DNA from: an uncultured Gemmatimonadales bacterium
Lineage (GTDB): Bacteria; Gemmatimonadota; Gemmatimonadetes; Longimicrobiales; RSA9
Reading direction: 5' to 3'
Assembly: GCA_963783305.1 (NCBI GenBank)
Contig: CAWAMW010000007.1
Coordinates: forward strand, 480,001 to 544,000
DNA length: 64,000 nt
Shown: positions 1 to 64,000 of the stretch, piece after piece
Position numbering within the stretch: position 1 is the stretch's first letter
Layout: each line of letters opens with the position of its first letter
Notes under the pieces: model-generated
The model's database searches: none
What the model saw: the letters and a program-made list of their open reading frames with translations, nothing else
Told to the model about the DNA's origin: nothing
Made by a program: the position numbers and the translations under genes

Positions 1-165
1 CGACCCGACATCAAGGGCCTCGCCGTGCCGGGCATGCCCATCGGCTCGCCCGGAATGCCGGGACCGAACCCGCAGGCCTACGACGTCATCGCGTTCACCG
101 GGGACGGCGAGCGGTCCGTCTTCGAGCGCGCCGAGCCGGTTCAGCTCAGGAGCGACACCAGGTAG
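1..165 (+). CDS. DUF411-family putative metal-binding protein, C-terminal part only (5' end outside window)
   Basis: Frame 1 reads RPDIKGLAVPGMPIGSPGMPGPNPQAYDVIAF...TAG(163-165); GLAVPGMPxGSPGM is the DUF411 signature. Confidence 0.8.
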   Translation, partial: RPDIKGLAVPGMPIGSPGMPGPNPQAYDVIAFTGDGERSVFERAEPVQLRSDTR

Positions 166-1409
166 ACGACACCCAGGGCGCTCAGCGACACGATCGCCAC
201 CCACGTCACCCCCCGCAGCACGGCCCCGGGGCGGTGCTCCGGTGCCACCGCTCGACTGGTCACCGCTCGCAGGTTCAGGTACCCCAGCAGCGGCGCGGTC
301 AGGAACGTCACGATCGTCGCGAAGTCCACCATGTCCGTGAGCGACCCCGCCAGCAGCGCCAGCACGGCGGGCGTCACGATCCCGATGACCAGCATCGCGA
401 TCCAGTAGCCGGACCCCGTCTCTCGCCGCTCCACTCCGCCCGCGTCGCGCCCCCTCAATACCTCCAGGGAACGGGCGATCCCGCGGGGGAACCCGTCCAC
501 CACCGTGAGCGATGTCGAGAACATGGTCGTCAACACCGCCACCAGAACGAACGGCCGCGCCCACGCGCCCAGGGTCTCCGAATACAGCTCCACCAGCTGG
601 AGCGAAAACACCGCCCCCGCCGGGCTGAAGCTCTCGCCGCTCCCGTACAGGACGGCCGCCCCAAGCGTCAGGAACGCGAACGCCATGATCCCGGTCCCCA
701 CGTAGCCGATCCGGAAATCGAGCAGCGCGTCGGCCACACTCGTCCGCACCTTCTCGCTCTCGTCCTTCGCCAGCGTCCAGAGCGAGTTCCACACCGAGAT
801 GTCCACCGCGGACGGCATCCAGCCCACCAGCGCGAGCACGAACGCCAGCTCCACCAGTCCGCCGCTCTCCGCCGGACCGATCGGAGGGATCAGCGCCAGC
901 GTCCCCAGGTCGGCCCTCGGCAGCGCGTACCCGGCCGCGACCAGCGTCGAGATCGCCAGCAGCACCAGCACCCCCTTCACCGTCCGGTCCAGAAGACGAT
1001 ACCGGCCCACCCACAGCAGCCCCGCGCACCCGGCGTACAGCAGCCCCGCCGCCCACCACGCCGGCCACTCCAGGCCCACCACCGAAAGCACCAGGAACGC
1101 CGTGAACAGAAGGATCGCCGCGTCCACGATCACCGACGTCACGAGCGTGATGGCGAGGTACACCCAGACCGCCCACCGGCCGATCCCCGCGTACCCCTCC
1201 ACCAGGCTCTCGCCCGTGGCCGCGGCGTACCGGGGGCCGAACTCGAAGAACGGGTACTTCAGGATCAGCGCCGCCACGATCACGCCCGCGAGTCCGAAGC
1301 CGGCGTCCGCACCCGCACGTGTCGACTGCACCAGGTGCGACACGCCGATGGCCGCGGCCGCCCACAGCAGGCCGGGCCCGAAGCTCTTCCAGAACGTGGT
1401 GGGTATCAT
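141..1409 (-). CDS. NRAMP-like divalent metal / APC-superfamily transporter
   Basis: GPGLLWAAAAIGVSHLVQSTRAGA, LKYPFFEFGPRYAAATGESL and TMFSTSLTVVDG motifs; about 11 hydrophobic segments. Confidence 0.85.
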   Translation of the reverse strand: MIPTTFWKSFGPGLLWAAAAIGVSHLVQSTRAGADAGFGLAGVIVAALILKYPFFEFGPRYAAATGESLVEGYAGIGRWAVWVYLAITLVTSVIVDAAILLFTAFLVLSVVGLEWPAWWAAGLLYAGCAGLLWVGRYRLLDRTVKGVLVLLAISTLVAAGYALPRADLGTLALIPPIGPAESGGLVELAFVLALVGWMPSAVDISVWNSLWTLAKDESEKVRTSVADALLDFRIGYVGTGIMAFAFLTLGAAVLYGSGESFSPAGAVFSLQLVELYSETLGAWARPFVLVAVLTTMFSTSLTVVDGFPRGIARSLEVLRGRDAGGVERRETGSGYWIAMLVIGIVTPAVLALLAGSLTDMVDFATIVTFLTAPLLGYLNLRAVTSRAVAPEHRPGAVLRGVTWVAIVSLSALGVVYLVSLLS

Positions 1410-1444
1410 GAGGCGCTATTTCCAGGTCGCTGAAAGGGGGAGGC

Positions 1445-1720
1445 GGGAGCGAACGGTCGCTCGCGCTCCCTGTCGATCGCTTCGCTGCGCTCGCTGGTCG
1501 ACCGCGTCGGCCTGCGGCCTCCCGGGTCGATCTCCGCTGCGCTCCCTCTTTCTCCGGTGTCCCCGCCGATAGTCGCAGCGGCAAGGCACAGGTGCGTGCC
1601 CCGCCCCGTCGACGCCGCGCGTAGCGCGGGCGCCTCGCGCAAAGCGCGGGCGATCGACCCCCCGCGCCAGCGGGTCCCGAAGGGAGCGCAGCGACCGCAG
1701 GGATCGACCCTCGCTCCCTC
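1445..1720. repeat. REP-like imperfect palindromic element between divergent genes
   Basis: GGGTCGATC(1524-1532)..CGCTGCGCTCCCT(1535-1547) is inverted to AGGGAGCGCAGCG(1681-1693)..GATCGACCC(1702-1710); more GCTTCGCTGCGCTCGC-type motifs nearby. Confidence 0.55.
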
Positions 1721-1820
1721 GACTTCTTCAGCCGCAGTGCAAGCTGCACCCGTAACTAAAGTCTCTGCCCCTGCCGCCGAAACTGCCCTTCGAACGGCAC
1801 GCCCACAACCTTGGCACCGG

Positions 1821-4157
1821 ATGCCCATGACCATGGTCACTTCCACAGGCACGGCCACCGCACCTCTCCCTCGGGAGGTCCGAGAGCCGCTGCCGGACGA
1901 GGGCCATAAAGCATACGCCTCGCTCCTCGAGTCCAGCCCCGATATGGCCTGGACCAAGGATAGTCTCCTCCGCCTCACCTCCTGCAATGCGGCCATGGCG
2001 GCGGCGATTGGCGCGCCGACGTCCGAGATCCTCGGCCGCACGATCCTGCACCTCCTTCCAGCCATGGTGGCACGCCCCATGGAGGAGAGTGACCGGCAGG
2101 TCCTGCAAACCGGTCGCCCCGTCACAATCGAGGAGCGCATCACCACCCGGGGCATCGTACGGATCATCGAGACCAGCAAGAGCCCGATCCGCGATTCGCG
2201 CGGTCGGATCACTGGCCTCCTCGGCGTCTCTCGCGACATCACCGCGCGCCGGGAGGCCGAAGCACGGCTCCACGGGAGTGAAGAGCGATATCGCACTCTC
2301 TTCCACGACGTCCCCGTCGGTCTCTACCGCACTCGCGCCAATGGTGAGATCCTCCACGTGAACGCGATTCTGGCCCGGATGTTCGGCCATGAGGATCCCT
2401 CCGCGCTCGAAGGTGGGACCCTCTCTCTCGACTATTACGTCGACACCGCCGACCGCGACCGCTGGCGGGCGATTCTCCAGCGCACGGGCACGGTACGCGG
2501 GTTCGAGATGCGCCAGCGCACTGCCGATGGTCGCACCATCTGGGTTCGTCTGAACGGTCGCGCGCAGCGCAGCGCCGACGGGCGCGTCCTCTACTACGAG
2601 GGGTCCATCGAGGACATCACCGAGCTCCGCGCGGCCGAGGCCAGCGCCCGCCACTCCGCGGACACTCTCAGCACGATCCTCGAGGCCGCACCGGTCGGCG
2701 TGATCGTCATGGATGCGGACGGCCACATCGACATGTGGAACGCCTCTGCCGACCGCATCCTGGGCTGGCAGGGCAGGGACGTGCGCGGGTCGACCTTCCC
2801 GTTCCCCGATGCCGCCACCGGCCCGGACCTCCGAGCGCGCCTCGATGAAGTCACCCGGCTCGCTCGCGTGGTTCGCGTCGAGGGGACCGTAGCCCATCCC
2901 GATCAGCCGGTCCATGTGGCCGTTTCGCTCGCGCCCCTACCGGCCAGCGACCAGGGTGCGGCGGGCGTGGTGGCCGTGGTCGACGACGTTACCGTGCAGC
3001 GATCCCTCGAGGACCAGCTTCGCCACGCCCAGAAGATGGAAGCCGTGGGCACGCTCGCCGGCGGGATCGCACACGACTTCAACAACGTCATGACCGCCAT
3101 CGGCGGCCATGTGGAGCTGCTCCTCGATGACATCCCCGACGAGCACCCGCACCACGCCGATCTGACCGAGATCCGGACCGGAGTGGACCGCGCCGCCGCC
3201 CTCACCAAGCACCTCCTCGCCTTCAGCCGCCAGCAGGTGCTGCAGCCCCGCGTCCTCGACCTCCGCCACGTCGTTCAACGCGTCGAGCCCATGCTCCGAC
3301 GGCTCATCCGCGAGAACATTCGCCTCACCACCCGTCTCGGCGATCACCCTCGGTGGGTACGCATCGACCCCAATCGGATCGAGCAGGTGATCATTAACCT
3401 GATCGTCAATGCGCGCGACGCCATCTCGGGCCCGGGGTCGATTGAGATCGGCGTGGCCGACAGTACTCTCGGCGCCGACCACGGCGAGCACGGTCTCCCA
3501 CCAGGTCGCTACGTCCACCTCACCGTCAGCGACACCGGCTCGGGCATCGATGCCGCTACCATGGGTCACATCTTCGATCCCTTCTTCACGACCAAGGAGC
3601 CGGGCGCCGGCACCGGACTCGGCCTCAGCACGGCCTACGGCACCATCAAGCAGAGCGGCGGCCACCTCGGCGTCTGCAGCACGCCCGGGGAAGGCGCCAC
3701 GTTCGAGATCGTGCTGCCCCTGTTCGCCGCGCCGGCCGAGCCGGAGTCCGCGGCACCGGTCCGGCCGAGCCCCCACCTCAGCGCCGGAGAGACCATCCTC
3801 CTCGTCGAGGATGAGCCCGCGGTACGGGAGCTGGCCCGGCGCGTCCTCCACCGCGCCGGCTACGTCGTCCTCACCGCCGACCGACCCTCCGCGGCCGAAG
3901 CCACCCTGGCCCGCGGCACGTCCATCGATCTCCTCGTCACGGACGTCGTGATGCCCGAGATGAACGGCGATGCCCTCGCCCGCCGCATCCGGACCTCGCT
4001 GCCCCACATGCCCGTTATTCTCATGAGCGGATACACCGGCGACGACCTCGCCGGCGACGGCGCGATACTCCCCAACAGCACATTCCTCGAAAAGCCCTTC
4101 ACACCGGCTCGCCTCGTTGCCGTTGTGGGCGCCGCCCTCTCCAACGCCCGCCACTGA
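1821..4157 (+). CDS. Multi-PAS hybrid sensor histidine kinase with C-terminal receiver domain
   Basis: Three PAS/PAC segments, AGGIAHDFNN H-box, FDPFFTTKEPGAGTGLGLS, ILLVEDE...DVVMP...KPF receiver; start is uncertain (ATG 1821/1827). Confidence 0.92.
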   Translation: MPMTMVTSTGTATAPLPREVREPLPDEGHKAYASLLESSPDMAWTKDSLLRLTSCNAAMAAAIGAPTSEILGRTILHLLPAMVARPMEESDRQVLQTGRPVTIEERITTRGIVRIIETSKSPIRDSRGRITGLLGVSRDITARREAEARLHGSEERYRTLFHDVPVGLYRTRANGEILHVNAILARMFGHEDPSALEGGTLSLDYYVDTADRDRWRAILQRTGTVRGFEMRQRTADGRTIWVRLNGRAQRSADGRVLYYEGSIEDITELRAAEASARHSADTLSTILEAAPVGVIVMDADGHIDMWNASADRILGWQGRDVRGSTFPFPDAATGPDLRARLDEVTRLARVVRVEGTVAHPDQPVHVAVSLAPLPASDQGAAGVVAVVDDVTVQRSLEDQLRHAQKMEAVGTLAGGIAHDFNNVMTAIGGHVELLLDDIPDEHPHHADLTEIRTGVDRAAALTKHLLAFSRQQVLQPRVLDLRHVVQRVEPMLRRLIRENIRLTTRLGDHPRWVRIDPNRIEQVIINLIVNARDAISGPGSIEIGVADSTLGADHGEHGLPPGRYVHLTVSDTGSGIDAATMGHIFDPFFTTKEPGAGTGLGLSTAYGTIKQSGGHLGVCSTPGEGATFEIVLPLFAAPAEPESAAPVRPSPHLSAGETILLVEDEPAVRELARRVLHRAGYVVLTADRPSAAEATLARGTSIDLLVTDVVMPEMNGDALARRIRTSLPHMPVILMSGYTGDDLAGDGAILPNSTFLEKPFTPARLVAVVGAALSNARH

Positions 4158-4251
4158 GAACGCGCTGCCCCCGCCACTCCACGGATTGCCAGTCACGCGC
4201 CCTTGCCGTTACCGTCCTTCCGCACGAGCGCTTGCAGAGGCAGCTGAGCAC

Positions 4252-4349
4252 GGGGGCGGATCGGGTCTGGTGGCCTGAACGGTCTTCAAAACCGTCTGGC
4301 CCGGCGTAAGAACCGGGTTGGTGAGTTCGATTCTCACACGCTCCCGCCA
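4252..4349 (+). tRNA. selC: tRNA-Sec (anticodon UCA)
   Basis: ACGGT-CTTCAAA-ACCGT anticodon arm, 6-bp D stem with 4-nt loop, long variable arm, GTGAG-TTCGATT-CTCAC T arm, 8-nt acceptor, G discriminator plus encoded CCA. Confidence 0.95.
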
Positions 4350-4433
4350 GCTCCCCCCCCCGGAACCGGTCCGTCAGGAACTTGCACCGTCGGGGAGCGC
4401 CGAACCGGACCGACCCCTCACGACCCTGCGACC

Positions 4434-5351
4434 ATGCTCGAGATCATCAAGACCGCGTTCCGTGACTTCAAGGACGACGAAGCTCCGCGCCTCGCCGCCG
4501 CACTGTCCTACTACACCATCTTCTCACTCCCGCCCCTCCTGATCCTCCTGGTCATGATCGCCGCCCTCTTCTTCGATCCCCAGGACGTGCAGGGGCGCCT
4601 GGTCCAGGAGATCGGGGGTGCCATCGGGCCCCAGGCCGCCGAGCAGATCAGGGCCATGATCGAGCACGCCGACCGCCCGGGAAGCGGGGGTGTCGTCATG
4701 ACCGTCCTCAGCGTAGCCGCGCTCATATTCGGCGCCACGGGCGCGTTCGGGCAGCTGCAGGCGGCGCTGAACAAGGCGTGGGAGGTCGAGAAGGACCCGG
4801 AGCAGGGCGGACTCCTTCAGATGGTCACGAAGCGCGTTCTGTCCTTCGGGATGATCCTCGTCATCGCGTTCCTGCTCCTGGTCTCGCTCGTCCTGAGCAC
4901 GCTCCTGGGCGCCGCGGGCGGTGCCGTGGCCTCGCTCCTGCCTGCCGGACTCGGTTCGGCCGCGCTCTGGGCGGTGGACATCGGCCTTTCCCTACTCGTG
5001 ATCACGGTCCTCTTCATGGCCATGTACCGGCTCCTCCCGGACGCCGAGATCGCATGGAAGGACGTCTGGCACGGCGCCCTGGCCTCCGCCGTGCTCTTCG
5101 TCCTCGGGAAGTTCCTCCTGGGCTTCTACATCTCGCACAGCGACCCCGGCAGCGCCTATGGCGCCGCGGGCTCCCTCGCCGTCATTCTCGTCTGGGTCTA
5201 CTACTCCGCCATGATCTTCTTCTTCGGCGCGGAGTTCACCCAGGCCTACGCGGAGAGCCGCGGCTCCGGGATCCGTCCCGACGACGACGCCGTCCGGGTC
5301 GTCGAGGAGACGCGCCGCGAGCCCAGTGCGCAGGACCGCACGCGCGGCTGA
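4434..5351 (+). CDS. YihY/BrkB virulence-factor family membrane protein
   Basis: LAAALSYYTIFSLPPLL and SAYGAAGSLAVILVWVYYSAMIFFFGAE signatures. Confidence 0.93.
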   Translation: MLEIIKTAFRDFKDDEAPRLAAALSYYTIFSLPPLLILLVMIAALFFDPQDVQGRLVQEIGGAIGPQAAEQIRAMIEHADRPGSGGVVMTVLSVAALIFGATGAFGQLQAALNKAWEVEKDPEQGGLLQMVTKRVLSFGMILVIAFLLLVSLVLSTLLGAAGGAVASLLPAGLGSAALWAVDIGLSLLVITVLFMAMYRLLPDAEIAWKDVWHGALASAVLFVLGKFLLGFYISHSDPGSAYGAAGSLAVILVWVYYSAMIFFFGAEFTQAYAESRGSGIRPDDDAVRVVEETRREPSAQDRTRG

Positions 5352-5369
5352 GACCGCCCGACGGCCACG

Positions 5370-6152
5370 CTACCGCCAGTCGTTCCCTATCCAGCTACCG
5401 TACATGGGGTTCGGCAGGACGAAATACCGATCCCCGAACGGCGCCAGCGCCTCTGCCGGTGCGCTCCGGAGCCCCTGGTCCAGGTCGGGAAAGTCGCCGA
5501 TGTTGTCGCCGATCCACATGACGATGTCCAGCGGTGGGAGCCCGGCGCCGGTCGCGCCCTCGCGGACCATCTGGAAGCGCCCCTCCTTCTGGGACGTGTC
5601 CGTCTCGCACAGCACTACCGCCGGCTCGATCCCCAGCGCCTCCAGGTTGCGCACCGTCGCCGGACACAGCGATGCGTCCCGGTTCGTCACGATCGCGACC
5701 CGGCCACCCAGCTCGTTCACGCGCTCGATGAACCGGTCCGCTCCGGGCACCACCGTCGCCGCCTCCTCCCGCACCCACTCCGACCACATCCACTCCTCGA
5801 ACTCCTCGCCCGTCTCTGCGATGCGGCGCTGGAACTCGCTGTTGTCCAGCACCGTCTCATCCGCGTCCAGGATCACCGCCCAGCTGCCCGCTACCCGATC
5901 CGCGGCCGCCGCTGTCAGCCTCTCCGCAGCACTCCCGTATACCTGCTCCGTCAGCGCGCGGTACTCCGCAGCCGTTCGGACCCAGTGGACCTCCCGGTGC
6001 CGCAGCGCGGCGTTCGCCGACGACGGCGCCTCGTACCCGGGGGTCCCCGCCCCCACGTCGGGGTCGGCGGGCGCCGGCGCGGGACCGGGAGCAGGGAAGT
6101 GCGGAGCGCAGGCGGTCGCCAGGACCAGCAGGAGTGGAGCGACGAGTTTCAC
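5370..6152 (-). CDS. HAD class C acid phosphatase / 5'-nucleotidase lipoprotein e(P4) family
   Basis: GTG start at 6152 after GGAG; lipobox LATAC; DADETVLDNS, VTNR, GDNIGDF and LPNPMYGSW motifs. Confidence 0.9.
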   Translation of the reverse strand: MKLVAPLLLVLATACAPHFPAPGPAPAPADPDVGAGTPGYEAPSSANAALRHREVHWVRTAAEYRALTEQVYGSAAERLTAAAADRVAGSWAVILDADETVLDNSEFQRRIAETGEEFEEWMWSEWVREEAATVVPGADRFIERVNELGGRVAIVTNRDASLCPATVRNLEALGIEPAVVLCETDTSQKEGRFQMVREGATGAGLPPLDIVMWIGDNIGDFPDLDQGLRSAPAEALAPFGDRYFVLPNPMYGSWIGNDWR

Positions 6153-6345
6153 GATCGGGTCTCCAGGTGCTCGGGAAATCGCTTGAACGTGGACGTGCAT
6201 GGGAAGATAGGCGCAGCGCCCCGGCCCCGCAGTCGCCCGGCTCGTTCCGCTATGGCCGCGCCCCCGACCGGCGCACTAGCTTGTGGCCCGCGGGCGCACC
6301 CACCACGTTCCGCGCACCAGCCCTCGAGACCCGCAGGACGCCGCC

Positions 6346-7008
6346 GTGAAGATCCAGCGTATCGAGCATCGCCCCAGCGTGAACCGCGCCCGCCTGCGAT
6401 TCGAGGATGACGCCGCCCCGGCCCTGGAGATCGCCGTCGATCTCCTCCTGCGCGAGGGGCTTGCCCCCGGCGATTCCCTCACCTCGGAGCACCGGGCCGC
6501 ACTGGAATCGGCCGACGAGGAGTATCGTGCACGCGAGGCCGCCCTCTCACTCCTCGCACACCGCGCCCGCGCCCGCGCCGAGCTCCGCCGCCGCCTTGCA
6601 CGGAAGGACTTCTCCGATACGGCCATCGAGCAGGTCCTCGCCTGGCTCGATGACCGCGGCTACATCGATGACCACGCCTTCGCCCAGGCTTTCGTGAAGG
6701 ATCGCCTCCGACTCCGCCCCAAGGGCCGCAGGGCGCTCCGGCAGGAGCTGCGGAAGAAGGGCGTGGCCGATTCCACCGCCGACGCCGCCATCGACAGCGT
6801 CATGGGTGCCGAGGACGTGAGTGAGAGCGAGCTCGCGAGCCAGGCCGCCCGCTCCTGGGTCCGGAAGAACGGCTCCGCTGTACGCGCCGCGGCCTCCGAT
6901 CGCGAGGCCCGCCTGAAGCTGCGCCGCCGCCTCTACGGCCACCTCGCCCGCCGGGGCTTCGGCGGCGAGGCCGTACGGATCGCCATCCGCGCCGCGCTCG
7001 ACGATTGA
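6346..7008 (+). CDS. recX: Regulatory protein RecX
   Basis: ALSLLAHRARARAELRRRL, GYIDDHAFA, GRRALRQELRKKGV and LARRGF repeats; GTG start inferred. Confidence 0.88.
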   Translation: MKIQRIEHRPSVNRARLRFEDDAAPALEIAVDLLLREGLAPGDSLTSEHRAALESADEEYRAREAALSLLAHRARARAELRRRLARKDFSDTAIEQVLAWLDDRGYIDDHAFAQAFVKDRLRLRPKGRRALRQELRKKGVADSTADAAIDSVMGAEDVSESELASQAARSWVRKNGSAVRAAASDREARLKLRRRLYGHLARRGFGGEAVRIAIRAALDD

Positions 7009-7044
7009 CCTCGTCACAGCGGCGCGGTAGCATCTCGCTGAACC

Positions 7045-7087
7045 GTAGACGTAGACCGCGAACCGCGAACGGGCGCTCTACGACTAC
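7045..7087. repeat. Short GTAG-containing palindrome with internal heptamer duplication
   Basis: GTAGACGTAGA(7045-7055) pairs 10/11 with TCTACGACTAC(7077-7087) and encloses CGCGAAC x2. Confidence 0.45.
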
Positions 7088-7131
7088 TCGTGGAACGCCC
7101 TGCACTCCAGAACCCCAACGGTGACGCCGCC

Positions 7132-8067
7132 ATGCCCACAGCCCGCGTGATCCTGAATCCCACGTCCGGGTCCGGCCGGGGACGGCGCATGGCGGAACGC
7201 ATCATCATCGGACTCGAGCGACGGGGGATCGAGGCCGACATTGTCGCCACCACCGCCCCCCGTGAGGCCTCGAGGCTCGGTCTCGAGGCCGCCCGCTCCC
7301 GCGTCGACCTCGTCATCGCCGCCGGCGGGGATGGCACCGTCCACGAAGTGGCGAACGGCATCCTGAAGGCGCTCTCGCAAGGCGTCGATGGCCCCGCACT
7401 CGGCGTTCTCCCCGTCGGCACGGGAAACGATTTCGCCAAGCTCATCGGGCCCCTCAAGGACCTCGACCGCTCCATGGATATCCTGGTCGATGGCGAGCTC
7501 CGTCGACTCGACGCCTGCACCGCCGAATGGGACGACACCCGGCACTGGTTCGTCAACGCCGCGGGCACCGGCCTCGACGTGGACGTCGTACGCCGCATCG
7601 TCCGGGCCCAGGGCCGGCCTTCGCCCGCCATCATCAAGTACCTGGGTGCCGTGCTCATGTCTCTCGTCCGCTACAAGGCGATCCCACTCCGAATCCGCCT
7701 CGATGACCAGGTCATTGAGCAGAAGGTCACCATCGTGGTCGCCGGAAACGGCCGATGCGTCGGGGGCGGGTTCTGGGTCTGCCCACAGGCGCAGCCCGAC
7801 GACGGCAGGTTCGATATCTGCATGGTGGACGAGGTCAGCTATCTTGGGGCGCTTGGACCGCTCGCCAGGGTCATGCGAGGGACGCACGAGGGGCATCCGA
7901 AGGTGAAGATGTATCAGGCACGCGAAGTGGAGATCGAGGCCATGGGGGCCGCGCCGCTGTTCTTCCAGCTCGACGGCGAGCTCCACGAGCCGCCGAACGC
8001 CCGCACACTCACGCTGCGGATGCATCCAGGGGCGCTCCCGGTGATGACCCAGAGAGCGACCGGGTGA
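7132..8067 (+). CDS. Diacylglycerol kinase-family (YegS/DAGK) lipid kinase
   Basis: ILNPTSG, AAGGDGTVHEV, LPVGTGNDFA and QLDGE motifs. Confidence 0.92.
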   Translation: MPTARVILNPTSGSGRGRRMAERIIIGLERRGIEADIVATTAPREASRLGLEAARSRVDLVIAAGGDGTVHEVANGILKALSQGVDGPALGVLPVGTGNDFAKLIGPLKDLDRSMDILVDGELRRLDACTAEWDDTRHWFVNAAGTGLDVDVVRRIVRAQGRPSPAIIKYLGAVLMSLVRYKAIPLRIRLDDQVIEQKVTIVVAGNGRCVGGGFWVCPQAQPDDGRFDICMVDEVSYLGALGPLARVMRGTHEGHPKVKMYQAREVEIEAMGAAPLFFQLDGELHEPPNARTLTLRMHPGALPVMTQRATG

Positions 8068-8069
8068 GC

Positions 8070-8759
8070 ATGGCGAGCCCACGCGGCCGGGCCCTCCTCT
8101 GGGCGGCGGTCACCCTCTGCGCCGTCGCTCCCGCGGCGGCCAACGCCCAGATCGCCGACACCACACAGGTCCCCGTGGACTCCGTGATCGTCACGCCTGG
8201 CGCCCGACCCGTCCTCATCTCCGACGCGCCCGACACTACGCCCGGGCCCATGACCCCCAGGGGCGCCTTCATCCGCTCCATGATCGTGCCCGGCTGGGGG
8301 CAGGCGGCGTTCGATCGACCCGTCCGCGGCGGCGTCTACTTCGCCGGATGGGCCGCCAACTGGTTCATGATCTTCCGCAATCAGGTCAGGCTCGACGACG
8401 CACGGTCCCGCTTCGATCGGCGAGTGGACCAGATCGAGGTGCAGCTCGTCGCCGAGTCACCGAACCCCGATTCCCTGCAGGCCGTGCTCGACAGCGTTCC
8501 ATCCGTCCTCGAGGCCGCGGTGCGAGCTGATGAGGGCCTGGGGAACACGGGGAACAGCCTCCGCAAGCTGGTCCGCGCCCGCGAGCAGCAGCGTGAGGAC
8601 TGGATCGCCTGGTCCATCTTCTGGGTCCTGGCGTCCGGCGTCGACGCCTATGTGACCGCGCATCTGTCCGACTTCCCGGCCGACATCGACATCCGCCGAA
8701 ACGCCGACCGCTCCCTGTCGCTCGGGCTCCAGCTACCCCTGCCACGAAGCCGACCATGA
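8070..8759 (+). CDS. Exported membrane protein, DUF5683-like
   Basis: Signal peptide, PRGAFIRSMIVPGWGQ and GVDAYVTAHL motifs; stop overlaps the murI start. Confidence 0.7.
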   Translation: MASPRGRALLWAAVTLCAVAPAAANAQIADTTQVPVDSVIVTPGARPVLISDAPDTTPGPMTPRGAFIRSMIVPGWGQAAFDRPVRGGVYFAGWAANWFMIFRNQVRLDDARSRFDRRVDQIEVQLVAESPNPDSLQAVLDSVPSVLEAAVRADEGLGNTGNSLRKLVRAREQQREDWIAWSIFWVLASGVDAYVTAHLSDFPADIDIRRNADRSLSLGLQLPLPRSRP

Positions 8760-9622
8760 CGTCGCTCCACGCCGCCGTGAGCCGCGATCGGCCCATCGGC
8801 ATCTTCGATTCCGGGTTCGGCGGCCTCACCGTGGCCGCCGCACTCCACGAGCGCCTCCCGAACGAGTCGCTCCTCTACTTCGGCGACACCGCGCGCGTCC
8901 CCTACGGCTCCAAGTCCCCCGCCGTGGTCCGCGGGTTCTCCCGTGAGGCCGCCCGCCTCCTCCTGTCCCGCGACATCAAGCTGCTGGTCATCGCCTGCAA
9001 CACCGCGACGGCCCACGCCGAGCAGGCGCTCAGGGAGGAGCTGGAGATCCCGGTCGTGGGCGTGATCGAGCCCGGCGCATCCGCCGCGGTCGCGGCCACC
9101 ACCACGGGCCGCATCGGCGTCCTCGGCACCGCGGGCACCATCGCCTCCGGAGCCTACGACCTCGCCGTGCGCCGGCGCCTCGGCGAGAGCGGCCGCGTCT
9201 ACGCCCAGCCGTGCCCGCTCTTCGTACCCCTGGTCGAGGAAGGGTGGACCCACCACCCCGCCACCGCCCTGGTCAGCCGCGACTACCTGGCTCACCTGAA
9301 GGAGGTGGACGTCGACGTGCTGATCCTCGGCTGCACCCACTACCCGCTGCTCCGCGAAGCCATCCAGAACGAGATGGGGCCCGACGTGCGGCTCGTGGAC
9401 TCCGGGGAGGAGACCGCGCGGGCCGTCGAGCGGCTCCTGCGGGAGCACGATATGGAGAATACGGGCCAGACGCCCCCCACCCGGTCCTTCATCGTCAGCG
9501 ACTCGCCCGGCCGCTTCCGCGACGTCGGCCGGCGCTTCATCGGCGACCTCCTCACCGAGGTCCACCACGTCGACATCGACAGCCTCGCCATCCACCTCCA
9601 GCAGCTCCGGCCCGAACGCTAG
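8756..9622 (+). CDS. murI: Glutamate racemase
   Basis: IGIFDSGFGGLTV, VIACNTA and LILGCTHYP catalytic motifs. Confidence 0.97.
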   Translation: MTSLHAAVSRDRPIGIFDSGFGGLTVAAALHERLPNESLLYFGDTARVPYGSKSPAVVRGFSREAARLLLSRDIKLLVIACNTATAHAEQALREELEIPVVGVIEPGASAAVAATTTGRIGVLGTAGTIASGAYDLAVRRRLGESGRVYAQPCPLFVPLVEEGWTHHPATALVSRDYLAHLKEVDVDVLILGCTHYPLLREAIQNEMGPDVRLVDSGEETARAVERLLREHDMENTGQTPPTRSFIVSDSPGRFRDVGRRFIGDLLTEVHHVDIDSLAIHLQQLRPER

Positions 9623-9720
9623 CTCCCGCGCCGGGATCCTCCCCCGGTGCACCGCAGGCGGAAACCACAACCGCGTTGTCACGGAGCACTCGGAGAGGGC
9701 GGAGGACTCAGAGAAAGGCG

Positions 9721-9889
9721 TGACACGAAGAGCTCGAAGGGTCGAAGAGCACGAATCGGGTTGGGAAGGTACACCGCGAACCCGAACGTGCCGGTAACAA
9801 ACAACAGATCCGGATTTTGCTTGTTTCCGGCTAGCCGAAGGCTCCCGTTGACTCTTCGACGCCTTCGTTCCTTCGAGCCCTTCGTGTCA
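9721..9889. repeat. MITE-like inverted-repeat element between convergent murI and lpxH
   Basis: TGACACGAAGAGCTCGAAGG(9721-9740) is inverted 19/20 to 9870-9889; inner GTCGAAGAG(9741-9749)/CTCTTCGAC(9852-9860); lower-GC core. Confidence 0.7.
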
Positions 9890-9927
9890 AGAATTTGGAG
9901 TTCCTTGCCCAGCCCACGTACCAGCTG

Positions 9928-10692
9928 TCAGGTCTTCCCGCCGGGACCCCCGAGACCGCCGGACTCCCGCTCCCACCGCGCCAGCACCGGCACCCCGTCC
10001 TCACCGATCGTGATGTAGGTCCAGTGGCTGATCCAGTCGCCCGCGTTCAGGTAATAGCGGCCCGGCTCGACCTCTTCCACCGCCGGGAGGTGCGCGTGGC
10101 CGCACACCACGTACGCCAGCTCCGGCTCCTCCGCCAGCGTCTCCCGGGCCCACCCCTCGATGAACGCCGCGCGCCCCAGCTTGCCCGGATCCGTGTCGAC
10201 CTTCAGCTCCGTCGATGAGACCCGGCGCGCCAGCCGAAGACCGAGCTCCGGATGAATCGCGCGGAACGCCATCACCGCCGCGCGGCTCCGCAGCACCAGC
10301 TTCAGGGCCCGGTACTTCAGGTCGCCCTTGCCCAGACCATCGCCGTGCGCCAGCAGCGCCGACCGTCCGCAGATCTGCATCCGCACATGACCGGGGCGGA
10401 ACGACACCCCCACGTGCTCCTCCAGGAACCGGCCGCCCCAGGCGTCGTGATTGCCGCCCGTAACCACCACAGGCACACCGGACTCCACCAGCTCCGACAG
10501 CGCCGCCAGGACCCGGAAGTGCTCACCCGGGATCACGTCGCCGTACTCGAACCAGAAGTCGAAGAGGTCACCGGGAATGATCAGCTGCGAGCCCTCCGCC
10601 CCCACGTGGTCGAGGAAGGCGAGGAAGGCCCGCTCCGTGGCGTCGGGTACGGCGCCCAGGTGCACGTCCGAGGTGATGAACACTGGCTTCAT
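9928..10692 (-). CDS. lpxH: UDP-2,3-diacylglucosamine diphosphatase (LpxH-like metallophosphoesterase)
   Basis: SDVHLG, GDLFDFWFEY, GNHD, AHGDG, GHAH and YLNAGDW motifs. Confidence 0.85.
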   Translation of the reverse strand: MKPVFITSDVHLGAVPDATERAFLAFLDHVGAEGSQLIIPGDLFDFWFEYGDVIPGEHFRVLAALSELVESGVPVVVTGGNHDAWGGRFLEEHVGVSFRPGHVRMQICGRSALLAHGDGLGKGDLKYRALKLVLRSRAAVMAFRAIHPELGLRLARRVSSTELKVDTDPGKLGRAAFIEGWARETLAEEPELAYVVCGHAHLPAVEEVEPGRYYLNAGDWISHWTYITIGEDGVPVLARWERESGGLGGPGGKT

Positions 10693-10807
10693 GGCCCGCG
10701 AACCTAACCCTCGCACGCCGCGCCCAGCAACGCGCCACCGTCAGGAACCGATTTTCTCGCCCGCCGCTGTTGTTCTTCGTCGTCGTTCTTGTATATGTTC
10801 GTCCACC

Positions 10808-11824
10808 ATGGCTACGAAACACACTGAACGAGAGGGGCTCCGGCCCATCTCGCCGTACCAGCCGGCCCGCGCCCGCGAGGGTCGGAACCCCGGCACTCCC
10901 CTCGACCTCGACTGGGTCCGCGACCTCCGCGTGAACCGCAGCGCGGCGGAGCGCCGGTCCGCCACCCTGACCGCGCGTCGGTCCGTCAAGAAGGCCTGGC
11001 AGGCCGCGTGGCTGATCCGCGCGATCCAGTGCATGGACCTGACCACCCTCTCCGGCGATGATACGCCCGGGGCCGTGCGGCGGCTCGCGGCCAAGGCCCG
11101 TCAGCCCGTTCGAGAGGATCTCCTCCGAAGCCTCGGCCTCGCGCCCCACGCCGTCCAGGTGGGCGCCGTGTGCGTCTACCACGCCCTCGTGCCCGCGGCC
11201 GTTGACGCGCTCCGGGGCTCGGGGATCCCCGTGGCGGCCGTCTCCACCGGGTTCCCCGCGGGCCTGAGCCCCTTCGCCCAACGGGTGGCCGAGATCGGCG
11301 CTTCGGTCGAGGCGGGCGCCGAGGAGATCGACATCGTCATCACTCGCGCCCACGTCCTGCGCGGGGACTGGAGGGCCCTCTACAACGAGGTCCGCACCTT
11401 CCGTGACGCCTGCGGCGAGGCCCACATGAAGACGATCCTGGCCACGGGGGAGCTGGGCACCCTCACGAACGTCGCGCGCGCCAGCCGCGTCTGCATGATG
11501 GCCGGCGCCGATTTCATCAAGACGTCCACCGGCAAGGAGAGCGTCAACGCCGTCCTGCCCGTCGGCCTCACCATGGCCCGCGCCGTCCGCGACTACCGCG
11601 AGCGCACCGGCTACGCCATCGGCTTCAAGCCGGCGGGAGGAATCCGCACCGCGAAGGACGCCATCAGCTGGCTGATCCTCATGCGCGAGGAGCTCGGCGA
11701 GCGCTGGACCCGACCCGACCTGTTCCGCTTCGGGGCGAGCTCGCTCCTCGGCGACATCGAGCGGCAGCTCGAGCACTTCGTTACTGGCCGCTATTCCGCC
11801 GGCTACCGACACCCCATGGCATGA
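10808..11824 (+). CDS. deoC: Deoxyribose-phosphate aldolase (long form)
   Basis: DLTTLSGDDT, GFPAG, EIDIV, GADFIKTSTGK, GFKPAGGI and FRFGASSLL motifs. Confidence 0.95.
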   Translation: MATKHTEREGLRPISPYQPARAREGRNPGTPLDLDWVRDLRVNRSAAERRSATLTARRSVKKAWQAAWLIRAIQCMDLTTLSGDDTPGAVRRLAAKARQPVREDLLRSLGLAPHAVQVGAVCVYHALVPAAVDALRGSGIPVAAVSTGFPAGLSPFAQRVAEIGASVEAGAEEIDIVITRAHVLRGDWRALYNEVRTFRDACGEAHMKTILATGELGTLTNVARASRVCMMAGADFIKTSTGKESVNAVLPVGLTMARAVRDYRERTGYAIGFKPAGGIRTAKDAISWLILMREELGERWTRPDLFRFGASSLLGDIERQLEHFVTGRYSAGYRHPMA

Positions 11825-14262
11825 CCGAAAAGACCACGCAGGTCCCCGAGTTGCTGGAGCGCCTGGAGTATGGTCCCGCTCCGGAGTCCTCCACCGACGT
11901 CCGCGCCTGGATCGACGACCACGGCCCCTTCGGCCACTACATCGAGGGCCGCTGGACGCCCGCCGGCGACGACCGCTTCGACGTCTCCGACCCGTCCACC
12001 AACCACACCCTCGCCCAGGTCACCCAGGGCTCCGAGGACGACGTGGATGCCGCCGTCCGCGCCGCGCGCGCCGCGTTCCCCGCGTGGTCCGCACTCCCGG
12101 GCCATGAACGCGCCCGCTACCTCTACGCCATAGCGCGCCAGCTCCAGAAGCACGCCCGCTTCTTCGCCGTCCTCGAGTCCCTCGACAACGGCAAGCCCAT
12201 CCGGGAGACCCGGGACATCGACATCCCCCTCGTGGCCCGCCACTTCTATCACCACGCCGGCTGGGCCCAGCTCATGGACCGCGACCCGGAGCTCCGCGAT
12301 CAGCGGCCCCTCGGGGTCGCCGGTCAGATCATCCCGTGGAACTTCCCGCTGCTCATGCTGGCGTGGAAGGTGGCCCCGGCCCTGGCCACGGGAAACACGG
12401 TGGTCCTCAAGCCGGCCGAGTTCACGCCGCTCACCGCCCTCCGCTTTGCCGCGCTGTGTCACCACGTCGGACTGCCCCCGGGCGTGCTCAACATCGTCAC
12501 CGGCGATGGCAGGACGGGCGCGCACCTGGTCGCTCATCCCGACGTCGACAAGATCGCCTTCACCGGCAGCACCGAGGTCGGACGGATCATCCGCACCCAG
12601 ACCGCGGGCAGTGGCAAGCGCCTTTCCCTCGAGCTGGGCGGGAAATCGCCCTTCGTCGTCTACGAGGACGCGGACCTCGACGGGGTGGTCGAAGGCGTGG
12701 TGGATGCCATCTGGTTCAACCAGGGGCAGGTGTGCTGCGCCGGGTCCCGCATTCTGGTGCAGGAAGGCGTGGCCGATCGCCTCATCCAGAAGCTGCGCGA
12801 CCGCATGGAGACGCTCCGCATCGGGGATCCCCTCGACAAGGGCGTGGACATCGGCGCCATCGTCGCCCCGGTCCAGCTCGAGCGGATCCAGCGCCTCGTG
12901 CAGGAGGGCAGGGAAGAGGGTGCGGAGGTCTGGCAGCCGTCCTGGCCATGTCCCGACCAGGGCTGCTTCTATCCGCCCACCCTCATCACCAACGTCTCGC
13001 CCGCCGCGCAGGTCTCGCAGGTCGAGATCTTCGGACCCGTGGTCGTGCTCATGACCTTCCGCACTCCCGCGGAGTCCGTCGATCTCGCCAACAACACCCC
13101 CTACGGGCTCGCCGCCAGCGTCTGGTCCGAGAACATCAATCTCGCCCTCGACGTGGCCCCGAAGATCAAGGCCGGGACCGTGTGGATCAACTCCACCAAC
13201 CTCTTCGATGCCGCCTCCGGCTTCGGTGGGTACCGCGAGAGCGGGTTCGGGCGGGAGGGCGGACGCGAAGGCCTCTGGCCGTACCTCACCACGTCCCCTG
13301 CCTCGAACGCTGAGCGTGCGCCCGAGGAGCCGGCCACCGGCGCGGGAGTCGACGCCGCCGGGAACGCGGCCACGAGAGAGCCCGTCGAGCGAGAACCGAG
13401 CACCGAACACCGTGGACCGATACCCGTGGGTGTGGACCGCACCGCCAAGCTCTACATCGGCGGCAAGCAGGCCCGCCCGGATTCCGGCTACTCCACCGAC
13501 GTCCTCGGCGCCGACGGCACGCACCTCGGTGAGGTGGGGAAGGGGAATCGGAAGGACATCCGGAACGCCGTCGAGGCGGCCCACAAGGCTCTCCCCGGCT
13601 GGTCGGCTGCCACGGCCCACACCCGCGCCCAGATCCTCTTCTACCTCGCCGAGAACCTCGCCGCCCGCGCCGATGAGTTCGCGCGCCGGATCGACGCCAT
13701 GGTCGGGAGCGGTGGCCGCGAGGAAGTGGAGGCCGCCATCCGTCGCGTATTCTCCTACGCCGCATGGGCCGACAAGTGGGACGGCGCCGTCCACCATACC
13801 CCGGTTCGGAACGTCACCATCGCCATGCCCGAGCCTATCGGCGTGGCGGGCGTGGCGGCCCCCGATGAGCGGCCTCTGCTGGGGCTCCTTTCCGCGACCC
13901 TCCCGCTGGTGGCTCTCGGGAACACCGTCGTCGCCATACCGTCCGAGCGGGCCCCCCTGGCCGCCACCGACCTGTACCAGGTCCTCGATACGTCCGACGT
14001 GCCGGGCGGCGTGATCAATATCGTGACCGGGCCCCGAGATGAGCTCGTGGAGACCCTGGCGGGCCATTACGATGTGAACGCCCTCTGGTATATCGGCGGC
14101 ACCCGCGAGGGCGCTGCCATGGTCGAGCGGCTCTCCGCCGGCAACATGAAGCAGACGTGGATCCGCTCCGGTCGCGACTGGATGGACCCGAGCTCGGAGG
14201 GCCCCGAGTTCCTGCGGAGGGCGAGCCAGGTGAAGAACATCTGGGTCCCATACGGAGCATGA
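11821..14262 (+). CDS. Two-domain aldehyde dehydrogenase (ALDH16-like)
   Basis: [22 protein letters not shown] and QVCCAG catalytic domain, followed by a second degenerate ALDH domain ending [10 protein letters not shown]. Confidence 0.92.
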
Positions 14263-14666
14263 GTCACCTCGCCACGTCCACCTTCCGGGCCCGGTACGCG
14301 GAGACCGACCAGATGGGGGTCGTCCACCACGCCAGCTACCTCGTCTGGTGCGAGGTGGGCCGCACCGACTACATGCGCGATCTCGGCACCACCTACGCCG
14401 AGATCGAGCGGCAGGGCGTGTTCCTCGCCGTCGCCTCCGCCGAGGTCCGCTACGGTGCTCCAGCCCACTACGACGACCTGATCCACGTCGAGACCCGACT
14501 GGAGTCCGTGAAGTCGCGCACCATCACCTTCGCCTACGACATTTCGCGCCGGGAGCCCGACCCCGGCCCCATCGCACGCGCGTCCACCACCCTGGTCTCC
14601 ATTGACGCCGACGGCCGGCCGCGTCGACTGCCCCACGCTGTTCTGGACCTGTTCCGCACCTCATGA
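14259..14666 (+). CDS. Acyl-CoA thioesterase (YbgC/FadM hotdog fold)
   Basis: RYAETDQMGVVHHASYLVWCEVGRT; ATGA overlap with the ALDH gene. Confidence 0.92.
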   Translation: MSHLATSTFRARYAETDQMGVVHHASYLVWCEVGRTDYMRDLGTTYAEIERQGVFLAVASAEVRYGAPAHYDDLIHVETRLESVKSRTITFAYDISRREPDPGPIARASTTLVSIDADGRPRRLPHAVLDLFRTS

Positions 14667-16885
14667 TCCCGCACCGCGTCCCCCGGCCGTGGCCGGGATC
14701 GAGAGCCACGGCCACGCGCCTCCCTTCCTCCGCCCGGGGCGTTCTACTCGGAATCCTCGTGGTGGCTGCAGGGATCGGCGCCAGCTGCGCGCCTCACGAG
14801 TCGCGCCCTCCCGCGCCCGGCGGGGGAGAGGTGCTCCTCTCGAGCTCCGAGGTCGGCGCCATCGCCCGGATCCTGCGCGCCGAGGACCGCCGCGCATGGA
14901 GCGCCGACACCTTCGCCCCGCTCTACGAGGGTGCGGTAGACGAGGTTCGGAGCCGCGCGGTCCTGGCGGCGGGAAGGATCGGGGATACCGCCGCCACGCC
15001 GTTCCTGCTCCGCGCCCTCGACTCGGACGCGAGCCCCTCCGTCCGCGCCAATGCCGCCTTCGCCCTCGGCATCCTCGGCGACAGCACGTCCGAGGTCACC
15101 CACGCCCTGTCGGCCGCGCTGGCCGACGGGTGGATGGCGGCGAGCCCCTCGGCCGCCGCCCCCGCCATCGAGGCCATCGCGGCACTCGGCAGGATCGGCG
15201 GGGACCACGCCTCGGCCACCCTGCACGACGTCCTCCGCAGAGGACGCGCTCTCGACACGGACGCGCACCGCCTCATCGCCGCCGAAGCCCTCCTCTCCGT
15301 CTGGAAGCTCGCCGGCGGCGCCCAGGACGTGGACGCGGCCGTACCGTATCTCGAGGCGGCGGATCCCGAGATTCGCTGGCGCGCGGCGTACGCCCTCATG
15401 CGCGGGGGTCAGCCAGCGGCGCTCGAGCACCTCCTGGCCCACGCTACCGATGGCGATCACCAGGTCCGGGCCTACGTCGCACGCGCCCTGACCTCCCGCG
15501 GCGTCGACTCCGCACGCGTAGCCGACGCGGCCCTGCGGCATCTCACCGCGGCTCTCCGCGACCCCCACCCACACGTGCGCGTCAACGCCGTGCGCAGCCT
15601 CGGAAGCTATGCCGAGCGCGCTCCGCTCGATCCCATTGTCGCGCTCCTCGATGACCCCGTTCCGAGCGTGGCCCTGGCCGCTTCGGACGCACTGGGCGCC
15701 CTCGGGATCCGCGCGGCCGGACCGCTGCGCCAGGCATTCGAGGCCTCCCGCCAGCCGCTCGCCGTTCGCGCCGCCTTCCTGGCCACCCTCGCCGCGATCG
15801 ACCCGCAGCCCGCGGGTGAGATCCTCGCACGATGGGCCACGGGCGGTCAGCCGGCGCGCTACTTCGCTGCCCGGGCACTCGCCTCTCTCCGTGCGGATAT
15901 CGCGCTGGCCCTGGCGCCCGGCCTCGCGGCTGACCCCGACACCCGGGTCGCCATTGCGGCTCTCTCGTCGGCCGCCGCCCATGCCGTCGCGGACAGCGGC
16001 GGGCTCGCGCTGCGCGACCAGGCACGGCAGCTCCTGCGGACGGCCCTGACCTCGCCCGACGTGCCGCGACGCGCCGCCGCCACCCACCTCCTCCTCGAGC
16101 TCGCCGAGGCCTCCAATGCGCCCCACCTGGTTCGCGCCTTCCGTCGCTCCGTCGCCGACATGAAGGGGCGTCCCGGGAGTCGCCGTCACGCCGTCGCTCG
16201 TGAAGGCGCCCTGGCCGCGCTCACCACGCTCGACCGGCTTCGGAAGGACGACGACCTCTCGGCCCCGGATCGCGCCACCCTCGCCGCCGCGCTCGACGAG
16301 CTCTTCGCCGGGCCTCGTCCCGACGACCCGTGGATTCGACGGGGCGCCGCGGAGCTCGGGGTCGCCTGGGGTGAGCCGCCGCAGGTCGCCGCAGCGGAAG
16401 ACATCGGCTTCTACCAGAACATCGTCCGCCGATACATCGCAGCGCCCCTCGCCGGCAAACGACGTCCCCGTGCGATCGTCGAGACCGCCCACGGACCGGT
16501 CGTCCTGGAGCTGCTCGGGACGGAAGCCCCGCTCACCGTCCACAACTTCATCACGCTGGCCGAAGCCGGCTTTTTCAATGGCGGGGTCTGGCATCGCGTG
16601 ATCCCCAATTTCGTGCTCCAGGACGGCGCCCCGGGCGGCTACGCCAGCGGCGGCCCCGGCTGGACCCTCCGGGATGAGCTCAATCGCGTTCGGTACGGTC
16701 GCGGCGTCCTCGGCATGGCCCTGAGCGGCCCCGACACGGGCGGGAGCCAGTGGTTCATCACCCACTCGCCCCAACCACACCTCGACGGCGGGTACACCGT
16801 GTTCGGCCGCGTCATCGAGGGGATGGAAGCCGCCGACGCCGTGCTCCAGGGAGAAGCGATCCCGTCGATCCGGATCGTGCTGTGA
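14663..16885 (+). CDS. HEAT-repeat lipoprotein with C-terminal cyclophilin-type peptidyl-prolyl isomerase
   Basis: Lipobox GASC; repeated VRxxAAxALG HEAT motifs; HRVIPNFVLQ, GMALSGPDTGGSQWFI and HLDGGYTVFGRV; start is uncertain. Confidence 0.9.
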   Translation: MIPHRVPRPWPGSRATATRLPSSARGVLLGILVVAAGIGASCAPHESRPPAPGGGEVLLSSSEVGAIARILRAEDRRAWSADTFAPLYEGAVDEVRSRAVLAAGRIGDTAATPFLLRALDSDASPSVRANAAFALGILGDSTSEVTHALSAALADGWMAASPSAAAPAIEAIAALGRIGGDHASATLHDVLRRGRALDTDAHRLIAAEALLSVWKLAGGAQDVDAAVPYLEAADPEIRWRAAYALMRGGQPAALEHLLAHATDGDHQVRAYVARALTSRGVDSARVADAALRHLTAALRDPHPHVRVNAVRSLGSYAERAPLDPIVALLDDPVPSVALAASDALGALGIRAAGPLRQAFEASRQPLAVRAAFLATLAAIDPQPAGEILARWATGGQPARYFAARALASLRADIALALAPGLAADPDTRVAIAALSSAAAHAVADSGGLALRDQARQLLRTALTSPDVPRRAAATHLLLELAEASNAPHLVRAFRRSVADMKGRPGSRRHAVAREGALAALTTLDRLRKDDDLSAPDRATLAAALDELFAGPRPDDPWIRRGAAELGVAWGEPPQVAAAEDIGFYQNIVRRYIAAPLAGKRRPRAIVETAHGPVVLELLGTEAPLTVHNFITLAEAGFFNGGVWHRVIPNFVLQDGAPGGYASGGPGWTLRDELNRVRYGRGVLGMALSGPDTGGSQWFITHSPQPHLDGGYTVFGRVIEGMEAADAVLQGEAIPSIRIVL

Positions 16886-16935
16886 GACGGCCGGCCCTCA
16901 CACCGCCCTGCGGCGCCCTCCTCCCAGGCGCTCCC

Positions 16936-17620
16936 GTGGACGCCATTTTCTCTCGGCGAGTACTTGCCGGCGCGCTGCTGGCCGCGGCCACCGGCATGTT
17001 CGCCTCCGCGTGCGCGAGTCGCGGCGTCCCGGACACGCTGGACCCGACGGTCGCGGCGACGGCGATCGAGGGCACCGCCCCGGATCGACCGCTCCAGGCA
17101 GTCTTCGACTGGGAGATGCGGGACGGTGATGCCCGCTTTCACGGCAGTGGAGCCGCTCGCATCCAGCCGCCGTACCGGGTCCGCCTGGACCTGTTCGGGC
17201 CCCGTGGCGACGGGTACCTCAGTGCGGCCGCGGTCGGGATGGAGCTCCGCCTGCCGCCGACCGCGAACCCTGTCCCGCTGCCGCCCGCCGCCATGATGTG
17301 GGCCGCGCTCGGGGTGGTGTCGCCGCCGCCCGAGGCCCGTCTCGTGGGGACACGGGTCACCACCGCGGCGAGGGAGTTGCATTACGAAACCAATGGCAGC
17401 CGACTACGGTACAGACTGATCGATGGCCACCTCGAATCCGCGGTCTGGCGCGGAGGCGGGCGCCAGAATGAGCGTCGATCTCTCAGAAGATCGGGTGGCG
17501 GGGCTACCGCGCACCGCCATCTTTAGGGATGCAGCCGCGGGCATGGAGCTGAAGTTGAACCTGGAGCGAGTGGATGATGCGGAGTCGTTTCCGCCGGAGA
17601 TCTGGAACCCCAATGAATAG
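16936..17620 (+). pseudogene. Lipoprotein of possible LolB/DUF4292-like fold, split by a frameshift near 17464 (or a sequencing error)
   Basis: Lipobox ASAC and RVRLDLFGP; first frame decays after AVWRGGG, while the +1 frame continues RMSVDLSED...FPPEIWNPNE to a stop overlapping the lptE start. Confidence 0.65.
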
Positions 17621-18131
17621 GCGTGCACGAGCGGCGTGCCTGGCGCTCGTCGCTGCCCTGGGTGGTTCCTTGGCCTCGTGCAATTACGGCTTCGAGGGGG
17701 GCGGCTTCCCACCCCACATCCGGACCATCTACATCGAGCCGTTCGAAAACGAGACCCCGCAGTTCGAGCTCCAGGGGCAGATATTCACCGCCCTCGTCGA
17801 GGAGCTTCCCGGCCAACTCGGACTCCGCACCGCCGGCGTGGAGTCCGCCGACGCCATCCTGAGAGGCCGGATCCTGCGCTACGACAATGTCGCCCAGAAC
17901 TACCGGCCGGGCACCGGCCAGTCCGCGGGTGCCGCCCTCGCCCACGAGGTGCAGATCGGAATCACCGCGGAGCTCGTGGACATCCGCGACAACGTGATCC
18001 GCTGGGAAGCCCGCACCCTGACCGGCCGCGGCACCTACGACCCCTCCGGTCAGACCGATACGATCGGCCAGAGGCAGGCTATCGAGAACCTCATCGAACA
18101 GATCATCAATGGGGCGCAGTCGCAATGGTGA
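17613..18131 (+). CDS. lptE: LptE-family LPS assembly lipoprotein
   Basis: Lipobox LASC then YGFEGGGFPPHIRTIYIEPFENET, ADAILRGRI and a terminal W. Confidence 0.8.
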   Translation: MNRRARAACLALVAALGGSLASCNYGFEGGGFPPHIRTIYIEPFENETPQFELQGQIFTALVEELPGQLGLRTAGVESADAILRGRILRYDNVAQNYRPGTGQSAGAALAHEVQIGITAELVDIRDNVIRWEARTLTGRGTYDPSGQTDTIGQRQAIENLIEQIINGAQSQW

Positions 18132-18141
18132 GGGCCCGACG

Positions 18142-19521
18142 ATGAAGAGACTACTCTGGATCCTTCCGCTGGCCCTTCTCACGCCCGTGCTCCTGGCCGC
18201 TCAGAGCCACGGCGCCGACACCGCCGGCGCCGAGCACGTGCGCGTCGAGCACTTCTTCCTCGTTCTGATCGCCATTCTCGTCGTCGGGAAGGGCATGGGC
18301 GAAATCGCTGAGCGCCTCGGGCAGCCCGCCGTCCTCGGTGAGCTCCTCGCCGGCGTCATCCTCGGGTACAGCGTCCTCGGGATCGTACCCGTCGATGGCG
18401 CCATGGCCGAGATCATCACGCTCCTCGCCGAGGTCGGCGTCGCCATCCTCCTCTTCGAGATCGGCCTCGAGACCGACCTCAAGGAGATGTTCCGCGTCGG
18501 CGCGTCCGCCTCCGTCGTGGCCGTGGTCGGTGTCGCGCTCCCGTTCGCCCTCGGCTTCCTCTACTGGTGGTGGTTCACCCCCGATCTCGGTACCGTCAAC
18601 CCCGACATCACCCCCACCGTAGTCGCCATTTTCGTCGGGGCCACGCTTACCGCGACCTCCGTCGGCATCACCGCCCGCGTCCTCACCGATCTCGATCGGA
18701 TCCATACCCCCGAGGCTCGCGTCATTATCGGAGCGGCCGTGGTCGACGATGTGCTCGGCCTCGTCATCCTCGCCGTCGTCAGTGGTCTCGCCGCCGGCAC
18801 TGCACTCACCGTCCTCGGCATCGCCACCACCTTCGCGGTCGCGGTCGGCTTCCTCGTGGCGGCCGTCATCGTCGGGAACTGGATCGCACCCCGCCTCTTC
18901 GGCCTCATCGACCGGCTCCGCGTCCGCGGGGTCCTCCTCGTCAGCGCCTTCTCCTTCGCGCTTCTCTTCGGCGCCCTCGCCGGCCTCGCGGGATCCGCAC
19001 TCATTATCGGATCCTTCGCCGCCGGGATCGTCCTTTCCTCCACGAATCAGTTCGACGTCATCGAGGAACGCATCAAGCCCGTCGCCGATATCTTCACGCC
19101 CATCTTCTTCGTCTCCGTGGGCGCCGCGGTGAACGTCCACCTCTTCCTCCCATGGAGCGACTCGTTCAACCTGAGCGTCCTCGCTGTGGGCGCGGTGCTC
19201 CTCGTCATCGCCGTTGCCGGCAAGCTCGTCAGCGGCTACACCGTTGGCTGGGGCGCCCATGACCTCAACCACGCCGCGATCGGCGTCGGCATGATTCCCC
19301 GCGGGGAGGTGGGGCTGATCTTCGCCAAGCTGGGTCTCGCGAACGGGATCCTGTCGTCCGAAGCGTTCAGCGCGATACTCATCATGGTCATCTTCACCAC
19401 CTTCATTGCACCCCCCCTCCTCAAGGTCATCTTCAAGGACGGCGGGCGCGGCGAGCCGGACAGCCTGCCCGTGCACCCCGGGGCCGCCGAGGTGGAAACG
19501 GCGCGCGCCCGCTGGTCGTGA
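18142..19521 (+). CDS. CPA2 cation:proton antiporter (NapA-like)
   Basis: [39 protein letters not shown] and [10 protein letters not shown] motifs. Confidence 0.93.
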
Positions 19522-19540
19522 GCAGGTCGGTGAAGGGGTT

Positions 19541-20038
19541 ATGACCGAGTACAGGCCCAGGCCGGAACACAAGATCCTGGAGCGTCCTGCGCTCCTGGAG
19601 CGCTACATCCGGCCGCGATCCGAGCGGCTGGTGTTCACCAACGGCTGCTTCGACATCCTGCACCGCGGCCATGTCGAGTACCTCTACAGTGCCCGGGCTC
19701 TCGGGGACGCCCTGGTGATCGGCGTCAACACGGATGCATCCGTACGGTCGCTGAAGGGGCCCGACCGACCGGTGGTCCCGCTCCGCGACCGCCTCTACGT
19801 GCTCGCCGGCCTCGGGTGCGTCGATGCCGTCACCCCCTTCGGCGAGGACACTCCGCGCGATCTCATCGCCGCGCTCCTCCCCGACGTCCTCGTCAAGGGC
19901 GGTGACTACCGCCCGGACAATGTGGTAGGGGGTCGCGAGGTCCGTGACGCGGGAGGCCAGGTCCTGATCCTGCCCTTCGTCGAGGGGCGCTCGACGACCC
20001 AGATCATCCAAACTTTGAACCGCCGAGCCCATGACTGA
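19541..20038 (+). CDS. rfaE2: D-glycero-beta-D-manno-heptose 1-phosphate adenylyltransferase (stand-alone HldE domain II)
   Basis: [32 protein letters not shown] and STT motifs. Confidence 0.93.
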
Positions 20039-20756
20039 TCGTTCGACCGCCCGTTCCGACCGAGCTCCCACCGATCTACGGCCCGTAACCCTCGAGCCCG
20101 CTGTAGCGCCGTACGCCGAGGGCTCCTGCAGAGTCCGCTTCGGCCGTACCGAAGTGCTCTGCACCGCCTCCATCCAGGAGAACGTTCCCGGCTGGAGAAA
20201 GGGGAGTGGTCTCGGCTGGGTCACCGGCGAATACGCCATGCTGCCCCGCGCCACGCAGACCCGGACGAGCCGCGAGCGCGGCAAGGTCGGCGGACGCACC
20301 CAGGAGATCCAGCGCCTCATTGGTCGCTCTCTGCGGGCCGCCATGGACCTGGAAGCCCTCGGCGAGCGCCAGATCCTCGTGGATTGCGACGTCCTCGTCG
20401 CCGATGGCGGCACCCGAACCGCCGCCATCACGGGCGGAGCCGTGGCCCTCGCCGAGGCCTGCCGTTGGCTCGTCGATCAGGGGCTCCTCTCCGCCTCTCC
20501 CATGCGCGAGACCGTGGCCGCCATCTCCGTGGGGGTGGTCGCCGGCGAGCCGCGTCTCGACCTCGAGTACGTCGAGGACGTGGCCGCCGACGTGGACATG
20601 AACGTGGTCATGCTCGAGGGCGGGGGCATGGTCGAGGTCCAGGGGACCGGCGAACACGGGACCTTTTCAAGGGACGAGCTCGACCGCCTCCTCGACCTCG
20701 CGACCGACGGCATCCGCCGACTCATGGCTTCGCAGCGAGCCTCCCTCGACCGATGA
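20031..20756 (+). CDS. rph: Ribonuclease PH
   Basis: [35 protein letters not shown] and EVQGTGE motifs. Confidence 0.97.
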
Positions 20757-21412
20757 TCGCCCGTGCACGGGCCGCCATCCTCCTCGCCACGCGCAGCGAC
20801 CACAAGGCCACGGAGATCCGGAAGATCCTCGCCCCTCTCCGCTTCAATGTGATCACCCTCGCCGAGATCGAGTCTGAAGCTGCGCCCGATGAAGAGGCCA
20901 TCGAGGCCTACGACAGCTTCCAGGCCAATGCCATCGCCAAGGCGCAATATTTCGCGACACGCCACCGCCGCACCGCCATGGCCGACGATTCGGGGATCCG
21001 CGTGGATGCGCTCGGAGGTGAGCCCGGCGTGCGCACCAAGCGGTTTTCGGGACGCACCGACCTGCACGGCCGCGACCTCGATCAGGCCAACAACGCCCTC
21101 CTCCTCGAGAAACTCCAGGGCGTCCCCTGGGACCGACGCGGTGCGCACTACGTGTGCGCCGCCGCCATTGCCTGGCCGGACGGCCGGGCCCTCACCGCCG
21201 TGGGCACGGTCGCTGGCGTTATCGCTACGGAACCGCGGGGGCTCGGCGGGTTCGGCTACGACCCGCTCTTCCACGTGCCAGCGCTGGATGCCCGCTTCGC
21301 CGAAGTGGATCCGGCCGTGAAGGATGACATGAGCCACAGGGCACGGGCCTTCCGCGCCCTCGCCGCCGCTCTCGATGCCGCGCCCTGGGACCCCGTCGGA
21401 AGCCCCCCCTGA
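20753..21412 (+). CDS. rdgB: Non-canonical purine NTP pyrophosphatase (HAM1/RdgB)
   Basis: [19 protein letters not shown] and K..MSHR motifs; coupled to rph. Confidence 0.93.
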
Positions 21413-21445
21413 GCTCCCCATCCACCCCGGCCACCCCGTCCGCCG

Positions 21446-23800
21446 CTACTCGTCCCGACGAGTCGCCGCGTAGAACGTAGTGCCGCCATAGCGCCGACTC
21501 CGCATCATCAGTTGCGCTGATTGCGGTGCGATCTCTGCCGCGGTAGCCAGGAGCGCGCTCGCAGTCGATCGCTCGCCGAGGGCGGTGTGGACCCAGGCGC
21601 GCAGCGTGAGGAGGTCCACGCTCTGCGTGCCCTTCACGCTCGTCGCCCGCAGGACCTGACGCGCCGCTCCCGTGGCGCCCGCTCGCGCCAGCACCACCGC
21701 GTGTAGCAGGCGCAGCCGCGACTCGACGTCCGTGGGGGCTCCGTACACGCCGAGCTTGCCCAGCCCCTCCTGGAGAAGCCGATCGGCCTCCTCCACGGTC
21801 CACGGACCTACCCACGCGAGGCGCGTGAGAGAGCAGTAGGCGCCCAGCCAGTCGTCCGGCTGCTGGCGCTCGATCTCCGCGCACCACTCTACCGCTCCCT
21901 CCTCGTCACCCACCTCCAGTGCGTTTGTGAACAACCGCACCAGGATCTCCAATGAGGCCGTCAGCGCGTAATCGGTCGCGTACGCCTGCCGCGCCCGGTG
22001 GTACGCTTCCGCGAAATCGCCTCGCTGCTCCGACATGGCACTCAGGATGCTCCACGCCCGGGGGAGTCCCGGGTCCCGCTTCACGGCCGCGGCGAGATCC
22101 CGCTCCGCCACCTCCATGGACGCACCCTCCATCCCCGTCTGCGCCGCCCAGTACCGCAGCACCCCCCGCACCTCCAGCCCGCGGGCGCTTTGCGACGCCA
22201 CGTTCAGCCCGGTCTCCGCGTGGGCCAGCCCCCGCAGGATCGCCCCGTGCGCCAGTTCCAGGTCGTCATTCGGCGGGATCAGCGGCAGCCACATGAAATC
22301 CACCGCCAGCTGCGCACGCCGGAACGTCGGCTCCGGCCAGTCCGGATCCAGCTCCTGCGCCCGCGCCAGCAGCGAATCCGCGGCGGCGTACGCGCGCTCG
22401 GCCGCTTCCACCGCGCCCCGCACCCGCAGTCGGTCGCCCGCGCTCCACTCGGCCGCCGCGTCCCGAACTCCGCTGAGCGCGTCCGGCGCGATTCCGAGCT
22501 CCGTCAGCCCTTTGAGCGAGAAGAAGGAGCCCGCCTGATGCCGGATCCTCGGCGAAATCCGCCCCACCAGCGCCTCCGGTGTCGCCGACTCGCCTTCCGG
22601 TGTCCGAATCATCACCCGGTCGAGCACGACACCGGACGACGCGTCGAGCAGGAGCACCGAGAAGCGCACCGTCCCCTCCTCCATCCGCAACGTGGGGCGG
22701 AGCCGCACTCCCTCCAGGTCCGAGCCCCCGCCATCCACGGCGTTCAGCGCGACGACCCGGAACCCGTTCCCCTCGCTCAAGCGCGCGGCGAGCTCGGCCG
22801 TCACCGCACCGGCCACACCCTTCGTCATGGCGGCGCTTTCCCCCACGTCCCGCACCGGCTCCAGCACCAACGTCCGGGAGAATCGGTCCGAAGCGTCCTC
22901 CGCCTGCACACCCGCCATGGATCGCGACCGCAGCGACCAGAGCGTCACCGATGTGACCAGCAGCACGGCCGCCGCCGCCGCCCACCACACGCGTCGTCGG
23001 CGCCCCTCCGCCGGGGCCGCGTCCGGCCGCCCCACGAGGGGAGCCACAACAGAGTCCGGCGCTTCGCTGGGCGCCTGAACCGCCACCGGCGCCTCTACCT
23101 CCAGAACCGCCTGGGTCGCGGCCGATGGCTCCACCCCGTGGATTTCCTTCATGTGCGCCGCGAACTCGTCGTACGCTGCCTTCGCCCCCGCTCTGTCACC
23201 GGTGCGGACCAGCACCCCCAGCAGTTCCTGCAGCGCCGGCTCTCCACGAATGCCGATCTCCCACGCCCGTCGGGCGGCAGCACCCGCCGCCACTCGGTTC
23301 CCCGCCGACTCCTCCGACCGCGCCACCCGGTGCGCCGCGTCCGCCGCCACAGACTGGATTCGCCGACGCGATCTCTCCAGCCAATCCTCGAACGGCTGCG
23401 GCGCCCCGTCCAGGTGGAACCCCGGCAGCAACTCACCCTGATACAGCTCCACTACCGCGCCCCAACGCTCCTCTTCCGCCGCGCGCAGCAGTTCCGACAC
23501 GTCGCACGACAGCTTCCCTTCAGCCACGCCGATCCCTTCGGATCCCTTGCCCGCGATCGCACCCGGGCCCAGCGACCGCCGCAGATAGTGCAGCGCCTGC
23601 CGCAGCGCGCTTCGGGCACGGTCCTCCTCGAACTCCGGCCAGAGCAGCCCGAGAACCTCGTCCCGCTGGAGTCGCCGCGGACTCTCCAGCGCCAGCAGCG
23701 CCAGCAGCGCGAGCCGCTTGGGCTGGCTCATCACCGAGTCTATGCGCCGCCCATCCGGACCGCGCAGATCCACCGCACCAAGCACTCGGAACGTGAACAT
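21446..23800 (-). CDS. Membrane-anchored SARP/AfsR-like regulator: wHTH + BTAD, one TM helix, external TolB-N-like and TPR region
   Basis: QPKRLALLALL, RDEVLGLLWPE, LRQALHYLRR, LYQGELLPGF and FEDWLE; TM WWAAAAAVLLVTSVTLWSL; TPR-like DPDWPEP and DPGLPRAWSIL. Confidence 0.85.
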   Translation of the reverse strand: MFTFRVLGAVDLRGPDGRRIDSVMSQPKRLALLALLALESPRRLQRDEVLGLLWPEFEEDRARSALRQALHYLRRSLGPGAIAGKGSEGIGVAEGKLSCDVSELLRAAEEERWGAVVELYQGELLPGFHLDGAPQPFEDWLERSRRRIQSVAADAAHRVARSEESAGNRVAAGAAARRAWEIGIRGEPALQELLGVLVRTGDRAGAKAAYDEFAAHMKEIHGVEPSAATQAVLEVEAPVAVQAPSEAPDSVVAPLVGRPDAAPAEGRRRRVWWAAAAAVLLVTSVTLWSLRSRSMAGVQAEDASDRFSRTLVLEPVRDVGESAAMTKGVAGAVTAELAARLSEGNGFRVVALNAVDGGGSDLEGVRLRPTLRMEEGTVRFSVLLLDASSGVVLDRVMIRTPEGESATPEALVGRISPRIRHQAGSFFSLKGLTELGIAPDALSGVRDAAAEWSAGDRLRVRGAVEAAERAYAAADSLLARAQELDPDWPEPTFRRAQLAVDFMWLPLIPPNDDLELAHGAILRGLAHAETGLNVASQSARGLEVRGVLRYWAAQTGMEGASMEVAERDLAAAVKRDPGLPRAWSILSAMSEQRGDFAEAYHRARQAYATDYALTASLEILVRLFTNALEVGDEEGAVEWCAEIERQQPDDWLGAYCSLTRLAWVGPWTVEEADRLLQEGLGKLGVYGAPTDVESRLRLLHAVVLARAGATGAARQVLRATSVKGTQSVDLLTLRAWVHTALGERSTASALLATAAEIAPQSAQLMMRSRRYGGTTFYAATRRDE

Positions 23801-23829
23801 CCTACCCCCTGGAGAGCCCGGATGGCTGC

Positions 23830-23874
23830 CGTTACCTGCCAGGTAACGCTCAGGTTACGGCCGCATGCTACCCT
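23830..23874 (+). promoter_or_regulatory. Putative SARP binding site plus extended -10 promoter
   Basis: CAGGTAACG(23840-23848) and CAGGTTACG(23851-23859) are 11 bp apart; CGTTACCTG(23830-23838) is the inverse of the first; TGcTACCCT at 23866-23874. Confidence 0.6.
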
Positions 23875-24007
23875 TCTCACCGGACATTGGATCGGGACGC
23901 CTCCGGTACGCCGGGAGACGGAGCCATACCCCCGGATGCTACCGTTCCTCGACCGGGCCAACAAGCCATCGAGTCCACCTGCCTTGCGCAGTGGACAGGA
24001 GAATTCC

Positions 24008-24172
24008 GTGACTGAGTCCTCCAGGAAGGCCAGGACCATGCTTGAGGCCCTGTTGTTCGTATGCATCGGGGCGGGCGCGCAGGGATGCACCGGGAGCCCC
24101 ACGGCTCCAGCGGACGACAATGGTCGCATCTGTTACTGGATCTACGGCACTCTGCATTGCCTGGAAGACTGA
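24008..24172 (+). CDS. 54-aa putative lipopeptide with a C-terminal Cys-X8-Cys loop
   Basis: AGGAG 6 nt before GTG; MTESSRKARTMLEALLFVCIGAGAQG-CTGSPTAPADDNGRICYWIYGTLHCLED. Confidence 0.65.
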   Translation: MTESSRKARTMLEALLFVCIGAGAQGCTGSPTAPADDNGRICYWIYGTLHCLED

Positions 24173-24328
24173 CCTGCCGTCACCGTCGCGTAGCTTGCAG
24201 GGGGTTGGCTGCGTTGATGGTGGCGGTACGGTTGGTCCCACTCCTGAGCCGCTCCCATCGGTACGTTGGCCTGGATTTCGCAGCCCTCCTCGGTAGCTTC
24301 GCTCGATCCAGCCACCACAGGAGAACGC

Positions 24329-24451
24329 ATGTCGAAAGAGCTCCGGATCCTGGCGCTGACCGCCGCCGCCCTCCTCGCCGCCCGCGTACTCGTGCTCGCC
24401 ATTGATCAGGCCGTCAATGGCTGGCGCCGTCACCAGCTCTACCAGGACTGA
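24329..24451 (+). CDS. 40-aa single-TM small protein
   Basis: CAGGAG RBS; MSKELRILALTAAALLAARVLVLAIDQAVNGWRRHQLYQD; codon usage like the host genes. Confidence 0.55.
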   Translation: MSKELRILALTAAALLAARVLVLAIDQAVNGWRRHQLYQD

Positions 24452-24511
24452 GTCCGCCCCGTACCGCCGCGCCTTCTGGCCCGGCCTGCTGCGCACACGT
24501 ACCATTCCCCC

Positions 24512-25744
24512 ATGGACCAGTCCAATGTGCTCGCCATCGTCCTTGCGGGCGGTGAAGGGAAGCGACTCCAGCCGCTCACCCGGGACCGCGCCAAGCCGGC
24601 GGTCCCCTTCGGCGGGTCCTATCGCCTCATCGATTTCGCGCTGACGAATCTCGCCCACGGCGGCTACCTCCGCATCGTAGTCCTGACCCAGTACAAGAGC
24701 CACAGTCTCGATGTGCACCTGGCCAAGACGTGGCGTATGGCCCCCATCCTCGGGAACTACGTGATCTCGGTTCCCGCCCAGATGCGCGAGGGCCCCCGAT
24801 GGTTCGCGGGCTCCGCCGACGCCATCTACCAGAACCTGAACCTCCTGCGGGACGAGCGACCCCAGTACGTCATGGTGGTCGGCGCCGACCATATCTATCG
24901 CATGGACCCCCGGCAGCTCGTTCAGCAGCACATCGACAGCGGTGCCAATGTGACGGTCGCGGGCATCCGCGTGCCCCTCGACCAGGCACCGCAGTTCGGG
25001 GTGATCGAGGCGGGCGCTGATGGCGTCATCGAGCGGTTCCGGGAGAAGCCGACCGACGCCCGCGGTCTCCCAGACGCTCCCGACCAGGTGTACGCGTCCA
25101 TGGGCAACTATGTGTTCACCACCCGCGCCCTCATGGAGGCCGTGACCGCGGACGCCGTGCTGGACGATTCACGACATGATATCGGGGCCGATATCATCCC
25201 TCGATTCGTGGACGATGGTACCGCGCACGTATACGACTTCTCCGAGAACGAAGTCCCCGGCGCCACCCCGAGGGACCGTGCCTACTGGCGCGATGTCGGG
25301 ACGCTCGACTCCTACTACGACGCGCACATGGACCTCGTGTCCGTGGACCCCATCTTCAACCTGTATAACCGACAGTGGCCGATCCTGACGGCCCACGATC
25401 CGATGCCCCCGGCCAAATTCGTCTTCTCCGACTCCGGCCGCACCGGGCATGCCCTCGATGCCATCGTCTCCGCCGGAGTCGTCATATCCGGCGGAGAGGT
25501 CCGGCGCTCCGTCCTGTCGCCCAGCGTTCATGTCCACTCCTACGCCGACATCGACGGCTGCGTGCTCATGCAGAACGTGGACGTTGGACGCCACGCCGTG
25601 GTCAGGAATGCCATCATCGACAAGAACGTGCGGATCCCGCCGGGAGCAGAAATCGGCGTGGATCCCGAGGCCGATCGCGCCCGGTTCCATATCACGGAGC
25701 AGGGAATTGTGGTGATCGGAAAGGACCAGCAGATCGCGCCGTGA
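24512..25744 (+). CDS. glgC: Glucose-1-phosphate adenylyltransferase
   Basis: [46 protein letters not shown] and YWRDVGT motifs. Confidence 0.97.
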
Positions 25745-26964
25745 GCGCTTCCGGCGAGGCGTCTGACCTGCGCATCGCGCTCTGCACCCGCGAGTACCCG
25801 CCGGACGTGTACGGCGGCGCGGGCGTCCACGTGGAGCATCTGGCCCGCGCCATGAGCCCGTACGCCGACGTCGCTGTCCACGCCTTCGGAGCCCCTCGCG
25901 ACGATGCACTCGTCGCCGCCGCCTACCAGCCATGGAGCAAGCTCGAGGGGCCCCACCCGCATCGCGGCGCACTCCAGGCGTTCAGCGTCGACCTCGCCAT
26001 GGCGGCCGGTCTCGACGGGGCCGATCTCGTCCACTCCCATACGTGGTACACCAATCTGGCGGGCCACCTGGCGAAGCTGACCTACGGCATTCCCCACGTC
26101 ATGACCAGCCACAGCCTCGAGCCCCTGCGGCCCTGGAAGGCGGAGCAGCTCGGCGGGGGCTACAACCTGGCCCTCTGGGCGGAGCGGACGGCCGCGGAGT
26201 CGGCGGACGCCATCATCGCCGTCTCGGCCGGCATGCGCACCGACCTCCTGCGCTGCTATCCCTCGGTGGAGCCGGAGCGCGTTCACGTCATCCACAACGG
26301 CGTCGACCCCGATGCCTATCGACCTGACCCGGCGACGGATGTCCTCGAGCGCCTCGGCATCGATCCAGACATCCCGACCGCGGTGTTCGTGGGCCGAATC
26401 ACCCGTCAGAAGGGGCTTGCTCATCTGCTCGACGCCGCCGAGTACCTGCCGGACGGCACGCAGCTCGTCCTGTGCGCGGGCGCGCCGGATACGGACCAGA
26501 TCCGCCGGGAGGTCGCCGACCGGGTCCAGTCGATCCAGGACCGCGCGCGCCTGCGAGTCTTCTGGATTCCGGACATGCTGCCTCGCGAGCAGGTGGTTCA
26601 GATCCTCTCCCACGCCACGGTCTTCGTGTGTCCCTCCATCTACGAGCCGTTCGGGCTCGTGAATGTGGAGGCGATGGCGTGTGCCACGCCCGTCGTGGCG
26701 TCGGCCGTGGGGGGGATTCCGGAGATCGTAGTCGACGGTGAGACCGGATACCTGGTCGAGTTCGAGGCCGGCGGTGACGTCTTCAGATCACCTGCGGACC
26801 CGGCTCGCTTCGCCCGTGACCTCGCGGACCGCATCAACTCGCTGCTCCTGGACCCGGCGGCCGCCACCCGCATGGGTCAGGCGGCGCGGCAGCGGGTCGA
26901 GGCCCGGTTCGCGTGGCCCGCCATCGCGCAGCGCACGCTGGCGCTCTATCGATCCCTCGCCTGA
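25741..26964 (+). CDS. glgA: GT4 glycogen synthase / alpha-maltose-1-phosphate synthase (GlgM-type GlgA)
   Basis: [50 protein letters not shown] and CPSIYEPFG motifs. Confidence 0.92.
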
Positions 26965-27044
26965 CCGTCCCATGCCCGTCGTGTGACGGGGCCTGGAATT
27001 TGTATTATCGTCCATCTCGTCCGTATCCCTGACGTGGAGCCTAT

Positions 27045-27596
27045 ATGTGGAAAAAAGAAGAGACGGAAAACTCGGATGCCGCGGAGTCACGGAGAGCGAC
27101 CCCTCGGTCGGCCTCCACCCCGGCCCCCGGTGGACGGGCAACGATCGGTCGGTCCATCACGGTGCGCGGTGAAGTCACCGGCGATGAAGACCTGGTGATC
27201 CAGGGCCGGGTCGAGGGCTCGGTGGACCTGAAGCAGCATTCGGTGGAGATCGGCCCCGAGGGCAAGGTGACGGCGGACGTATCGGGCCGGGTCGTCACGG
27301 TAGAGGGCCACGTGGACGGCAATCTCCGCGCTCACGAGCGAGTGGTCCTGCGGAAGACGGCGCATGTGGAGGGGGATATCACCTCGCCTCGCGTGACCCT
27401 GGAAGATGGGGCCTATTTCCGCGGCGGTGTCGAAATGACCGACAAGCAGCCGAGCGCGGGGTCCGGGGCAGGGAGCGGCAAGCTCTCGCGGGACATGGGG
27501 GCGGATCAGACGAAGGCTTCCAGCGCCACCGGCGAATCGACGACATCTGGCTCGTCCGCGGGCAAGGGCACGGCCGCGGCCCGCTCCAAAGAGTAG
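27045..27596 (+). CDS. Bactofilin (polymer-forming cytoskeletal protein)
   Basis: ATIGRSITVRGEVTGDEDLVIQGRVEG...VEGDITSPRVTLEDGAYFRGGVEM beta-helix; N-terminal MWKK peptide. Confidence 0.93.
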   Translation: MWKKEETENSDAAESRRATPRSASTPAPGGRATIGRSITVRGEVTGDEDLVIQGRVEGSVDLKQHSVEIGPEGKVTADVSGRVVTVEGHVDGNLRAHERVVLRKTAHVEGDITSPRVTLEDGAYFRGGVEMTDKQPSAGSGAGSGKLSRDMGADQTKASSATGESTTSGSSAGKGTAAARSKE

Positions 27597-27604
27597 TTTC
27601 CGCC

Positions 27605-28231
27605 GTGTCCTGGCTGCGCCGGGCGGAGTCTGACCCGCCGACGCCTCCGGCGCGTGAGCCGGAGGCGTCGGAGAGGGTCGAGACGGCCGCTCCCGGCATC
27701 GCCGCCATGCTCGAAAACGTCAGTCGGGACGGCAGTCACGCCATCCTCGATCTCGGACCCGGTACATCGTCGAGCCTCGACGTCTATGGCCGGTTCGCTC
27801 GACAGGTTCGGTTCGCGGACGTCCCCGGATACCTGACCTTGCGAGGCCGGGGCTCCGTTTCCGGGATGCATCAGGCCGTCCCGCCGCACCCCGGCCACCC
27901 CTATGACCTGGTTTTCGGTTGGGACGTCCTCGATCGCCTCTATCCGGAGTACCACGCTCCGCTGGTGACGCGATTGGCCGAGATCACCGCTCCGAACGCT
28001 CGCCTGCACGTGGTCGTGAGGGCGTCCGAGGCGGAAGCATTTCGACCGCTCACCTTCATGATCGCGCACAAAGACAGGATGTACTACGAGCCCAGCGGCC
28101 CCCCACAGCCGGCCAGGCAGCGGCTGCTGCCCGCGTACATCTCACAGCTTCTCATGCCGTTCCGGGTCGCACACGGATTCACGCTGAAAGGGCGCCTCCG
28201 GGAGTACGTGGCGGTGCGGACGGACGACTGA
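27605..28231 (+). CDS. Class I SAM-methyltransferase-like protein
   Basis: ILDLGPG motif I-like and YDLVFGWDVLDRL; 8 nt downstream of bactofilin. Confidence 0.7.
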   Translation: MSWLRRAESDPPTPPAREPEASERVETAAPGIAAMLENVSRDGSHAILDLGPGTSSSLDVYGRFARQVRFADVPGYLTLRGRGSVSGMHQAVPPHPGHPYDLVFGWDVLDRLYPEYHAPLVTRLAEITAPNARLHVVVRASEAEAFRPLTFMIAHKDRMYYEPSGPPQPARQRLLPAYISQLLMPFRVAHGFTLKGRLREYVAVRTDD

Positions 28232-29243
28232 ACCAGACCGCGCCCAGGACGCGCTCGCACTCGGCCACATTCCCGGAACCGCGGGAACCCATCTCATCCA
28301 GCCTCTGGAGAAAACGAGCGATGCCATGCAGGTGGTCAATGTGGTCCGGGGCGCTGTTCCCCGCATAGCCCTCGACCTCCAGCCCGCGACAGCGGACCTC
28401 GCTCAGCTGCTGCAGCCCCACCGGCCCCCAGCGGAGAACGGCCTTCCGGGATAATCCCAGCCGCGAGATGAGATAGTCCGTCGTCTCGGTCGTGCTCGCG
28501 AAGGTGCCAGGGAAGATCTCCGAGTGGGTGATGAGCAGACGCTTGTTGCCCTCCGCGGCCGCCCGGGCGAACCGGGAGATGGACTCGAGATTCGTGATAT
28601 CCAGCCGACCCCCCTCGTCCAGGACGGTACGCGGCGGGAGGTAGCCGGTATGGAGCCCGTCCAGCAGGAGGACCGCGTCCACGGCCCGGAAATGGGCCGG
28701 GCTCCGGAGGATCGCCCGGACGGCGCCGTGACCGGCGCTGAAGCCGGAGAGGGTGATCTCGCCCAGCGTGACGGGCCCACCGGCCGCCTCGCCCAGTGCC
28801 CGCCTGACCCCCGCGACCACCGAGTCGAACACCGCCGGGTCGTCGAAGGCGGCATCATACGCGCCGGAGCCGTGCCCCACGTTTACCGTCACGACCACGG
28901 AGCTCGCCGCCGACCGGCTGGCCGCGTCCTCCGGGAGGAACGCGGGTCCATGGAAATGGATCAGCAGCCGGGGTTCACCCATGAGATCGGTATCCCTCGG
29001 CACGAAGAGTCGCACCGGATCCGCGAGCCCCACGTCCACTGCGAAGCGCTCGCCCGGAAGCTCCTGTTCCGGCACGCGGTCATGGGCGCGTGTGGTCTCC
29101 ACCATGGGCAATGGGTTCTGGCCGGCGGGAGCAGGACCTTGCTGCCCCTGCGCCACGGACGGACCCAGAAACAGACCAGCCAGCGCCCACGACAGGAGTA
29201 ACGCCATCGCCAGGACACGCGAAAACACGGGCCGGGATGACAT
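28179..29243 (-). CDS. Exported alpha/beta-hydrolase-fold protein
   Basis: Signal peptide; LLIHFHG, SGFSAG nucleophile elbow, LLLDGLH and late His residues. Confidence 0.7.
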   Translation of the reverse strand: MSSRPVFSRVLAMALLLSWALAGLFLGPSVAQGQQGPAPAGQNPLPMVETTRAHDRVPEQELPGERFAVDVGLADPVRLFVPRDTDLMGEPRLLIHFHGPAFLPEDAASRSAASSVVVTVNVGHGSGAYDAAFDDPAVFDSVVAGVRRALGEAAGGPVTLGEITLSGFSAGHGAVRAILRSPAHFRAVDAVLLLDGLHTGYLPPRTVLDEGGRLDITNLESISRFARAAAEGNKRLLITHSEIFPGTFASTTETTDYLISRLGLSRKAVLRWGPVGLQQLSEVRCRGLEVEGYAGNSAPDHIDHLHGIARFLQRLDEMGSRGSGNVAECERVLGAVWFSRPSAPPRTPGGALSA

Positions 29244-31216
29244 CAGCCTGCGCCCGCGGGGCAGGCGCCCACGGCCGTGACCGCGGTGCCCGGAGCCCGG
29301 AGCACCCCGTACTCGGCCACGGCCCGGACCTCGCCCAGCATGTCCGATCGGTACCCGCGGCCCCAGAGAAAGACGAACCCGCTACCGGGCGGCCCACCGA
29401 AATGTCGGGCGAACGCGGCGGGCTGGCCGATCTCGTCGCGGGCGAGGATTGTGGCACCGCGCGCCTCCACCGGCACCATGGCCCCCAACCGCACCCGCTC
29501 CAGCCCCCACGCTCGACCCGCCGCCGTGGGCCGGGCCGCCTGGTCGCTGCCAATGCTGCCGGTGAAGTCGACGCCCGCCGCCGCCTCCGCCCGGCCGGCC
29601 TCCAGCGCCGTGGGCCGCCCGGTGGAATCCCGGACCAGGACCCGGGGGGGCAGCCCGAGCCAGACTACCTTGCCACCGGCCTCGAGGTACCGACGGACCA
29701 GCCCCGCGGCGCTCCCGGTGGGCGCGACGGCCTCGGGCAGGTGGTCCTGGGCGAACACGACCACGCTCGGCGCGCCGTCGACGATCCGGTCCCCCAGGAA
29801 TGCCTCGAGCTCCTCGGCGTCCAGCCGCGCGTAGCCCGCGTCCGTCAGGTCGTCCGCGAGCCGGTCGGCACCCGGACGGACCACGTGGTCGGCGAACGCG
29901 GTGTCGTGGAACACGGCCAGTCGGGGCGTGGCGTCGCCGGCGCGGAGGGCGTGGATGCGGCCGTGGTCGTCGCCCACCACCGCCAGGTCACCGGCCACCG
30001 CAGGCGACGACTGGATCATGGCGCCGGCAAAGTAGCGCCAGAGGGTGCGACCGGTCTCCGCGTCCAGTGCGTACAGCACGCCGTCCTCGGCGGGCACCAG
30101 CAGCACCTCTCCCACCAGCGACGGCGATCCCAGCACCCGCGTGCCGAGGTCGCGGCTCCACCGCCGCTCGCCCGTCGACGCGTCCAGCGCCTCTACCACG
30201 TGGGCGTCGGAGGTGCCGGTGTAGACCGCGTGGTCCCCCACGGCCACCGACGAAACGACCCAGGAGGGCGTGTACTCGGCCGCCCAGAGCCGCTCCCCCG
30301 TGGCCTCGTCGAGCGCGTACAGCCGCGCGTCCCGACCGCCGATGTAGACGCGGCCATGAGCTACCGCGGGAGAGGCCTGGACGGTGCGGCGGTCGTAGCC
30401 GTGGTCGGCCGACACCAGCGCCGCGCCTTCCGTCTCGTGCCGCCACGACACCCGTCCGGTCGCCAGATTCACCGCGTATACCACGCCGTCGGCTCCACCC
30501 ACAAAGGCTCGGCCACCGTGAACCGCGGGCGAGGAGCGGAGGCGGGTCCCGAGGGCGGTCTCCCCGAGCACCGCGCCATCGTCCAGCCGGAGCCGGCGCA
30601 CCACGCCGTCGCCGCCGGCCACCACCAGGACCCCCTCCACGAGCGTCGGCGAGCTGGTGAAGTAGTCCCATCCCTCGCGACCCCATGGCATGGGCAGGTC
30701 CGCGCCCGTCTCCACCGTCCAGGCCACCCGGCCGCTTTGGCGCTCGATGCCGTGAACGACGCCCGCCCGGTCCACCACAATCACCCGGTCGCCGCCCACC
30801 GCGGGTGAAGACGCGACGGGCGCGCCCGCCTCGTAGCCCCAGCGCACCGCTCCCGTCTCCAGATCGAGGGCGCGGACCACGCCGTCGCCGCTGCCCACGT
30901 ACACCACGCCGTTGGCGATCCCCGCCGAAGAGCGCACGGCCCCGCCCGTGCACGCCGTCCACGCCACCCGGCCCAGGGCGGAGAAGTCGCCCTTGTAGCG
31001 GCCCGCGTGACGAGGTCCGCCCCGGAACTGGGCGGTCTCAGCGATCTCAGCGGTCTCCGCGGAATCGCCAGGGCCGGCCGCGTCGTGGGAGATCAGCGTG
31101 GTCTGCGGCCCCGGCCCATCGGAGGCCGCGCAGGATGCGGTGAGCAGGAGGGCGGCAAAAGTCGAGATGGCTCTCGGCGAGCGCCGGACGAGTCGGAGCG
31201 ATCTTCTGTACGTCAT
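29243..31216 (-). CDS. PQQ-type beta-propeller repeat lipoprotein with a C-terminal alpha/beta domain
   Basis: Lipobox TASC; many SSPAV...G.vyAld..TG...W repeats; C-terminal RYLEAGGKVVWLG. Confidence 0.85.
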   Translation of the reverse strand: MTYRRSLRLVRRSPRAISTFAALLLTASCAASDGPGPQTTLISHDAAGPGDSAETAEIAETAQFRGGPRHAGRYKGDFSALGRVAWTACTGGAVRSSAGIANGVVYVGSGDGVVRALDLETGAVRWGYEAGAPVASSPAVGGDRVIVVDRAGVVHGIERQSGRVAWTVETGADLPMPWGREGWDYFTSSPTLVEGVLVVAGGDGVVRRLRLDDGAVLGETALGTRLRSSPAVHGGRAFVGGADGVVYAVNLATGRVSWRHETEGAALVSADHGYDRRTVQASPAVAHGRVYIGGRDARLYALDEATGERLWAAEYTPSWVVSSVAVGDHAVYTGTSDAHVVEALDASTGERRWSRDLGTRVLGSPSLVGEVLLVPAEDGVLYALDAETGRTLWRYFAGAMIQSSPAVAGDLAVVGDDHGRIHALRAGDATPRLAVFHDTAFADHVVRPGADRLADDLTDAGYARLDAEELEAFLGDRIVDGAPSVVVFAQDHLPEAVAPTGSAAGLVRRYLEAGGKVVWLGLPPRVLVRDSTGRPTALEAGRAEAAAGVDFTGSIGSDQAARPTAAGRAWGLERVRLGAMVPVEARGATILARDEIGQPAAFARHFGGPPGSGFVFLWGRGYRSDMLGEVRAVAEYGVLRAPGTAVTAVGACPAGAG

Positions 31217-31545
31217 CTGTCACGCTTGGTCAGGAGCGATTCCGGAGACGGTCATCCGCCCCCGACCTCAACGTCGCATCCCTCCCGCGCGTCACGCCAA
31301 CGCGGTCGCTCGCTGCCCAGCGCGCCGAGCGCACGTTCTCCTGCCGCTCCGGTCCGGCACAAAGGGGCCGTTTACCGAACAAATTGCGGAGTAGTGCCGC
31401 TCGTTTTGGCTCCCGCCGCTACGGTAGTGTCTTCTCAAACCATTGGCGCCCAACAGAATCCACGAGTGACGGGCGGCGCCCCATGCGTGGGGCCGGCCGT
31501 TGCATGGTGCTCACCCGATCGGCCTACCACCCTCTGGAGCACCAC

Positions 31546-32160
31546 ATGGCCCTACCGTTTCGCCGTCCCCGCTTCCCACCGGAGCTGCGCGACCGGCTGC
31601 GGATGAAGACCGCGCTGGCGGGACATCAGGTAATCGAGGAGCACGTGCGCTCCGCCGTGGAAATGGTGGAGGAGGGGCTCGAGCACGCGCCGATCGAGCG
31701 CCTCCTGGCGGTGTACGCGCGCCTGCACCACATCGACGAGCAGGACGCGCGGAAGCTGCGCCAGCGCGTGCTCGCGGTTCTCAGCCAGACCGGGACCCCG
31801 GGGGGCTCCCTCCCCGAGCCCCGCTCCCCGTTCACGCGGCTGAGGCGCAGACTGCGCGGTCGGGCCAATCCGGAGTTGAGGGAATGGGTGGAACGTCATA
31901 CCGCCCGGGTCGAGCTGGCTATCGTGGATCTCCACGTGCGTCACGCGCTTGACGCCCTGACCCTGCTCGAGGACCACCTCACCGCCGATCATGCGGTCTC
32001 CCTCTATGGTGAGCTCCTCGGCCTCCGCCCTACCACGGCGGAGATGGTCCGGCTGGGCGTCTTCAAGGCTTTGCACGACCGGGAGACCCACAACGTCGAG
32101 CTCATCCGCCCGGGGGGTGCCATCCCGTACCCGCTGCGACGAGCCGAGACGGACGGCTGA
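31546..32160 (+). CDS. Hypothetical helical protein with an internal duplication
   Basis: GGAG RBS before ATG 31546; two similar segments IEEHVRSAVEMV...LLAVY and IVDLHVRHALDAL...AVSLY. Confidence 0.7.
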   Translation: MALPFRRPRFPPELRDRLRMKTALAGHQVIEEHVRSAVEMVEEGLEHAPIERLLAVYARLHHIDEQDARKLRQRVLAVLSQTGTPGGSLPEPRSPFTRLRRRLRGRANPELREWVERHTARVELAIVDLHVRHALDALTLLEDHLTADHAVSLYGELLGLRPTTAEMVRLGVFKALHDRETHNVELIRPGGAIPYPLRRAETDG

Positions 32161-32394
32161 GCCGATCCACGACCATTTCCGGGTCAGCTGGTAAGCGGCT
32201 CGAGACCCTCCAGCGGCCCTACCAGCAGGCAGATCGAGCCACTATGTTGCGTGTCGTTCTGGAGGCGAGTGAGCCTCGAGAGGCCAGGTAGTAGCATGAT
32301 CCCAACATGCACACTACCATGAACACCCCTTCAGAACAGCAGGATCGGCAGTAACGCGCAGGAACCGCGGAAGGACGCGGAGCAACACACATTT

Positions 32395-32468
32395 CGGGGC
32401 GTAGCGCAGTCCGGTAGCGCACCTGCTTTGGGAGCAGGGGGTCGCCGGTTCGAATCCGGCCGCCCCGA
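32395..32468 (+). tRNA. tRNA-Pro (UGG)
   Basis: CGGGGCG acceptor, CCTGC-TTTGGGA-GCAGG anticodon arm, GTTCGAATC; CCA not encoded. Confidence 0.97.
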
Positions 32469-32478
32469 CTCGTGCAAG

Positions 32479-32517
32479 ACAGAGAGCCGCAGGGACTTGA
32501 CCCCTGCGGCTCTCTGT
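32479..32517. terminator. 16-bp hairpin, probable bidirectional terminator
   Basis: ACAGAGAGCCGCAGGG / CCCTGCGGCTCTCTGT between the convergent tRNA-Pro and oxidoreductase genes. Confidence 0.7.
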
Positions 32518-32536
32518 GTCTCGAGCTCAGGGGAGA

Positions 32537-33502
32537 TCAACGGCTCCCGGGCTCGGACACCCGGAGCACGACCTTCCCACGGCCGTGGCCGGTGTCGAGA
32601 CGCTCGTGGGCGCGGCCCACCTGCTCCAGGGGGAGCACCTCATCGACGAGCGCGCGGACGGCGCCGCTCTCGAATACCGGACGCATCTCGTTCAGCCTTT
32701 CCCGCTCACGGGTGAGAAAGACGCCGTACAGGGCGATGTTCTTCTGGTACAGAAGCCCCAGGTCACCCTGCGGCGGGAGGATGCAGGCCACCCGGCCGTG
32801 GGGCCGCACGGCCGGTAGGGACCGGCTCACCAGGTCCGACCCCTGGATGTCGAACGCCGCGTGCGCGCCCTGGCCGTCCGTGGCCTCGAGCACCGCCTCC
32901 ACCACGTCGGCGGTGGCGTAGTCCAGCGCCACGTCGGCGCCCAGCTCCTCCAGTGTGGACTGGTTCGATGCGCTGGCCGTGGCAATGACTCGGGCGCCCG
33001 CGGCCCGGGCCATCTGGACGGCGAAGGAGCCGACGCCGCCGGAGCCGCCGTGAATCAACACGGTCTCGCCCGGCCGGAGCCGGAGTCGACGTACCACCGC
33101 CTCCCAGGCAGTCCCGCCCGCCAGCGGGATCGCGGCAGCCTCCGTCCAGTCCACCCCGCGGGGTTTCCGTGCGACGATCCCGGCCGCCGCCACGGTGTAC
33201 TCCGCATAGCTCCCTGAGGGGTTTCCCGGGATCTCCGGCGTGTAGTAGACCTCGTCGCCCGGCTCCAGGTCCGCCACGCCCGCCCCCACCTCCTCCACCA
33301 CGCCGGCCACATCGTACCCCAGGACCACCGGCGGCTTCAGCCCCGCCCACGAACCATCCTGACGGAGCTTGGCGTCGACGGGGTTAGTCCCCGACACCAC
33401 CACGCGGACCAGCACCTCGCCCGCGCCAGGCCTCGGACGCTCCACTTCCCGCTCCTCGAAGAGCTCGGGACCGCCGAATGACGGAAGGACCATGGCTCGC
33501 AT
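32537..33502 (-). CDS. MDR-family quinone oxidoreductase / zinc-binding dehydrogenase
   Basis: AGGAGG RBS, MRAMV, NPVD, GSYAEY, VLIHGGSGGVGSFAVQ and GKVVL motifs. Confidence 0.92.
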   Translation of the reverse strand: MRAMVLPSFGGPELFEEREVERPRPGAGEVLVRVVVSGTNPVDAKLRQDGSWAGLKPPVVLGYDVAGVVEEVGAGVADLEPGDEVYYTPEIPGNPSGSYAEYTVAAAGIVARKPRGVDWTEAAAIPLAGGTAWEAVVRRLRLRPGETVLIHGGSGGVGSFAVQMARAAGARVIATASASNQSTLEELGADVALDYATADVVEAVLEATDGQGAHAAFDIQGSDLVSRSLPAVRPHGRVACILPPQGDLGLLYQKNIALYGVFLTRERERLNEMRPVFESGAVRALVDEVLPLEQVGRAHERLDTGHGRGKVVLRVSEPGSR

Positions 33503-33598
33503 GCACCACCTCCTGGAACGGGATGACAGGGTGTGGCAAGCGGCCGGAAGAGGCGTGCCACAGTGAGGCCGGCCCGCTCCTTGCCCCGCCTGCGAACC

Positions 33599-34459
33599 AT
33601 GCAGATCGACCACGATCCCACGCGCCCGGGCTGGCCCCTGATCACCCTCGCTGCCCTCGCCGGGGGGGCCGCTCTCGCCGCGCTTTACGCCGCCGTCATC
33701 GAGCCGCGCCGCCTCGAGATCCGGCGCTCCCGCATCCACGTCCGCGGGCTCCCCGCCGACCTGGAGGGGCTCCGCATCGCGCTGCTCTCCGACTTCCACG
33801 CCGGCCGCCTCACGCCGCCTTCCGTCCTGCGCCGCGCCGCCCGCGCCACCATGGCCGCCCAACCAGACCTCATCGCCCTCGCCGGCGACTTCGTGGACCG
33901 CGACGCCAGCGACCTCGACCGCGCCCTCGACGCACTCCGCCAGCTCCGGGCACCCCTCGGCGTCTACGCCGTGCCCGGCAACCACGACCATGTCCATGGC
34001 GGCCTCCCCGCATGGATCCGCACCATGAGGAAGGAGGCGCGCCTCCACGACCTCACCAATCGCTATGTCCTTATCCACCGCGGCGACGCCACGCTCTGCG
34101 TTGCGGGCGTAGACGACCTGGAGGAGGGAACCCCGCGGCTCGTTCTCCCACCCGCCGGAGACCGCGACTTTACTCTCCTCCTCGCCCACAACCCCGACCA
34201 GGCCGAGCAGAGCCGTCGCAGCGCCGACGCCATCGACCTCATCGTCTCCGGCCACACACACGGCGGTCAGATCCGCATTCCCACCATCGGCCCCGTCCTC
34301 CGCAAATCTCCCATCTACGACGAGGGACTCCGCCGCCGCCCCTGGACCCAGGTCTACACCTCCCGCGGCCTCGGAACCACCTTCCTCCCCCTCCGCTTCC
34401 ACGCCCCCCCCGAACTCGCAATCCTAGAACTCACCTCCACCCCTCGCCCCCCCGCCTGA
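33599..34459 (+). CDS. Membrane-anchored metallophosphoesterase (YkuE/YaeI-like)
   Basis: SDFH, GDFVD, GNHD, LAHNPD, SGHTHGGQ and SRGLG motifs. Confidence 0.92.
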   Translation: MQIDHDPTRPGWPLITLAALAGGAALAALYAAVIEPRRLEIRRSRIHVRGLPADLEGLRIALLSDFHAGRLTPPSVLRRAARATMAAQPDLIALAGDFVDRDASDLDRALDALRQLRAPLGVYAVPGNHDHVHGGLPAWIRTMRKEARLHDLTNRYVLIHRGDATLCVAGVDDLEEGTPRLVLPPAGDRDFTLLLAHNPDQAEQSRRSADAIDLIVSGHTHGGQIRIPTIGPVLRKSPIYDEGLRRRPWTQVYTSRGLGTTFLPLRFHAPPELAILELTSTPRPPA

Positions 34460-34461
34460 CT

Positions 34462-34683
34462 CCACCCTGCGAGCGCAGCCGAACCACCCTGCGAGCGCAG
34501 CCGAGCCACCCTGCGAGCGTAGCGAGCCATACTGCGAGGCGCAGCCGAGCCACCCTGCGAGCGTAGCGAGCCATACTGCGAGGCGCAGCCGAGCCACCCT
34601 GCGAGCGTAGCGAGCCATACTGCGAGGCGCAGCCGAGCCACCCTGCGAGCGTAGCGAGCCATACTGCGAGGCGCAGCCGAGCC
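34462..34683. repeat. Tandem repeat array: two 22-nt units, then four copies of a 44-nt (21+23) dimer
   Basis: CCACCCTGCGAGCGCAGCCGAR x2, then (CCACCCTGCGAGCGTAGCGAG CCATACTGCGAGGCGCAGCCGAG) x4. Confidence 0.95.
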
Positions 34684-34690
34684 GCCCCCC

Positions 34691-34749
34691 TTGACCCCAC
34701 CACCCCCCCGACCCTAAAGTTAGACCACCCAGTCTAACCACCCGGTCTA
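34691..34749 (+). promoter_or_regulatory. Sigma70-type promoter overlapped by a putative TetR operator
   Basis: TTGACC(34691)-18 nt-TAAAGT(34715); palindrome GTTAGAC-N6-GTCTAAC(34719-34738); ACCACCCRGTCTA repeated twice. Confidence 0.7.
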
Positions 34750-34768
34750 CACCGCAAGGGGAGCCGTC

Positions 34769-35410
34769 ATGGCCCGCGCTCGCTTCGACAACCTCGACCT
34801 CGACCGACAGGAGGCGATCCTTGCCGCGGCCGGAGAGGAATTCGCCTCCAACGGCTACAGCGGCGCGTCGTTGAACCGGATCATCGAGGCGGCCGGCATC
34901 AGCAAGGGCTCGCTCTATTATTATTTCGACGACAAGGGCGACCTCTTCGCCTCTGTGATCGACGAGACGATGGAGCGGCTCATCGGGGATATCGGCGGGT
35001 TCGCGCTCGACCGGCTCGATCGGGTCAACTACTGGGAGTCGGTGCGGGCGTTCGGGCTTCGCTCCACGGCGCTCATGAGCAAGGACGCCTGGTATGTCCG
35101 TCTCGCGCTGGCGTTCCCGCGCCTGAGGGACGACCCGGAGGCGGTGTCGGGGGTGCGCGCCGCGCTGGAGTGGAGCCGTCGTCTGACGAGGGACCTGCTG
35201 GCGCGGGGTCGGGAGCTCCAGGTGGTGCGCCGTGACCTCCCGCTGGGGCTGCTGGTGGAGGTGACGATGGCGGCGGATGAGGCGGGAGATCGCTGGATGA
35301 TGGAGCGGCTGGATGAGTACCAGGGCGATGCGTTGACGAAACTGGTGGAGGCGAGGATCGACATGATGCGCGACATGCTGGACGCCGACAACGAGGGGTG
35401 GGAATCATGA
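34769..35410 (+). CDS. TetR/AcrR-family regulator
   Basis: ILAAAGEEFASNGYSGASLNRIIEAAGISKGSLYYYFDDKGDLF HTH. Confidence 0.95.
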   Translation: MARARFDNLDLDRQEAILAAAGEEFASNGYSGASLNRIIEAAGISKGSLYYYFDDKGDLFASVIDETMERLIGDIGGFALDRLDRVNYWESVRAFGLRSTALMSKDAWYVRLALAFPRLRDDPEAVSGVRAALEWSRRLTRDLLARGRELQVVRRDLPLGLLVEVTMAADEAGDRWMMERLDEYQGDALTKLVEARIDMMRDMLDADNEGWES

Positions 35411-36168
35411 ATGCACGGGGACTGATCGGAGCTCTGATGGTGCTGGCCGTCGCCGGAGTAACGCCCGTCTCGGCCCAGCGGCTGCCCTCCATCGACGAGG
35501 TGGTGGACCACCTGGACGAGCTGTACCGGTCCAGCTCCTCGCACGCGACCATGACCATGACCGTGGTCCGGGAGCGGGGCACGCGGGAGCTGACCATCGA
35601 GAGCTGGTCGCGCGGAGAGGACGACGCGCTCATGGTGATTCGCTCGCCTTCACGCGAAGCGGGCACCGCAACGCTCCGGACGCAGGAGGGGCTGTGGAAC
35701 TACGCGCCGCGGGCCGACCGCCTCATCCGCATCCCGACCGGGCTCCTGTCCGAGAGCTGGATGGGGAGCCACTTCACCAACGATGACCTCATGCGGGAGA
35801 CCAGCTACGACGACGATTATGAGAGCGAGCTTTCTTGGGCGGAGCGGGACGGTACTCGCCACCTCCTGGTCACCATGACGCCGCGGCCGGAGGCGCCCGT
35901 CGTGTACACGCGCGTTCTCTTCTGGCTGACGCCCGAGGACTGGATCCCCGTCGCGGAGGAGTTCTACGACCGCGGCGAGCTCATGCGCGTCATGACCTTC
36001 GACGAGATCGAGGAGGTCGCGGGACGGAAGCTCCCCATGCGGATGACGCTGGTGCCCACGGACGAGCCGGATCAGCGGACGGTGGTCCGTTACAACGCGC
36101 TCGAGCTCGACATCCCGGTCGACGGCGACCTGTTCACTCGCCGCGGGTTGCGCCGGATCGCCCGGTGA
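35407..36168 (+). CDS. LolA-like outer membrane lipoprotein-sorting protein
   Basis: Signal peptide; LWNYAPRADRLIRI, SWMGSHFTNDDL and FTRRGLR motifs. Confidence 0.85.
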   Translation: MNARGLIGALMVLAVAGVTPVSAQRLPSIDEVVDHLDELYRSSSSHATMTMTVVRERGTRELTIESWSRGEDDALMVIRSPSREAGTATLRTQEGLWNYAPRADRLIRIPTGLLSESWMGSHFTNDDLMRETSYDDDYESELSWAERDGTRHLLVTMTPRPEAPVVYTRVLFWLTPEDWIPVAEEFYDRGELMRVMTFDEIEEVAGRKLPMRMTLVPTDEPDQRTVVRYNALELDIPVDGDLFTRRGLRRIAR

Positions 36169-37469
36169 TCGCCTTCAAGCTCGGGCTCCGCAACCTCCTC
36201 CGGAACCGCTGGCGCAGCGCCCTGACGCTCGCCGCCGTGGCCGTGGCCGTGGGACTCATGGTGTGGACTCTGGGGTTCTACGAGGGCTGGATCCAGCAAA
36301 TGGTGCGCGGCGCGACGGGCGTCGAGAGCCTCCAGGTCCAGATCCAGACGGCCGGCCGCATCGAGGCCCCGCGCGTTTATGAATCGTTCGCCCTCGACGA
36401 CCAGGAGCTCCGCCGGATCCTCGCCGTACCCGGCGTCCAGGCCGTGACCCCGAGGGTCGAGCTCCATGGACTGCTCGGCAACGAGCAGCGCTCCCAGGTC
36501 GCACGCTTCGTGGGGGTCCGCCCCCAGCTCGAGGCTGCAGCCACGCCCGTTACCGCGGGGCTCACCGCCGGACGTTGGCTCGACCCGACGCCTCCCGAGT
36601 ACCCGGCGCCCCGCGAGACCGTCATCGGCGCCGGCCTGGCCCGGCAGCTCCACGTAGAACCGGGATCCGAGCTCGTCGTCTTCCTCGAGGCCGCCGATGG
36701 CTCCCTGGGCAACGAGCTCCTCCGCGTCGTCGGCGTGGTCCGGACCGGCAACACCGAGATCGACCGGATGACGGCCTACATGCACCTCGAGGACGCCCAG
36801 TACCTGGCCGCCCTCGATGGTCAGGTCCACGAGATCGCCATCAGGACGGCCGACCCCGATGATGCCATCGGCGTCGGCCGCGCCATCGCTGGCGCCCTCG
36901 GGCTCCGCGACTCCGCGCCCGAGGACGGAGCCGTAGAGCGGGGAGAGGTGGAGGCCGGCGAGCGCGTGGTCCGCCCGTGGCAGGAGATCAACCCGTCCAT
37001 GGCCCAGATGCTCGTACTCTTCCGCCAGTCGTACGGCTTCATGTACCTGCTGATCTACCTCGTGGCCGCCGTCGGCATCGTCAACACGCAGCGCATGAGC
37101 GCCATGGAGCGCCGCCGGGAGTTCGGCGTCATGCTCGCCATCGGGATGCGCCCTCGTCGCCTGTTCCGCACACTCGTCGCCGAGACGCTGGTGCTCGGGC
37201 TCGTGGGCGCCCTCATTGGCGCCGTCGGGGGCACCCTCCTCACCTGGTACCACGCCACCGCCGGGTTCGACATGACCCTGTTCACCGACCAGGCCAGCTT
37301 CTCCATGATGGGCGTCACCTTCAGCGACCGCATCTACTTCGAGCTCTGGCCCGGCGCCGTCATCCAGCCCGTGCTGGTCATGCTCTTCGTGGCCGCACTG
37401 AGCGGCCTCTGGCCCGCCATCCGCGCGGCCCGGATCGATCCGGCCCCCACCATCGCCGGGAGGACCTGA
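36165..37469 (+). CDS. ABC transporter permease (FtsX/LolE-like)
   Basis: RNLLRNRWRSALT, periplasmic domain, ERRREFGVMLAIGM and WPAIRAARIDP motifs. Confidence 0.92.
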   Translation: MIAFKLGLRNLLRNRWRSALTLAAVAVAVGLMVWTLGFYEGWIQQMVRGATGVESLQVQIQTAGRIEAPRVYESFALDDQELRRILAVPGVQAVTPRVELHGLLGNEQRSQVARFVGVRPQLEAAATPVTAGLTAGRWLDPTPPEYPAPRETVIGAGLARQLHVEPGSELVVFLEAADGSLGNELLRVVGVVRTGNTEIDRMTAYMHLEDAQYLAALDGQVHEIAIRTADPDDAIGVGRAIAGALGLRDSAPEDGAVERGEVEAGERVVRPWQEINPSMAQMLVLFRQSYGFMYLLIYLVAAVGIVNTQRMSAMERRREFGVMLAIGMRPRRLFRTLVAETLVLGLVGALIGAVGGTLLTWYHATAGFDMTLFTDQASFSMMGVTFSDRIYFELWPGAVIQPVLVMLFVAALSGLWPAIRAARIDPAPTIAGRT

Positions 37470-38710
37470 TGCTGCTCAAGCTGGCGTGGCGCAACCTCTG
37501 GCGGCACCGCACACGCACCCTCATCATGGGCTCCGCGGTCGCACTGGCGTATGCCCTCATGCTCGTCGGGATCTCGATCAATGACGACGGACACCAGCGG
37601 ATGGCACGGGAGGCCGCGAAGGCCGCCGGCGGTGATGTCCTGGTCCACGGCGCCGGCTACTGGGACAGCCGCGCCAGCGACATCATCATCGAGGACGGCC
37701 CGAACGTCCTCTCCCTGGTTCGATCCGTGGAAGGCGTGCAGACAGCGCTTCCCAGGATCCTCATCAGCGGCCTCGTCAGCACTTCCGCGGACAACCGACC
37801 GATCCTGCTCCAGGGGATCGATCCGGAGACGGAGAGGGTCCTCCATGACTACCACGAAGATCTCGTGGGCGGCACCTATTTCGTCGGTGAGCAGAGCGAC
37901 CCGCTGATCCTCGGAGCGCGGGCGGTCGAGCGCCTCGAGGCGGAGATCGGCGACCGGATCGTCCTGACCACCAGCGGTCCCGACGGGGAGATGACCCGGG
38001 CCCTCTTCCACCTGAGCGGGATCCTGGAGATGGGGACCCGGGAGCTGGACGAGTCCCTCGGCCTCACCACGATCGCGGCGGCCCGGCGCGCCCTGGGCCA
38101 TGAGACCATGTTGACCCAGATCGGCGTCCTCACCACCCAGGCCGCCGACCACGACCAGGTCGCCAGCGCCATCCGCAGCTCCGTCGACGCGGTCGATCCC
38201 GGCATGGAAGTGCTGCCCTGGGAGACGGCGATCCCGGAGATGGTTGGCCTCATCGAGATCGACGACGCCTTCGGCTACATCTACTTTGCGATCATCTTCG
38301 CCGTCGTCCTCTTCTCCATCACCAACACCTTCCTGATGGCCGTCATGGAGCGGGTCCGCGAGTTCGGCCTGCTGAACGCGCTCGGGCTGCGGGATGTCCG
38401 TATCGGACAGCTCCTCCTCGTGGAAAGCGTGCTCATGACGCTCCTTGCCATGGGCGCCGGCTTTCTCGTGGGTCTCGCCGGCCACCTGGCGGCCGCCCAC
38501 TGGGGGATCCCGCTCTCCTCCTACGGCATCGAGGAGATCGAGATATCGGGCGTGGACATGGCCGACCTCGTCATGTACAGCACCATCAATCCGCTGAAAT
38601 GGGGCATCGCCTCGGCACTCGTGGCCGTGACCACGGTCGCCTCCGCTCTCTACCCGGCATGGCGGGCCACGCGCCTGGCACCGGCTGAGGCCATGCGGTT
38701 CTACGAATGA
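37469..38710 (+). CDS. ABC transporter permease (FtsX/LolE-like)
   Basis: LAWRNLWRHRTRT, NTFLMAVMERVREFGLL and YPAWRATRLAPAEAMR motifs. Confidence 0.92.
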   Translation: MLLKLAWRNLWRHRTRTLIMGSAVALAYALMLVGISINDDGHQRMAREAAKAAGGDVLVHGAGYWDSRASDIIIEDGPNVLSLVRSVEGVQTALPRILISGLVSTSADNRPILLQGIDPETERVLHDYHEDLVGGTYFVGEQSDPLILGARAVERLEAEIGDRIVLTTSGPDGEMTRALFHLSGILEMGTRELDESLGLTTIAAARRALGHETMLTQIGVLTTQAADHDQVASAIRSSVDAVDPGMEVLPWETAIPEMVGLIEIDDAFGYIYFAIIFAVVLFSITNTFLMAVMERVREFGLLNALGLRDVRIGQLLLVESVLMTLLAMGAGFLVGLAGHLAAAHWGIPLSSYGIEEIEISGVDMADLVMYSTINPLKWGIASALVAVTTVASALYPAWRATRLAPAEAMRFYE

Positions 38711-38721
38711 GGAACAGAGCC

Positions 38722-39471
38722 ATGACCGACTCGCACACGACCACGACCGCTTCACCCGGCCTGATCGAAAACGGTGCTCTCATCCGCGCCCGGGGCCTCA
38801 CGAAGACATACCGGCAGGGCCAGGTCGACATCCCGGCGCTGCGGGGTGTGGATTTGGACGTGGGGGAAGGGGAGTTCACGGCTCTTGCCGGGCCCTCCGG
38901 GTCCGGGAAGACGACCCTTCTGAACATTATCGGCGCGCTCGACAGCCCCACCAGCGGAAGCGTCGAGGTCGCCGGGCGGGATGTGAGCAGGCTGGGAAAG
39001 GGCGAGGCCGCGGAGTTCCGGCTCGACACGGTGGGGTTCATCTTCCAGGCCTACAACCTCGTGCCGGTCCTCACGGCGTACGAGAACGCAGAATTCACAC
39101 TCCTGCTGCGGGGACGTCCAACGGCCGAGCGGCGAGCCATCGTGGTGCCGCTCCTCGAGCGGGTCGGGCTGGCCGACATGATGACCCGCAAGCCCCACGA
39201 GCTCAGCGGCGGTCAACAGCAGCGCGTGGCCGTGGTGCGCGCCCTGGCCACGCACCCGTCGCTCATCCTCGCTGATGAACCCACGGCCAACCTCGACAGC
39301 GAGACCTCGGCCGGCCTCCTGGACCTGATGCTGGAGCTCAACCGCGAGCTCGGCACCACCTTCGTCTTCTCCACGCACGACCCCACCGTCATCGACCGCG
39401 CCCGGCGCATCGTGCGCCTCGTCGACGGCCGCGTGCACGAGGAGGCCCGCGCCGACGGAGCCGGACCATGA
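38722..39471 (+). CDS. ABC transporter ATP-binding protein (LolD/MacB-like)
   Basis: GPSGSGKT, LSGGQQQRV, ILADEPTANLD and STHD motifs. Confidence 0.95.
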   Translation: MTDSHTTTTASPGLIENGALIRARGLTKTYRQGQVDIPALRGVDLDVGEGEFTALAGPSGSGKTTLLNIIGALDSPTSGSVEVAGRDVSRLGKGEAAEFRLDTVGFIFQAYNLVPVLTAYENAEFTLLLRGRPTAERRAIVVPLLERVGLADMMTRKPHELSGGQQQRVAVVRALATHPSLILADEPTANLDSETSAGLLDLMLELNRELGTTFVFSTHDPTVIDRARRIVRLVDGRVHEEARADGAGP

Positions 39472-40769
39472 CTATGACCATGACCTCCGGGACCAGGGAG
39501 CCCCGCAGGGCGTCGGGCCTGCCGGCCATGATCCTGGCCGGCACGATCATGGCCTCCGCCGCTTTCGCCCTCGACCCCGGACCCGTGGCGGCGCAGTGGG
39601 TCCTCCTCGAGGGCGGGGACGCTCGCCTCGAGTTCAGCGGATACCTGCGCGCCTTCACCGGCATTTACGACCGCGGCTTCGACCTCCCGGACGGGCTCCC
39701 GCCCTCCCTCACTTCCTCGCGTACCTCCGGCTTCCACAGTCAGGTGGGCCGCGCGAAGTGGCAGCTGCTCGGAGAGGGCTGGCGCTTCGAGCTCCACGAC
39801 CGGGTTCAGGTGCGGGTGCCCAGCGGAGACACCGAGCCCGTGATCGGCCTCGGTGTGAGCACGATCCCGGAGCGGCTCGTCGACCTCGAGACCGAGCTGG
39901 TCAGCAGTCGGAGCGTGCGCGCCTGGCACGACGTGGACCGGCTCAGCGTCTCCCTCTACACGGGCGTGGCCAATGTCACCGTCGGACGTCAGGCGATCAC
40001 GTGGGGCGTCTCGTCGATCTTCCCCGTGGCGGACCTCTGGGCTCGGTTCAGCCCCTTCGAGCTCGACACCGAGGAGAAGCCCGGGATCGACGCCGTCCGC
40101 GCGTTATTCTATCCCGTCGAGGGGCTGGAGCTGGACGCCGTGGTTGCCGACCGCGGTCGCGCCGAGGACCTGTCGATCGGACTGCGCGGCACGTACGCCG
40201 GTCCCGCCGCGGACTTCTGGGCCGGCGCCGGCAAGTTCTGGCGCGAGGCGATGGTGATGGGTGGCGTCTCCTTCATGCTCGACCAGACTCGTCTTCGAGG
40301 AGAGCTGGTACTGCCGTGGGACCTGGAGGACGACGTTCTGCAGGACCCACGCGCCACCCTGGGCTTCGACTGGCTCCAGGGCACTTTCTCGCTGACCGGG
40401 GAATATCACTTCAACGGGATCGGCGCCTCCGACGCCGACCGCTACGCGGGCACCCTGCAGGATGCGCGCTTCACCCGGGGAGAGACCTACTATCTGGGCC
40501 GCCACTACCTCGGCGGCGCCGCGAGCTGGAGCCCCGATCAGGAGAACCGCGCGTCACTCGCGCTCAGCGCCCTGGCCAACCTGCAGGACGGCAGCGCCGC
40601 CTTCACGCCACTCCTGGGCTACGACCTCGGGCAGACGACTCGGCTGTCGCTCGGTGGCCTGCTCTCGGTGGGGAAGACGCCCTCTCTTGCTGGCCCGGAT
40701 CCACGTCTCCGCAGCGAGTTCGGCACGTACGGCAACCTTCTCTTCACCCGGATTTCGGTCTTCTTCTGA
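39468..40769 (+). CDS. Putative outer-membrane beta-barrel protein
   Basis: Signal peptide, amphipathic beta strands, GRQAITWG, EKPGIDAVR and a C-terminal F. Confidence 0.75.
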   Translation: MTMTMTSGTREPRRASGLPAMILAGTIMASAAFALDPGPVAAQWVLLEGGDARLEFSGYLRAFTGIYDRGFDLPDGLPPSLTSSRTSGFHSQVGRAKWQLLGEGWRFELHDRVQVRVPSGDTEPVIGLGVSTIPERLVDLETELVSSRSVRAWHDVDRLSVSLYTGVANVTVGRQAITWGVSSIFPVADLWARFSPFELDTEEKPGIDAVRALFYPVEGLELDAVVADRGRAEDLSIGLRGTYAGPAADFWAGAGKFWREAMVMGGVSFMLDQTRLRGELVLPWDLEDDVLQDPRATLGFDWLQGTFSLTGEYHFNGIGASDADRYAGTLQDARFTRGETYYLGRHYLGGAASWSPDQENRASLALSALANLQDGSAAFTPLLGYDLGQTTRLSLGGLLSVGKTPSLAGPDPRLRSEFGTYGNLLFTRISVFF

Positions 40770-40818
40770 ACCGCGCCCCCGGCGCTCACACCCCGGCGCT
40801 CACACCCGGGCCGAGCCC

Positions 40819-55087: not shown

Positions 55088-56198
55088 ATGGCGGACATCG
55101 TGGAACGGCTGCAGACGCAGCGGAGAAGGATCGACTCACTCGGAGGTTATCTTTGACGTCGCCTCCAAGAGGGGCCGCGTAGAGGAGCTCGAGGGGAGGA
55201 TGACGGAGCCCGGTTTCTGGGATGACACCGACCGCGCCCGTGACATCACCCTCGAGGTGAACGACCTGAAGGGGTGGGTAGAGCCGTGGGCGGCGGCGAG
55301 CGCGCGCGCGGCCGAGCTGGTTGAGCTGGCCGAGCTGGTGGAGCTGGAAGATGAGCCGGATCCTGCGCTGCTCGAGGAGCTGGAGCAGGAGTCCGACCGG
55401 CTGGAGCGCGAGATTGAGAAGCTGGAGCTGAAGAACATGCTCCGCGGAAGCGATGATCACCGGGACGCTCTGGTCACGATCCATCCGGGGGCCGGCGGCA
55501 CGGAGTCGCAGGACTGGGCGGAAATGTTGATGCGAATGTACTCGCGCTGGGGCGAGGGTCACGAGTACGACGTGGATGTGCTGAACCTCATGCCCGGTGA
55601 CGAGGCGGGGATCAAGAGCGTTACGCTGGAGATCCGGGGTCGCTACGCGTACGGGTACCTGAAGGCGGAGAAGGGGGTGCACCGCCTGGTCCGGATCTCA
55701 CCGTTCGACTCGCAGAGCCGGCGGCACACGTCCTTCGCCAGTGTGTTCGTGTATCCGGTGGTGGACGACGAGATCGAGGTGGACATCGTGGACAAGGATC
55801 TGCGGGTCGACACTTTCCGAGCCTCGGGCGCGGGCGGTCAGCACGTGAACAAGACGAGCTCCGCGATCCGCATTACGCACGAACCGACGGGGATCGTGGT
55901 GGCGTGCCAGCAGGAGCGGAGTCAGCACCAGAACCGGGCCGTGGCCATGAAGATGCTGCGGGCGGCGCTGTACCAGAGGGAAGTGGACCAGCGGGAAGCG
56001 GAACGGCAGAAGGTGGAGTCGGAGAAGACGGAGATCGGGTGGGGGAACCAGATCCGGTCCTACGTGTTCCAGCCGTACACGCAGGTGACGGATCACCGGA
56101 CCGAGCTGAAGGTCGGCGATGTGCAGGCGGTGATGGACGGCGACCTCGATCCGCTGATCGAGGCGTATCTGAAGGAGTTCGGCGCAAAGGTGGCATGA
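55088..56198 (+). CDS. prfB: Peptide chain release factor 2 with programmed +1 frameshift
   Basis: ATG 55088 reads to GGAGGT-TAT-CTT-TGA-C (55142-55157); +1 frame has SPF and GGQ motifs. Confidence 0.97.
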
Positions 56199-57778
56199 GC
56201 AAGGGCGACGCGGGGGCCGCGGGGGAGCGGGATGAAACGGGCGGGCAGTCGGAGCTGAGCCAGGTGGAGCAGGACCGGCGCGACACCCTGGAGGAGCTGC
56301 GCCGTCGAGGCACGGAGCCGTACGCGTACCGCTACGAGGTCACGCACCGAGCGGCCGCCGCCATCGCGGAGCTCGAAACGGCAGAGGAAGCCGACACCCT
56401 GGGTGAGGACGGTACCGGTCCCCGGGCGCGCGTGGCCGGCCGGATCGTGTCGCTCCGGAGCCACGGGAAGGTGTCGTTCCTTGACCTGGAAGACCGGTCC
56501 GGTGGGATCCAGCTGTTCGTCCGCAAGAACGTGGTCGGGGACGCGGGATACGAGCTGTTGAAGCTCCTCCACGTGGGCGACTGGGTGGGCGCCGAGGGCG
56601 CCACGCTGCGGACGCGGATGGGGGAGCCGAGCATCCTGGCCGAGGAGATCCGGCTGCTCTCGAAGTCACTCCGCCCGCTGCCGTACGGCAAGGTGGAGGA
56701 GGACGAGGAGACGGGGGAGCGCGTGGTCCACGGCGGGTTCTCGGACAAGCAGCAGCGCTACCGGCAGCGATACACGGACCTGGCCGTCCACCCGGAGGTC
56801 CGGGCGCTTTTCGTCACGCGAGCGCGGATCGTGAGCGCGCTGCGGCAGTTCCTGGACGAACGCGACTACATCGAGGTAGAGACGCCGGTCCTCCAGCCCA
56901 TTTACGGGGGCGCGCTCGCGCGACCGTTCACGACCCACCACAACACGCTCGACATGCCGCTGTATCTCCGGATTGCGGACGAGCTGTACCTCAAGAGGCT
57001 GATCGTGGGCGGGCTCGAGCGGGTATACGAGATCGGGAAGGACTTCCGGAACGAGGGCATCGACCGGACCCATAATCCAGAATTCTCGATGCTCGAGTTC
57101 TACCAGGCGTTCGCCGACTACAACGACATGATGGAGCTGGTGGAGGCGATGGTCGCGTTCGCGGCCGAGCGCGCGGGTGGCTCCAGCGTGGTCCGGTTCG
57201 AGGGGCGTGAAATCGACCTCTCGCCGCCGTACCGCCGGATCACGTTCCTCAGCGCCCTCCGGGAGATCGGCGGCATCAACGCGGCGGAAGCGGAGGAGGC
57301 CGAGCTGCGCTCGGCGGCCGAGAGTGCGGGGGTGGAAGGTGTGGCGACAATGGGGCGCGGCAAGCTCCTGGACGCGCTCTTCAGCGCGCTGGTGGAGCCC
57401 GCCCTCGATCACCCGACGTTCGTCACCGACTACCCCCGCGAGCTCTCGCCCCTGGCCAAGCCCAAGCGAGGGGATGCGCGACTGACGGAGCGATTCGAGC
57501 TGATCGTCGCCGGCCGTGAGATCGCGAACGCCTTCAGCGAGCTGAACGACCCGTTCGACCAGCGGGACCGTTTCGAGGCCCAGGCGCGGCTGAAGGAGGC
57601 GGGGGACGAGGAGGCGCTCATGGTGGACGACGACTACCTCCGGGCGCTGGAGTACGGCATGCCGCCGACGGGTGGCGTCGGCATCGGGGTGGATCGGCTG
57701 GTGATGCTCCTCACGGACAGTCCATCGATACGGGACGTGATCCTGTTCCCGACGCTCCGTCCCGAGGAGAAGGCGTGA
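56195..57778 (+). CDS. lysS: Lysine--tRNA ligase (class II)
   Basis: YLRIADELYLKRL, FRNEGID.THNPEF and YGMPPTGGVGIGVDRL motifs. Confidence 0.97.
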   Translation: MSKGDAGAAGERDETGGQSELSQVEQDRRDTLEELRRRGTEPYAYRYEVTHRAAAAIAELETAEEADTLGEDGTGPRARVAGRIVSLRSHGKVSFLDLEDRSGGIQLFVRKNVVGDAGYELLKLLHVGDWVGAEGATLRTRMGEPSILAEEIRLLSKSLRPLPYGKVEEDEETGERVVHGGFSDKQQRYRQRYTDLAVHPEVRALFVTRARIVSALRQFLDERDYIEVETPVLQPIYGGALARPFTTHHNTLDMPLYLRIADELYLKRLIVGGLERVYEIGKDFRNEGIDRTHNPEFSMLEFYQAFADYNDMMELVEAMVAFAAERAGGSSVVRFEGREIDLSPPYRRITFLSALREIGGINAAEAEEAELRSAAESAGVEGVATMGRGKLLDALFSALVEPALDHPTFVTDYPRELSPLAKPKRGDARLTERFELIVAGREIANAFSELNDPFDQRDRFEAQARLKEAGDEEALMVDDDYLRALEYGMPPTGGVGIGVDRLVMLLTDSPSIRDVILFPTLRPEEKA

Positions 57779-59025
57779 AGCGACTGGACTGGTACATCGC
57801 CCGGCGGTACCTGGCGTCGCGGAGAAAAGGCACGTTCGTCTCCCTGATCACCGCCATCTCCGTCGGCGGCGTGTTCGTGGGCGTAGCGGCGCTCATCATC
57901 GTCATCGCGGTCATGACGGGGCTCCAGCAGGATCTCCAGGAGAAGATCGTGGGGATGAACCCCCACGTGTACGTCTTCCAGCAGACCGGGGGCGGGTTCC
58001 GGATGCCGGACTGGCGACCGGTGATCGAGATAGCGCGGAAGGCGCCCGGGGTCGTCGTGGTGGAGCCGTTCGTCATGACGCAGGTGGCGGTGAACCTGCC
58101 GGGGACCGAGTACGCCCAGCCGGGGACGGTGTTCGGGATCGACCCGAACGACGACGGCCCCGAGCTGATCGACCTCGAAGAGGACATCCGCTCCGGAGAG
58201 CTCGATTTCGGTCCCACGGCCACCGGCTATCCCCCGTTGCTGGTAGGACTGCGGCTGGCCGAGAAGCTGAACGTGTTCCCGGGGGACACGGTGCAGGTGG
58301 TGTCGCTCGAGAACTTCCAGACGGCCGGTACGGGCGACGTGATCCCGGTGATCCGGAAGTTCGAGGTCACGGACCGGTTCTCCACGGGGATGTACGAGTA
58401 CGACTCCAACTACATGTACGTCCCGCTCGCGGCGGCACAGGAGCTGTTGAGCCTGACGGACGCCGTGAGCGGAGTGGGTCTCAAGGTGAGCGACCCGTGG
58501 GAGGCGGCGGAGACATCGGTCTGGCTCCAGCGCGAGCTGGCGTTCCCCTACTACACGCAGGACTGGGTGCAGCTGAACTCGGCGCTATTCGGCGCGCTGA
58601 AGCTGGAGAAGCTCGCCATGGGGGTGATCCTCTTTCTCATCGTGCTGGTGGCGTCGTTCAACATCATCAGCACCCTCATCATGATGGTGGCCGACAAGAC
58701 GCGGGAGATCGGTATCCTGAAGTCCATGGGGATGAACGACCGGACGGTGCTGCGGATCTTCATGCAGCAGGGGCTGGCGATCGGGGTTGTGGGAACGGCG
58801 CTGGGCACGGCCGTGGGGCTCTTTCTCGTGTGGCTCCTGGACACCTACCGTTTCATCGAGCTGCCGGGGGATGTGTACTTCCTCGACACGCTCCCGGTGG
58901 CGCTGGAGCCCCTCGACCTGCTGCTGATCGTGGCGCTGAGCATCCTGGTGGCGTTCGTCGCCACGATCTACCCGGCGCGGCAGGCCTCCAAGCTCCTGCC
59001 GGTGGAAGCCATCCGACATGAGTGA
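57775..59025 (+). CDS. lolE: Lipoprotein-releasing ABC permease (LolC/E)
   Basis: IARRYL...FVSLIT, LFGALKLEK, FNIISTL and EIGILKSMG motifs. Confidence 0.92.
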   Translation: MKRLDWYIARRYLASRRKGTFVSLITAISVGGVFVGVAALIIVIAVMTGLQQDLQEKIVGMNPHVYVFQQTGGGFRMPDWRPVIEIARKAPGVVVVEPFVMTQVAVNLPGTEYAQPGTVFGIDPNDDGPELIDLEEDIRSGELDFGPTATGYPPLLVGLRLAEKLNVFPGDTVQVVSLENFQTAGTGDVIPVIRKFEVTDRFSTGMYEYDSNYMYVPLAAAQELLSLTDAVSGVGLKVSDPWEAAETSVWLQRELAFPYYTQDWVQLNSALFGALKLEKLAMGVILFLIVLVASFNIISTLIMMVADKTREIGILKSMGMNDRTVLRIFMQQGLAIGVVGTALGTAVGLFLVWLLDTYRFIELPGDVYFLDTLPVALEPLDLLLIVALSILVAFVATIYPARQASKLLPVEAIRHE

Positions 59026-59779
59026 TCATCTCGAGCAGCCCCCGCTGACGGCGGCTCCCTTTCCGACGACCGCTCGCAGGAGCGCGGTGCCGGACTCGAG
59101 GCCGCTCGCCGTGCGGGCGCGGGGTCTGACGAAGGTCTATCAGGGTGGCGGCGGCACCGAACTCAACGTGCTCGCCGGGGTAGATCTGGAAGTGGCCCGG
59201 GGCGAGGCGGTGGCGATCATTGGAGCGAGCGGGGCGGGGAAGTCGACGCTGCTCCACCTGCTGGGAGGGCTCGATCGACCGACGGCCGGCGAGGTGGAGG
59301 TAAACGGTCGCCGCCTGGACGCCATGGATGCGGCGGAGCTCGCAGGGTTCCGGAACAGCGCCATTGGCTTTGTCTTCCAGTTCCACCACCTCCTGCGCGA
59401 GTTCACCGCGGAGGAGAACGTTATGATGCCCCAGCTCATTGCGGGGTTGGAGCGGGAGCCGGCCCGAGAACGGGCGCGGGAGCTCCTGGGGGAGGTGGGG
59501 CTGTCGGAACGGGCGACGCACCGCTCGACGGAACTGAGCGGAGGGGAGCAGCAGCGTGTTGCGGTGGCCCGGGCGCTGGCGAACCGGCCCGCGGTCTTGC
59601 TGGCGGACGAGCCCAGCGGAAACCTGGACACGGCCACGAGCGACCGGCTGCACGACATGTTCTTCCGCCTCCGGGAGGAGCACGGGGTCGCGCTGGTCCT
59701 GGCCACGCACAACCGCGAGCTCGCCGATCGGACCGACCGCGTGCTGCGCGTACGAGAAGGAATGCTTGAACGCCTGTAG
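59018..59779 (+). CDS. lolD: Lipoprotein-releasing ABC ATPase
   Basis: GASGAGKSTLLH, GFVFQFHHLL, LSGGEQQRVA and DEPSGNLD motifs. Confidence 0.93.
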   Translation: MSDHLEQPPLTAAPFPTTARRSAVPDSRPLAVRARGLTKVYQGGGGTELNVLAGVDLEVARGEAVAIIGASGAGKSTLLHLLGGLDRPTAGEVEVNGRRLDAMDAAELAGFRNSAIGFVFQFHHLLREFTAEENVMMPQLIAGLEREPARERARELLGEVGLSERATHRSTELSGGEQQRVAVARALANRPAVLLADEPSGNLDTATSDRLHDMFFRLREEHGVALVLATHNRELADRTDRVLRVREGMLERL

Positions 59780-59790
59780 CCGAGTGATTT

Positions 59791-60288
59791 ATGCGCTGTG
59801 ACCAATGTGGTGAGAACGAGGCGGTGATCCACCTCACGCAGATCGTGGACAATCAGATGGGAACGTTCCACCTGTGCGAGATGTGCGCGGCCGAAAAGGG
59901 TCTGGAGCCGGAGCCGAAGATGGAGAATGTTCCGCTTACGGATTTCCTCGCACAGATGTCACAGGAGTCACCGCCGACACCCTCCGAGACGGGCGCGTGC
60001 GAGTTCTGCGGCCTCACCCTCCGCGACTTCAAGAAGAGCGGCCGTCTGGGCTGCCCGCACTGCTACGTCACGTTCGACGAACACCTGCGGGGGCTCTTCC
60101 GTCAGCTGCACGGCGCCACGCAGCATGTTGGCAAGGTCTACCTCCCGCCCGACCCGACAGAGGCGGAGCGGACCGAGCAGGTTACACGGCTCCGCCGGAA
60201 GCTCGATGGGGCCGTCCAGCGGGAGGAGTTCGAACGGGCCGCGCAGCTCAGGGACCAGATCCGCGAGCTGGAGGAGGCGGCGGGATGA
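59791..60288 (+). CDS. mcsA: McsA, activator of protein arginine kinase
   Basis: Four CxxC motifs, GRLGCPHCY, HVGK and a UVR domain EEFERAAQLRDQI. Confidence 0.93.
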   Translation: MRCDQCGENEAVIHLTQIVDNQMGTFHLCEMCAAEKGLEPEPKMENVPLTDFLAQMSQESPPTPSETGACEFCGLTLRDFKKSGRLGCPHCYVTFDEHLRGLFRQLHGATQHVGKVYLPPDPTEAERTEQVTRLRRKLDGAVQREEFERAAQLRDQIRELEEAAG

Positions 60289-61409
60289 TGGACTTCGGCG
60301 CGGCGGGGGACTTCGGGCTGTCCTGGCTCGAGGCGAGCGGCCCCCACTCGGACATCGTCCTTTCGACGCGGGTACGATTGGCGCGGAACCTCCAGGGGCA
60401 CGCCTTCGGCCGCCGGGTGGAGGACGAGGAGCGGATGCGGATCCTGGCGGCGGTGCAGACCGCCGCCGACAAGGGGGTTCTGCTGCGGGACGGCATGTCG
60501 GTGGACATCGCCTCGCTGCCCCCGCTCTCGCGGCAGGTGCTGCTCGAGCGGCACCTGGTGTCACGGGAGCTGATCGGGGCTTCCGGGCCGGGCCCGTACG
60601 CGGGCGCCGGTCTCATCATCGGACCGTCGCAGCAGGCGGGTCTGATGGTGAACGAGGAGGACCACATGCGGCTCCAGAGCCTCATGTCGGGGCTCCGTCT
60701 CCAGGACGCCTACCAGCAGGTGGACGCACTGGACGAGGAGCTGGGTGCGGAGCTGCCGATCGCATACCACCACGAGTTCGGCTACCTGACGAGCTGCCCC
60801 ACGAACGTGGGCACAGGGCTGAGGGCGTCGGTTCTGGTGCACCTGCCCGGGCTCGTTCTTACGAAGGAGATCGGAAAGGTGCTGCAGGGGATCGGGCAGG
60901 TGGGGCTGACGTTCCGGGGGTTGTACGGCGAGGGGTCGGAAGTGGTGGGCAACTTCTTCCAGATCTCGAACCAGACGACGCTCGGGAAGCCCGAGGACGA
61001 TCTGGTGGAGCACCTGCAGAAAATCGTGGAGCGCGTGATCCGGTACGAGCAGCACGCGAGGGGTGTGCTGATGCGGGAAGCACCGGCCGTCATGGAGGAC
61101 AAGATCTGGCGGGCCTACGGCCTTCTGCGTTATGCTCGCTCACTGTCGTTCGACGAGGTGATGAACCTCCTGAGCGGAGTGCGGCTGGGTGTCAGCATGA
61201 AACTGCTTTCGGGCGTGAGTGTATACACGCTGAACAAGATCATGATATATGCGCAGCCGGCTCACTTGGAGCAGGTCGCCGGGCGATCGCTCAAGGAACA
61301 GGAGAGCGATTTGCATCGCGCGGCCTATGTGCGGCGCACGCTGGCCGCGGAGACGAATGTGGTCGAGGGAAGCAATGCGCCAGGCGAGGACGGCTCAGAA
61401 GTTGAATAG
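60285..61409 (+). CDS. mcsB: Protein arginine kinase McsB
   Basis: STRVRLARN, MVNEEDH, GYLTSCPTNVGTGLRAS and QISNQTTLG motifs. Confidence 0.95.
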   Translation: MMDFGAAGDFGLSWLEASGPHSDIVLSTRVRLARNLQGHAFGRRVEDEERMRILAAVQTAADKGVLLRDGMSVDIASLPPLSRQVLLERHLVSRELIGASGPGPYAGAGLIIGPSQQAGLMVNEEDHMRLQSLMSGLRLQDAYQQVDALDEELGAELPIAYHHEFGYLTSCPTNVGTGLRASVLVHLPGLVLTKEIGKVLQGIGQVGLTFRGLYGEGSEVVGNFFQISNQTTLGKPEDDLVEHLQKIVERVIRYEQHARGVLMREAPAVMEDKIWRAYGLLRYARSLSFDEVMNLLSGVRLGVSMKLLSGVSVYTLNKIMIYAQPAHLEQVAGRSLKEQESDLHRAAYVRRTLAAETNVVEGSNAPGEDGSEVE

Positions 61410-61448
61410 ATTCGTCGTCACAACGACGACTCCCGCTACGAGGCACCG

Positions 61449-63947
61449 ATGAACTACAATTTCACTGACAGGGTGCGAAAGGTACTCGCGATGGCGCGGG
61501 AGGAGGCCATTCGCCTCCAGCACGATTACGTGGGGACGGAGCACATCCTGCTCGGTCTGATCCGGGAAGGCGAAGGGGTGGCCGCGGCCGTCCTGATGAA
61601 CCTGAACGTGGACCTGGAGCAGATCCACGAGCGGATCGAGGAGTCGGTCAAGAAGGGGAAGGCGACCATCGCGCTGGGCGAGCTGCCGTACACGTCCCGG
61701 GCCAAGAAGGTGCTCGAGTACGCCATGGCGGAGGCCCGGGAGTTGAACCACTCCTACGTGGGGACGGAGCATCTTCTGCTGGGACTCCTGCGCGAGGAGA
61801 AGGGCATTGCGGCGCAGGTCCTGAACTCCATGGGCCTCACGCTGGACGAGGCCCGCAGCGAGACACTCAAGCTGCTCGGCAGCGACGTGAACCCCACGCC
61901 GCCGTCCTCCTCGGCCGGCGGTCCCACGAGCAGCGCCAGCTCCGGCGGAGCCGGGTCCAAGGGCGAGAAGAAGTCGAAGACGCCCGCACTGGACCATTTC
62001 TGCCGCGATCTGACGGAACTGGCCCGCGAGGGCGAGCTGGATCCGACGATCGGCCGTGCCGCGGAGATCGAGCGGGTCATGGAGGTGCTGAGCCGCCGGA
62101 AGAAGAACAACCCGGTGCTCATCGGGGAAGCGGGCGTCGGGAAGACGGCGATCGTCGAGGGTCTGGCACAGCTGATCGCGAAGGGCGAAGTCCCCGACAG
62201 TCTGGCGGACCATCGCGTCCTGGCGCTGGACATGGCGGCGGTGATCGCCGGCACGAAGTACCGGGGCCAGTTCGAGGAGCGGCTGAAGGCGATCATGAAC
62301 GAGATCGCCCAGAACAAGCAGGTGATCCTGTTCATCGACGAGCTGCACACGCTGGTGGGCGCCGGCGCGGCGGAGGGGGCGATCGACGCCTCAAACATGC
62401 TGAAGCCGGCGCTGGCGCGCGGGGAGCTGCAGTGCGTGGGGGCCAGCACGCTGAACGAGTACCGGAAGTACATCGAGAAGGATGGCGCGCTGGAGCGCCG
62501 GTTCCAGACGGTGATCGTGGACCCGCCGACGGTGGAGCAGTCGGTGGAGATCCTGAAGGGGCTCCGCGTCCACTACGAGGATCATCACCGGGTGGAGATC
62601 CCCGATGAGACGCTGGGCGCGTCGGCCAAGCTGAGCGAGCGCTACATCACCGACCGGTTCCTGCCGGACAAGGCGATCGATGTGATCGACGAGGCGGGCG
62701 CGCGGGCTCGACTGGCGACGCAGGTTCCGCCGCCGGAGGTGGCCGAGCTGAAGGAGGAGCTGGAAGCGCTCGCGGAAAAGAAGGACGCGGCGATCCGGGA
62801 CCAGGACTTCGAGCGTGCGGCGGAGCTGCGCGACGAGGAACGCGAGCTCCAGTCGAAGATCCAGAAGGTGCAGGAGGACTGGCAGGAGGAGCGGAAGCAG
62901 CACCGTCCCGTGATCAGCGTGGAGGATGTCGCGTTCATCGTGAGCCGGTGGACGGGGATCCCGGTCACGCGCCTGAAGGAGGCGGAGACGGAGCGGCTGG
63001 TGAACATGGAGGAGGAGCTCCACAAGCGGGTGGTGGGCCAGGATGAGGCCATCGCGGCGATCAGCCGCGCGATCCGGCGCAGTCGGGCGGGCCTCAAGGA
63101 CCCGAACCGTCCCATCGGGAGCTTCATCTTCAGCGGTCCCACGGGGGTGGGGAAGACCGAGCTGGCGCGCGCGCTGGCCGAGTTCCTGTTCGCGGACCGT
63201 GATGCGCTGATCCGGGTGGACATGAGCGAGTATATGGAGAAGTTCTCCGTCTCGCGGCTGATCGGCGCGCCTCCGGGCTACGTGGGCTACGAGGACAGCG
63301 GCACGCTCACGAAGGCGGTGCGCCGGCGTCCGTACAGCGTGGTGCTGCTGGACGAAATCGAGAAGGCGCACCCGGACGTATTCAACATCCTCCTGCAGGT
63401 GCTCGACGACGGGCAGCTCACGGACAACTACGGTCGGGTCATCGACTTCAAGAACACCGTGCTCATCATGACGTCCAACCTGGGGGCGCGTGACATCAGC
63501 ACCGGAAAGGCGGCGCTGGGCTTCCACTCGCGGGACGCAGAGACGACGTACGAGCGGATGCAGAGCAAGGTCACGGAGGAGATCGAGCGGGCGTTCAACC
63601 CCGAGTTCCTGAACCGGGTGGACGACACCATCGTGTTCCATCCGCTGTCGAAGGAGCAGATCGCTCAGATCGTGCACTTCATGCTTCGGGATGTGCACGA
63701 CCGGCTGAAGGACGAGGAGCTCACGCTCAACCTGACGGACCGGGCGGTGGAGTTCCTGGTGGACAAGGGCTACGACGAGAAGTATGGTGCCCGGCCTCTG
63801 CGGCGTGCGATCCAGCGGTATCTGGAGGACCCGCTGTCGGAGAAGATCCTGGTGTCGCAGTTCTCGCCGGGCGACGAGATCGAAGTGGATGTGTCGGAGA
63901 CCGGGGACGTCCTGGAGTTCCGCGTCCCATCGTCAACAAAGACATGA
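61449..63947 (+). CDS. clpC: ATP-dependent Clp protease ATPase ClpC
   Basis: Two Clp-N repeats, GEAGVGKT and GPTGVGKT Walker A motifs, UVR middle domain, LGF ClpP loop. Confidence 0.96.
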
Positions 63948-64000
63948 TACGAGCCACAACGAAGAAGTTCATGGAGGCGACCGCTCTTGCGGTCGCCTCC
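63944..64000 (+). CDS. 5' fragment of the next gene, signal-peptide-like (possibly bamA, by synteny only)
   Basis: ATGA overlap with the clpC stop; [19 protein letters not shown] runs off the window. Confidence 0.35.

Follow-up and report, generated by a model that had tools for sequence, protein, structure and literature searches.

Two divergently oriented genes lie at the locus analysed here, which is part of a 64,000-nucleotide stretch of DNA (the window) from a soil bacterium of the Gemmatimonadota: one for a 784-aa regulator of the SARP type, predicted to be a single-pass membrane protein, and one for a 54-aa precursor of a putative Cys-loop lipoprotein (Table 1). The first-pass annotation had described the regulator as a winged helix-turn-helix (wHTH) and BTAD head, one transmembrane (TM) helix and an outer TPR region, and this description was borne out by Pfam (BTAD), the AF2 model, Foldseek and hydropathy. 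The small ORF likewise contains everything that had been noticed in it, in the order signal peptide, GAQG-C27 lipobox-like motif, SPTAP linker, C42-YWIYGTLH-C51 loop and terminal LED, and it is preceded by a ribosome-binding site (GGAG) 6 nt 5' of its GTG start.

Table 1. Features of the SARP-TPR regulator and Cys-loop lipoprotein locus (window positions).
Feature	Position	Strand	Basis or remark
Regulator gene, 784-aa SARP-type protein, predicted single-pass membrane protein	21446..23800	-	ORF, Pfam BTAD, AF2 model, Foldseek (AfsR, EmbR)
Winged-helix DNA-binding domain, aa 1-110, predicted cytoplasmic	23471..23800	-	AF2 secondary structure, subthreshold Trans_reg_C, Foldseek
BTAD helical domain, aa 113-234	23099..23464	-	Pfam PF03704 and model
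Predicted TM helix, aa 276-294, after RRRR	22919..22975	-	Hydropathy maximum, model helix (low pLDDT), 13/13 homologues
Outer alpha/beta domain, aa 310-401	22598..22873	-	AF2 model; one homologue (P0067) has the JGI name 'TolB-like'
Outer TPR-like superhelix, aa 408-767, predicted docking site of the hairpin	21500..22579	-	AF2 model, Foldseek
Invariant Cys640 and Cys656, inside the TPR-like superhelix	21881-21883 and 21833-21835	-	Alignments A3 and A4
Intergenic block shared with the orthologous locus of G005; tandem heptamers GGCTGCC-gtt-ACCTGCC, overlapping palindrome; candidate operator	23824..23848	.	
Second intergenic block shared with G005, GATGCTACCG, 65 nt 5' of the small ORF start	23934..23943	.	
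Gene for the 54-aa class-1 Cys-loop lipoprotein precursor	24008..24172	+	GTG start; stop 24170-24172
Lipoprotein signal peptide, aa 1-26, and lipobox Cys27	24008..24088	+	Lipobox pattern; homologues with ...AGAQGC or ...VQGC
Linker TGSPTAPADDNGRI, aa 28-41	24089..24130	+	Sequence
C-terminal loop C42-YWIYGTLH-C51 and tail LED; predicted beta-hairpin and predicted TPR-groove ligand	24131..24169	+	Family motif, predicted interface

The BTAD domain of the regulator (PF03704) scores 23.3 bits against a Pfam cut-off of 22.1, which is a feature of the SARP family, and neighbour-linked homologues of the regulator reach 27-66 bits; Trans_reg_C, at 21.3 bits, stays under its cut-off of 26.2. The AF2 model has a mean pLDDT of 81.5, falling below 50 over aa 238-306, a span that includes the membrane helix. 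Its first ~250 residues resemble the AfsR SARP domain (8k60_J and 8hvr_I; Foldseek E 5e-7 to 1e-6, TM-score 0.63-0.65 on the target, 25% identity), and EmbR (2fez) is a further fold match of the head. The model thus indicates that the N-terminal part has an OmpR-type wHTH and the overall SARP fold, despite the subthreshold Trans_reg_C score. The protein has one hydrophobic span, RRRR-VWWAAAAAVLLVTSVTLWS, whose top 19-residue Kyte-Doolittle window lies at residue 271 and which aligns in all 13 homologues of alignment A3, in keeping with the TM helix that the first-pass annotation had proposed. The predicted topology, called solely from hydropathy and the positive-inside rule, is ToxR-like, with a cytoplasmic N-terminal DNA-binding domain, a single TM helix and a periplasmic C-terminal domain. 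The TPR-like part is an all-helical solenoid in the model, giving only a weak TPR signal in Pfam for this copy and TPR superhelix matches in Foldseek. Cys640 and Cys656 of the outer domain are invariant (13/13 in A3 and 9/9 in A4), which fits a periplasmic location; cysteine pairs are also found in the periplasmic domains of ToxR, TcpP and CadC.

The small ORF is represented in a public protein collection by P0027, a 44-aa call that starts from the ATG at 24038. We prefer the 54-aa reading because homologues such as P0175 (59% identical, loop CYWINGTLHC) align 5' of this ATG and because the lipoprotein rule (Cys at 15-35, an uncharged stretch before it and K/R near the N-terminus) is passed with the GTG start only, at Cys27. 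This rule is of the PROSITE type; by it, the product is predicted to be lipid-anchored and a substrate of the signal peptidase II type. The program's ORF listing does not give the small ORF separately because the frame is open antisense to the regulator, from 21998 to 24172. In three pairs the small ORF has a dN/dS of 0.22-0.45; selection is thus purifying, as the first-pass annotation had required, and the mature part gave no indication of positive selection. Together with the homologues described below, which are far more than chance would give, this marks the small ORF as a real gene. Between the two genes (23801-24007), tandem heptamers 10 bp apart are kept in G000, the window's genome, and G005, and were tested as a SARP-type direct repeat, since the promoters that SARPs target have heptameric direct repeats close to the -35 region, to which these proteins bind. 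The window has one occurrence of the heptamer pattern where 0.34 would be expected, a count reached by 28 of 100 shuffles, and a genome scan for the intergenic 15-mer with up to two mismatches returned 8 sites and no clear regulon. Neither a sigma-70-like promoter nor an intrinsic terminator was found in 23700-24600, and nothing corresponding to a 40-aa membrane-like ORF at 24329-24451 lies near glgC in loci of the same genus.

The small ORF belongs to a family, here called class 1, of which a profile search recovered 47 proteins and an exhaustive search 138 representative clusters. Its members share a lipobox signal peptide, a short linker (mostly 14-19 aa) and, at the C-terminus, a C-x8-C loop with an N/D-G turn, and the lipobox pattern is passed by 45 of 46 database members and by 121 of 130 short representatives. 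Pairwise identity among 26 members differs strongly along the precursor, at 91% for the signal peptides and 40% for the loops, and 134 of the 135 loops among the class-1 representatives are distinct; diverse loops behind conserved signal peptides fit pair-specific recognition. A second group, class 2 (72 proteins), ends in the same loop and has a 45-aa folded domain at the N-terminus in place of a signal peptide, so that two unrelated delivery modules carry one type of loop; none of the 72 contains the lipobox pattern. From its sequence, the class-2 precursor looks like a leader-like domain with a C-terminal core, and no exporter or maturase was found beside its genes in 4 neighbourhoods, which sets it apart from RiPP precursors as usually defined. 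Neither class has a match at or above cut-off in Pfam or NCBIfam, an ESM Atlas search gave a best score of 0.78, which is a lead only, and for the class-2 model neither Foldseek (E<=0.001) nor VIA (Z>=2) returned a match. A sample of 401 genomes from across the phylum yielded no class-2 gene, a blank that shows little because none of the five known carriers is in the sample.

The association between regulator and Cys-loop gene recurs across genomes. In a six-frame search with the small ORF as single query, the best four non-self matches all adjoin regulator homologues, and unbiased six-frame searches of whole genomes placed a regulator match within 1.5 kb of 16 of the 18 distinct loci that hold a true Cys-loop ORF. 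The first-pass annotation had staked its proposal on a conserved small ORF beside homologous regulators, and scanning the flanks in 73 genomes of the same family revealed a Cys-loop gene beside 20 of the 21 closest outer-domain copies (E<=1e-30). Seen from the other side, a regulator adjoins 22 of 26 evaluable class-1 genes and all 5 class-2 genes in these genomes, the four class-1 genes without a nearby regulator being G066:C6, G094:C6, G014:C3:7184 and G014:C17:313464; genome G014 has at least six copies of the Cys-loop gene. A metagenome scan with alignment A4 returned 80 loci that have only the homologous SARP head in common with the regulator; used as a negative control, none of them contains the outer domain or a small ORF of this kind, and the linkage therefore follows the outer domain and not the SARP head. 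In the outer-domain tree (24 of 25 intended rows, G080:C225 being left out), all class-2-linked regulators group in a single clade (support 97/97), and relatives of the outer domain without a partner form a separate clade (96/98) that lacks BTAD and includes one Ser/Thr kinase. Partner class, as read from these sequences, thus tracks outer-domain phylogeny.

The head-to-head layout emphasized by the first-pass annotation holds for the window locus, where the lipoprotein gene is the sole divergent gene beside the regulator, but not as a rule of the family: it is restricted to G000, G005, G068 and G164, and at ~20 other loci the Cys-loop gene lies tail-to-tail (the usual case) or co-directionally at the 3' end of the regulator gene. 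Because linkage persists in convergent, co-directional and divergent layouts, it is not due to one shared promoter. Of 10 loci scanned, 6 have a GerE-type regulator gene as the head-to-head neighbour of the regulator. The scanned neighbourhoods of both precursor classes lack a conserved processing protease or exporter, and no opp-type genes were seen there.

Complex prediction for the outer domain (residues 292-784) with residues 25-54 of the small ORF gave a score of 0.62 (runs 0.53, 0.71 and 0.62), and the best of 3 controls scored 0.01. The prediction passes a mark that 116 of 157 solved complexes and 2 of 215 mismatched pairs attain, counts that apply only roughly here because the alignments were our own. 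Agreement between runs extends to at least 44% of contacts, with a partner pLDDT of at least 49, and the runs set residues 39-54 of the small ORF against TPR residues 456-764, so that the Cys-loop is predicted to sit in the groove of the TPR superhelix. The score is a model's confidence, the partner fold has a pLDDT of about 50, and generic likeness may contribute to the score because TPR-peptide complexes are common among solved structures. Variability is higher at the predicted contact residues than elsewhere in the TPR region, as it is for surface residues in any case. The idea that the outer TPR senses the Cys-loop peptide, put forward in the first-pass annotation, thus gains in silico support from the conserved pairing, the outer-domain phylogeny and the complex score, and on these sequence and model data we consider that the two belong together.

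Our data suggest a model, which we hold to be probable on balance, whereby regulator and lipoprotein work as a cognate pair: the hairpin would dock in the periplasmic TPR groove and set the activity of the cytoplasmic SARP head. The mature 28-residue product would be lipid-anchored at Cys27 and face the periplasm, and a Cys42-Cys51 disulfide would close a beta-hairpin around the Y/N/D-G turn. This hairpin may bind in cis as a tethered co-sensor, as ToxS and VtrC do for ToxR and VtrA or as RcsF and NlpE do for their sensors; we favour tethering because of the predicted lipid anchor. Hairpin availability would then be converted into transcription directly from the membrane, with disulfide redox state, lipoprotein sorting and proteolysis as candidate drivers, and the divergent GerE-type regulator gene would probably be the direct target in other loci. 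Against the paired-receptor view, the class-2 precursor has neither a signal peptide nor a nearby exporter that would bring its loop to a periplasmic domain.

The same pairing could instead belong to an autoinducing circuit, in which the hairpin or a released fragment, from a lipoprotein or from class 2, diffuses between cells and is sensed by the TPR domain, while the SARP head activates the peptide gene, amounting to pherotype-specific quorum sensing. A conserved leader followed by a variable core is what pheromone precursors look like, both in the class-1 signal peptides and nearly unique loops and in the leader-plus-core appearance of class 2; several pairs occur per genome, the four divergent loci and the heptamers retained in the intergenic region of G000 and G005 would suit feedback, and the complex prediction fits a released peptide as well as a tethered one. 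The lipobox, however, predicts a product that stays at the membrane, and neither class has a protease or exporter conserved beside it in the scanned neighbourhoods, the papain-like gene of G014 having no signal peptide and no match in the window's genome; the quorum-type system of the first-pass annotation is therefore not supported. Its further proposal that the SARP domain activates the peptide gene fared no better, given that the genes share an intergenic region in four genomes only and that a GerE-type gene so often takes the divergent position. Taken as a whole, we regard the autoinducing circuit as unlikely.

Physical contact is dispensed with altogether if the lipoprotein gene is only a target, controlled as afsS is by AfsR and serving the envelope in a role unrelated to sensing. 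Small adjacent genes are classic SARP targets, with an AfsR binding site at the afsS promoter (PMC10972967), and the window, with its divergent genes and conserved intergenic block, has the expected layout. At most loci, though, the small gene converges on the 3' end of the regulator gene, an odd place for a target promoter, it is absent from the 80 other SARP-head loci, and partner class agrees with outer-domain phylogeny; with the complex prediction passing as well, this reading seems to us distinctly improbable. Still further from our model, the Cys-loop peptides might act elsewhere, as inhibitors or substrates of papain-family peptidases or as antimicrobial or toxin-like products, with the regulator merely controlling them or giving immunity. 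Five tandems of a small ORF and a Peptidase_C1 gene in G014, with gaps of 8-25 bp, and the hypervariable loops are in its favour, but a peptidase beside the small ORF was seen in that one genome only, lipid-anchored 28-residue products would make poor diffusible toxins, and linkage to one outer-domain clade is left unexplained; we give it very little credence. We accordingly do not count the papain-family peptidase among the general components of the system, since the window's genome lacks a match to it and the G014 protein is without a signal peptide.

Returning to the cognate pair, its nearest parallels in working are ToxR/ToxS, VtrA/VtrC, TcpP/TcpH and CadC, which share with the window regulator an N-terminal cytoplasmic winged helix, one TM helix and a periplasmic sensor. 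ToxR/ToxS-type co-component systems encode a small, fast-evolving periplasmic partner beside the regulator (PMC9214523). The window pair differs from this group in its SARP head (wHTH and BTAD), in a sensor made of an alpha/beta domain and a ~360-residue TPR superhelix, in a partner that is predicted to be a 28-residue lipoprotein with one hairpin where ToxS and VtrC are TM-anchored lipocalin-like barrels, in genes that are mostly convergent (divergent in the window) where theirs overlap co-directionally in one operon, and in its occurrence in Gemmatimonadota and not in enteric Proteobacteria. On sequence grounds, we place it outside the VtrA/VtrC-ToxR/ToxS superfamily, with a mode of working that may be co-component-like. 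The head matches AfsR and EmbR in fold (8k60, 8hvr and 2fez), yet unlike AfsR the regulator lacks NB-ARC, its TPR is predicted to be extracytoplasmic and its small neighbour is a predicted exported lipoprotein. A TPR domain at the C-terminus is also present in large SARPs, and a small gene next to that of AfsR is under its control (PMC10972967); the small, medium, large and SARP-LAL classes of that review are all cytoplasmic, and the word 'transmembrane' occurs 0 times in it.

With the RRNPP systems of Bacillota (Rap-Phr, PlcR-PapR, NprR-NprX, Rgg-SHP and PrgX), the window pair has in common a TPR superhelix that encloses, here by prediction, a short cognate peptide encoded alongside, and in both cases diversification proceeds by pairs of receptor and peptide. 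In RRNPP systems the receptors are cytoplasmic and the peptides are re-imported via Opp, whereas the window TPR, lying C-terminal to the single TM helix, is predicted to be outside the membrane and its peptide to be lipid-tethered; the DNA-binding head is also of another type, and no processing or import genes are linked in the scanned neighbourhoods. RcsF (with IgaA/RcsC) and NlpE (with CpxA) are small lipoproteins that signal envelope state by direct periplasmic contact with an inner-membrane protein, as we propose for the window lipoprotein. They differ in being folded domains of 100-200 residues, in having genes unlinked to those of their sensors and in feeding a phosphorelay, the output here being a membrane-bound transcription factor.

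We found no published description of a SARP-TPR receptor paired with a hairpin lipoprotein. To our knowledge, nearly all known membrane-bound one-component regulators with a small periplasmic partner come from enteric pathogens, and the peptide-binding TPR receptors known so far are all cytoplasmic Firmicutes proteins; the module described here would join both ideas, combining a SARP head with a TPR receptor on the outside and a hairpin as minimal ligand, in a mostly uncultured and poorly studied soil phylum. It also indicates, from predicted topology and models, that membrane-spanning sensor forms exist outside Actinomycetota among the SARP regulators, which textbooks present as cytoplasmic activators of antibiotic genes, and it defines two new small-protein families whose members are all currently 'hypothetical'. 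If the binding is true, the pair would be a very compact and probably orthogonal surface-sensing transcription switch with its specificity in about eight residues, useful for studies of receptor-ligand co-diversification and for synthetic biology. One may even speculate, doubtful as we think it, that the family is an extracytoplasmic counterpart of RRNPP, in which disulfide-stapled ten-residue hairpins, lipid-anchored or leader-borne, would be pair-specific signals read at the surface by single-pass SARP-TPR receptors in Gemmatimonadota, several orthogonal pairs per genome serving kin or cell-contact recognition or quorum sensing.

Scanning metagenomes with the regulator as single query produced 59 pattern matches, none of them a relative, and the closest database homologues are P0049-P0056, which are 44-74% identical. 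Among them, P0051 is 58% identical to the window regulator, and the longest contig is 4725 bases both for P0051 and for the class-2 protein P0076, which may share one contig.

The domain order that the first-pass annotation had read in the regulator, a winged helix and BTAD, one transmembrane helix and an external TPR region, is upheld, as far as prediction can, by Pfam, structure modelling, Foldseek and hydropathy. BTAD lies narrowly above its Pfam cut-off (23.3 against 22.1 bits) and Trans_reg_C below its own (21.3 against 26.2 bits). The AlphaFold2 model, based on an alignment of 13 homologues (pTM 0.60, mean pLDDT 81.5), places the helix after a disordered stretch, and Foldseek matched residues 1 to about 250 to the SARP domain of AfsR (8k60 and 8hvr; target TM-score 0.63-0.65; 25% identity) and to EmbR, and the remainder to TPR superhelices. 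The sole strongly hydrophobic span, VWWAAAAAVLLVTSVTLWS, directly follows RRRR, and both are aligned in 13/13 homologues; the N-terminus has to contact DNA, and on that ground a periplasmic location is predicted for the ~490 residues at the C-terminal end. C640 and C656 in this outer part are invariant in 13/13 and 9/9 sequences.

The small ORF is a genuine gene, one member of a genuine family. In the source assembly (17 contigs, 4.35 Mb, G+C 69%), it stands head-to-head with the regulator gene across 207 bp, the pair being flanked on one side by rph and rdgB (identified through ORF translations and synteny) and on the other by glgC (Pfam-confirmed). Its absence as a separate call from the ORF track, already remarked upon in the first pass, arises because its frame merges into a continuous open frame of 724 codons antisense to the regulator, which is a high-G+C artefact. 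When the 54-aa sequence alone was searched in six frames against 60 relatives, matches were weak but informative: the best four non-self ones (E 1e-4 to 0.02) all adjoin regulator homologues. Each of the four opens with a lipoprotein signal peptide and has C-x-W-[IL]-x-G-x-x-x-C at its C-terminus, with a short linker of Pro/Thr/Asp/Glu between the two; a GGAG-type ribosome-binding site is present in most copies. Profile searches of a 5.8-billion protein collection returned 47 proteins, all 'hypothetical' and with Pfam domains in 0/47, and HMMER, run exhaustively over 1.84 billion representatives, returned 138 clusters (E<=0.001), 130 of them with short representatives (<=110 aa); among these 130, 123 carry a C-x8-C loop, 121 the lipobox pattern, 114 both and 12 two loops. 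Relatives in the databases carry the label Gemmatimonadota or Longimicrobiales. The alignment with the one closest to the window's copy, P0175 (59% identity, lipobox AGAQGC, loop CYWINGTLHC), extends past the ATG at 24038 on its upstream side, and a 44-aa version of the product is already in the public collection (P0027); the lipobox noticed earlier in the ORF fits the PROSITE-type lipobox rule with the GTG start only.

Of 135 loop sequences, 134 are distinct, and their consensus, C-[VYIT]-[WLI]-[IV]-[ND]-G-[VQ]-[LWI]-[VHY]-C, reads as that of a beta-hairpin whose turn is formed by N/D-G. Within a subfamily (n=26), pairwise identity is 91% in signal peptides and 40% in loop interiors. Purifying selection, which the first-pass annotation had proposed as a check on the ORF, is what codon comparison indicates: in three pairs, Nei-Gojobori dN/dS was 0.29-0.43 over the signal peptide and 0.22-0.45 over the mature part, with no sign of positive selection. 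Some precursors carry tandem double Cys hairpins (Table).

The hairpin genes are linked to the regulators. Two independent whole-genome searches, one with the sORF profile and one with the outer domain alone, were cross-matched over 73 same-family genomes, and sequences were also inspected. The outer-domain search found 87 places in 51 genomes (E<=1e-10). The first pass had suggested scanning the flanks of homologues for sORFs; cross-matching found a Cys-loop gene beside 20 of the 21 closest places (E<=1e-30), at ~30-320 bp from alignment end to alignment end; two regulators among these 20 have one common Cys-loop gene, and the G005 orthologue is broken across two contigs. The sole partner-less place among the 21, G082:C36, is without a SARP head. 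Partners also occur at at least 7 of the 66 remaining places. Conversely, the profile search gave 28 class-1 genes, and 22 of the 26 evaluable ones (two were left out, one at a contig start) adjoin a regulator; none lies beside those at G066:C6, G094:C6, G014:C3:7184 and G014:C17:313464. The head-to-head layout described initially is true of the window, G005 (the closest orthologue, 49-61% identity), G068 and G164 (another family), but tail-to-tail, immediately beyond the regulator's 3' end, prevails across the family, and two loci are co-directional. In a 401-genome phylum-wide sample, matches extended into the loop in G000 (the window's genome), G066 and G164 only. Tallies of the 60-, 73- and 401-genome searches include the unpublished-flagged G020, G021, G024, G038, G085, G152 and G260; locus-level claims rest on other genomes. 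At G036:C191, a single-loop gene lies between two regulator genes.

Among 80 metagenomic loci whose SARP heads are homologous, neither the outer domain (0/80) nor a sORF (0/80) occurred. Partner-less proteins with a related outer domain form a separate clade (support 96/98), comprising the G082:C36 protein and three paralogues from the window's genome, all without BTAD; one of the three paralogues is fused to a Ser/Thr kinase, and kinase fusions also occur among database proteins.

Five regulators adjoin a different protein of 71-104 aa without a signal peptide (class 2), in which a low-complexity linker joins a conserved N-terminal domain of ~45 residues to the same C-terminal loop, here C-Y-x-[VI]-N-G-V-[IV]-[VI]-C-P. 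The 72 database class-2 proteins are all hypothetical, with no Pfam or NCBIfam match and the lipobox pattern in 0/72. An AF2 model is confident for the N-terminal domain and terminal hairpin (pLDDT about 90), with a disordered linker, and had no fold match (Foldseek E<=0.001; VIA Z>=2). The class-2-linked regulators form one clade (97/97; 4 rows in the tree), and G036, G069 and G008 contain both classes, each adjoining its own regulator. Since both classes carry the same loop beside their own regulators, the loop is the shared functional unit, and the two N-terminal parts would be alternative delivery modules for it.

Features of the regulator-hairpin loci (L, individual loci with their own coordinates; aa, regulator residues in the AlphaFold2 model)
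Feature	Location	Strand	Remark
Regulator gene	21446-23800	minus	ORF of 784 aa
sORF	24008-24172	plus	54 aa
Antisense open frame	21998-24172	plus	724 codons
Small ORF before glgC	24329-24451	plus	40 aa
Winged helix	aa 1-110		
BTAD	aa 113-234		
Helix	aa 276-294		
Alpha/beta domain	aa 310-401		
All-helical solenoid	aa 408-767		
Class-2 gene	L219:134-346		
Class-2 gene	L080:1498-1719		
Class-2 gene	L211:3601-3855		
Class-2 gene	L210:3531-3842		
Class-2 gene	L212:867-1175		
Tandem hairpins	L060:1357-1614		
Tandem hairpins	L062:1486-1746		
Tandem hairpins	L074:988-1191		
Tandem hairpins	L218:43-186		
Outer-TPR paralogue	G000:C16:675888-677030		L223; no SARP head or hairpin partner
Outer-TPR paralogue	G000:C15:414312-415460		L224; as L223
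Outer-TPR paralogue	G000:C16:373328-374542		L225; as L223
GerE/LuxR-type HTH	L084:1132-1908		
GerE/LuxR-type HTH	L088:1676-2113		
GerE/LuxR-type HTH	L090:7205-7768		
GerE/LuxR-type HTH	L091:1414-1848		
GerE/LuxR-type HTH	L093:7332-7766		
GerE/LuxR-type HTH	L097:1258-1758		
Peptidase_C1	L084:4675-5703		G014
Peptidase_C1	L081:4700-5719		G014
Peptidase_C1	L081:11618-12763		G014
Peptidase_C1	L085:297-1316		G014
Peptidase_C1	L085:7343-8356		G014
Hybrid histidine kinase	L052:1251-2651		G005
Hybrid histidine kinase	L082:56-1567		G032
Hybrid histidine kinase	L093:2590-4440		G030

Complex modelling of the TPR region with the peptide's C-terminus, as the first-pass annotation had advised, supports binding of the hairpin to the outer domain. 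With regulator residues 292-784, sORF residues 25-54 and a separate alignment for each, the score was 0.62 (runs 0.53, 0.71 and 0.62) against 0.01 for the best of three controls, a measure of model confidence to be read knowing that solved structures are rich in TPR-peptide complexes. The pass mark admitted 116/157 solved complexes and 2/215 mismatched pairs, counts that are approximate here since self-made alignments were used. The runs had at least 44% of contacts in common, with partner pLDDT of at least 49, and the predicted interface sets sORF residues 39-54 against regulator residues 456-764, which line the solenoid. Variability is higher at the predicted contacts than elsewhere in the TPR region (2.24 versus 1.94 bits; 98.9% of random residue sets were no higher), which would fit pair specificity but could also be due to surface exposure.

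We lean slightly towards regulator and small lipoprotein being a cognate receptor-ligand pair, in which a lipid-anchored hairpin, probably closed by a C42-C51 disulfide, would dock, in cis, in the groove of the periplasmic TPR domain and act as a co-sensor that sets how active the SARP head is; the input may be redox state, lipoprotein sorting or proteolysis. The circuit first proposed, in which the TPR region senses the peptide as a quorum-type signal and the SARP domain activates its gene, seems unlikely to us. A TPR domain predicted to enclose a peptide does resemble RRNPP receptors; these, however, are cytoplasmic. Against a quorum signal stand the predicted lipid anchor, the predominance of tail-to-tail layouts and the lack of any gene for processing or export linked to the pair, no exporter or maturase having been found in the class-2 neighbourhoods scanned either. 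The shared intergenic region retains, in the window and in G005, a block in which two heptamers are spaced by 10 bp, which is compatible, as a candidate only, with SARP-type sites as described in PMC10972967; the heptamer pattern alone is not significant.

The co-sensor reading finds its nearest counterparts, by topology and logic, in the co-component transmembrane regulators ToxR/ToxS and VtrA/VtrC (PMC9214523), but the partner fold and gene layout here fail the defining features of that superfamily. The SARP classes given in a review (PMC10972967) are cytoplasmic only, and the words BTAD, SARP, TPR and lipoprotein are absent from the main text of a survey of transmembrane transcription regulators (PMC10269533). 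The literature searched held no description of a SARP-TPR regulator with a hairpin lipoprotein, in line with the initial remark that no such system was known in this phylum. In 6 of 10 other loci scanned, the gene head-to-head with the regulator encodes a small GerE/LuxR-type regulator; these are candidate direct targets of the membrane SARP regulators, and, if they are, a two-step transcription cascade would result.

Several neighbouring genes are recorded here as separate observations. The 40-aa ORF between the sORF and glgC has a GGAG site and one hydrophobic helix, and may not be a gene, since the same-genus loci checked showed nothing like it near glgC. Five Cys-loop lipoprotein genes of G014 each have a papain-family (Peptidase_C1) gene 8-25 bp downstream; the L084 protein, the one copy translated, lacks a signal peptide, and the window's genome gave no match. 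Hybrid histidine kinases (HisKA-HATPase-REC) directly adjoin the regulator-hairpin pair in three genomes, among them the closest orthologous locus (G005), and the window has glgC at that position.
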